Below, in pieces: positions 1-64,000 of a stretch of DNA of 64,000 nt (the first letter of the stretch is position 1; each line of letters starts with the position of its first letter). Under the pieces are notes generated by a model. That model made no database searches, had not been told where the DNA came from, and saw nothing but the letters and a program-made list of their open reading frames with translations. This DNA comes from Nymphaea colorata (taxonomy: Eukaryota): the NCBI RefSeq assembly GCF_008831285.2, contig NC_045138.2, forward strand, positions 21,080,001 to 21,144,000, read 5' to 3'. The translations under genes were made by a program, and so were the position numbers.

Positions 1-805
1 TGTGAAAGGACATAAAAAGTCCATTGCTCCCATTTCATGGAGGATGACGACTGTGATTGTGTTCTCAAAGATGCCATTGCAGACATGAATTCCAATTACA
101 AAGAGAAAGCTTTAGGATTCAATAATTTCCTTTAAAAGTCCTGTTTGGCAAAACTAGTTGGGTGTTTGTTGCCCAGCACAAATAATTCCCCTCAGGGCAT
201 ATGGATGGACAAAAGGTCAAATTCAGAGACCATACAGGATAAAGAGAATTGCGTTCTACTATAAGTAGGCGGCTATAGTTAACATAGTGTCATTTTCATT
301 ACGCTCAAAGGAAATGATGAAGAGCACTTGAATGTAGACGAACATCTCGTTTTACGTTCCGCTTTCGACGCCAGAATTTGACACCTTATTGAAAATTCAA
401 GACTGCATGAAGAACTCGAAAAAGTTGACCTGAACCAAAATATCCTTGCAATCCTTTACCAAATTTCAGCGTGTTCAGATCTTCACCATCGGCAGCATCA
501 AACATATTCGCCATCAATTCTTACTCTTTTTCTTTTACTGTATCTCACAATTATTCTAAATAAAAGATTGATAACTACATGCAGTTGACCTCTTTCTCTC
601 TCCCTTTCTGCCCAACAAACTTGGGAATAAGTGAACTGCACAAGAGGTTTATTGGCATTATGATAAACAAAATATGTTACAATCTACTTAAAATTCTAAA
701 GTGAGGGGCCATTCAATGCATGATGACACTGCCAAGCTTCCGGTACAACTTTCATCAGCCTGTACGATGGTTGCACCCACAATGATGCAGCCATTGTCAA
801 TGCAC

Positions 806-2293
806 TCACAGGAGTTGGACGGCTGCAATTGCTGGTATCTTCTCCCGCAATCTCTGAGTTACAGCCACACGGACGGTCATCACTCCTGCAGCTGGTCCGG
901 TTATTCTGATTTTCACAATTGGCTCTTCTATTTTGACAAGCTCCAGCTCACCACCACCAGTTCCCCCAAGATATGGCCTGATTTCTTCGAGTACCTGCAT
1001 CGCAAAACATCCTTTTGAATAATGAAAAGTAGCAAACAATTCATCGCAAGCTGCTTCTTCCGATTCTAGTTCATCACCGTTAATTATAATACTTGTTTCA
1101 ACACAAGATCTGTTTTACATGAAGAATGAAATCCCACCCCTCTTTTTCTTCATTCAAACTATGTCATGAATATTTTGGTACATGATTATTATTCCAGAGC
1201 CAAAGCAACAAATTCATCAGTAGCTGACCTGGGTCCACTTGGTTCTCAAACTGTAGCCTTCACGTTTCCCCACGTTATAAAATAAAAAACAGGCAACCCA
1301 CATAGAGCTTACAATGGCGTTCAGGCCTAGAAGGCTCCTTCAGCTTTGTTCTCAAACCATGGCATTGATGCTTCTCCACATTATAAACGAAAACAGGCAA
1401 ATGCACATGTAACTTATAAATAGCACTTAGGTGCCTAGATGACCGTGTAAACTGGAAAAGTGGAAAGAACCAAGTTGTCAGTGACATGCATAATGGTATT
1501 CAATGTTTTACTGAGCTTTTATCATTTATTTTTTAATTCTTAAGTGTTAAATTTATATATTTAAAGTTGATTTTTCAGAACTAATTGTGGTCTTGACTAG
1601 GCATTGGACAATCATTCCCAGGACTGGGACTATGCCTTCTAATGGTCTGGCGACTAAGCATTAACTAGCACCTTTGACTAAAACTTCTGCTTCCCAAGAT
1701 CAGGCAAGTCACATAAAGGTGCTGTGATGAAGGTGATACCGATTCCTATTTCTTTCCTTTTCTAATTTCCCAGTTTTTGTCAAGATGGGGTTAGAAGTAT
1801 AGCGACCAGATTTAACTAGTTATTGGAGTCCACTTCCAACCCTAAATTGTGATGCCCTTGTCAGCAACTTAGCACTAATAGAAAGGATATCATGATATCA
1901 AATGATTGGACGCAAGAAGAGCTGGATGCCCTGAATCATGATGCAGATGGAGCTCACAGTGAAAGCTGATGCGTAAGCTGAAGTGACCAAGAAAAAAGGG
2001 ACTGCACCAGAGGATGACAGAAGAAATCACCAGAATAACATTCTTCATTCTATTATTGCATTCACATGATTGATGTCTAGATAGAACTAAAGGAATAATA
2101 AAAGATTCATGATTTCATTCTTTTGTTTTTGAAGGATACAGAATTTTGTTTAGTGTTGTCTTCACATTACATGAGTTATTAACGACTTGATTTACTGACA
2201 ACAGAATTATCTTTATATTGTTTCCCAGGCTTGACATGTTCTATCAGTCTGCATCTGGTTCACTTGAGCTCCAGCAGTTTCATTGTGTGTATA

Positions 2294-2351
<58 letters not shown>

Positions 2352-3223
2352 GTTTTCCATGTCTCACTTTTCCATATATTAAAATCTTTGGATGAACACC
2401 TTATAAAGCTAACTAATACACATATTCTATATGACCTTTTTTTCGACCGTCTATCATCCATGGTCTAAATATGGGTAATATTTGGAAAATATCATAATTT
2501 TATCTCCAACAAAGACAAAGAAAGATATATTATCAGGAAACATTGCGATATACCCAGAACAGATTAACAAAGAATATCAGTGACAATATTTTTCCCCTTG
2601 TTAGAAAATTTCTTTTGTTTTATTATACTTTATATGTATTTTAAGTGTATATTTTCTATCTAGTTTCCTTCAAATATTTTAGTTTTACTGTTCGTCAATA
2701 TATCTGGTTAGAAGAAATTTTATAATTTCTTAAATTTAAATTCTCTTGGTATATTTTTAGTTGATTGAGTTGTCAAGAATTTTATGAGAAAAACAAAATT
2801 CTAAAAGAAGTACCATACAAAACCATCACAACAAAATCCCAAGAACAGCATTTGGGACTATGGTTCCATCTCATAAGTTCTTAAATTCTTAATGGTAATC
2901 AGGATCATAAGTATCATCCATATTGTATGATACATTATCATATGTAACATAACCATACAGAAATGTGAAATATTATACCCTTGTAACTAGTTACAGCATA
3001 TTACAGCCCATATCAGATGATACAATGTCTGTGCAAATTTACGTGGATCCAAACCCTTTTCTCGGTTTTTGGATTAAAAATTGCCCGCATAACTCTTAGA
3101 CACTATTAGGAGTAGTGTATGCTATGTCACATGGGTGCGTGATGCGGGTGTTGGTGCGGGATGTGTCAAGTTCCAAAAAAAATTGGGTGTGGGCGCGGCA
3201 AAAGCATATAAATAAATAAATAA

Positions 3224-3268
<45 letters not shown>

Positions 3269-4306
3269 ATTTGTTATATAAGTAATTTTATTTGTCTATA
3301 TTTTTAAACTTTTTTTTTATCTAGGTTACCTTGAATCTATATACCAATGAAAACTCGGTCAAAACATTTTTCAGAACAGCCAAAACTCACTTGATGCCGT
3401 GTCGGGTCGCACCAGCACAGTGCGCCACCATAATTGGTGCACCCGTGTGATTTAGAGTGTATGGGGGAGTTTTTAATGTTTTGAGGATGAAAAAATATCT
3501 TTTGAGATCAAATATGGACTGAGAGGTTGATATTGCATTGAATAAACAACGCATTTACTCATTTGAATGAGCAATAGGCCCCACACATTAAGAGGAACCT
3601 AGTGGAGCAACAAATAGTGAAATAAGAGAACCTAAAAGAGCAGAAAGACCTAACAAAGCCATCAATTCTTTGGTGCAGGATATATATACATTTACTCTTA
3701 CCTTGATTATTCTAACAAAATCATCTACTTGAAGTTTCAACTTATTTATGGACTTCAAGTTTACATTCATCTGACGAATGTACACTGTCTCAGTAAAATG
3801 AAAATTTCATATCTTATATTTCCATTTAATTGGTGTTTTATATGCATCATTTATTACCTTTTTATATAACTCGTGCTCATGCAATTCACGAGTTTTCATG
3901 GGAAGCATTTTTCCTTTTTTTCCTGATTTTTTTTTTGTAATTCTTCATGAGCTTTTCATGATCTTTTTATTATTTATTAAGAAATTTGTGACTTTTTTTG
4001 TGTTACGTACGTTACCTGTCTAATTATTGGCCCGACAGATACCCATTACATATGCACCCTACAACAATGGTAAAAATGTGTTTCCACTGATCATGCATAT
4101 ATGCAAGTCAGAGCTAAGGAAATTAAGAAGAGAGAGGCATACTCGAAAATTCAATAAACACATCAACAACACATGTAGAATGCGGGCTAGTGCCCTTCCT
4201 CTAAGAGAAGTCATAAAAGAAGGCAAAAAAGATACATCTTCACGTAAGTGTCAGCCAAGCAGAAAGGAAGCTTTCATTTTTAGGTGCAGCAAATTCAATA
4301 TAAATT

Positions 4307-4353
<47 letters not shown>

Positions 4354-7300
4354 TGTTACTTCTATTTTAAACAAGGTCAAGTCCTGAAATTACATTCTGC
4401 AGCTGAAAATTAGTCAAAAGAACTAGGCTTACCTCCGCCCTAGTCTCTGAAACATGGTAATAATTGCTTAGTCTACCAAATAAGCATATTTGCTTGTCCA
4501 AGAAAAATACTTGGTCCATATAGTATGAAAGTACTTGAATTGAAAAAAAAAAAAAAAAAACTCAAACAATGAAGATATTTTTGTGGTATTATAAGCTAAA
4601 CATGCACACAAACAAGTCCTAGAGCACCTCTGAAAGACCCAAAAGCAGAAACCTAAATATCATCTAGGTGGCATGCTAATGCACAAAGTTTAGTATTCTC
4701 CATGCATAATTTTGAATTATCCATTTAGATCTCATGATAAACAGAACTCAGATACCTTGACATTGGATTGGAATTAGGTATGAATTTGGCCGTGAATATT
4801 CCCAGATGATTAGACAATCATTTTGCTGACTGTATTTTTCCATTTTCTAAAATAGTCAAGAAAAGACCCAGAAAGGTTCCTCCATTTCATTGGCCTTGCA
4901 TGAAGAGATGACACTCTAAACTTCAAGTTCTTAATGTGATTCAACTTGAATCCATTAAACAATAAATCCAACCCCAGGGCTGCACCATATCATGGACTTC
5001 TCAAAACATTATATTTATATTGAAGGATTTTACCTTCATTAAATTGTAGCTTAAATTTCAGCCATTAGTTCATTGAAAAGGGTTATGTTCTTCCACAACA
5101 ATTCTAGAAACAAAAATGATACATCATGCTTCTGTGTGTGCAGATGCACGTGTCCTTGTGTGTGTGAGCGAGCGAGAAAGAGAGAGAGAGAAAGAGAGAG
5201 AGAGAAAGAGAGAGAGAAACTACTGAGTGATATCATGCATGTAATCTAACACCAGCCTCCAAGAAATTATTTATGGCAGTTCATTGCATCACAAAGTGCC
5301 AGAACACATAATTACCACAAGAACAAAGGCCTTCAAAGGGGTTCCTATAAGTTACCTTCTCTATGTTCTCTTCGTTTAGCTCAAGACCTCCTGTCTCTTC
5401 ATCTGCAACTTGCTCAACAGCAAAAATTTCTGGGATCCTTTCCATTAGACGCCGTTCAATTCCCATTTTCATAGTCATGACTGAACTTGGACAAGAGCCA
5501 CAAGCTCCTTGCAATTTCAACCTGACAACATTGCCATCTATCTCATGCAAAGCCACATTGCCTCCATCTGACATAAGATAAGGTCGCACTTCATCCAACA
5601 CTGATTCAACATTTTCAGCTGTAAGTGGCAACCCCAATGCAGATTCAGGTGTCGCAACAGCCTTAATTCCTGCATAAACAAAAGAGTCAAACAAATTCAA
5701 CACTCATTTGATATAGAGGAAACCAATTGCATAACTTCCTTTGCAGTAACTTTATAAAATCCATTTGAAGTTTTAAACTCAATCACAAACTAAATCAACC
5801 ATTTTACAAAATGCAATGAAAGAGGATGTTGGCTTCCCAAACATAATCACATGGTAATTCCCCAATAAAAGAAAGACACTCACAGTGAACATAGCATATC
5901 ATAAGTTAAGAATATAATACTCAGGACATCAGACATGTAAATTATACATACATATAAACCCAGAGTCACAAAATTTGGTCCTTCATATCCCAGCAACAGA
6001 AATCTCGTAATAGATATAGGTATCATAAATCTGAAGAAATTAAAAAACACACAAAAGAAAAGAAACAAACTCAAAATATAGGGGGGGAAATTTTAAATCC
6101 ATTATTGACATAAACATAAAGTAGCCTGAAAAATTGATGCCAACTTGACTTTTTAAGTTTTAAATCTTCTCCAAGAAAATTCTCTACTAGTCTGATATTC
6201 TCAATGTAATAATCGACACACTCAATACCTTTATATTTATTGGACCAACAATAAAGCATTTTGAGGAATTGACCAACTGAACAAGAAAGTTCAGAATTTT
6301 GAAACTAGTTTGACAAGACCATTAGCTTGAGATTGGTACCACAAGATTGGCTGTCGTAATGAAGCTTAAAATAGATTACAGCAGATGGACATGAATCATT
6401 AAGCAAATAAGCTAGACAGTAATAAATCCTTTTGAAAGAATACTTATAGAAATATGTGATCAACCATTTCGTTGAAAAAAGGACATAATAAAAGTTCCAA
6501 AAAAGATTATTATTGAAAACCAGATATGAGAAAATGCATGAACAAGAGGAACACATCCTTAATACAATAAAAAACATATTTCTTCTTTGACATTGTTTCT
6601 GTGTCACTTAGCTTTAATTAATAAAACTAGAGCCCAAAGCAAAACCAGGGAACCAATCAAAAGGTAAACAACTTAAAAGGAACATTCATGACAATGGACC
6701 CACTTTAAACAGATAATTCCAGAAAGGGGATGGGATTGTCCTTTATAAACCCTAAAAAAGAAGCATCATTCTCAGATTTAAAACTTATGACTGCATACAT
6801 GCATCTGCAGAGTACTTACCCTGCATTCACAATTGGGAAAGAAGAAACCATTCAACCAATGAAAATTTGCAATGAAGCCATCTTCTATAAGAATAGCAGT
6901 TTGAAAAATATATCTGCGTGTGAAATTCAAAAGAACCTATAGATATTGGAGACTTGATTAAAAAGGAAATGTCCACAGATGTTAAGACTTCAGGCAGACT
7001 GCTTTTAGCCAAGAAGTTTCACAGTGTTAAGACCTTGTCTGATATTAACAAGTGTAATCCAAGAAGTATATCATATTAGCCAGACTTCGACAATCTATGA
7101 AAACAATACAAGATAGAAATCATCCTCTCATAAATAAAAGTGAATACCCCGGTTCGAAATCAAAGAGAAAGACAATCGTCCTTACTAGGGAACTAATCCT
7201 CAAACAATTAGCAACTCACTTTATGCTGCAATCAGTTTCCCAAGTGAAAGTAAAATTCCAAAGGGCATCTACACTTTCTTCTTTGAAGATGGCCCGGAAA

Positions 7301-8494
7301 AATCGTCAAAAAAGAACAAGAGAAGAGAAGCCGAGGGAGCCTCGCCCTATAGGTTTCGCAACACAAACAAGAAGAGCCTTGACCTAACAGTCTCGGGGAA
7401 CCTCGCCGGGATCAGGGCGCCCAAGCGTAGTTCAGCGCTCAGGCTAAAAAACGCGCCCACAAAGGTCTCGACAAGCTGAGCTCCGAAAAGGGCCCCTCTC
7501 TGATAAGGAAGGAAACGACATAATCTAAATTTCCTCTCAACGCCCCATTTTAGAGTCATTTCCACGATTTGAGCAACTCTCGTGGAGCAACAGGTATTTG
7601 ATCCAGCGGACTGAGTTTGAAATTATTTGAATACATTGGGGAGAAAGAAACACTTTTAAAGAATGACAATAAGAGCAAGAGACAACGATAAAAAGAAAAA
7701 TACTTCTAGAGCCTACGAACTAGCCGGAAATATACCAGTTGAAAAATTAAGTTTACTAATGTATGCCGGTCCGATGCGTCACAACTCACAAGGAGCAGGC
7801 TGAGGGTTATAAGCAAATTATTTCCAATAAGTCCAAACTCGTAAATGTGATTCTTTTGAGATTCCCAGTTTCCATTGTAGCAGAATGGAGTTTCCTTGTT
7901 TGAGGCTGAGGGTTAGTCACTTCTTCCATTTCATAATAATTTCCAAGTTAAAAAACACAAGCCCCTTGGCAGCTGTAACAAATTTTTACCCTTTCCTCAT
8001 ACTCCAGGAACAGTTCCCAAATCAACAACTCCATGGACAGATTACCCAAAGAAAAACGTTGACAAGCAAAATCAATTAGCTCGGAAAAGATCGGCGAAAA
8101 GGAGAATACCCAGTCAACAATATGAGAGTAAACTCGAAGATACGCATAAAATGAAACACACGGACATGAGAGAAACACACAGGAAATGATGAAAAGTAAG
8201 AGGGAAAATGAATTTTTACCACACTGCCTTCGAATCGTCACGGCACGGAGACGACAGTAGGAGTGATTTGGAACCACGAATCCCTTTGTCCTACGGAAGA
8301 ACCTGAAACTCGAATTCTGCAGCTCCAACGAAGTAAGAATGAATCCAATATACATAAGGAGAAAAACTTTTTCCCAATCCATGAAAAGGTGGGGATCAAA
8401 CCTTGGCGAGAGGGAGACAGGCAGAAGCAGCAGCAGAGGAAGACGAAGAGGCCTCGAGGGCTTGCCGGCCCATGCAGCAAGACGGTGCCGCCAT
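806..8494 (-). CDS. NFU2: Chloroplast NifU-like Fe-S cluster carrier NFU2; exons (minus strand) 8494-8402, 8316-8220, 5669-5356, 994-806; 230 aa
   Basis: Exon 3 encodes the NifU domain with CGSC ([50 protein letters not shown]). Exon 4 encodes the degenerate second NifU repeat (VLEEIRPYL...[22 protein letters not shown]). Exons 1-2 give a Ser/Arg-rich transit-peptide-like N-terminus. All junctions are GT-AG and phases add up (93+97+314+189=693 nt). Exons 1-2 are less certain than 3-4. Confidence 0.92.
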
Positions 8495-8527
8495 TGCAGC
8501 CGCCAACGCCTGCCCACCTCTCTCTCT

Positions 8528-8564
<37 letters not shown>

Positions 8565-9520
8565 CTGTGTCCGTTTCCCGGAAATTCCCCGAAATTTGTG
8601 ACGCTACGGAGTCTGAAAGGGTGAACACGGGACCCACTCACCGCTACCCAATGCAGTAGAAAGTTCAAGGGACGGCGCCTTCCTAAGAAATTTTGTGGAA
8701 GCATGAATTTATCCGTCTTTGGGACCAAGTTCCACATGGGACCCTCGGTCCTGTGCATGAGTAATTTTTTTTTCCACAAAAACACCACATAAATACATGC
8801 AAACCGCCGTAAAATGTTGAATTGAAAATTCACATATTTTTTATGTTCACCTTCCACACTTCGTGGACTTAACAAATTAAAACTTTTGGATGAGTTGAAC
8901 GAGTATTTCATCATATCATTGAGTTGAATGTGTAAGCCCGTCTTCCAAATATTTCTACTTGCCTCAACTATGCTTCATAGCAAACCTAAGACTCTACGTT
9001 CTTGAATCCCTATGAAATTTAACTTACATATTAAAATGCTACCACCTTTTAGTCAATCATATAGTTTCTAATATTTCCCGGTTCTGTTGACGAACTGTTG
9101 ATGTTCTAACTCACATGAAATCCGATTTACATGCAACTGATGTTTTTAATCATATAGTTTCAAATATTTCCCAATTCTTTGTGGGCAATCTCCAAAAGAG
9201 AGCCATCTTCAATAAAATGGTCAGACAATCATCAAACAACTTGAAGGTTGGACGACCAAATCAGATTGCATGCATAACACAGCTTATAAGGCATAGGCAT
9301 TATCACACAGCATATGCTAGAGACGTAATGATATTTTGAACATAATTTGGATATGCCAATGCTACATAACTTTTCATTACAAAGCATGCTTATGTTACTT
9401 CATGTTGTTCTCATAAAAAAATCCTGATCTTTTAGCATCAAATTTTAGCTGATATGAGTGTTGTTGACAGAATCAGAATGGTTCACTTGGAAAGATACAT
9501 CTGAAAAGCTAAAGTGAAAG

Positions 9521-9522
<2 letters not shown>

Positions 9523-9609
<87 letters not shown>
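9523..9609. repeat. (TA)n microsatellite between NFU2 and GNAT
   Basis: Pure TA run of ~43 units. Similar runs lie near 2290, 3231, 4310, 26345, 28514, 42600 and 48973. Confidence 0.95.
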
Positions 9610-9612
<3 letters not shown>

Positions 9613-10278
9613 GAAGACAATCCTAATATGATATGCCAATGTCTATATGTATATTTATATATTTGAAATTCGAAAGATGAAAAAGAAAACAAATACGGCA
9701 ACCCAAGTTGCAAGAAGGGAGAAAGAGGGCCACAAAATTTTGAGATGGCCTGGCTCCATCCCTGTGGATGGGAGGGAAGGAGAAGGAAGCAACTTGGAAA
9801 GTACTTCCACAGTTACGTGATAGCTTGTGAATAGACGAACTTACAAGTATTGAACCACGAACTCCCACTCATTGCCTTCTTTGTCTTGATTCTTATGGGA
9901 ACAAACATTTTGTAGACGCGGTGCTTCGATGCAAGTTAAAATAAAGAGTCGCTTTTTTTTTTGTTTCTTCTTATTTCACCACCACCTCTCATGCCTGTCG
10001 TCTCCAGAGTCGGGATTCACAGAACATGGCTCAGATTTTTTTATAATTCAAAAAAATCAATCGTGCAGTGGGTTGTGATAGCGATCATGATTGATGCAGC
10101 GGTAATTCGTATTTATTACTCGAAAGAACACTACTCCCAGCAGATTTGAATCGGATGTAATTGGTATATACAAAATAGTTAAGTATTGTTCTGTTTGCCG
10201 AACTCATCATCAATCGGCAGTAATACGCTTTTGAATTAACTAGCAATTTTAGAAAAACGAAGTTAAGGTACCGGTTAA

Positions 10279-13932
<3,654 letters not shown>

Positions 13933-15148
13933 ATTTTCTGTTTCAACTGCACTGCAGCTGCCAAAACTTTGTTAGCATTGTTCGGTTGGCCGACCATGAA
14001 CTTTTTTGTGCTGAGTTTTTGCAATATATGTGCCAATAATTGTCTTTGATTTTACGGGCATCACATGAAAGAGAATGTACTTTGCTTGAGACAGTTGAGG
14101 TAAATATTTAACTGGCTGATCAAATATATAACTAAGTTATATTATGAATATTTAAGTTGGCCTTGACAATGTGAAAATGAAATACTGTCCTCCTAACATG
14201 TCGAGATGTCGAAGTGACTGGTCTAGCTGTTTCCTCTTTGTCATGAAAATAAGAAGCACAAAGGACGGCCTTTTTGTACTTCCTTCCGTTGGATATATTC
14301 CTAGGCAGTTGCAGAATCAGAAATCTCAGGGTGGCGCAGGTGCATAGTGAACCAAAGAACAAATCACTTGTAAACTAGACTATCATATGTGAAGAAAAAG
14401 CAAATCAAATATATTTTATCTCCAACGGTGGATCAAGACGATGCTAACGAAGCGCCACAGTTCATGCTGAGCTGTCTTTAAGCTCAAGGATCTAGAAACC
14501 AACAGTTGTGGAAGTTGAAACAGGATGGTACTACGCATGGAACAAAAGCTAAGGGCACCAGTCAAAATTAAACGTGTCCAAAGCTGAGAGATCTTGCATC
14601 TCTTTTCCCTTCAACCTAGATTGTTACCGGCTTTGGCAACTTCATTACAAGTTATGAAGAAAATTTCATTTTAAATAGTCTCCATTGGCTAGAGCTGTTT
14701 TCATTAGGCACAAGAACTCAATAGATATGGCTACCTGTATATAATGGATAGATGACCATCTTTTGACTAAATGCTTGAAAATTTCTCTGTATAGAACATA
14801 TAGGCGCTTCAGGCATGAATTTGACTCAAACTAACAAGAAATCCTACAAACAGTTGTAAGGTATGTAAAGGCATGTGAAGTGCGGGTACCCTGTCTCAGA
14901 TGAAAGCTTACACATGCAGAAGTACAAATAGAACTCTAGCCAGTCCAAGTATGTAAAGCAATGCTATTATAAATTCAGTATAAAAACAACAGCTAAAAGA
15001 TTGACAGGACGAAGAGGAATTACTTCTTCTGCAGATTGTTAACTTGGGTAGATGCCTTGATAAAATCAATCAATGTATGGCCACAAGGTACAGACGTACG
15101 GTAGCCAAACATCTCATGGTACAGATAAAATAGTAATAATTAGACAGG

Positions 15149-15273
15149 AAAATACTATCATTTTACATGATTTTGGTATTCTCATTCCAAGCTTTGCTGA
15201 AATGCAAACAAAAAACACTATCATTTTACATGATTTTCGTCTTCTAATTCCAAGCTTTGCTGAAATGCAAACA
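15149..15273. repeat. Direct tandem duplication, 2 x ~63 bp
   Basis: ACTATCATTTTACATGATTTT...TTCCAAGCTTTGCTGAAATGCAAACA occurs twice. Confidence 0.85.
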
Positions 15274-16099
15274 TCATTATTGTCCTTTTATAGATTTTTT
15301 TTTTTTGCTTTATTGGTTGAGCTCTTTTGAGATTTTAAAAGAGAAAGAAAACACAGAGATCGGCAGGGTGGACACAGCACTTCGTTCAAATAAAATAGAA
15401 AACGTAGTCGACACAGAAAATTAGAACAAGCGAACCTCAAACATTTTCCCCCACCATTGAAGGAGAAAGGGGCACGAATTGTTGCTGAATGGTAATGACT
15501 TTCCATCAAGCATGCTTTTGCAAATTAGATTCTTTCAGACTCTTTTGTAATCATCGTCCTGAACGCACAAGAGAGAGAAAGAGTATAAATAGGAGGAATT
15601 AGTATATCCAAGGCCACTTAGGTGAGGGGACAAAACATGCCAAAGGATATTTTAAACAAAATATAAATATTCTATTATGCTTATAAAGACTAATTTAACT
15701 TAAAATGTGTTAATTAGTTTGATATGTCATAGGAGCCTTTCAGTTTTTATTACTATAAAAATATTATTAAAGCATGTTAGATTGCATAAAATAGTATTTA
15801 GTAAGAATTTTGAAGAGTCCAGTTTTTGTCCTCGACCTAGTGGTATGGGATCTATCAATTACTCTATATACAAAACAGGTAGGTGTCAGTATTTTTGGTG
15901 TTAGATTCATCAAGAATGATCTTAGTCATTGACTTGGTTTAGATAGATTATTGAAGAAAAAAGAAGAGAGGAAAATAAAAATATCTAGATAGATTGTTGT
16001 AGAAAAAAGAAGAGAGAAAAAGAAAGACATTTTAGTTGTTACGATGTCTGGCCCAAAAAAGAAAAGATATCGGGCCCGGAAAATGGTGCAGATTTCATT

Positions 16100-16300
16100 T
16101 TTTAGGGCAAGTTCTTAGGACAATAGCAGTGTGCTACTGTTGTCAAACCGCCTTTAAGGGGCCGTTTGGAAATAGTTACTGTCTCATGATTCCAGCCCAA
16201 AAAATAGAGTAGATTCATGGAACACTTGGGACAATGACTCATGAATTTGCTTCATTTTTTTTTTGGCAAGTTCTTGGAACAAGAACAGTGTGTTAAGGTT
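16100..16300. mobile_element. Adjacent Tourist-like MITE remnants
   Basis: TIR-like TTGTCAAACCGCC (16140-16152) is followed by TTTAA and GGGGCCGTTTGG (16158). Internal sequence is related to the 16888 MITE and the 118-bp array. Outer ends are uncertain. Confidence 0.5.
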
Positions 16301-16887
16301 TTCTAACAGGCTTTTATTCCTTTTAAATTCAGAGTTCCAAAGCACAAGGATTGTAGGATATCTATATATATATATATATATATACATACATGATATACTT
16401 ATTTGTTGTTAATACAATCACATGAACTGATTCATGAAAACATTAAATTTAGTTTTTTGTATGAGTCCAATACAACAAACTTTAGTTTTTATTTTCTTGT
16501 AAAAGTACTGTAAGATTACGCCTCACTTTTAAAGGGGTATTGAGGACATGCTCAGGCGTGAATACGTTCCATTTGAAGATCCGAATTGCATAAAAATGCA
16601 GTTAAATGAAAGAACTGCAACTTACAAAATTTTCTTGTTATACCACCAAAGGTTAATCATATTTTTGTCAATTTTTTCTTTGCTTATTTACATATCGTGC
16701 CTGTTTTTTACCGCTTCATAATGGAGCTAGCGTTCTTGGTGCACAAGATAGAAATTTCACACCCTGGAAAAAAGGTCATAAGAACTTGTCCGCGCTGATA
16801 GTGTATTTTACTGTAATTTGAGACTGTAATTGTTACTTTTCTTTGAGATACTGAATCTTCATTAAAACCCATTTTTTGAATCCTTTA

Positions 16888-17032
16888 GGGGCTGTTTGGC
16901 AATAGCAACAATTTTCTATTGCTTGAATTTGTCTTAGCAGTTGAGACAGATTAGTAAAACACTGTCTTACAGTATTGCATGAATTTGTCCAATCTTTGGC
17001 GCAAGTTCAGAAAACAGTTGCCAAACCGCCCC
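16888..17032. mobile_element. Tourist (PIF/Harbinger)-like MITE, 145 bp
   Basis: 15-bp TIRs GGGGCTGTTTGGCAA / TTGCCAAACCGCCCC (14/15), flanked by TTA / TTC. Confidence 0.75.
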
Positions 17033-17269
17033 TTCGGGAGGAAGCTGTCAAAAATCATTAGATCATAGTCTCTATGACTAGAGCAGTTTATATGTTAACC
17101 CCGATGTTTAACCAGGTGAGCTTGGTTAAGTGTCCATGCTGGTGCAGGTTTTCACACCCTCCCTTCTCACAACCATAACACCCAAATCGCCTTCTTCAAG
17201 ACTCAGGAGTTACAAATTAAATATTATGTTTGGTTTGCCAATATGGTTATAATTAATGACCTCTTCACT

Positions 17270-17699
17270 CTCATAAAGATCGTTAACCGAACATGCTACA
17301 CTCTGTTATAGCCTTGGAGGTGATACCCTTGTCATGTTTTAACTTGTATGTGGCCTCATAAAGATTGTTAACCGAACATGCTACACTCTGTTATAGCCTT
17401 GGAGGTGATGCCCTTGTCATGTTTTAACTTGTATATCAGTGGCCTCATAAAGATCGTTAATCGAACATGCTACACTCTGTTATAGCCTTGGAGGTGATAC
17501 CCTTGTCATGTTTTAACTTGTATATCAGTGGCCTCATAAAGATCGTTAATCGAACATGCTACACTCTGTTATAGCCTTGGAGGTGATACCCTTGTCATGT
17601 TTTAACTTGTATATCAGTGGCCTCATAAAGATCGTTAACCGAACATGCTACACTCTGTTATAGCCTTGGAGGTGATACCCTTGTCATGTTTTAACTTGT
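17270..17699. repeat. Tandem repeat, ~4.9 copies of an 89-bp unit
   Basis: Unit CTCATAAAGATCGTTAACCGAACATGCTACACTCTG...GTATATCAGTGGC starts at 17270, 17355, 17444, 17533 and 17622. Copies are near-identical. Confidence 0.95.
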
Positions 17700-20517
17700 T
17701 CCTCCCCCTTTGCAATAGAAGCTAAGTTATAATTTGTTAAAATTTCCAAATGTTATATCGATTGTAGAGATCAACCTTTAAATTACTTCATGTGAGTTGG
17801 GGTATGGAGGTATTGGTCCGAACCTTATAAGTTCAGAAAATTTGGGTACAGAGGGCAGTGGTAGTTCATACATATAACTCCAGTAAATAATGTTAAAAAT
17901 AATGACAAAATAAAGCGAACGATTGATCCTTTTTTACTTTAATCAAAGTGGATTTAACACAGACCCGATCTATGCCCATGACTCAAAAAATTGCACTACC
18001 AATCCACGAGTATGCCAAACATCCCCATATACACCAGCTTGGTGCATTTGATTGGGCTAGCAGCTGGTAGGCAGACAGTCACTGGTTCAAGTTCTATAAG
18101 CGCCAGCTTCTTGCCCTTGCCATGCATGTTATATTTTATCGTATCAAGTCATTGATTCCAATCTTTCTCACCTTTTGACATATTTTGTTCATATTGATTT
18201 AAAATTCATTGTATTACATCTCTACGTTTGTAAGAAGTTGACCACATTCATTGACATTTGGAACCATTAAATGCACGCTTATAAAGCAAACGTATTTTTT
18301 TAATCTTGTTCATTTGTCCTTTTCCATTTAGTTAAGTATTGTTGTTATTGTTGTTATAGCTGCCGTTGTATGCAAGCCGTCGTTACTAACATGCATCACT
18401 ATAAAACCATTTTGGTTTGTACATATTTAAAACGGTCTCAATCAATATCATATATAACTTTACAACATGTGAGGATCCATTAAATTAAGCAATAAGCGCA
18501 TGCAAATCAAAATTCCCAAAAAAGTATCTGAATTTTATTTAATTTATTAACCGTGTCTGGAAATATATGGGATAGCTTTGATGTAGATAATATTAGGCGC
18601 TTTTCTACACGGAATGGTAGTTTTCAATCTGGTTTGAGTACTCACATGAGTCGAGCCCGCACTTGGGGGAAATAACACATTGTATATCCCAGATTTAAAA
18701 ATTAAAGAAAGTTTGAACCATTTACATACATATTAAAATACAATAAGGCACCAATCTGTAATAAACTAATTTATATACATGCATATGATAAACTGCCCAC
18801 ACTAGCTCACATATGCTTCCAACGGAAGAAGTTGGATGCATAAGAGACCAAAATTTCAGGGGCTTGCAAGTTCCAAAATTTGCTTGACCGTTGGTCATGG
18901 TAGGGCGAAATTTTTTAATAAAATATTAGTGATAAAAAAAATAATTTTTTACGGGTAATTGTTAATATTTTCTGAAAGTAACTTTTAAATGCTCAAAATA
19001 ATAATAATAATAATAATAATAAATTAGATTTGTGTCACTGGGACAAATTTTAAAATGGTTAAATAACTATTGTTTGCTCAAAGTCAATGTATCATGGAAA
19101 TGCTTCAAACCTCAAAGGTTTTATCTTTTAATATATGGCTAGTGATAAGGATTTCCCCTCTCTTGCCCTAAAAAGAAAGTAAGAAAAAGTGTCAACATCA
19201 TACCAAGTTGGCTTTTAGATATATTAAAGTAGAAATTTTCAACTAATGATGCTAAAGTTTAAGCTATTTAGTCGACTCAAATTGTAGAAATCAAGAAGTT
19301 TGAGGAACTCAAAAGCAGAAGACAATGGTTTGGTCTCAAATATTGATCCCTAGCAAGCATAATCTACAAGGATAATACATTTCTCCAAATATTTATGAAA
19401 GATAATTCCAGTTACGAATGAAGGCATGCATGGAACTACTTTGTTGAAAATTATGGGTACAAATTGCACCAAATCAAACCTTCATTCATGTTTTTTGTCC
19501 CTTCTTGTGAGAATTTAAATATTATCATGAATGAAGTGGACTTTTCTATGCTTTGTTCCTTGTTGGGGGTGTGCAAAGAGGCATGTCTCTAGTTCAATTC
19601 CTCTGGGTGCTATGTCTTTTTGTCATAGGTGGTAAAAGTATATACCATTACTATTGCTGCTACAGACATAACCCAAGACCAGAGGCCAGGAGAATGCAGG
19701 CATTTGGGCCTCTTTTTCGGAAGGTTGGTTATTAACCTTTCGCTCACTCAAAAATTAAACTATATACATCATGCATGTAAAGCCTAAACTATAAAAAAAT
19801 TGAGCAAGTGTCACTTGATTCAGCAATAATCTAACATGAATACCAACATTCTTTATCATGTATATCGTAGTCGAAGTTTTAAACAGTGGGGTTTTTCTCG
19901 GGTATAATATGGTGAACTTGAAAAAAAAAAAGAAAAAATGTAAAAAATACAATAAATTTTTAAAATTTTTAAAAAACTAAAAATGAGAGAAAGATAAAAT
20001 AAGTGAGAAACTAGTAACACAATTGTCAAAAGATAAGCAACTTTGCAACAAATAAAAAATTGAAAATGAAAAAGAAACTATTTGGCATTAAAAAATGAAA
20101 AACGTGAAAAAATGAGAAAAAACACGTTTTTTACTTTTAACATTTAAAAAAACACTTTTTTTAAGTTTTAATAGATAATTTAATTTATCACGTTTTTTCA
20201 TGTTTTTTGTGACTATACTGTATATTAAATATAGACATGATCCTGCACACTTACTCACCACATCAAGCGAACTGAATCTGTGATTCTCCACACATGCCAC
20301 TTGCAGTATGTGGCTTGCAAGGCATCTCTATGATTGCAGATATTTTCTTGACAGCACTTAAAACAAAAAACAACTTGCAGGATGACAGTTGACTGCCTGC
20401 CATAAATTTATCTGGGGAGATCTGGGAGAGAAGAAGAAGAAGAAGAAGAAGAAGAAGAAGAAGATTAAGTTCCTGTTTGGGAAGGTTGGAGAAGAGACCA
20501 GCTAACCAAGCACTAAT

Positions 20518-20705
20518 CAGTGGCGGAGATACATGCGAGTTGGCGTAGGCCACCAGCTACACCAGCCCATCAAAAATTTCATTTTAAAAATTCAGAATTA
20601 TATTGTAATGGTTTAAAAATTACGCGAAGCGCTCACACCGCATGTCCACAGCTGGGTTGGTGACTCGAGTGCCCCTCAACCAAAAAAATCTTGGCTTTGC
20701 CACTG
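20518..20705. mobile_element. hAT-type MITE (CAGTGGCGGA family)
   Basis: Termini CAGTGGCGGAG ... CTTTGCCACTG. 8-bp TSD GCACTAAT / GTACTAAT (7/8). Confidence 0.75.
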
Positions 20706-23700
20706 GTACTAATTAACTCGAGTTGTTAAACTTGTCACCAAACACTACCAGTATAAGGGAGAAGGTTTTGATGCAATCACATCTTTTTGTCTTTCCATGG
20801 GAGTGGATATCTGTTATTTTATAATTTTATAAGGAATAAAAAAAAGGAAGAGAGTTATTGTAAAAGAGCCATGGCTCTTGGTGGAAACAATATATATATA
20901 TATATATATATCTTATATTAATGTTGTGTTCTTAGACCACATGTTCCTGTACCACGCATTAAGGACATAATGTACCACTTGTAATAAATATTGGGTGATT
21001 ATGTCAAGCGTTTAGTTTCTGAATCTAAGAACAATATCTATAATCACACCACATTTTCCAAAACAAAAATATGGGGTTTTAAGAACTTAATGTCGCATTT
21101 GATTCCGATGGATCTAAAGTCCTCGGTGATCTATGGTCTTGAGGTCCAAAATTGGATATCAAATCCACTTTTTTTTCATGTAGAGTGGATTTGAGATCCA
21201 CGTTGGTGGTGGATGCTGAAATCCGGAGTTTGCATGGATTTCAGATCTCTTTGGATCTGAGATCTAGTGGGTAATCGGACGCAGCCTATGTGTTTTAGGG
21301 GTATGTATTCCAAGAACACAATGTTCTTCTTCTTATCAAACACTCTCGTGGACGGTCAAGCAAAATGCAACTTTCATCCTGAAATTTTTGAAGCTAGAAT
21401 AACACTAGAAGGTCGGTCAAGCAATTAATTTGTTGGAAGCCCCATGGAAGTTGTGATAAACATGGTAATTGACAAAGTTGTTTTTTCTTGAATTAGAAAA
21501 TAAAAAATTAATAAAAAATTGGTGAAAATAAAATAAATCAGAAAATAATAAGAAAACAGGAAAAAAAGCGATAAAAAGAATGTTTTAATAGTGGCAAAAT
21601 GATGAAAAATAATTTATAAGTTTAAGTTCAAACTTGAATAAATGACAATATTAACATTTTAAAAAAATAAAAAAAAACTAGAAAATAAGAAGAAAAAGCA
21701 CAATAAAGATATTTGGGCTTTTTTCAAAATATCACACTTTTTTATTTTTCTTGTTTTCTTATTAGTATCACAATATCTGTGATAGTAATGCCAACAAGTG
21801 CCATTCCAATTATAAATTGAAACTCCTGCAGAAACTGAGGCAAAAAAGCATGATCCCATCAATTTTGGCTTAAGATTGAAGAACTTCTTAGTCCGGCATA
21901 GAGCGGTCCAACTATTTTTTTCTTCTAAATTTTGTACACTACAGTCAAACAACATCCAAATATTTTTTTTTTCAACTCTCTAAACCCCCCTTTTAATAAC
22001 TTCATATTCAAAGAAATAAATAATAATAATTCTTTTTCCAAATCTTACTGGGGAGTCTACAAAAAGTTTTTTACAAACTTTAAAAAGGAGGAAAAGGAAC
22101 TCCTAACTTCTTTTTTAACCCACTTGGCATGATATTTTAGCATTATCTATAAACAGAAACCCGCTTAACCCATATATCTTAGCCCTTAATCTCATAATTC
22201 CACTAATCACTATTTCATATCCTCCTTGAATTTTGTCAAAAATAAGGCGAAAAATGTTATTTTTTTGAATTTTTTTATTTTATTTTTTAAGTACCCTCCT
22301 TCACATTTCCAAAAGAAAACTTAAAATTAAAGAAATAAGATGGTGGATTCAAAAGCTCCAATCCATGTATATAATTAGGGAACTGAGAACAGGGCGCGTG
22401 ACTTCTCAAATTATATGCAAAAGGTTTATAGCCCACAAAGGTAGGGCATCTACTTCTCAATTCCTCATAACTTGATAAGAGCTAGATATCCTAAAGCTGC
22501 TAAAATCCCTCTTCCTTTCCTTTTATTAGGTTCAGGGCTCCTTTAAGACTTAAGTGGATAGTAATGCACCTGTCAACTAAAATGTCGTGCACCAATTGTT
22601 TGCATTTCAGAAAAATAATACCCACAAAAATCGAATTAATGGCTCAACTTTAACTGCTGTGACAATCCAACCAGCCCGCAGCTCGAAGTTACCAATGTGA
22701 TAAGGGTTGGCCAAGCATTTTCACAAACACACTAATTTTTGTCTTCGAGAAGAAGCAAAGCGAAGAAGGGATCAGTTCTTTCAGATAATCAAGCATGACC
22801 TTGACTAGGAACACCAATTTATATACACATACATACACACACACACACACACTGGCATTCTCGCTCTCAAACACGCTTGTCACAAACAGATGAAGATATA
22901 TATATATATATATATAAAAGTTCCCACTTTTCTTCCATCTGATCACAATAGTGAATCAAGTATGGAGCTTGGACGCAGAAGTAGGTCCGGTTTTCCAAGA
23001 CTTGGGTTCAGTTGGGGTGGTAATTAACAAACTGATCAGCGAATTCATTGTGCTTGTATTGGGCTCGGCTCCAATAGATCCAGCCGATCCAGCTTGATTT
23101 GAGCCAGCTAGTGGGAGATTGTAATTTATAATGAGCTCCAGGATTCCTTGTGTTACATATTTTGTTCCCTCTCTTTTTTTTAAAGGAAGGGTCAAGCATC
23201 TTTAAAATACAATATGAACCACTTCTCATAGGGACTATTTTTAGCTATTTTTCAAATATGTTTTATTTCGGGTGAAAAGGAGATTAATCCCACCGCTCGA
23301 CCTTTCACAACACCGCGGGTTAATGTCATGAGAGATCGAAACAGAACCGGGTTGATGTCATGAGAGATCGAAACGAAGACTGGCCACCTACCAACCCCTG
23401 CCGTGGCCGTTGCACAATTCTCCTTTTCTCAAAAATTACATCAATGTGTTTTTTCCAATAAAAATAGTTGCAAAAATATGGTACCCATATTAAAAAAAAA
23501 TGCTTTTACCGTCTCCTTCTTGTTTTGGCTGATATTGTAGCCTCTTTGTCGAATGATAAGTTTTGATGAAACGAGCAAAGGCCTAATTAGACCTGGGCAT
23601 CGGGCTGGCCTGATGTCCGAAACCCGAGTTCCTGTCCAATGCTCGAAACTCGAGCTCGGGCTTGGGCTTGATGCCTAAACCTGAGCTTGGGCCCGACCTG

Positions 23701-25411
23701 GTTACAATAAAAAATATTTTTAAAATATCAAATAAAATTTTTAAATATAAAATACATAATATATATTATTAATAAAATAAAAATAATCTTTAAATTTATG
23801 GGGCCCAGTCGGCCCTAACTCTAGGATTAATGCTACTTTGATCAATTCAATTGCTATATAGTTGTAGTGTATTAGATCAGCTGCTTGCTGTGTTGTGATG
23901 TAAATGGTTCATATTGGTGTGTTATCACCACAAATTGTTTAAGCTTAAATGTGATTGCAGTAATTTCAATTATTTTTACAGTAATTCAATTATGATTTCA
24001 GTCCGACCTTATTTAGCACCGCGCGTGCGCATGCAAACCTCAATTTTGCTTTTAGTCCAAACTTTGTGTCGAAATTTTTTTAAAAATATTTTTTTAAATC
24101 CATAACACTCATCTAACCCTTGATCTGAGCCTTAGGCATCAATTGGAACACGTTCTCGACCAAGTGAACCCAATCCAGGTCTACAACGTGTCCAAAACCT
24201 TTCAAATTAAAACTGAAGCCATTTAACAAAAGGAAAACATTTTACCCTTTAAAAAATATGCATTTAAAAAAATAAAAATTAAATTCTTTTAAGTGGACCC
24301 AAGGGGGCCAAGGCGCCCGAAACCCCCTTCATGGCCCAAAAATGAGCCAATAGAGGGGAGATGTGCCCTCGCCATGCATCTGGCTGAGCAGTGCATGGCT
24401 CTCTGGCCTAGGGGCGCGGACGCCCTAGTGCTATCGTAATATGTGTTGCTTCACATGATCGAGAAAACACTTGGAATTCACATGAAAATCTTATTACATT
24501 AAAAAAAATAATAATTTTTGAGTTTTGACTCCAAAATTTCATATACATACCCTTAAAATATTCTCTCATGGGTATAAGCTAACCCTTGGAAAACTTCTAG
24601 AGTTCTTTTATTTGAGATTTTGTAAGTTCTTCTCTTACTTCTCCCGAATTCTCTTCTTCTTCGAGAGCAAGTTTTTTTTTTCAACTTATTCGAAGCAGAT
24701 TGAAACCTTTTGGAGAGATATCCTCATCACTTTGGGCGCTCACTTGGAGCACATTGGAATCATTTTCTAACTGGTTTATTTAGAAGTATGTAGTCAAATA
24801 CCTCAATCATCTTTTATTTTCTTTCTCCCTTCTTCATCTCTCCATGGCAATATAAGGTAGTTCTAGAATCTCCTCTATGGAATCAAGAGCTGTTCTTAAG
24901 TGCACCAGAAGCATGATCAAAGTGAAATAAAACTTCTTTTTTCTTTCTAAGATTGATATGCATTCATTTCTTTGCTTATTAAATGTGTGCATTATTTATC
25001 CTTGAAATAATGTCTATGCATAGTTGATTGATTTAACAATTAATATGTGCATAATCAGTAACAACAAATGTTTAAGTTGGGATTTCTTTGTTATTATGTT
25101 GATTTTAAAGGTTTTATCCAACCCGGAAAAACCCTTAGGAATGCATACATGTTAAAATGCATCTTCATGATATTCTTACATTTAACATTTCTCTTAATCA
25201 CCTGATTAAAGATCCCAGTATAGTTTTGTTACATTATTAACTTTTTATTTTATGTATGTTTGTTTTTCTCCCATAGTGGGAGAAATAAGTTCTTTTGATA
25301 GATGAAATAATTATTTTTTTTCTAAAGTCCAAATGCTTCAAATTATCTATTGATTTTAACTTTTTACACACACATATGTGCATGAACCCTCTCTCTCACT
25401 CACTCTTTTGA

Positions 25412-26266
25412 TAAGGCTGGGCGTCGGGCCGGGCCGGGCCGGGTTTGGGCCGGGAAAATCTCGGCCCGGGCCCAACAGGCCGGCCCAGCAGCAGGCCCGA
25501 TCGGCCTGACTACCTCCCCGCTTCCCCCCTTCCCGTCTCCCTCCCCCTTCCCCTTCCCCTTCCCGTCTCCCTCCCCCGTCCCCTTCCCCCCTTCTGGTCT
25601 CCCTCCCCCTTCCCGTTCCCTCCTTCCCGTCTACCTCCTTCCCGTCTCCCTCCCGCCAGTACGTACTCCATGAGCGCCGCCGCCTCTATCTGACCAGGGT
25701 GGTGCTTCAGCCGGTGCGTCAGCGGGTCGGCGAACTCCGGCTTCCCCTGATCACCTCGCAGAACATGGCGGACAGCAGCTCCGCCAGCACCGCTACCACG
25801 TTCGCGTCGTAGCACACCAGGCACGCCATCGCCGCCCCTATGGACGTGCCACTGACGATGGCCAACCCTTCCTTGGGCTGCAGCTCGAACCTCTCCTCCA
25901 CTGGGTCACCGGATGCCGTGACAATCGCGACGAAGCCGGGCTGGGAGATGGGAGGGGGAGGCCGGAGGGAAGGGGAAGTCCGGCGGTGGCTCCTGCGCCC
26001 CATCTCCCTCTTTCTCCTCCTCTCCGCTCCCTGCTGAAGTCCGGCGGTGGCTCCTATGCTCCGAGAGGGGGAGTCAGGCCATCGGGCATTGGCACGCCAA
26101 ACGAGCCGAGCTGGGCCTCATTTTGGGTGGACCGGCTCGGCTCGACCCGGCTCGGCCCGGCAATATTACGGGCCGGGCTCGGGCCCGGGCTTCAGGCCTG
26201 ACGGGCCGACCCGAGCCGAGGAAAACCTGGCCGGGCCGGGCCGGCCCGGCCTGATACCCACCCCTA
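25412..26266. mobile_element. Non-autonomous hAT-type element (Pack-hAT), 855 bp, carrying a captured PAL fragment
   Basis: Perfect 8-bp TSD TCTTTTGA at 25404-25411 and 26267-26274. Imperfect Ac-like TIRs (TAAGGCTGGG / reverse complement TAGGGGTGGG). Dense subterminal GGGCC/GGCCC repeats at both ends. GC-rich island in AT-rich DNA. Confidence 0.85.
25651..25889 (-). pseudogene. PAL: Phenylalanine ammonia-lyase (PAL) coding fragment, ~80 codons, frameshifted
   Basis: Reads [46 protein letters not shown], then after a 1-nt deletion at ~25749/25750 [33 protein letters not shown]. This matches the conserved PAL core. It has no start and no flanking PAL exons. Confidence 0.9.
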
Positions 26267-26307
26267 TCTTTTGATTTACATATCTTCTGTTATAAGTTTT
26301 CGCATAT

Positions 26308-26381
<74 letters not shown>

Positions 26382-28099
26382 TTTTGTTAAAATATTGTTT
26401 TCTTTTTAACATCACTTTTTTTCTCTTGGTTTAAAATCATTTTTACTCTTCGTTTTTCTTTTATTTATCCAAATATTTCCTTTCTAAGACCTCAAATTTT
26501 AATTTTAATTTTTCAACTTTATTAAGACAAAAAATAAAATAGTGACCCAATGTTAGAATCATGTTGTTGGTTTACAATTTCATTCTAATTTCAAAACTTT
26601 TTTTTTAATTACACGAATATTTAAATAAAATGATAAAAAATATGTAAATAAGTGTAAAAAATTTAAGTGTATATGTAATATGATAATAGGAATACTCTTA
26701 GAGGTATGTTACGATAGAAATGAACGATTTCTTTCAATCATATATAATCAATGCATACACATTCACTTCACAAATCATCAAAAGCACTTCTTTAAGTGAA
26801 TTTAAGATAGAGCTCTAGATATAAAAAACAATCTTTATAAATATCATTTGAAATTTTTTGAAAATTAGTGTGAGTATTTTTGAAGATTTTTTTTACAATT
26901 AATTTAGTGTTTCCTTAGTTCAAGATCCTAAGGAAACACTAAATTGATTCTAAAAAAAATCTTTAAAAATATTCAGACTAATTTTTAAAAATTTTTAAAT
27001 GATATTCATAAAGATTTCTTGATTTGACAGCCTCTCAAAATGGCTTGACTACTCATCTTGAAAATATTAAGGATAGAGGTTGTTCCGTATCCGTCTAAAA
27101 CTAAGTATCTAATCTCTAATAAAGATAGTGGCACTACCCCTAGCTTTACTTCAAGTATATCATATCTACTAGTTTTATTGCCTTTCATTAACCATGATTG
27201 TTAGGTCCATTTAAGTATTAATAATTATCAAATAAGTACATATTCATTTTTTTAAACGGCAATTTAAATTTAGTGCTCTCTAACTTTAACTAAAATACCA
27301 AGTAAATTGTCTTTTTGTCTATGTAAAAGTGTTGAACACTTTGAATTTCTTAAGAAAATACCTTATGAGGAATAAAACAACCACATGACAAGACTCTCAC
27401 CTAGGGATTTGGCCCCAATTAGATTTTATATAATTCAAAAAGTTACATGTAAAATTTATAAATTTAGTTTAATTTATATAAAAATTTTTAAAAATTATAT
27501 TTCGGCCCCTAGGAAGAAAAGTTCGTGGCTCCGCTCGCCTGGAGTTCATGTTGAAGTAGTTGTGTATAATTTTGAGCTGGAAGAACTGCTATCATGTTAT
27601 TTTTATCGCAATCCAATGAGCTGTTACTCTCATATCAAAGATTGTGAGAGATTTTTAAGAGCTTACTAGAAAGATTTGGGCAACAGCCAGAAAGTGGATT
27701 GAGATTGAACAAAGCGTAATGCACAATTTTATTTTATTTTACTAATATTTAATTTCTTCAAGCATAAAGGGGACTTTATAATTTAAGACGCTCTTAAGCA
27801 TTGACTTTTGAGCCTAAAAATACCAACTAAAAAAGATTTTTAGATTTACTATTTGGTTCTTAATTGTAGAACTCAGGTTGGATGCAGCTATTTAGCCAAA
27901 TGACGCTATTACGCATGAGGTAAGAGCATGTACTGCGAGTATATACCATTTTTTAACGGAGATTTTTATTGAGGGCTTAACTTTTTGTCTACACTTCAGA
28001 AAAAGTCCTCAAGTTTCTGATTTTCTTGACAGTCCTTTATGTTTCACTGATAATTATTAAATAAGTGCTCGCTTTTAGGGCCGCATAAGAGCTGTTTTT

Positions 28100-28466
28100 C
28101 ACAGAAAACTCGAGATAAACTTTGACTTGAACTCGAGTTGAGCTCCATACAATAAGCTCGTGCTCGACTCAATGGTATAATGTCGAGGTTGAACTCGATT
28201 CGTTTAACTCATTTAACTCGTTTTTTCTTAAGCATGTCGTGTTTCTTTAACTCGTTTCCAGTTTGACTATTTTCTCTTTATAATTCAACATCTATTGTGT
28301 AGTGTAGAGAAATCGAGTTTAAGTGAGTCGAGTTCTTATAACTCGAACTTGACCCGTTTAACATTTCAAGCATACATTGGAACTCGATCTTGAACGAGTA
28401 GAGCTCAAGTAGAATTTAGAAGGGTGAATTCGAGCTCGAGCTGACTCGACTTGCTGTGCAACCTTA
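28100..28466. mobile_element. hAT-like MITE remnant with CTCGAG/ACTCGA subterminal repeats
   Basis: Dense ACTCGA/GAGCTC motifs ending in TGCAACCTTA. A related remnant lies at ~51650-51900. Confidence 0.5.
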
Positions 28467-28511
28467 CTCACTTTGATCATTTTGGTTAAAAAATGTGCAG
28501 TGAGAGAGCTA

Positions 28512-28513
<2 letters not shown>

Positions 28514-28595
<82 letters not shown>
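28514..28595. repeat. (TA)n microsatellite
   Basis: Pure TA run of ~40 units. Confidence 0.95.
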
Positions 28596-28603
<8 letters not shown>

Positions 28604-30423
28604 ATGTTAATTTCTCAAAAAATTTAAGAGCAATTCTGTTATTTTAGATATTAAAAAGAATTCAAAAGTCAATATAAATTTAAAGATTCAAAAATCGATG
28701 AGGGGGTGCACCTAGACACCAAGTCCTCAAATAATGCTATCTTTTTCCTTGACCAGAGGTTGAGTAAGCAAGTGCTTTTCTTCCCCATCCCCATGAAAAC
28801 ATATCAACAAGTGGGTTCCATCAGCACATTATTTTGTTGTTATTGGATAGGAGGATGCTGGGATACTCTGTCCTCAGGGCGTGTTCCTTAGACTAAGGAT
28901 CTCAAATCCTTCGGGATCTTAAATCCATAGATTTTATGTCCCACCTCTCCCATTCGATCCCAAATCAGAGGTTTTTAAAGGGAAATATAAATTTAAGATC
29001 CATGTTTTTCAATCATATGGAGATTCGCTGTTCGTTTAAACAGTGGATGAATCACAGGGGATCTCGGATCCATGGGCAAGCAAACACCAACAAGAGTAGT
29101 GTTAGTGTTTGCATCTTCTGCTACTGTTGCAGCTAGGATTGTTCATGCAGGTGGTGAGAGAAGACAAGTGGTTAAGACATGGTTCCTGTGATTTTGGCTG
29201 TCATTTCCATTTAGGAGAAGAAAAATAGAAGTTTTTTCTAATCTATTCCTGAATTATAGGCAATTGATGAATTAAGGCCTGCCTTACTGCTATTGACAAA
29301 TCGAGTCTTCCCTTTCTTATATTTTTAGAATTAACTAATATCAACTAAAGCTAGTTTTTTTTAAAAAAATAAAAGTATGGCAACATATAACTATATATAT
29401 AAAAGCCTGAGCTCAATTTTTACATACGGCTCGTTTTCTAAACAGAAAAACTTACTGAATATTTCTAGGTAAAATTTAGTACCATAGTTTTATCATAATA
29501 TCGAAGTCCATGGGTGGCATATGTGTCTTGGTGAATATACATAAAACATAGCTGTGTATACATATATTTAAAATACCAAATTTGGAAAACAAAAAAAAAT
29601 ATTGAGATCTTATTCATGAAAGAAATAAAAAATCAGAAGTTTTAAGTTTTCTTGAGTTATAAATTCTGTTTTATAGACTAAATAGTTGGACAATATTTAT
29701 ATAATAAAGCTTTTGAAAATATCGTCAAAACACCGGGCATCCCAAACTTAAATTAAAAATTATCTTAAAACTGTAAAAACGAACATGGAAAAAGAAGTTC
29801 AAAGTGTCAATTGCTTATAAATCGGGGACGGATAAAAAAATAACGCTGTTTTCTTGGGGCCTCCCTGGTTTTTTATCGCCGGGAAAAACTGACGTATCTG
29901 TGAACGTTATTTTTATGTTAAAGAATTGGGGGATGACGTTGGCGCGTGCGTAAGCGAAGCTCCCCCTTGCAGGAATCGTTGACCTTCCGATCCCTTCATT
30001 TGGCCGCTGCGAGTTAGAAAGGGACGGAGGAAACCGGTCCGAGTCGCGCGCGACCGAACCCACTGTGCGGGGTTGGCTCAGGCACGAGGCCGAGCCCCAG
30101 TCCGAGACAGCACTGGGAGGTCTCGCCCCCACCCGACTCATTCCTAGGGCACGATCGCAGCGGTACGTTTCCCGATCGGACGGCCGATTCGGCGGGCTCA
30201 TCAAGGAGTATATGAGGGCCGGGCTCAGGCAACCGTTTGGTTGGCATTCTACAGCCATCTCCGCCGCGCGTCGCCATTCGCCGGCGTCGGATTCCTCCAC
30301 CCAGAAGCCCTTTCACCCTCCAGTCTCCGGGACCGAAGAGGGCCTCGACACTCGACGCCACCTACTCTTCTTTTATCCTCTTTGCCATTCTCGCTCTCCC
30401 TTTCTTTAGGGTTCTGAAGTTTC

Positions 30424-30519
30424 ATGGAGACGGCCAACGCCTCCTTCCGTGAATTTCGCTGCCGGTGTTGCCGTTTCCTCCGCTGCTATTGTTGCTGCTA
30501 CTGCTGTCCGTCTGATTGA
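30424..30519 (+). CDS. Cysteine-rich upstream ORF (31 aa, 9 Cys) in the SHM7-like 5' leader
   Basis: ATG at 30424 (ttcATGG) to TGA at 30517-30519 gives METANASFREFRCRCCRFLRCYCCCYCCPSD, ending 105 nt before the main ATG. The ORF is directly visible; its translation is inferred. Confidence 0.6.
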   Translation: METANASFREFRCRCCRFLRCYCCCYCCPSD

Positions 30520-30598
30520 AGCCTCGGAGGCGCGGGAAAGAAAGGAAGGAGGAGAGGGGTCGAGGGGAGTAGTAAGAACTTCATCTTTGGTGTTTGTT

Positions 30599-30606
30599 TA
30601 GGGTTT
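30599..30606. promoter_or_regulatory. Telo-box (TAGGGTTT = AAACCCTA reverse complement) in the SHM7-like leader
   Basis: Exact motif between the uORF stop and the main ATG. It is short, so a chance occurrence is possible. Confidence 0.35.
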
Positions 30607-30624
30607 GAAATTTAGGAGTTTGCG

Positions 30625-33600
30625 ATGGATCTGTCGGAATCGCAGTCGAGTCTGTCGCTGGGGTTCCGGCAGCTGAGCCCGCCGCCTCGGACGCCGATCA
30701 CAGACGACTCGATATCGCTGCAGCTCGATTCTGGATTCAGCGACTGCGGAAATGCCCGGCGGATTCCCCTTCAGCTGCTCGACCAGCCCGAGCACACGGA
30801 GAGTAGGGCCGACTCCAACCAGGACCGGGACAAGGAGGAGTTTAGCATCCTCGGGTACACCATGCGCCTGAAGCGCCGGAAGGAGGCGGAGCCGTCTCCC
30901 CCTCGTCCGCCGGTTCCAGCGTTCTTGCGGCCGGATTCGGGGTGCTCGAGCTCCGCGTCGACGAGCAAGCAGGGGATGGTGCAGATGGAGGCGAGGCGGG
31001 CAGCTGTGAGGGCGTGGGCTAACCAGCCGCTCTCGGCTGCCGACGCCGACGTCTGGGAGATCATGGAGAAGGAGAAGGAGCGACAGTTCAGGGGTATTGA
31101 GCTAATCGCGTCGGAGAATTTCGTGTGCAGGGGCGTGCTCGAGGCTCTTGGGAGCCACCTGACCAACAAGTACTCGGAAGGATTGCCTGGGGCGAGATAC
31201 TACATAGGCAACCAATACATCGATCAGATCGAATTGCTTTGCCAGAAGCGGGCGCTGGCAGCTTTTCATCTCGATCCTGAGAAGTGGGGAGTGAACGTGC
31301 AACCGTACTCCTGCACCTCGGCTAATTTCGCCGTTTACACGGGCCTTCTTCTTCCCAAGGATCGGATTATGGGCCTGGATTCACCGTCTGGTGGGCATCT
31401 GAGTCATGGCTATTATACGCCGAGTGGGAAGAAAGTTTCTGGTGCGTCAATCTTCTTCGAGAGCCTGCCGTATAAGGTGAACCTCCAGACGGGATATATC
31501 GACTACGAGAAATTGGAAGAGAAGGCGCTTGACTTTCGGCCCAAGATATTAATATGTGGTGGAAGCTCATACCCACGAGAATGGGATTATTCACGTTTCC
31601 GGCAGATTGCTGATAAATGTGGAGCTGTATTAATGTGCGACATGGCACAGATCGGTGGTCTTATAGCTGCCAAGGTATGAAATTATGTTGAAATTCTGGT
31701 ACAAGCTGTTGATTTCGTTGGTTTTATTGTGTTTCTGAGCTCAATCCACTATTTCAACCCCAATTTTTGCTGTGCGGAATCAATTTCTAGGTATGAGCCT
31801 TGCCTGGTATTTTCTTCTGTACTTCGATAATCCATTTCTTTGATTGGTGAAATCTTCATTATAAATTGGGAAGCATGTGGCAACTCCATCTTGTGCGGAT
31901 GTTTTAGCTATTGACGATGCTTCGTGTATACAGTCGGTTATCATAATTATACATAAGAAAGTCTGGCGTTTGAACTTTTACATAGATAAACTGCTAGGAT
32001 TTAGTTTGTGAATTGTGATAGTATTAGGCACTGACGTTGGGGTAAACTTGTCCCATTAGCATTCCGAGTCCATCCCACGAAAGAGATGAATTGGAAAAAG
32101 GAAAATTGTATTTATCTCTAGTGAAAAACAAACAATTATCTATAGATTAATTGCCAAAGGAATGTAGTGCGATCTAGCCATTTAAAATACTGAATCTGAA
32201 GCTGTGACTACTATAGCAGTACACGTAGATCTTGCACTGCTTTCTCATCGGTGTAATCCATAGTATGGAGTTGCACAGTTACAAAATGCCAAACCCTTAG
32301 AGCACTTCTGATTTTTCTTATCCTTACTGTACTAATGGCAATTGAACACATAGCGAGGAAGTTCTTCACCACCGTACATCTTTGTATACCTGAAACTGGA
32401 TGCAAAAAGTCTGTGGGAAGAGGTCCAACTTTCTTCACCCATTTTTTGGGTGCAATTACTAAATGCACTGGGGGAAGCAATTTGTGGAGAATCTTAATAT
32501 CTTATATGCCCCTAAGATCGGATTACCTTGTTTCTCTGGTGTTGGTCTGCTGGTACTTCTTTCATAGGGGTGAGTTTCCTTCTTCTCTTTCCATTTCTTT
32601 TCCAGATCTGCAATTTTTAGGTGTCTATACATCATGAAAATTAAAAGAAGGGGATTACATCTCAAACCAACCACTGATAGCATAGCAGGTGAATGTTGAG
32701 CATGGTAGGTGAGTGTTGATGTGTCCGGCAAAGCTATTTGTGATTGATGCTGCTTAGAATAATTTGCCTGATCATGTTTAGATCAACTCTAGTAGCTTTC
32801 TGCATAGAAACAGACAAAAGAATCTGTTTTGTAGGATAAGAATTGAGCACTCCATGCTTTGATTTTGTGGTCTGGTTACAAGTGAAATGGGAACACTTGC
32901 TAATGCGACATGTCCTACATCTCTGAGATAATCAGAATCGGTAGAATTTGTAGGGCACAGGTTACTCAGCAATCTTTCTACGATCCATTTTAATGAGAAT
33001 CTGTAGGGAGCTTTATTCGCATCTTGCACTTATTGTGTTCCATGTGAAAATCCTCACCAGCTCTATTTGCAGACACTCAATATTATTCTCGAATCTCCTC
33101 TTGTCATCATATGGTCCCATGGCAAGTTCTTTTGTCTTCTTGGTGTTCTTGGAACTAGACAAACTTTTGTAAACATCAAATGGTTTAGCTTGTATCAGAC
33201 ATCATTGTTATGATCCATATGATCCTTGCTGTTAGATCTTTTTTCTTTGTTCAATGTGCATGTGGCTCACAGATGTGCATGCACAAGAAACTGATTTGGT
33301 CTAGTTTTTTCTTTTTCAATTGTTTATGATATGGTTTACTGAAACCTTGGTTGATGTCTGAAGTTCATTGAACTGAATCCTTTATTGGTAGTGTTCTTTT
33401 TTCCTTTTTTTTCTTCTTCTTTTTGGCTTGAGTATCTTGAGTAAGTCTGATTTTTAGTTCCTCTTTGGTTCTTTTTCCTAAAGTTGCAGCTTATAGTTTC
33501 TTGCACTAATTAGCTCACTGGCACACTGCCTACTTTTTCGTTAGTTGCTTAATTGTTCAATGACGCTATTTGCAGGAATGCTTAAGCCCGTTTGATTATT

Positions 33601-36600
33601 GTGACATTGTTACATCAACAACCCACAAAAGCCTCCGGGGCCCAAGAGGTGGTATAATCTTCTACAGGAAGGGGGTAAGACCAAAGAGACGAGGATTATG
33701 CAGTTATCCATCGGCTGAAAATGAGCAGTACGATTTTGAAGAGAGGATAAATTTTGCTGTTTTCCCATCATTACAAGGTGGGCCTCACAATAATCATATT
33801 GCTGCTCTAGCAGTAGCCTTAAAACAGATTGCCAGCCCTGAGTACAAAGCTTACATGCAACAAGTGAAGAGAAATGCTCAAGCTTTTGCAGCTGCTTTGC
33901 TGAGAAGAAAATGTCGGCTTGTCACTGGAGGCACCGACAACCATTTGCTGTTATGGGATTTAAGGCCTTTGGGTTTAACAGGTAAACATTGACTTTCGTC
34001 TTTTGACTTCATAATCCCTTCATTGGATAGTTTTGGAGTAATTACTAAATGAAATAAACCAAATGCTCAGGCAGTAAACGTTTCCCAATTTTATATATTT
34101 TATTTCTGCTTTTTTCTGCGGATCGGTTAAAGTTTTGGGTAGCTCACCAGTATAGACACTGCTTTAGAAATATTTCTTTTCAAAAAGCAAAGGCAAAATT
34201 ATCACAGTATGTTCATATAAAGTATGACATAAATATCTGAGAATTTCCTGAAATTCTTGTAGAATAACAATTAGGTCTTTTAAGAATTACAACATGGCTG
34301 CCTATTTTGGTTTAGTTAATTTTTTCCTTATTGTAAGGGTATATTTACATCTCTTCTTAAGAATCACTGGGTAGTCATCATGCAAACTTTTCCTTTTCTC
34401 TACGTGCTTTTTTTTCTTGTGAAATAATATAAAAGTTTAGCATCCTGGGCAATTTCCATAACTGAGATACTTGCTACTCTAATGATAGATGTCCACGTCA
34501 CTAATTTTTCTGAGGGTGTGCATTCTCTCACACACACCCAAAATTTGATCTGCCATGGTTGATCTTAATAATGTGGCCCACTATGCAGAAGAGGTTTTTC
34601 TTAATAGGTGTATGAACTACTAGGACCCATGATCTATGTTTTTTCTTGAATGCAAACCGTAATAATGTCAGGGATGTATTTTGAGAATCTCATGGCTCAT
34701 GCTGCTAATATCAAAGCAATATGAAACATTTTTTACAGGAAAATCTTGTGATATTTACAAAATGTCGCCAAAAGTATTTCTTGAGATAGTAGTATGATGA
34801 TTTTCATTTTTTACAAATTTTTTTGATGCATTATCAGTGTGTGTTTACATTTTTTGTTTATTTTTAAAATTTTAAAATGATTTCAAATTTATCAATATGT
34901 TTTTAAGATCATCAGTAGAGACCTCTTAATTCCATAATTTTTTAAGTTTATTTGTTTTCCTGAATTCCTGGGATTTTCCCAAGAAAAACAAGTTTGTCAA
35001 GCGATAGACTAGGAAAATGTTGCCGATAAAGCTGGAGAACAATATTTGTGGCTATAGGACTGTGAACACATTGGTCCAATTAGAAGTGCATTTTACAGAA
35101 CAAGATGTGTACTTCCTAACACTGGACAGCATTCTTTGGTGTGGTAATTCTTTTCTTGTTTACCTAGCTTTAGCATGTTTAATATCAGGTGAAATGCCTA
35201 AGCATTTGAAAAGTTTTTGTATAAATCTACACAAGACCTCAAAAGTTGGAGACTATCTGCCCCACTTGTTATAATCATTTTTCCCCTTGAATTCAGGAAA
35301 GTTGTTTGCCTAATCTTTTTTTAATGTTTAGGAAGAAGTTTTTCCTATTTCCTCTGTATTTCCAGTTGCATACCATATTACAGTAAATAGACATGTAAAG
35401 AGGGAAGCTAATAATATGATTTTGATGAACACTGGTTCCTTGTGGACCTCTAAAAATGCCAATAGTTTTTGCATGCAATAGGGTGACAACAAAAAGTAAT
35501 ATCCACCTAGAAAGGTTTCTTCGAGTAATGTGCTCATAGATTTTCAACTTTGATAATCTGGTGATTTATATGCTTGTTGGATAAATTATGATGTAAAACT
35601 AACACTGTTTTGAACTGCCTTTTAAATGTCTGTGAGGACATCATAAAACTGCGCTATGGCTCTAATGTTTGTTTTACAAGTTAAAGCTTCATAGCAATGC
35701 TTATAATTTAGTTTATAGATGCTTCAGTTTGTTGAGTTGGGAATACATGGCAAGAACTCTGAAACTTCAGAAAAATGTTCCACTTCACGATTGTCTTGGT
35801 TAAGGCTTTTTCTTGGTTAAGGCTTCTGCTTTGGCCTTTGGTTCAGGTTCTCTTTTGCTTTGACTTGCATCCCTTAGCTGTGATGTTTCTCAATATGCTT
35901 GGTGTGGACTTCAGTTTTATTTTTCACCCATTATGTTTGCAATCCAAAGAAAAGGTGCAGTTAATTCATTACCGGGCATCTTAAAGTCTCTGTTTTTACT
36001 TTTTAAGTATGGAAATTTGACGGTAGAAAAACTATATTTTCTGTGTGCTATGTGATGGATGCTGTTAAATTGGGGTTAGCACTGCGTTTTAAATTGTTTA
36101 TTGCGGCAAATGACTTGTTTGATGTTGTTTTGTATCATTGTGTTGGACATTCTGAGTTTTTTTTTTTCGAATGCTTGTCCTTTAGGCCCGACATGTCTCA
36201 TCGACTAAAACAGAGATTGTTTCTTGTTATGTTCAATGACGTCTTGACATTACCAATAGCTCAGTCTGGCTGTCCTCTTTATGGATGTAACAGCTGTTAG
36301 TCTTCTGGAAGAATTCAAAGTTTCGACATCTATGGCTGGCTAGTTGTCAGCCTCCTTTACGGTGCAAGTTGAATAGTTTCTGCACTTAAAATGGTTCTTA
36401 AATTCTATACTTCATGGTGACAGGGTAATGAGTATGTGTCCTGGATGCAATATGATATGAGGATATCTGGTTGGAGTTGTCTGTCTGCCAATTAATATCC
36501 CACGTGATGTTTTTTAATCAAGGGGTTCCTGCTGCAAGTTATACAATAGCATTTAAGAATCCATTTCTGCATGTAATGCCGAGTCAATGACTGTTCATGG

Positions 36601-37224
36601 CCCCCCCCACAAACTATACTCACTGAAATATTCGCCACTATAATTATTTGTGCAACTTTAAGATGTATATTTTGTTTTAGGTAGAACTACCAACAAATTA
36701 CACACAATTTCATATTTATTGATATTTGAGAGGATTGTACTCAATGGAAAGTTCTGATGTTTCTTTCTCTCAACCGTTTGTCAGGTAAAAGCTACGAAAA
36801 GGTTTGTGAAATGTGCCACATTAGCCTAAACAAAAGCGCAATATTCGGCGACAACGGTGCTGTTTCTCCTGGGGGTGTGAGGATTGGTAAGTATTAGGAG
36901 ATCAGGATTTTGCTTTGTTTGTTACAGATGAGAGTGAAACGCTTACTGTACTGCACACAATTATCTCACTCTGATTGGTGGTTGTTTCACCTATGATCAG
37001 GAACTCAGGCAATGACGACTAGGGGCTGCTTGGAGAATGATTTTGAGACGATAGCAGAGCTTCTTCTCAAGGCAGCTCAGATTGGAAATGCCATCCACAA
37101 GGAACACGGGAAGTTGCAGAAGGATTTCTTGAAGGGCCTCCACAGCAACAAGGATGTCCTTGAGCTGAGGAACCGCGTGGAGAATTTCGCGTCCCAGTTT
37201 GCTCTGCCTGCATTCGACTTGTGA
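30625..37224 (+). CDS. SHM7: Nuclear-type serine hydroxymethyltransferase (SHM6/SHM7-MSA1 clade); exons 30625-31674, 33576-33981, 36785-36886, 37001-37224; 593 aa
   Basis: SHMT motifs [34 protein letters not shown] (PLP lysine), [10 protein letters not shown] and GGTDNHL are present. There is a ~130-aa N-terminal extension with a basic patch (RLKRRKE) and an internal KGVRPKRR insertion typical of the SHM6/7 clade. Junctions are GT-AG and lengths 1050+406+102+224=1782 nt are in frame. SHM6 and SHM7 cannot be distinguished here. Confidence 0.95.
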
Positions 37225-37829
37225 AGAGAATTGAGGATGCTTGTTTGCCGTGTGATGGGGGCTCTGTAAATCCGCCATTGATGTGCAGAAATATGAGGTT
37301 TTGATATGCAGAAATATGAGGTTGTGCTTGTGCTGTTCCCCTTCGCTGGTCTTTCTTGTAAATAGCATATAAAATATTTACTGCATTTCATTATTGTTCT
37401 TGTTGAGATGCCGATGTGCATCGGCAAAAAAAGTCCGGTCTTGGTTGTGGTCGTTCTGGCATTCGAGAAAGCAATTGAAGATTGGGGAGGCCACGTGTAT
37501 CTAGAAGGAATGCGGTCTTCATTGCGTCTGCCCGACATGTCAGCATCTTTGCATTTGTGAGTAGGTCCATTTTGTGGCGAGCACGTGCAGACGGTGTGCC
37601 TGACGGTAAGTCTTTTTTGAATCGGAGGATGGGCTAAATCGGTTGCATGATTTAATTTGTTACTTTAAACCTAATATTGTTCGATCAAGTGATCAAATGA
37701 TCAGATAATGTGATAGATGTGATTTTTATAATTATTTTAAAATTGATAACTGTCTGAAACCACTGAAGTAAAAATAATGCCAAAGCATATAAATACATGT
37801 CAAAATTTTGAAAATGCTAACAATGAAAT

Positions 37830-37862
<33 letters not shown>

Positions 37863-40040
37863 TGTCTGGCCTCGACTGCTTTAATTTTGTAGTTTTTATC
37901 AACGCTTAGAAAGTCAGTGGACGTAGGTATTTTGTCATAATGTCTTATGTATATGATATCTTTTCTATGCATTGATTTTGGTGTTTTTCTGCTTATATAA
38001 TTTTTTGAAACAGCCATAAGAAGGAAGTGAAATGGCTGGACAACTGTCAAATGATATGCAAGAATAGTTCAAACTTGCGCTGTACCATCTCTTACTAACT
38101 CGACTTAATTAATCAGGTTATATTTACAAACATTGATTCTAATTTGGGCTCGTTTCAGAAGCTTATTTTTTCAGACGGACAAAGTTTGACATTTCCACAT
38201 ATAGAGTGCGGCTCTTTATCAGATCTTAATTGGATATGAAATTCAAAATTGGTTAAGAAAGACTCTTGATTAAATTTTGATTAGCAGCTGGATAAATTTC
38301 TTAACAAATTTGAAATCTAATTGGTCATTGAATATGTTTAGTTCTGTTAGTTCAATCCCCAAAATCCTCTCCTCCTCCCCCTCAAGTCATGTTTAGTGAG
38401 AGAGATACATCGGAAGACAGAGGTATGTGTGAGGGAGACATTTTTGACCTCCCCCCATCTCAGAAACCAAAATCAGACAACCTAAAAGCAAATTTGGACA
38501 TAATTTCAGCATGAAAATGTGTTTATCGGTATTAATTTTGCACTAAACACACTTTGATTGTTGTTCATTTTATGGAGGAATGCGCTTTCTTGCTTATTGT
38601 TGTTGCACAAGCATTCCACGCCACACTGAGCAGTCAACGTTCTTGTTATGGGTGCTCCAATGAACATCACTGACAAGCTTCCTAGTTTTTACAGTATGAT
38701 GCCTAACTATGTTCACAGATCGTTTTCCTTTTTTGTGTGTCGCAGCAGATTAGCTCGAGTTGATCACATTGCCAATCACTTCTGTTGGACAGAAAAGCCG
38801 CTTATAATTCGAGGCTCGACACCCAAGAAAGGCAGTTCTTTTTGTACAGTCTGAAACATCTGCAAGTTCATCAAGTTTTCCCGATGCGCAAGTAAGACTG
38901 TGCTGAATCCCAGCTTCAAACTCGAAAAAACAAAAGAGGGAGGGAGGGAGAGGAGGTGGGATCAGGAGCTGAAAGACTCGTTTTCATGGGGTCTGTTACA
39001 TCCCAATAGAAGCTGTTTTTTGCTTGTTCTGGAGATTGTATGAAGGTGAACAGGCCTGGCAGAAGGGGTGCAGTTAGAGACCGCGAACAGAAGCTGTGGC
39101 CGGAGATGGGGAAGTCTTATTCCCTTCAAGAATTATTCTGGAGTGATCGAGGAAAGATAAGGCCGCAAGAAGGTAGCTGCAGGAAGGGGAGGTAGGTGTT
39201 CTGCATGCAGAATGTTGTAAAGAGAGTATGCGTTGTAGTTTTAGAGATGCAGACGTTCATGGATCTCAAAAGAATGTAAACATTTCCTGGGCAATTGTCC
39301 AAATGGGGAATGGACTACCCAATGACTTTGTTATTATCCTTCAGTTTCAGATTTATAACCACTGAACATCTTATACCACATGTAAGAGTCTGTTTAATCC
39401 CAGCTTGCTGATTGAAGAAAGAAAAAATATTCATTTTACATGATTAATACTTTCTTACTAGTGAATCTATATCACTTACTCCAATTTGATTTTACAATTT
39501 GGTTTGGTCCTCTTGATCCACACAGATAAAAAAGTTTGAGAGTAAGGATTCTGTTGCTTGGAGTTGTGTTCATGCAAAGATAGGGCACAGTCGATCAAGA
39601 TGAGACTCTCACAAGGGGAATAAAAATGCTTATAAAGGGAACCCCGTGGGGTACTTGTTAGGAGGAAGACCTGTATCAAATCTTAGCGCTGCCAAGCTTT
39701 TTCCGTGGTGTTGTTCTTGTAAGACATGGTATGGTAGTTTGGGGCTTGCCCAATGTGAAATCTCTGAGCAACAAAGTCCATAACTTATTTTAGCTTTGAA
39801 AAGTTCATTAGCACAAGAAAAGCATTCAAACATTTTCGTATAAGGATATGCATAATGGTTGATGGCTCACATTGCACTAAAACTAAGTTTATTAGGCAGA
39901 TTCTTCCGGCATAAGAGAAAATCCGACCCTTCCAACCGCTTAACTTCTTGGAGACCTTCTCCTCAAGTAGGAACGCAGAGCTCCTACATCACGTTACCAA
40001 CAAAACAGGGGAAGGCCTACAATAGTTTCTTGGAAAACAG

Positions 40041-40125
40041 TGGTATCAGAGTCAATTCAACACTTCGACCTAGGGTTCCATATGCGCAAACGTGTGTGCC
40101 TTAAAGGGGGAAGATTGTAACACCC
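40041..40125 (+). mobile_element. LTR-retroelement core: tRNA-Met PBS, polypurine tract and LTR start
   Basis: ...AAAACA then TGGTATCAGAG (40041-40051, initiator-Met PBS). PPT AAAGGGGGAAGA (40103-40114) is followed by TGTAACACCC (40116). Confidence 0.65.
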
Positions 40126-40866
40126 TAAAAATTTAATCTTCTATTAAATGTTGTAAAAAAATCTTAAAGGGCTTATAAAGGAGGTTATTAAATATATGGT
40201 TGTCCTGGTTTCTAGCATTTTTGGGATTAGAGCCGAATATGCTAGAGTGCAGTTTGGGATTCGCCGAATCAAGGGCTCGAGCCCAAGAATGGGTTGAATT
40301 GTTACAAAAGGTGTGACTGACAATTTGCATGGATTCAACAAGCCTTATTTTCAAATTCCCGACCATAGAGATTACCATAGTCAAGTTCAACTTACAAAAC
40401 AAGAGAATATCAAAGCTGGTTATATGCATAAACCTGTGCACCTATACATCGTGCATAAGCCCATGTGCATGACACGTACCCTTGGGATTTGGCCGAGGGG
40501 TTACATGTCATGCACCAGGGGTGGTGCACAGTGCACCCTGGTGCACATAACCACCTCTTGGATAACCTTGTCTGCAAAAGCCAACATTGGTGCAATGAGA
40601 TCCAGTCCAAAAGGCAAGGAATTTGTATATGATCTCTTGCTTTCTCCAACTTCGGTTTGTCTATGCAACAACAATGAAGAGATACAGAGACAAAGGATCA
40701 CCTTACCTCATTCTCTTTTTAGGTTTTGCTCTGCCCTATGATGGCATGGGTTGTTGTGGTGATACAAGTAAACCGATTTTGTTACTCCACCATCTACATA
40801 AGTAAGGGGGTGGAGGCAGGTGTGGGCAATTGAACACACAGACCTGTAAAAGACCTTATTTTCATA

Positions 40867-41005
40867 CTGATACTTCCGGATAATTTTTCTCATTAGTGCT
40901 CCACAAAAAGTTTGAGATTTTGTAACTAATCTCCTGATACTTCCAGATAATTTTTCTCGTTAGTGCCGCATAAAAAGTTTGAGATTTTGTAACTAATCTC
41001 CTGAT
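40867..41005. repeat. Direct tandem duplication, 2 x 67 bp
   Basis: CTGATACTTCC...AAAAAGTTTGAGATTTTGTAACTAATCTC starts at 40867 and 40934. Confidence 0.85.
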
Positions 41006-41645
41006 GGAAGCCAAAAAATTTTGTTAGCTCATCAATGATAGAAGCCAATTGATGGCAAGCACATGGGATGCATTTATCAAGAAAACTCAGTTCACCCAAT
41101 CTCAAGCATTGGAGGGGTCAAGCTTGAGAAGAAGGGAGCCTACATTTTGTTTCCTTCAATGCTTGACTAGCTCAGGAGCTCCATCTGGATATGGTCCCAG
41201 CAACTGCATTTATAAGTTCATGACTAGAATTATTGCTGCTCCAATGAAAGATATCTGGGCTGCCTTCAGGGCTTGTTTCTCTTAGCATGTCTAGCTCAGG
41301 ACCACATCCTAATGAAAATTACACTAATTAGATTCCAATAAGTTAGACCCATAATCAACCCAATAAGATTGCAAATCATTTCTTTGAGATCTAATACATT
41401 TGAAAATATTATTGGCCTTTCATTAAACCCTGATGGATTTTGACATCCTGTGAGGGCATCTGAAACATTATAGTTTGTAATGAAAATTAATCTTCAGGAG
41501 TGGAAGGAGAATCGTTAATATTCAAGCCAATTGATTAAGGAAACAAAGATTGCATCTCTCTCTCCATCTCTCTCAAGCATGCAGAGATTGGTTAAAATTT
41601 TGCCCTCACTTGCAAACAAAAGAATTTTTTACATTGAGTTGATAT

Positions 41646-42030
41646 AAGGGATGTCAACAAATCCGATTTAGTTTCGATATCTGATTGAACCACTTCGAAA
41701 GATCGGACTAGGAAAAAATAATTTGATATCCAATTAAGAAATCATATATGGATTCGGATTTATGAAATGACATTTAATGGGATTTGGATTAAACTAATGT
41801 CTGATCGGATTTGAATTCATATTGGATAGAGCTTTAAAAAAAAGCTAAATCCAATGTCTACACATTTTGAAAGGTAGATCTTAATATATGAATATGCAGG
41901 TAATTCACATTCAAACGTTAATCAAGAAATCGGATTTAAATCCAACTTGGATTTGTGAATTCACATTCAGATATGATATAGATTTTTCTTCATTTGTATT
42001 TGAATTCAAATATTTGAACATCCTAAAAAG
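41646..42030 (+). mobile_element. hAT-type MITE, ATCCGA-repeat family (truncated)
   Basis: Begins AAGGGATGTCAA and is colinear with the reverse complement of the copy ending at 61720 (shared ATATCCAATTAAGAAATCA and GATTCGGATTTA). Right end approximate. Confidence 0.65.
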
Positions 42031-42591
42031 TAGATAGGGCCCTATGATAGCAAAACTTCCATATGAGCAAAATATCTCAATGCAAGAAAAAATTAACCAA
42101 ATTCAATCTAAACGTTTCTAGCCTATATCTTATGTATCCCTTTGAAAAGAACCTCTATTCTAACCCATAGCAAGGCTTCTTTCATGGGACAATGTGTTAG
42201 GAAACAAAATGACTAAAATGCCCATGTTTTTTAAAAATGAAGATCCCTCAAACAAGGACAAAAGTGGAAATAAAAAAACAATTCAATAGAAAGGATGAAA
42301 AAAATGGCTCTCATTTAAAACGGTAGAACATGGGGCCCTATGTTAGCTAGCCACCTGACAAGGAGCCCCGCCGCATAAACGCCTGCCAAACCTTTGAATA
42401 AATAATACATACTCTTATGTTTTAATATTTTTAGATGATTTAATTAGACATGACGAAAAGTTAAACGAAAAAGTACCAACTTGAGCTCGTCTTAAGTAGG
42501 ATGCCTTTTTTCATAATTTTCATTTTCATATAGACCCCAAAAAAATTTTTAGAGGGGGTGCGTGCATTCACAGAGTTTCATATCCGAAAGA

Positions 42592-42598
<7 letters not shown>

Positions 42599-42672
<74 letters not shown>
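42599..42672. repeat. (TA)n microsatellite
   Basis: Pure TA run. Confidence 0.95.
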
Positions 42673-42675
<3 letters not shown>

Positions 42676-43259
42676 ACAATATTTTAATAAGATAAAGATA
42701 AGCAGTGCAAAGAAGTAAAGGTAAACTACCTATCAAGTTATGCAGAACAATTACTTAATCTAATGACAATCATGTGATTGGAAAAAGTTGTTGGAGACAA
42801 TTTCACCCAGTGAGCGATAGACTTATCGCACCATCTAGGCAAAAGCCGAAGCCCATCTCCTTCCCCTTGACCCGGAATGTCTGCGTCCTAGACCTTCAAG
42901 TTGAAGAAAATCAAGAGTTCAATAAAGGAGAGAGAGATGCTTGGACCATGTCGGTGCGCCCGAAAAATTGACGTGGGTGCATGTCACAAAGAGTCTGGGT
43001 TCCATGAATTGGCATAAAGGAGGATTAGCTTTTGCAGAAGTTGTCAAATGATAAGCCCAAGATGCCATTTCAACTAAGAACAAGTTTGTTGCGCAAAGGG
43101 ATGGGATCAGAATCCAACCAAAATGAAGTTGGGATGCGCTGGGGCCACTAGCTCCCAGCATAAGTAACAATGGTGCCAACAGCATCTAACAAGGGGCCTG
43201 ACTTGTTCTACTATTGCAACAAAATCCCAATCAATCTGTTTCACTCTACAAGATGTAAT

Positions 43260-43261
43260 GC

Positions 43262-43295
<34 letters not shown>

Positions 43296-43692
43296 ATACA
43301 TGTATGTAGTATATTTGTTATACTATACTATACATAATATATGTAATAGATTATGTGATTCTATATAAAAAATGTTATGTACTACATGTAAAACATGTAT
43401 CATATATATGCATGTATGATACATATATTATATTAACATATGTATGTATAATATATAATATATTACATATATGTGCCATATATAATACAGTACATATATA
43501 ATAGGTAATATACATTATATTATATATCAATATTATACATTTATATATGTTAACACATATACAGATTATATTATAGTATTTAACATTATATGTACATTAT
43601 ACGTTATAGAATATATACATATGTATATGTTTATAGTATATCTATATTATACATGTATATATGTTAGAGAGAGAGAGAGAGAAAGAGAGAGA
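43260..43692. repeat. Degenerate TA-rich low-complexity tract ending in (GA)n
   Basis: About 400 bp almost entirely of TA/TACA/TATG motifs. Confidence 0.8.
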
Positions 43693-45985
43693 TTCAGCTG
43701 CACACACACTTGAAATGCCATTGAAGGAAGAAAACAGATGAATTTCCTTACTTGATCTCATTTGTATTTCAGTCTCTTAGAAACCACAACGAAGTTTTTA
43801 TGTTTTCAACTTAATTTTCATTATTTGTCAATTTCCATCAAATCTGGCATTGATAACTATGCACGCACATACATATAGACACATAGAACCTGACATTCAA
43901 CATGCGTTCCTCATTTTCCTTCATTTAACAAATTGAAAGAGCAGCAACAAATGCCTTTCAAATTGGTAGTGCACGATTGAAACTATCATAAAGCACCTTT
44001 CATGCACCATTTAGATTAATGTTATTGGCCTTTTGGGTTCTCTAGAAACCACCAACTTTGCTAGAACAAGAAGAAACGTCATGCCTGTTGCCTGTTCCAT
44101 GAAAATGACGGCACTTGTAAAGGAACCGATCACCATCGATCCACTGAATGTAGCGATGACATAATAATCTAAACATCTTGTAAATCCCCCACATACATAA
44201 ATCTCTCTCTCTATTTCTCTCTCTCTCTATCTCTCTCTCTCTTTTATATATATATATATATATATATAGTTGGCCATTTTGTTACCATTTTCCTTACATA
44301 ATTAATCAAATTGCACAAATGCACCTTGAATAACATTTTCATGAATTTTCAAAAGCATATTTAGTAAGATTCAAAAAGGCTGTTTAAGTCTTAATAAAAT
44401 ACCAAAAATATGTTCAGGTTTAAGGAGGGTAACATAACTGGTTAGGCTAGTAGGCTGATGAAAGCCCGACCAGTAATTGATTCCTATGGGTGTTATTTCT
44501 CAATACTCCAAACAGTTGCAAACACTATTATCGAGTTGAAGGAAGTAATCTTAAGTTTACTCAAATCAAGAAACATCCATAAACCCTAAGAGCAGAGCAA
44601 AAGGACTTCATCTTTGTGGGTGTGCTCCCCCTACAAAAAAAAACATTATAAAATCTTAAAACCGTTTTTCATAACTACAATATCATAATATGTGCGTATT
44701 GGAATGAAATTTTTTGAACATGAGCACCACTTTTGTTATTCGACAAAACTAGTTAAAGCGTCTTCGTCCAAACAAAGCACCACTGATGGTTCAAAGGGCA
44801 TGCAAACTTCCAATGTTTTTAAAAGATCGCTAATTATTCATCGAGCACATTGTAATTAGGAAGATATTTTCATCAGTTTTATAACTTAGATCACCACTGC
44901 TACGGCATCGGTCCGGTCACCGATACGACATTTTAGCCCGACACATATCATTATATATGTACCATCCTTTATGCCCCAATTTTTCATTTTGAGCTAAAAA
45001 ACCATTTTAAATTAATTTAGAAATTAATAAATAAAAATAAAAACCATATGAGACCTGGATTGTAATTTCATTTTTTTTTTCATCCCATTACTTTTCATTC
45101 ATGCTTTGAAGGGCATACAGTAGTTGGTCGGACGGGCAAACCGGTGAAAGTCCCATCGATTTGATTCCCATAGATACTATGGAGTACTCTTTCAGGCTGC
45201 AAACGGTAGATGCATGATGCATAATTGATAAGTATATGCTCCTCACTCAAGTCTCAAAGCAACCCTAAATCTCAGGGTAGAGACCAATGGAGAAAAAATT
45301 GAACTGTTGAACGCTATTCTAAAACTAAAGTTTTTGCTTTACAGAGAAATTCAAATGTTAGCAGAAAATACATGAGAAGGAAGTTCAGGTTGTTCTCAAT
45401 TTAACATTAATGTTTCTAAGGCGACTAGAACGATATTCTACCTGAGTGAAAGCCACCCCTTTTACTTTTAGGGTCTAGGTCTACGTCAATGCCTGGTGAG
45501 ACCATCCAGTGTATGCCGGCGGTAAAGATTCTACACTTAAAAGACGTTCAAATTGCAGTGGGTCAAGAGTTCAATGCCCAACGCAACGCTGTCGGGGATC
45601 TCCCTAACCGGGGAATGACCATGTTAGCATGCCATGTGGAGCCCGTCCACTTGTCCACGAGCGTTGATGACGATGACCCCTTTCGCGGCTTTGCTTGTTC
45701 TTATAGTTTCTTCTAAAGCACCCTCTTGAGCTTGACCAACTTTAAATGAATACACACCTTTGGACACTCCACCAACTAGCTGGAAGCAGGGCGCAAGAGA
45801 TTTGATCTTCAGGCTGAGAGAGTTTGGATTGGATAAAAGACTTGAATAGACCTCTAGGCTTATAAAGCTACACCAGATATCCAGTCAGTTCCAGTGAGGG
45901 GATTGAATGTAATTTGGATTGCAAATTAATAGATTTGGTTCATACACGATCTAGGAGCAAGGTCTGAAGTAGGTAGCTTCTAAAT

Positions 45986-46177
45986 TAGAGATGTCAATAT
46001 ATCTAATTTGATTCAGATATGAATGTGAAAATCAGATTCAGATCAGATTTGCATTGTGGAATTGGATTTTAGGTTTGGGTTCACTTTTCTTTGTTTATGA
46101 ATCTAGAATATGTAAATATTCAAAAAAAAAGCAAATACAATTAAGGGTATATCCGATTCGAATATGATCTGTCCCTA
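45986..46177. mobile_element. hAT-type MITE (TAGGGATGTCAA / ATCCGA-repeat family)
   Basis: Termini TAGAGATGTCAA ... CTGTCCCTA, TSD TTCTAAAT / CTCTAAAT (7/8), internal GGATT/ATCCG motifs. Confidence 0.65.
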
Positions 46178-48970
46178 CTCTAAATTAAACCATGATAAAT
46201 ACAAATGTCAATAGTTCCAATAGAATCCAATGTAATGTAAGGAGATTCGATTATGCCGACAACTTGACGAGAAAATCAGATTTAATTGGGAGTCAGATTC
46301 AACTTTGTTGTAAGGGCTGAACTCTAGTTTCAGAATTTTAATAAAAATTGAAATATAATTTTTCAAAATTTTATATAAATTAAACTAAAACTTGTAAAAT
46401 TTATAAATAAAACTTTTATTTTTTTTTTAAATCCAAGAGCGGGATGCCCCCAGCCTCCACATCTTCGTGTGTGTTTGTGTGTCTTATATAGATTGACCAA
46501 TCTCTTCAAACTGTAATTTTTGGAAAGCATTTTGAAATAATACTTTTGTGATTCGGAAGAAAAATGCGTATGGACCGAATATGATAAAAACGAAGGTTGG
46601 TTTCGTCGTTTTTATCGGTGGCGGAATCCGATTCCCGCCGGCCTTTTTATCAGGTTCTTCTAGGTGGCCCTGACTGATCCGCCGATGAAAGAGACTGCGA
46701 TCAGGGAACAAGAGGAAGGAAGGAAAGAAGGAAGAAGATCCAAAATGTATCGGATGCAGACAACCCACATGGAGAATTGCAGGAAAATTAATCGAGCAGG
46801 CGATAGGTCGGTACTCGGTAGTACTGGACGCTGCAAATGAAACGCTCGATCTCTCTCTACTCGGTCTGTGAATCACATGCGGTCCATGGTGGGGAAGGGG
46901 GGGCGCTCTGCTTTGTCGCCTGCCGCTGCAGTAATGGCGGAGCTACGCGATAAACGAGTACTGCGTGAGGGAGGACGTCGCCGAGGAGCTAGCGGGAAGG
47001 GATGACGACAAGAGGGGAGTCGCCGAGTCGATAACTAAGGAGCAGATCATATCAGCAACTGTGGCTGGACCTGTACTCGACCTGGGGACTCAGCAATAGA
47101 GAAGGGTACTGCGGAAGGGGGGGAGAAGAAGAGCCGGGAAAAAGAGAATGAGCCAAGGGGGGAGAAGAAGGAGGGGCAGCAGCAGGTCCCCCCCGGAAAT
47201 GGCGCTGACACAGACCTGATGTGGAAGGGCATTACTGTTCGATGATGCTCTCAGAGAGGGAGGGGAGAATGGTGTGGAAGCTCTCAAGGCCGCAACTAGT
47301 CATTAATGGCTTCCCTCTCCTTTTCTCTATCTAACTGTGCGGCGTCTGCAAATTGCTGACAGCGATTGCATGATTGAAAGGGAGAGGGAGAGAGAAGGTA
47401 GGGTCGGGGGATATGGTAAAAAGTGGGGGAGGGATGATGTTAACAACCAACCAACGAGGGAATGCAATTCTCGACTGCGATAATGGCGAACAGAGACAAG
47501 GCAGAGCCATCCACCATGTCCCTTACCAGATGCCAAAGCAGAGACATAAAGCAGAAACCGATGGCTACGGCGACTATAAATGCTTTCTTCCGCGCTCCTC
47601 TTTCTCTTTCTCTTTCTCCCCACAAACAAATTAAGGGCAAAGGGGCGCACTGATAAGTGATAAGAACTCACCAAATTTTAGTTTTGATGTGTAGTTCCAG
47701 TTTTGTGAGTTGAGAAACTTAGGTCAATAAAGTTAAAATAGTTAATCATAGTTCATAGATTTATGGATTCCTCTGTCCAAGATTGGACAGGGAAATCCTT
47801 CGGCCTCTCACAAGATGCATTGCATTGAAAGAAATTCACTCAAGCTTTCCTTGAAATATGGTAACTATGCAGAAATCTTACTTTTTATCTGCCTCACTTA
47901 CTTTTTATTATATGTAATTTGGTGAAATGAAGATGATATGCAAAAGAAATTGTCAAGTTGTTAGGAGTGACATATGTATCTATGAAGATGAACATACTAA
48001 CTTATGCCATCTATGCTTATTCAAAGTTATGCCATAGCATTTATTTTTTTGCAAAATGTGAATGAACATATGTTTACGAGTTTTTAATCAAATTAGAATC
48101 ACTTGTTATGACAATTTCTTGGCCAATGTTACAACTGCTCACTCATATTTGACAAAAATCCCCAAAAACGAGTCTTCGCCAGTGTTACTTGGGGGCGTTT
48201 GATTATTATGGAATTAAAACGCATGGATTTGATGTGGGTCACACTTTTACTAACGTGGTAAAAAGATCAAATGGTAAAATTAATGGTTCATCAAACGAAT
48301 GATTCTAAGTCAGCCTTAAGGTCCATATTTAAAATCCTTATTTTATTTTTTTTTGGCATTAAAAAAATAGTTGGTTTTAAATTCGAAAGAGTGGGCCTGA
48401 TCTTAAATCCACAATTTTCAAAATCCTAATAAAGTTTATCTAAATGCCCTGTTATTTTTTTGTTACTTGAAAGGGCAATGAGTATTTACCATCGTACGTT
48501 GGTGTGTCTGAATGTTCAATTTTCAAAATTTTATATTTTTTAATTCAATTAATGGCATGCACCAATAAAAAAACTAACTATATAAAAAATACTTTGATTT
48601 TCCGGTTGTCAAATTCTGGTGCAATATGAAGCAGTTCATGTTCCCGGCCGTCAAATACAGAATTAATTAGCATTTACATCTACCATTTAATTTAATGCAT
48701 ATCCTTTATTAAGTAATTACTAATAACGCTTTATGTTGGTTGCTGGGGCAAACAAATCATGTTACACGAATATTAAGCAGATTTAAATCAAACAACATTA
48801 TGTATAGTAATTTAACCTTAAATATATGATCTTAAGAGCGATTTGATGAGAAACAGAGATTACATTAATTAGTCATTTTTCTACTTTAATAATATTTTTT
48901 AATAACCAAAACATGAACTGCTCTAGCGTCAAATTTGTGATGGTAGCAAAATCAAACTCTCATATTTGTG

Positions 48971-49007
<37 letters not shown>

Positions 49008-49416
49008 CAATCTAATGAACAACCATATTAGTTCAATCCATTATAGTTGCATCATGAATTTTGACTGCTCCAACTATGTTCACTTTCCCTTATCGAATAT
49101 TATTTGCTATTGTACTGTCCAAACAACCCCTCTTATTGGAAGGGGTTAGAACGAAAATACCTTTTTCTACTTCTACACCCACGAAAACTCCTTTCCAGAT
49201 TTTGCATTCAATTGTGGGAATATGATAATTTCATTCATGAATTATTAGATAAGATAGATTAATTAAATATAAATAAAAAATAAAAGCCATCGAGTCACCT
49301 TTACCAAGATCTTCAGCCTATCCCGAAACCGGTAAAACATTATATTACAAGTAATTTTCTATTCTATTGAATGACACCTGCTTAGGCCTATACAAGGAAC
49401 AAGAAAGGAAGAAAGG

Positions 49417-49452
<36 letters not shown>

Positions 49453-49844
49453 TGCAGATAAAATATGTTACCAGATAGTTAAAAATTAAAAATATATAGC
49501 TAGAGTTGATGGCATTTTTAACCATTTTGTCATGTATACAAGAGAGATCGAGACATGTTCCAACATCTACCCATACAGCACATTCTTGATTGGCCCCATT
49601 TGTTACACAAGAGACAGTGGCATGAAAAACCAACAAGAGGAGGGGCCAACTATATATGTAAAAGCATTCCCCCACTGGTCCATTTGATGTTGTTTGTTCT
49701 AATCTCTTCCAAAGATGTTTTAGCATGCATTGAATGAGATCAGATGCAGAAAAACAGATGTTGGGATGCATGAACTCTCCTTTCCCTTGCCATGAAACCC
49801 ACAAATTAATTTAGTTGATTGCCGCGCCTTAACTTGGCCAATAT

Positions 49845-50780
49845 GGGTAGTTTGGCAGCAAGTACATTCATTCTGGAAGCATCCCATGAATCTACCAAAA
49901 AAATTACGGCATATTCATATGACACGAACTAGTATCGTATGAATATACTACAATTTTTAAAACAAATTCATGGATGACATACGAATCATTGTTAAAGTGT
50001 TCCATGAATCTACCAACAAAATTGCGGCATATTCATATCACACACACTAGTATCATATGAATATACTCTAATTTTTAGAACATATTCATAGATGACAAAC
50101 AACTCATTCTGGAAGTGTTCCATGAATCTACCAAAAAATTTGTGGCATATTCATATGACACGAACTAGTATAGTATGAATATGCTACAATTTTTAGAACA
50201 GATTCATGGATGACGTATAATTTTTAGAACAGATTCATGGATGACATACGACTCATTCTGAAAGTGTTCTATGAATCTACTAACAAAATTGCGGCATATT
50301 CATATGACACGAACTAGTATCATATGAATATACTCTAATTTTTAGAACAGATTCATAGATGACAAACAACTCATTCTGAAAGTGTTCCATGAATCTACCA
50401 ACAAAATTGCGGCATATTCATATGACACGAACTAGTATCATATGAATATACTCTAATTTTTAGAACAGATTCATAGATGACAAACAACTCATTCTGGAAG
50501 TGTTCCATTAATCTATAAAAAAAATTGCGGCATATTTATATGACACAAACTAGTATCATATGAATATACTCCTATTTTTAAAACAAATTCATAGATGACA
50601 TACGACTCATATATACTCCTATTTTTAGAACAAATTCATAGATGACATACGACTCATTTTGAAAGTGTTTCATAAATCTACCAAAAAAATTCCGGCATAT
50701 TTATATGACACGAGCTGAACAAGTATTGTATAAATATACTCCAATTTTTTCAAACAAATTCATAGATGACAAATGACCGC
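49845..50780. repeat. Tandem array of ~7.5 palindromic 118-bp units, bounded by degenerate Tourist-like TIRs
   Basis: The GAATCTAC landmark recurs at ~49888, 50006, 50124, 50273, 50391, 50509 and 50674 (118-bp period with two partial duplications). Left boundary GGGTAGTTTGGCA; right boundary TGACAAATGACCGC followed by TTA. Confidence 0.9.
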
Positions 50781-51024
50781 TTAATGCTTTGGCAGGTTGT
50801 AGATCTTTGGCTGAAGGACCCAAAAAAAAAAACCCAAAAAGATTCTTAGAACTATTGTGTTGGAGCAAGGGAAGAAGTTGGTTTGTATACTCATCAATCA
50901 TCTGTTCTTCTTTTGTTCTTCTACACAAGAAAGTTGCTTTTGACATCGTTGCACTGCAACTTCACGGGTAGGAACGTCAATAAGTCGAAGTGCATCACAT
51001 GCATGACTGAATTGCTTTAAGAAA

Positions 51025-51385
51025 GGTCGGATATGGAAAAATATCCAACATCCCATGGAGAAATCGGATCATGTTCAGATCTAATAAACGGAGACTTGGT
51101 TTGAAATGAATATTCGATTGGATTCGTATTCAGATTCATTTTCAAACAAATATTCTAGATCAAATTGTCCACACTTTTTGAAGTCAGTTGTACCATATCA
51201 TAATGCGGTTCGGATTATATAAAAGTCTGATTCGGGGGTCAGATGTGAAAACAGAAATCGGGTTCGGGTCAGATTCAGATTGGGAATTTAAAAATCGGTT
51301 GATATATGATGTAAACATCTCTTTATTTGTATACTAATCGAAATTTAAATCCGAATATGTGAATATCTGATAATGTTGGGTACGT
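51025..51385. mobile_element. Degenerate ATCCGA/TCGGAT-repeat MITE remnant
   Basis: Cluster of TCGGAT/CAGATT motifs like those in the 41646 and 61720 copies. Termini not recognisable. Confidence 0.45.
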
Positions 51386-51649
51386 CCTATTTGTCTACAT
51401 AGCATAAAACTCCAAGGCTAGTACAGACGTATTCATACTTTGGCTTGTCATGAGTTGCAAAATCTGGCTGTTTTCTTGACAGGTAAAGCCCAACTCATCT
51501 CCCTTTCACAATCGAGCAAAGGTCACATGCTTTGCACTTTGACTCGGACATCCCGGCCTCAACAATTTTCTCCTCTCCTATTTAAAAATTTGAGACTTTG
51601 TATCTCAATTCAAACACGATGGTAATAAAGAATACGTCTGTACATAATC

Positions 51650-51900
51650 AGAGTCGAGCTCTGTCAGTTCAACTCGACTCGACTCATATATAGCTAGGCT
51701 GGAGCTCGAATCGAGCTGCACAAGGTGAACTAGTTCAAGTTCGTCCACCAACTCCCCATTTGACTTGAAGTTTGAAAAGTACAAAGTCGACTCGTCTATA
51801 AGATCAAGGTCTCTGTTAAGCTCGAGTTCGACTCGTTACAAACGAGTAGAGCTTAACCGAGCAAGTTTGAGTCAAACTCGAATTGGCTCGACTCATTTAG
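51650..51900. mobile_element. CTCGAG/ACTCGA-repeat MITE remnant
   Basis: Repeated GAGCTCGA/ACTCGACTCG motifs of the same type as 28100-28466. No clear TIRs. Confidence 0.45.
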
Positions 51901-54332
51901 AAAATGAGTGAGATAGAGAGAGCAGATGCAGCCAAAGGGACTGGGGGCGTTTAACATTGAACCTAATTTTGGACAGAAGGCGGGTCACACCCACATGCCC
52001 GCACATATGCGGGAGGTCTTTGTTGGTGCCTCCATGAAAAAGAAAACAAGGGATCTAAAAGAGGAGGACAAGGCGAATACCATAAAAGCGATGTGGTGGG
52101 TGCCCCCAACAACAGCACATGAATGGGCAGATGGGCCCCTGAAAAGGCTGACCCACCACCCTCCTAGGCCCCAGCCCATGAGAGAGAAAAAGATGAGACC
52201 CAGCTGTCGCCAGCCATGGCCGCCCGCGTACCCTTTCAATCCACAGAGATCAGAAAGAGGGAGAGAGACTTTTTTGGAACTCAGAGGCTCGATGGGGAGA
52301 CGACGGCCGGATCTCTATCTCTCTGGTCAAGGCTGGCTGTCCTTGACAGGCATTGCCATCACTCGCCCGCCACAGCTTTTCGCTTCTTTTGTTTCTCCCT
52401 TGTTATGATGCCAACCTTCCATTCCCAACAACGTCCCTTTCATCAACACTTTGGAGAGAGAGGGATTGTCTGTTTTCAAAAATTAGCAAAAGAAATTCGC
52501 TTCTTTCTTGAGAGAAACATCTGGCGCATCTAATGATTCCATTTTGAAGCAGGTCCTCCTGAAAATCCCAGTTAAGAATCAGGCTTTAGTTTCCCCCCAA
52601 TCAAGGATGGATGGGACGACCTTGAAGCGTTGCAGGAAAGCAGGTTGAATCAGCCGAAACCATCAATCCATTTCATCTTCAGATGTTCTGGAAAATTTTC
52701 TTCTTCTTAATTATTATACATAGAATTTGTCAGAGATTATTTTTAGAATAATGTTTTGCAGGAGCTTGGCTGGCTGCAGAGAAGGAGAAGTGGGGAGTTC
52801 CCGGAACGCTGCTCATTTGGGTTGTCGACCCGACCTCCTCTTCTCATGATGTGCTTCACGATCCCCACCGCCGCGACCACCACCACCACCGTCAGACCAG
52901 AAGCGGCCGGCCGGCCGGCCATAAAGGAAGAAACAGGGAAAGGGCAGAAGAAAAAAGAGGGAACCAATGAGTCAGAGGGATGTTTGTATAAAGGGAATAA
53001 AATGATGGCCCCTCGAAAAGACTGTCTTTTTAAGAGCACAAACTCCCAAGTTGAGTGAGTTGAGCCTTTTAGAGGTTGAATGGTATTGCATGGTGAGCAG
53101 GCAAAGGGCGTGTGAGGAAGGGAGACGATTCGTGGGAGAAATCATGAAGGGGGAAAGAATCTGATGAGAGAGAGAGAGAGAATATGATGGAGTCTGCCAT
53201 AAAATTGAGCAAAATGTCCACCACCAGAATCATGGCTTCCAGAAGGGCTTATAATTGCCGTCCTTTTTAATACTTTAAACAAAGAAAAAGCCCATCTGTA
53301 ATAATTTAGTTTAAAGGAAAAACAGAGACGAAGGTTGGCACTGCGCGTTCAGTAGCATCTCGGTACTGTAATAGTAATCAATACGCGCGCAAGAAACCGG
53401 TTCCTGCCTCCTTTTGTCTTAGCTAGAGCCAGACATAGCATCTTCATTTTCAGAGAAAAAGAGAGAGAAAATCATAATTCTTCTTCTTCTTGCTCCTGCA
53501 ACAGTAACAAACAAGGCTTCCATTAATGGAAGAGTCTGCCACTCAAGAATCAAGATGCAGAGATGGGGAGCGCTTTTCCATGTTGGGTAAAGTTTCTTTC
53601 TTCAATTCATGCATTCATCCACTTTACAATATCAAGACCAGCAGAGCATATTAAGAAAAACGAACATAAAAAGAAAAAAGAACGAAGATATTCAAAAACT
53701 CGCCCTCCACTGCCGGGATCACCATCTCCCACTCTTCATCCTCCCCCTCCTCCCAAAAATTCTCCTCTTTTTTTCCTTGCTCCTATCTAAATCTATACAA
53801 GAAGAAAAGCAAGCCCAAAGCTTGCTTCCCCTTTAATCAAAACTTCTAATCAAGAGAAAAGAGTAACAAAGAAAGTAAGCAATCCCGCAAATTGAACCCA
53901 AAAACCAGAAAAATATGAAAAAAACAAAGGATTTTTACTCTTTCTTCCTAAACTGCGAATCTCGATATATGTTGTTTTTAACGTTATTCTCATTTCTTTT
54001 TTTACGTCGATCTATTCTCTATGTTGACTCTCTCTCTCTGCAGCTAGCCATAGCTTGCCAGCCATGTATACATCTTTGGCAATAAACAATAATAATAATA
54101 CTAAGAAAATACCAAGCGACAACCAAGCAAGCTTCCTCTCCCTCCCTCATCTTCCTGATTCTGCGACGTATCCGGAATGGCGGGGGCCGGTTGCAGAGGA
54201 GGTGGAGGTGGCGGAAGAGATGGGGGCTCGGCCATTCTATCTCTCTAGTCTTGTTTCTTTACTCCCCTGCCCTCTTTCTGTTCTTTTTTTTTTGCCTTAA
54301 TGGGGAGGAGGTTGGCTATTGTTTTGTGTGGT

Positions 54333-55364
54333 CTACCGCTGCCGCCGGGTGCAGATGTCGAGGAGCTTCTTCCTGCCCTCGACGATCTCGTCGAAGAAGT
54401 CGTCCAGCTGCGCCACCACGGCCTCCAGCCCGGCCTTGAACGACCCGAAGCACTCCCTGAGCGTCTCTACCTTCTCGGAGACGGCCGACACCGCCGTATC
54501 GGCTTTCCCCTGAGCCCGCAGGTCCAACAGCGCCCAGATGTCGTCCATCACCGCCTGAGATCGCCTCAGCTCGTAGAGGAGGATCGCCGGCGGCCTCGCT
54601 CCTCCACCGCCGCCGATGCGCTCGATCTCTGCCGCCGCCCGGCGGTGAAGCCCCGAACCGAAGCAGAGACAGCAGCCTTCCTCTTCCTCCTCAGGCGAAG
54701 AGCACCCGCCCATGGAGGCGCCAGAGCCGGAGGGAGGAGAGTAGTGGGCGAGGCCCCAGAGTAGGAGGATGAGGAGGAGGGAGCTGGCGTTGCTCATGGC
54801 GAAGAGCACACCTCGGAAGCCGTTGAACTTGCCGGCCGAGCCAACGCGGCGGCCCTCGAAGCGGACGAGGTCGCCGATGCGGGCGTCGACGAGGGCTTTG
54901 TTGTCCTCCTCAAGGCTAACGGCCTCCCGCCGGCAGCCGGAGATGCTTCGCATGACCTGTCGGCAGAGGGCGGGCGCGGAGGCGGAGGACCACCACCGGC
55001 CGTCGGTCATGAGCGGCAGGGCGGCCTCCACGGCGGCCTGGTATCCCTCGAGCCCCGAGGCCGCCGACTTGAGGACGTGGCAGGCGCTCCACAGCTTGGC
55101 GCTCTCGTCCATGTAGTCGTCCAGCCACTTGTCCCCAGCAGGCAGCCGCAGGCTCTGCACCAGCCGCACGAGCTCCCCGTGCAGCGACCGCAGCAGCCCC
55201 AGCGCCTCGTTCACCCATCTCGCGCTCATGAAGCAGTCGTCGTCGTCGTCCTCCCCCCCTCCCACTCCGCCGCCGCATCCCCTCCCCTTCGACGCTATGC
55301 TCTCCTCCAGATCCTCCATCCCTCTCCTCAGCTTCGCATAGAATCCACTGATCGACGCTTCCAT
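54333..55364 (-). CDS. BPS1-like / DUF793 family protein (At1g22030-type), single exon, 343 aa
   Basis: GC-rich ORF with family motifs LVQSLRLPAGDKWLDDYMDESAKLWSACHVLK, GCRREAVSLEEDNK, FNGFRGVLFAMSNASSLLL and QLDDFFDEIVEGRKKLLDIC. Confidence 0.9.
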   Translation of the reverse strand: MEASISGFYAKLRRGMEDLEESIASKGRGCGGGVGGGEDDDDDCFMSARWVNEALGLLRSLHGELVRLVQSLRLPAGDKWLDDYMDESAKLWSACHVLKSAASGLEGYQAAVEAALPLMTDGRWWSSASAPALCRQVMRSISGCRREAVSLEEDNKALVDARIGDLVRFEGRRVGSAGKFNGFRGVLFAMSNASSLLLILLLWGLAHYSPPSGSGASMGGCSSPEEEEEGCCLCFGSGLHRRAAAEIERIGGGGGARPPAILLYELRRSQAVMDDIWALLDLRAQGKADTAVSAVSEKVETLRECFGSFKAGLEAVVAQLDDFFDEIVEGRKKLLDICTRRQR

Positions 55365-55556
55365 CTTCTTCCCCTTCTTCTCTCTCTCTCCTTTTCCAGA
55401 CTCCTCCTCCCCTTCTCTCCTCTTCCCTCGACTGTATTGGATTCGATCCTCTTCTCAGTCGCCTCGCTCTCTCCTCTATCTACAGAGGAAGACAGTCGGG
55501 ATGGGGAGGATGGAGAGGCAGTGGGGTGGATGGGCTTCGGCTGCGGAGAGCTCGTA

Positions 55557-55620
55557 ATTATAGGGAGGGAGGAGGAGATTGGATTGCGGGGAGGATTGGA
55601 GGAAAGAGCGTGCATGCATG
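55557..55620 (-). promoter_or_regulatory. Putative core promoter of the BPS1-like gene: TATA-like box and RY element
   Basis: Minus-strand CCCTATAATTA (TATAAT 55562-55557) lies ~195 bp upstream of the ATG. RY motif CATGCATG at 55613-55620. Confidence 0.4.
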
Positions 55621-58600
55621 GAAGTAATGATGAGTGTCGCCCATGGGGGAGGAGGGAGGGAGACGATTGAGAATCTTGGTATTGTTTTAAAAAGGAGAGG
55701 GAAGGAAACCCAGTTCTCTAATGATGGTTTTTCTCCTTTTCTTCTCTCTCTCTCTCTCTGTCTAGATGGGATTTTCCTCCTTTTTCTTTCCTCTTTTTCT
55801 GTTTCTTCGGTTTCTGGAAGGGAGGGGAAGGGATGACAGCGATGGTGGTGGTAGTGCTGCTGCTCCTGCTCCTGCTGCCGGTGGTGGTGGTGGTGAGGTT
55901 CAAGATTTCTCAGGTTGGTGGACGAGGAAGGAATGATGGTAGTTTATGGGGAGGAGAGAGAGAGGCAGAGGGTTTTTGACCGGCCGGAGTTTCGAAGAGA
56001 GATCATGGAGATTCTGGTTGGACGTCGGGCAGAGGGAAAAATTGATCGAGGGAAAAAGGAAGGTGGGGGAGAGAGGAATGTGGGGTTGGACGTCCTGGCT
56101 GGGGAAGATCAGAGGGGAAGGGGCGAGGGCTTGTTTTTTCCTTTTGATTCTGCCTGCCTGCCTGCCGGAAACAATTAAATGTGTGCCGAGGGGTGAGGAG
56201 GGGACCCACCCCAAATCATGCCCCCGTTCTGTGGGGCCCTGCCCGAGCCTACTCTGCATCTCCACCGTCCATTGCTTGCGTTCAACGGTGAGAGATTCAG
56301 AGTTGTACATGCGTGTTGTAGGGTCGGATGAAGAATATATGCTCGAGTGTCTCTCCAGCCGGCCAGCCAGCCAAAGGGAAAGAGAGAGAGAGAAGGAGAG
56401 GCTTCTGTACTTGGGTATTTGTAAAATTTCACAAAGTGGGGATTGACTGAAAGTGGGGTTTGTGATGGAATGTGTGTGAACGTAGCGCCTTTTTAGGCTT
56501 TTAGTTCGAAGAAGATGAAGAAGGAGAGGAAGAAGAAAGAGGAGGAAGGAGGAGAAGAAGGGAAAAGAAAATAGTTGGAAAAAGGAAAAGTTGGTGTATC
56601 GGCATTATGAGGAAGATACATGATGATGATGATGGTCTTTTTGGTGTTTTTGGTGGTTGGTATTGCCACTCTGCCCCCCTTCTCATCCTTCCTCTTCCCC
56701 TTTCTCTGTCTTTGTTCCTCTGAGATTCCATTCCATGTGAATTTCGAAATAATTTACAATAATTGCTCCTTTTTTGTAAATGGTGTTAATTTCTTGTCTC
56801 TGCCATCTTGTGAGGAGAGTGATGGGGATGGAGCTGTCTCCCTCTCTCTCTCTTCCTTCTTCTCTGCTCTTTGAGTGGTTGCAGCCCTGCGCCTGGATTT
56901 TAGCTCAAGGACAGGAAAAGCCCTTTATTTCGGGGAAGGTTTCTTGACTCGAGCAAAGGAGAGAAGAGGGGAGGGGAAGTTGTAGTCGATGAGGCAGAGG
57001 AAGTGGCCCTCAGCATTAGATTTGACAGGGAGGTTGGGCCCCCACCATGGGAATTGTTTATGCGAATGTTCTTTGTTTTCTGAACTCCTTAATTAATAAG
57101 GAAGCAGGAGTTTCGAGAGAAGCAAAGGCGGGGGGACTCTCTGGTCCTTTCTCTCTTTCTGGTCGAAGTGAGAACATGGAAGACTGGTTGGTTGCTGCTT
57201 GAATGAATCCTTTTCTTCCCTCCTTTCTCTTTTCTACCGCCCTGCTCCCTTCACCTCACCTCTCTGCTGCTACTCTCTTTTTCACAATTCAGTATTATAC
57301 TGTACATGTAGTATTATACTGTAAAGTGCAGTACATATATTTGTATTCTCACACTAACAATGGTTTCTAACTTGTGTGTACACGTTAACCATTTAAAGCC
57401 AGACAAACATTTATGGCTTTGTCATCAACCCAACTCCTTTCCTCAAGGTGGTTTCTTTCAGCCATAAAGATAAAGAGATTTAAAAAAAGAGGAAGGTCCA
57501 AATAGATGGAAGTCTGCATCTGTCTACACCCACAAAGGGTGCCTGCAGTTATATCCGATGTTCAGCCGAGAGAAAGAGAGAGTATTGATCTTTTGGTTCT
57601 CATATTTAGCCACTTTGACTCCTAATTTTTTTAACTTTTAGAAGCAAAGGAGGCAGCAGCAGGACCTTTTGTTTTAAGTGTTGCTACCAACCAAGGAAAA
57701 AGGCTAGTGGGATGAAAAGTCAGTGGGTGGCAATGGTGTATCTAATCTGGGGCGTTAAAACTGATTCTTTGATTTGATGTGGGGGCTGTTATTTTAAGGT
57801 AGGTGCTCGTGGGGAGGAGAGAGAGAGAGAGCTGCTTTCTTTTCTTCTTCTTCTCTCTCTCTCTCTTTTCTCCTGGATATCTAGTTTGCCTTATTAAACT
57901 TGTTGGCCATCTCCCCCAAATATTATTTTTGATAAGTGCTCGAAAGTGCCTTTAAGAAGAAGGGGATTATGCCCAAGATAAAAGGTTTTATTTAATCAAT
58001 AAAAGCTACCTTTTGACTGCATTCATATTTGTTGAAGATCATGAGTGGCTTTGCTAATTGGGAAGACAGGCCGCTCGTGGATTCCCACCACCGATGCCCC
58101 CCCTCTCTCTCTCTCTCTCTCTCTCTTACACACACACCCATGCACACACACACTACTTCATTGCGGGCATACACACACACACACGCACAAGATAAACATA
58201 TCTTAAGAGGATGAAGGCTAAAAGATGCTGCTTTACCTTTCCAACTAAAAGAATCAAGGCATATATTTAGATACACACAGAGGACCTCTAAGAAAAGAGA
58301 AGCTTGTAGGCTGTAATTCCATATTTTAGGATTGATATCAAGCATGTCTGCTTTCAACAACTACCATATCCTAGCTCAATGTTGAGCTCCCAATTACAGT
58401 TTTCCCCTTCTTTTTTTTGTTCCAAAGGACTCATGGCATAGGATTCTTTAATTTAGCTGGCTTTCTTAATTTGATCTCCCTCGTTAAAAGCCTCTGAATC
58501 AGATCTTTTGGCAAAGTAGAGGAGATCTTATAAAAATAATCTAACATCAATAGTACAAAATGACAGCTATTTACGATTCTTCTGGCGGAACTTGATCAAA

Positions 58601-60462
58601 AGCCTATTCTTAGCTCCCCCTTTTCCGTGGACATAACATTTATAAACTCAGTTAGACAATGGGTAGAATCAAATTTGTTGAGTTCATTTGATATAATGGT
58701 CAAGGACCCATGTTGCTTAGGCCCCAAATTGGACCTTCAATGGACTCTTTGTTTGATCTAAGCCATTGGACGTGTTTCTTGCTGTCTATCCACTAAACTA
58801 CATGACTTTTTAGAATTCATTCTACAGCTAAGGTACTATCTTTGTGAATCAACGCAGGACACCTGACTTTCGATCAAATTTTAACCTGAGCGAATAGGTT
58901 TATATCTATCTTTCTTACAGGGTGGAGTATGCATATTAGACTTTATGCACAAGATAAGTTATAGAGACATAACTACATACATATGATAGAAAGAAAGAAG
59001 TTTGTGTTAGCAGAAAGAAGGATTTTGAAATCACAACAGCAAAGATTTCTGTAACTGTGAAGGAATTAAGATCAAAGATGGCTACAATTTTGAGTAACAG
59101 AAAATTCCTTCCCAACAAAGAAAGTTTGGGTGCAGTGAAAAAAGAAAAGAAAGATATCTATTCAACAGAAACCAACGATAATCAGGGAAGGAATATGAGC
59201 ACCGATTTGAATAATCCAGCTTCATGTAAATATATAAGGAAACTGTAACACGAGATGTATATGTTAAAGGCTCTCACAGAGCTGAACCAGAATCACGTTC
59301 TCTGCTGTTTTCTTTCTTTGCTGTCATCCCATTTTTTTAGTTTGTACTCATTATAGAAATTTTGTTATATTGATGAATTCTTTCTTTGCTGCCATCCCCA
59401 TTTCAGGTCTCCCCTTGAATGACACAAAGTTCGTTAGATCTTGGTCTTTTTACTGCAGGAGTCTTGTATATTAAATTATTAATCTATCACATAAAAATGA
59501 ATGGTAGATTCGGATGGGTGTAATAGATACGTGTCTTCCAATGTTCAATAGTAAAGTCTGTTCAGCACCTGTAAAGTTGAACATCTGTTCCTGTTCTAAG
59601 AGTCTCGTAAACCAACACGCAATGATGCTGTGTCTGGTCTTTCCCAAAAGGAAGTCTTCTTGGCATAATCAGGGGATGCAATTTAGGGTGCCATTGGAAT
59701 CCATGGACTGATTTTTATGCAATGAGCTCTTCAATTGTGAAGTGACTTGAGCTGCTATTTGTTAGGAAAGAAATCCGGAGTGTCATCGATGGCAACAGCT
59801 GGAAAAAGCAAGAATTTATTGATGAGGATCTAAATGAGAAACAGAGGGTTGTCAAAGATATATACGAATCATGCAGCAAGGACTATGGTTGTAAAAGTCT
59901 GTATCAATATATCAGATATTAAAATAGGTATGTATGGTCAAGTGATAAATTGAACGGCCCTCTCTCTAAAAAATTTTGGGGGTCTAGGGCTGCTTAAGCG
60001 TCACGCACCCGCCTTTTGCAGTTTAAGAGAGTAACAGCCACAGAAATTGAATTGATGAGCAACTTTTCACTGTCTAACCAGTCCGACCAGCTACACTACA
60101 CCCATCAGGTCAGCGCTAGTAAAAGTAGATATAAACACCTAGAAAAGTAATTGGTCACAAAAAGTGTTTCATCAACTAAAAGTTCAACTAAAATGTAAGC
60201 AAAAGTAATGTCAAACTGATAGTTGAGGTGCCACATACAACATTGTATGTCGAATGAGGATCAACACCAGATTCTTGCATTTCTCAAATTGCTTCTGATC
60301 TAATAAGACTGAAAATAAGATCAACATCACATCAGATGGTCCCAATTGCCCAAAGTTCCAAATAGCCATTAAAATATATGATAAGAGACCCATGATTTGA
60401 TTAAATGGTCGATAATAGTGGAATTCAATGACACCAACTACCAAAACCCATATCCTTTTCAT

Positions 60463-60654
60463 CAGCGGCGGAGCTACATGTGGGCTTGCATGGGCATTTG
60501 CCCACACAGTGCCACAAAATTTAGTTATCTATATATTGGTTGTTCTTAAATAATTTGTTTTTTTATGCATTGGTGTCCCTCAATCATGTATTTGAATGAT
60601 CTAACATTCTTTGCATTAGTTTTTCTCAGCCAAAAGTTTCTGGTTCAGCCACTT
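60463..60654. mobile_element. hAT-type MITE (CAGTGGCGGA family), degenerate
   Basis: Starts CAGCGGCGGAGCTACATG (similar to the 20518 copy) and ends GGTTCAGCCACTT. Flanks CTTTTCAT / CTTTTAGT (6/8). Confidence 0.6.
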
Positions 60655-61319
60655 CTTTTAGTCAAATTGCAATATACAATTCAAATTAAGACAAGATGGA
60701 GCAACTGGAAGATCACAACATTATCACTAAATCTAGTAGGGACGTCAGATAGATGGGGAACTTGAGCGAACATAACATGCAATACTTATTTAGGGGAAAC
60801 TGCCTTCGGCATAAATATTCTTAGGGCCATACCTTTATGCCACCAAGGCTCTGGCTTGTTACGAGGCTTGGGTGGACTTACAGTACATTTTCAACTCAGT
60901 TGTCGTGTTTGCCATCATTTGCAACCTAAAAGAATAATTCACCGGTCCATCAGTATGAGCCACCTTACCACCCGATTGTGCTACGCTCCTTCAGGGACCC
61001 TATCTTAGATTTATTCAAATTCGATCATACACCTACATTTCAGCTGCATCACATCTTCACAAAATCCAATAATCAGTGAAAACTTTCTTTGCAAAAGGCA
61101 AGCAATGTTAAGGACAAGAGGAATGGCAGCCAGCTTCATAAACTCCACAGACCTCACTCCAAGAAATAAAAGAAAAAGAGAAGACCATGTTCCTAGCCAC
61201 TTGGAATTATCCTCCATTCTGCAATTGGAAGAGGCACAATCTCCCCACTTAAAGTTTTTATGATGAAAACCAACTAAACTGAGTTTTTTTTAGCATATTT
61301 TTTAAAGAGAATTTAGTCC

Positions 61320-61720
61320 ATCCACTTTTTTGGATATTCATGTATTTAGATTCAAATTCAGATTCAAATTCAAATAAAGAAAAGTCATATCTAAATCCGA
61401 ATCCAAAAGCTGATTTTACAATCTGAATCCGATTTTTATATTCATATCGGAATCCAAATCCAAGTTTTGAACTGGATTTTGCCAATTATCAAAATTTAAT
61501 AGCATTAGATACATGACATTTGTTTAAAAATGAATCCTATCCGAATTTGTATCTAAATCCGATCGAATATTTATGTATATCCGAATCCAATTGGATGTCA
61601 TTTATTAAATCCGAATCTGATCTGATTTCTTAATTGGATATTAATTTATTTTTCATATCCGATTTTTTCTGATCGGTTTGGTCAGATATTTGATTCAAAT
61701 CGAACATATTGACATCCCTA
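61320..61720 (-). mobile_element. hAT-type MITE, ATCCGA-repeat family (truncated)
   Basis: Ends TTGACATCCCTA at 61720, with many ATCCGA/ATCCAA subterminal motifs. Homologous to the 41646 copy. Left end approximate. Confidence 0.65.
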
Positions 61721-62689
61721 ATTACTTTTTTAGACTACAAATAGTGGATGTTATACTTATTTCACTTTCTACCCGGGTATCTAGAGACAAAAGAAAAAGG
61801 AAATGAGTTTCTGTCTCTTCGAGGTATCACCCACCGTCTTTTTTCCACTTTTTTTATTCAAAGGTACTGTAGTCATTTGAACGAAATAGTGAGCTGCATA
61901 ACTGTTTTGAGTTGTAGAAAAAACCATATGGTGAATATCATCCTAAGAAAATATCGGGCCGGATTGGCAGGCAAAAACTTTAAAAATTTATATCTAAATT
62001 TTAGAAATTTTAGTTTAGTTTAAAATTTTCTATTTTAACCCCTGTAAAATTTTGAAACTATAATTTGGCCCCGGGAAAAAAAAAATTCTAGCTTCACCCA
62101 TGTTCCCATGGGTATTACTTTTTTAAACTACACAATGTCTCAAACTAACGGTATAGCATAGGTCTTCCCAAGTCTGAAAGCATGCCGGGGCAAGAAGAAG
62201 AGAGATGATTCATGCCCTTCTTTTGGCTGGTTCTACTTCTGCTTAACTCAAGATAATAGCATAAAAATGACTGCATTTTTTTTTTGGGGGTTGGGGGTTG
62301 AGGGATTATACTGATATCTTATACAAATTTGAGAGCTTAACTATATTTTTTACACATTTTTGGAGTGGTATATTTTCTATTTCAAGAAAGCTAGTGGTTT
62401 CTAGGAAAACTTTTTAACCTGCCCTCTATTTGCTTCCCCGTTTGCCATCAAGGACCTTTCTTCGACAAAAGTATACAAACAACATAACATATAATTTCAT
62501 TGCAAATTCACACATACAAGTTATAAAGCTGCATTTTAGTTGTTCCTCGTTGACGTCGGAGTCATAACGATAAATGTGTCGCTATACCAACATAATAAAC
62601 TGGAAGATTAGGAAAGAGAATGAGTTACTAATGAAGATAATAATGCCGAGTAGATTTGCTAATAAAACGACGGTTGGGCATGTCCTCCA

Positions 62690-62991
62690 GTGAAACGTAA
62701 CTTGTATTGACGGATTCATCCGTCAGTAAAACTTTAACCTCCACCGACAACATGCTACCACCAGTGAAAATCCTTTATTTATTGACAGTGTGTTGAGCCC
62801 GTCAGTAACGTGTAACTTTTGTCCGACGGATTGTTCAATACTCTCAGTAAAAATTATGTATTTCTAACGTTCTCCTCCTCCATGATAAAAACTTTGATTT
62901 ACTGACAAAGTCCACATCCTGTCGGTAGAATCGAACTATTGCTGACGGTTTGTTTTTCTACCATCAATAATAAGTGGATTTTTTTGTAGTC
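62690..62991. mobile_element. CACTA (En/Spm) terminal remnant
   Basis: Recurrent subterminal motifs CCGTCAGTAA / CCGACGGA / TGACGG in both orientations, ending in TTTTTTGTAGTC, a near match to the reverse complement of CACTACAAAAAA. Confidence 0.5.
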
Positions 62992-63473
62992 TCCGATGAC
63001 CTGAAACTTATGATATATTTTTAAACTATTGAAATAATAATCAACCCTGCCTGCCGAATAGAATTCTTGACCACCTTGCTCTATTGTTTCCATTGTGTTG
63101 TCTCAACATTAAATGAAAAAAAATTATTCTAAGTTGTTAATATAAAAATAAGTACATTTTGTGAATCTGAGTAAGTAATTGCCCACACGTTGCCCACACC
63201 TGCCTCTATCCTAAGTAGAATAGACTTTGATTTCCTCCCCGAAAAGTAGCTACTAGCGTGGCTTGCATCAACTCCTTCCCCTTATGCTGGGTCTTGTCCT
63301 TAAAACCAGGCTATGGAGCCGAAGCACCATTCAACCCTAGTCTTCATAAACTCTCATTAGCCTTATGATTTGAGTTTATGAAAGATATTAAATCATATCT
63401 CCGAGTATCCTCTATTGAGGGTTAACCACGTAAAGTTTTAAACAACCGTGATGCATGCAAGATTGGATGGACT

Positions 63474-63707
63474 CACTGGCGGAGCCAGAAAAATTTAGGC
63501 TGAAGGGCACTCATTGATCTCTAACTTAGCAGAATAAGTGATTGTTGACTCAAGTCCTGTGTGAGCATCACATGGAGCTGGATCTATCTCAACCTACTTC
63601 ATGGAGCTAGACCTATCTGAACCTAGGTCCAGCTTAATCACAATGCAAAATTTCAGAGGCTGGCGTGGGCAGTCGCCCACACCAGTCTCACAATAGCTCC
63701 GCTACTG
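63474..63707. mobile_element. hAT-type MITE, 234 bp
   Basis: Termini CACTGGCGGAGC ... GCTCCGCTACTG. Perfect 8-bp TSD GATGGACT at 63466-63473 and 63708-63715. Confidence 0.85.
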
Positions 63708-64000
63708 GATGGACTCATGCTTGTGAAAGCAAATCAGCTTATAGGTTGTGTTTCCTATGACTTCTAGGACTTTATAAGAGACACAAAATCTAGGAAGAAG
63801 CTTGGAATAAACTGATTGAAAAGAGTTCATAATCAAATCCCTCGACATCAACAAATCTATTTTGCCTTATATTTTTGTTAAAATTGGGCTGTATTCTATG
63901 CTTTTCATAATCAAAATGTGTTCTTTCATATCGTTAGTATTTCATCATTCTCTCTTATTTTCTTGTTCACTATGGATTAATATTATATGGCCGCTCTTTA

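Follow-up and report, generated by a model that had tools for sequence, protein, structure and literature searches.

A Cys-rich uORF of probable HG65 type ahead of a water-lily SHM6/7-clade serine hydroxymethyltransferase gene: range across land plants, apparent conservation of Cys content and a possible role in sensing Cys supply

Plant CPuORFs that sense metabolites are known from the polyamine/AdoMetDC and sucrose/bZIP systems. In CGS1, the MTO1 region mediates a SAM-induced stall (PMC13578316). In mycobacteria, poly-Cys short ORFs sense Cys-tRNA and have been described as a 'Cys ribulon', in which two to three consecutive Cys are enough (10.1101/834739). Among plant leaders, CPuORF group HG65 of Takahashi 2020 (ESUCA) is listed before SHMT genes in poplar (POPTR_0002s09080) and grape (VIT_12s0034g02380 and VIT_18s0001g04340), with a range in Table S2 that comprises asterids, malvids and fabids only and a Ka/Ks of 0.05-0.20 (PMC7106846, Tables S1-S3). 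The main text of that study names HG65 once, contains the words 'cysteine' and 'hydroxymethyltransferase' nowhere, and offers no Cys-sensing reading (PMC7106846). Poplar HG65 was among the 11 CPuORFs that were frameshift-tested, with a frameshift that removes all of its Cys; five of them were positive, and the text implies that these were HG46, 57, 103 and 107 together with exactly one of HG65, 80, 81 and 87 (PMC7106846). Text matching in ESUCA Table S1 revealed no other Cys-run CPuORF ahead of a sulfur gene (PMC7106846), and a whole-word literature search for HG65 together with uORF returned Takahashi 2020 alone. A search for a published test of Cys or sulfur sensing by an HG65-type uORF found none in the literature covered, with most subscription papers outside that coverage.

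The SHM6/7 clade of SHMTs is tied to sulfur status (PMC5021336; PMC10243980; PMC11003109). Arabidopsis MSA1 (SHM7) is strongly induced by sulfur deficiency and is inactive as an SHMT in vitro (PMC5021336), it is an OAS-cluster gene (PMC10243980), and the rice and Setaria genes mapped to SHM7 show increased mRNA in low sulfur (PMC11003109). No SHM6/7 entry was present in three of the nine supplement files of PMC9305500, in 11 of the 16 of PMC6380273, or in four supplement files of PMC13578316.

To this background we add the analysis of a 64-kb stretch of Nymphaea colorata DNA (64,000 nt, hereafter the window), in which a first-pass annotation had described a 31-codon ORF with nine Cys at residues 13-28, ending 105 nt before the ATG of an SHMT gene. 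This ORF was confirmed at 30424-30519, and the features around it are the following.

30189..30423, + strand: transcribed leader 5' of the uORF (the X1 contig reaches 30189; the TSS may differ)
30212-30409, + strand: 65-codon ATG-ORF in the leader 5' of the uORF, non-conserved
30407-30414, + strand: TTAGGGTT in the leader, 5' of the uORF
30424..30519, + strand: Cys-rich uORF, very probably an HG65-type CPuORF (31 aa, nine Cys; start context TTC-ATG-G, with a pyrimidine at -3)
30460..30507, + strand: Cys zone of the uORF, codons 13-28 (nine TGY among Arg, Phe, Leu and Tyr; 3 codons before the stop)
30520..30624, + strand: spacer from the uORF stop to the SHMT ATG (105 nt; in-frame TAG at 30613-30615; no ATG)
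30625..31674, + strand: SHMT coding exon 1, SHM6/7 clade (350 codons; PF00464)
33576..33981, + strand: SHMT exon 2 (splice join in the X1 contig; holds a 12-residue protein motif)
36785..36886, + strand: SHMT exon 3 (borders set by eye from GT/AG sites)
37001..37224, + strand: SHMT exon 4 to the stop

The four SHMT exons total 1782 nt, which gives 593 aa plus the stop, as in the N. colorata protein 'serine hydroxymethyltransferase 7-like' (P0092, 593 aa), to which exon 1 is 100% identical over the 160 residues searched; a Nymphaea paralogue of this SHMT is P0093. The X1 contig is ungapped from 30189 to 31679 and is then joined to exon 2; its run was only guessed to be RNA, and the splice join is the evidence for this. 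Because this contig spans the uORF and exon 1 and splices into exon 2, the uORF lies in the leader of a spliced transcript, and the concern that the region might be spliced out can be set aside. Contigs of three related organisms start in the leader at about 30252-30270. The 65-codon ORF at 30212-30409 was rejected as a conserved element, since two related organisms carry an extra nucleotide (+1) at 30331 within it. In 10 of 17 leaders, as a raw count, a telo-box-like TAGGG occurs in the 60 nt that precede the uAUG (30407-30414 in the window); the promoter motif AYGWAYCT occurs 0-2 times per leader, which is uninformative.

The uORF runs from its ATG at 30424 to a TGA ending at 30519 and encodes METANASFREFRCRCCRFLRCYCCCYCCPSD. 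Its nine Cys codons (three TGT and six TGC) include a longest consecutive run of three. Among the ATG-ORFs of the window, at least 5 Cys in the last 20 codons were found in 1 of 926 on the + strand, namely this uORF, and in 2 of 937 on the - strand, both CVCV from (GT)n repeats; none of 400 dinucleotide shuffles of the window leader reached 5 Cys. Among related water lilies the uORF varies at three sites: 30465 (G>C) and 30471 (C>T) are synonymous changes, in an Arg and a Cys codon, and 30508 (C>T) turns a Pro into Ser, so that no Cys is replaced. In run X12, from a related organism, a 399-nt contig of low depth lacks 7 nt of the uORF at 30440, ends at 30476 and carries a different upstream sequence; it may come from a paralogue or homoeologue whose uORF is disrupted. 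The mixture of TGC and TGT, which had been taken as an argument for the Cys frame, cannot single this frame out, because in the +2 frame this segment translates as a run of Leu.

Homologous leaders were collected by a clade-specific motif scan of metagenome contigs, which yielded 60 loci. Seven loci with incomplete 5' ends and one outside the clade (L030) were dropped before any count, and the remaining 52 were reduced to 21 gene lineages by collapsing 31 near-duplicates on the N-terminus of the main ORF, which together with the window makes 22. Plant groups were assigned from the nearest named proteins and the tree. A leader was counted when, no more than 450 nt from the main ATG, it contained a uORF that starts with AUG and whose final 20 codons include 5 Cys or more.

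By this measure, the element that the first-pass annotation proposed to look for in orthologous leaders was present in 16 of the 22 non-redundant SHM6/7-clade leaders, and a 17th has 4 Cys; control tiles of real plant DNA contained at least 5 Cys in 4 of 525 cases. Beside the water lily, the uORF-bearing lineages comprise a conifer, three grasses, five legumes, two poplar genes, a Caryophyllales-like and an asterid-like lineage, Arabidopsis SHM6, Sphagnum and a second moss. Four loci (L001, L020, L021 and L053) carry the uORF and an uninterrupted full-length CDS on one contig, and are therefore transcript contigs. The moss elements are probably homologous to the seed-plant uORF, on the basis of position and composition only, homology here being more than alignment can show. 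In Colocasia (P0003), Taraxacum (P0007) and Apostasia (P0008), the proteins are annotated with N-terminal extensions in which stretches of Ala/Val or of Leu resemble the +1 or +2 readings of the Cys run, and these protein annotations, rather than DNA, suggest that the Cys uORF is present in these leaders as well.

Five of the 22 leaders have no clear element: Arabidopsis SHM7, L054, L014, L017 and L050. Of these, L054 and L014 count, like SHM7, as losses or decayed copies, and L017 and L050 as ambiguous cases. The soybean-like L054 has kept the uAUG and the N-terminal half and has lost the Cys run, which makes its leader a natural Cys-less control. In the poplar leader L014 the Cys frame is present with no in-frame AUG; in L014, L042 and L059 this frame ends CPCFCCCAL-stop, with an out-of-frame AUG upstream across a CT repeat, and an in-frame CTG could act as a near-cognate start. 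The Cys are dispersed in a second Sphagnum gene (L017), represented also by L027, L044 and L058, which has a conserved 55-codon uORF with six dispersed Cys including one CCC; this uORF stops about 160 nt short of the main ATG, and a likely splice donor comes after it. The moss contig L050 has only 243 nt of leader. In addition, no Cys uORF was found at L061, a bacterial-assembly locus from genome contigs.

The element itself is not new, since it is catalogued as HG65 (PMC7106846, Tables S1-S3), and the window uORF is, with high confidence, a real member of this type. Its AUG and stop lie inside the 5' leader of the X1 contig, and its main ORF is homologous to the HG65 SHMTs, with a PF00464 domain and a place in an angiosperm SHM6/7 clade (support 99) that includes the poplar HG65 gene (L015). 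HG65 membership calls for at least three orders with an unfused uORF; the 16 of 22 leaders cover many orders, and each uORF has its own stop, in all three frames. The L015 uORF is letter-for-letter the listed poplar peptide, and further features shared with the ESUCA entries are an AUG uORF of 33-39 aa, a C-terminal Cys cluster before SHMT and an ME-[TAS]-rich start. Unlike the published group, the present set also includes Nymphaeales, grasses, a conifer, Arabidopsis SHM6 and probably mosses. What is new relative to the catalogue is a much wider range, the apparent selection on Cys content and the sensing hypothesis.

At the level of the peptide, the likeness of the uORF to its homologues, as judged from these comparisons, is mostly compositional. 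BLASTP of the window peptide against the asterid-like L053 was not significant (E 6.9), and against a eudicot profile the window peptide came 1st of 830 as long as composition was left uncorrected, but was not among the top 14 once the correction was applied. The local score against the poplar peptide had a P of 0.011 against full shuffles and 0.064 against zone shuffles. Non-eudicot members were probably missed by the BLAST-based pipeline because the similarity is compositional and BLASTP non-significant.

The conserved feature seems to be Cys content and not a fixed peptide: Cys columns look constrained and others barely, and length, spacer and frame vary. Over 11 close pairs, which exclude the window, pN/pS was 0.22 in Cys columns, 0.78 in other columns and 0.52 overall, the ESUCA mark of purifying selection being a Ka/Ks below 0.5. 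The contrast between columns is inflated by alignments that reward matched Cys, and some of the pairs overlap in descent. When the frame was picked by Cys count, with no ATG required, 16 of 18 leaders had their nearest upstream ATG in that frame (10 of 12 among deep lineages, P about 5e-4), and the other frames had an open ATG-ORF in 4 of 36 slots. In each of the 18 leaders, 0-6 codons separate the last Cys from the stop, which is partly by construction (the scored span allowed 19). Residue order in the last 20 codons gave P<0.05 in 3 of 16 comparisons under zone shuffling. The uORFs are 20-50 aa long, with spacers of 23-335 nt, and occur in all three frames relative to the main ORF (frames 0/1/2 = 6/9/2 among 17 homologues). 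The observation that the uORF is in frame with the main ORF and blocked by a TAG therefore holds for the window gene, where the TAG lies three codons 5' of the SHMT ATG at 30625, but not as a conserved trait; read-through or fusion of the uORF to the main ORF was rejected for the same lack of a conserved frame. A purine at -3 is found at the uAUG in 3 of 17 leaders versus 12 of 17 main AUGs, a weak versus strong start context that suits leaky scanning.

In Arabidopsis, L009 corresponds to SHM7 (identical to PDB 7QX8 over 219 residues) and L057 to SHM6 (PDB 7QPE). The SHM6 (AT1G22020) uORF has 36 aa with six Cys and occupies the stretch from 176 to 65 nt ahead of its main ATG, and no Cys uORF was detected in the 1478 nt upstream of SHM7/MSA1. 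The two genes are sisters (SH-aLRT 94) in a quick tree of 57 rows x 230 columns, in which four of the rows, from mosses or from partial sequences, are short or may carry residues translated from introns. Therefore, the water-lily gene is co-orthologous to both, and it does not group with SHM7 to the exclusion of SHM6. The description of the gene as SHM7/MSA1-type thus survives as an assignment to the SHM6/7 clade, and the direct link to MSA1 falls away, given equal kinship to SHM6 and SHM7 and the absence of the uORF from SHM7. The Nymphaea gene shares with Arabidopsis SHM7/MSA1 an SHMT subclade with a long N-terminal extension; it differs in that SHM7 lacks the uORF, and sulfur induction, nuclear location and SHMT inactivity are features of SHM7, whereas the Nymphaea gene is known from sequence.

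What stands of the first-pass annotation as a whole is a conserved, Cys-selected uORF in an SHM6/7-clade leader, without the novelty of the element and the direct MSA1 link. Our best, though tentative, reading is that this uORF may be a sensor of Cys supply that lowers SHMT translation when charged tRNA-Cys is scarce. The uORF would be translated by ribosomes, with most SHMT made by leaky scanning past the uAUG; if charged tRNA-Cys became scarce, ribosomes would pause on the Cys run, leaky scanners would be blocked, the SHMT start would go unreached and less SHMT would be made. The predicted direction is repression in scarcity, because a paused ribosome in a scanning system would block the leaky scanners. 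That the number of Cys near the stop is selected and their order loose is what a sensor of tRNA charging predicts, and the loss of the uORF from the starvation-induced SHM7/MSA1 is as repression in scarcity predicts. It should be noted that the grass leaders in this set keep the uORF, and repression in scarcity would oppose the mRNA induction of grass genes in low sulfur if the induced paralogue is one of these.

The mycobacterial Cys ribulon is a works-like analogy for such a sensor, with no homology. Both have a short ORF with consecutive Cys codons before a gene tied to sulfur metabolism, whereas the mycobacterial system is bacterial and leaderless, has an RNA duplex over the Shine-Dalgarno sequence, and activates the downstream gene on stalling (10.1101/834739); in the plant leader there is no stable fold, and scanning predicts the opposite sign. 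Of the marks of a polycysteine attenuator, at least two consecutive Cys codons are present (the longest run has three in the window and from 2 to 8 in every one of the 17 homologues, only 2 in some) and an RNA structure switch was not seen in the window leader, where 30380-30650 folds no better than shuffles (z +1.55); an RNA-structure attenuator was accordingly rejected. With metabolite-sensing CPuORFs and CGS1 MTO1, the element shares a cis-acting, peptide-coding leader of a metabolic gene that plausibly works via ribosome stalling; in these systems specific residues are needed at specific positions and the trigger is an excess of ligand, whereas here the abundance of one amino acid appears conserved.

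Most uORFs repress constitutively, and the element could likewise be a constitutive damper, in which slow decoding of Cys codons or nascent-peptide arrest always lowers SHMT translation or mRNA stability with no sulfur tuning. The loss of the uORF in the inducible SHM7 would fit the removal of any brake, and HG65, as one of four candidates, may be the sole eudicot-wide group with sequence-dependent repression in standard protoplast culture (PMC7106846). We place this account on the unlikely side, as it leaves unexplained why Cys were kept from mosses to angiosperms before a sulfur-tied clade while other residues drifted. If instead the peptide itself were the sensor, thiols together with Arg, Phe and Tyr would respond to free cysteine, glutathione, redox or metal, with an arrest near the stop when sulfur is ample that is lifted in starvation. 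Known plant metabolite-sensing CPuORFs do repress at high metabolite (PMC7106846), and such a stall would fit the low-sulfur mRNA induction of SHM7-like grass genes (PMC11003109), the ESUCA Ka/Ks of 0.05-0.20 (PMC7106846) and an [FY]-R-[CY]-like motif seen by eye ahead of the Cys zone in several members. The weak positional conservation (3 of 16 comparisons significant after zone shuffling), the non-Cys pN/pS of 0.78 and a tail after the last Cys that varies from 0 to 6 codons make this ligand-dependent stall unlikely.

A released micropeptide acting in trans, for example S-acylated or metal-binding, would suit the Cys-rich, basic and aromatic C-terminal composition, and the ESUCA authors allow other functions for CPuORFs with no reporter effect (PMC7106846). 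Nevertheless, the length of 20-50 aa and the Cys spacing are variable, the uORF is always in cis to the same gene, and the peptide matched neither Pfam nor any of 1.84 billion protein representatives, so that we regard a functional product of this kind as very unlikely. Least probable of these accounts is a conserved UGY-rich RNA motif or recurrent microsatellite with an incidental peptide. Slippage and decay would give a zone like the one observed, where a single change would turn 56 of 101 non-Cys codons into TGY (103 of 286 in the N-terminal control); translation in the +1 and +2 frames gives runs of Ala/Val and of Leu, and the homology of the moss elements is not demonstrable by alignment. 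Against this stand the 16 of 18 leaders whose AUG is in the Cys frame, with open ATG-ORFs in just 4 of 36 slots of the other frames, the 4 of 525 control tiles, the lack of a stable leader fold (z +1.55), and the differences among related water lilies (two synonymous and one Pro-to-Ser, none at a Cys).

Returning to Cys-supply sensing, a broader form of this reading is more doubtful: a polycysteine uORF that spans the land plants and has been retained since mosses and seed plants diverged might be a eukaryotic codon-run amino-acid sensor that ties translation of the SHM6/7 clade (one-carbon metabolism and SAM supply) to charged tRNA-Cys, and its loss might have freed MSA1 production in sulfur starvation. 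HG65 has so far been catalogued as an anonymous eudicot CPuORF only. Arabidopsis offers a natural pair with and without the element, in that SHM6 has the uORF and SHM7/MSA1 lost it, and this pair, together with the age of the element and the selection on its Cys content, makes testable in a model plant the question of whether a eukaryotic uORF can read the supply of one amino acid via a codon run, like bacterial attenuators. If true, plant sulfur sensing would gain a level of control at translation, and a leader element that acts on sulfur and methyl metabolism would be open to editing.

Elsewhere in the window, the following were observed.

5281-5703, - strand: NFU-type Fe-S scaffold exon, about 25 kb upstream of the SHMT gene and on the opposite strand
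10279-10875, + strand: apparent protein-coding frame, 198 codons stop to stop
54333-55454, - strand: apparent protein-coding frame, 373 codons stop to stop

In databases, the orchid and banana proteins P0008 and P0009 are entered as NFU (PF01106)-SHMT fusions, which probably represent merged neighbours, hinting at an old linkage of NFU and SHM6/7.
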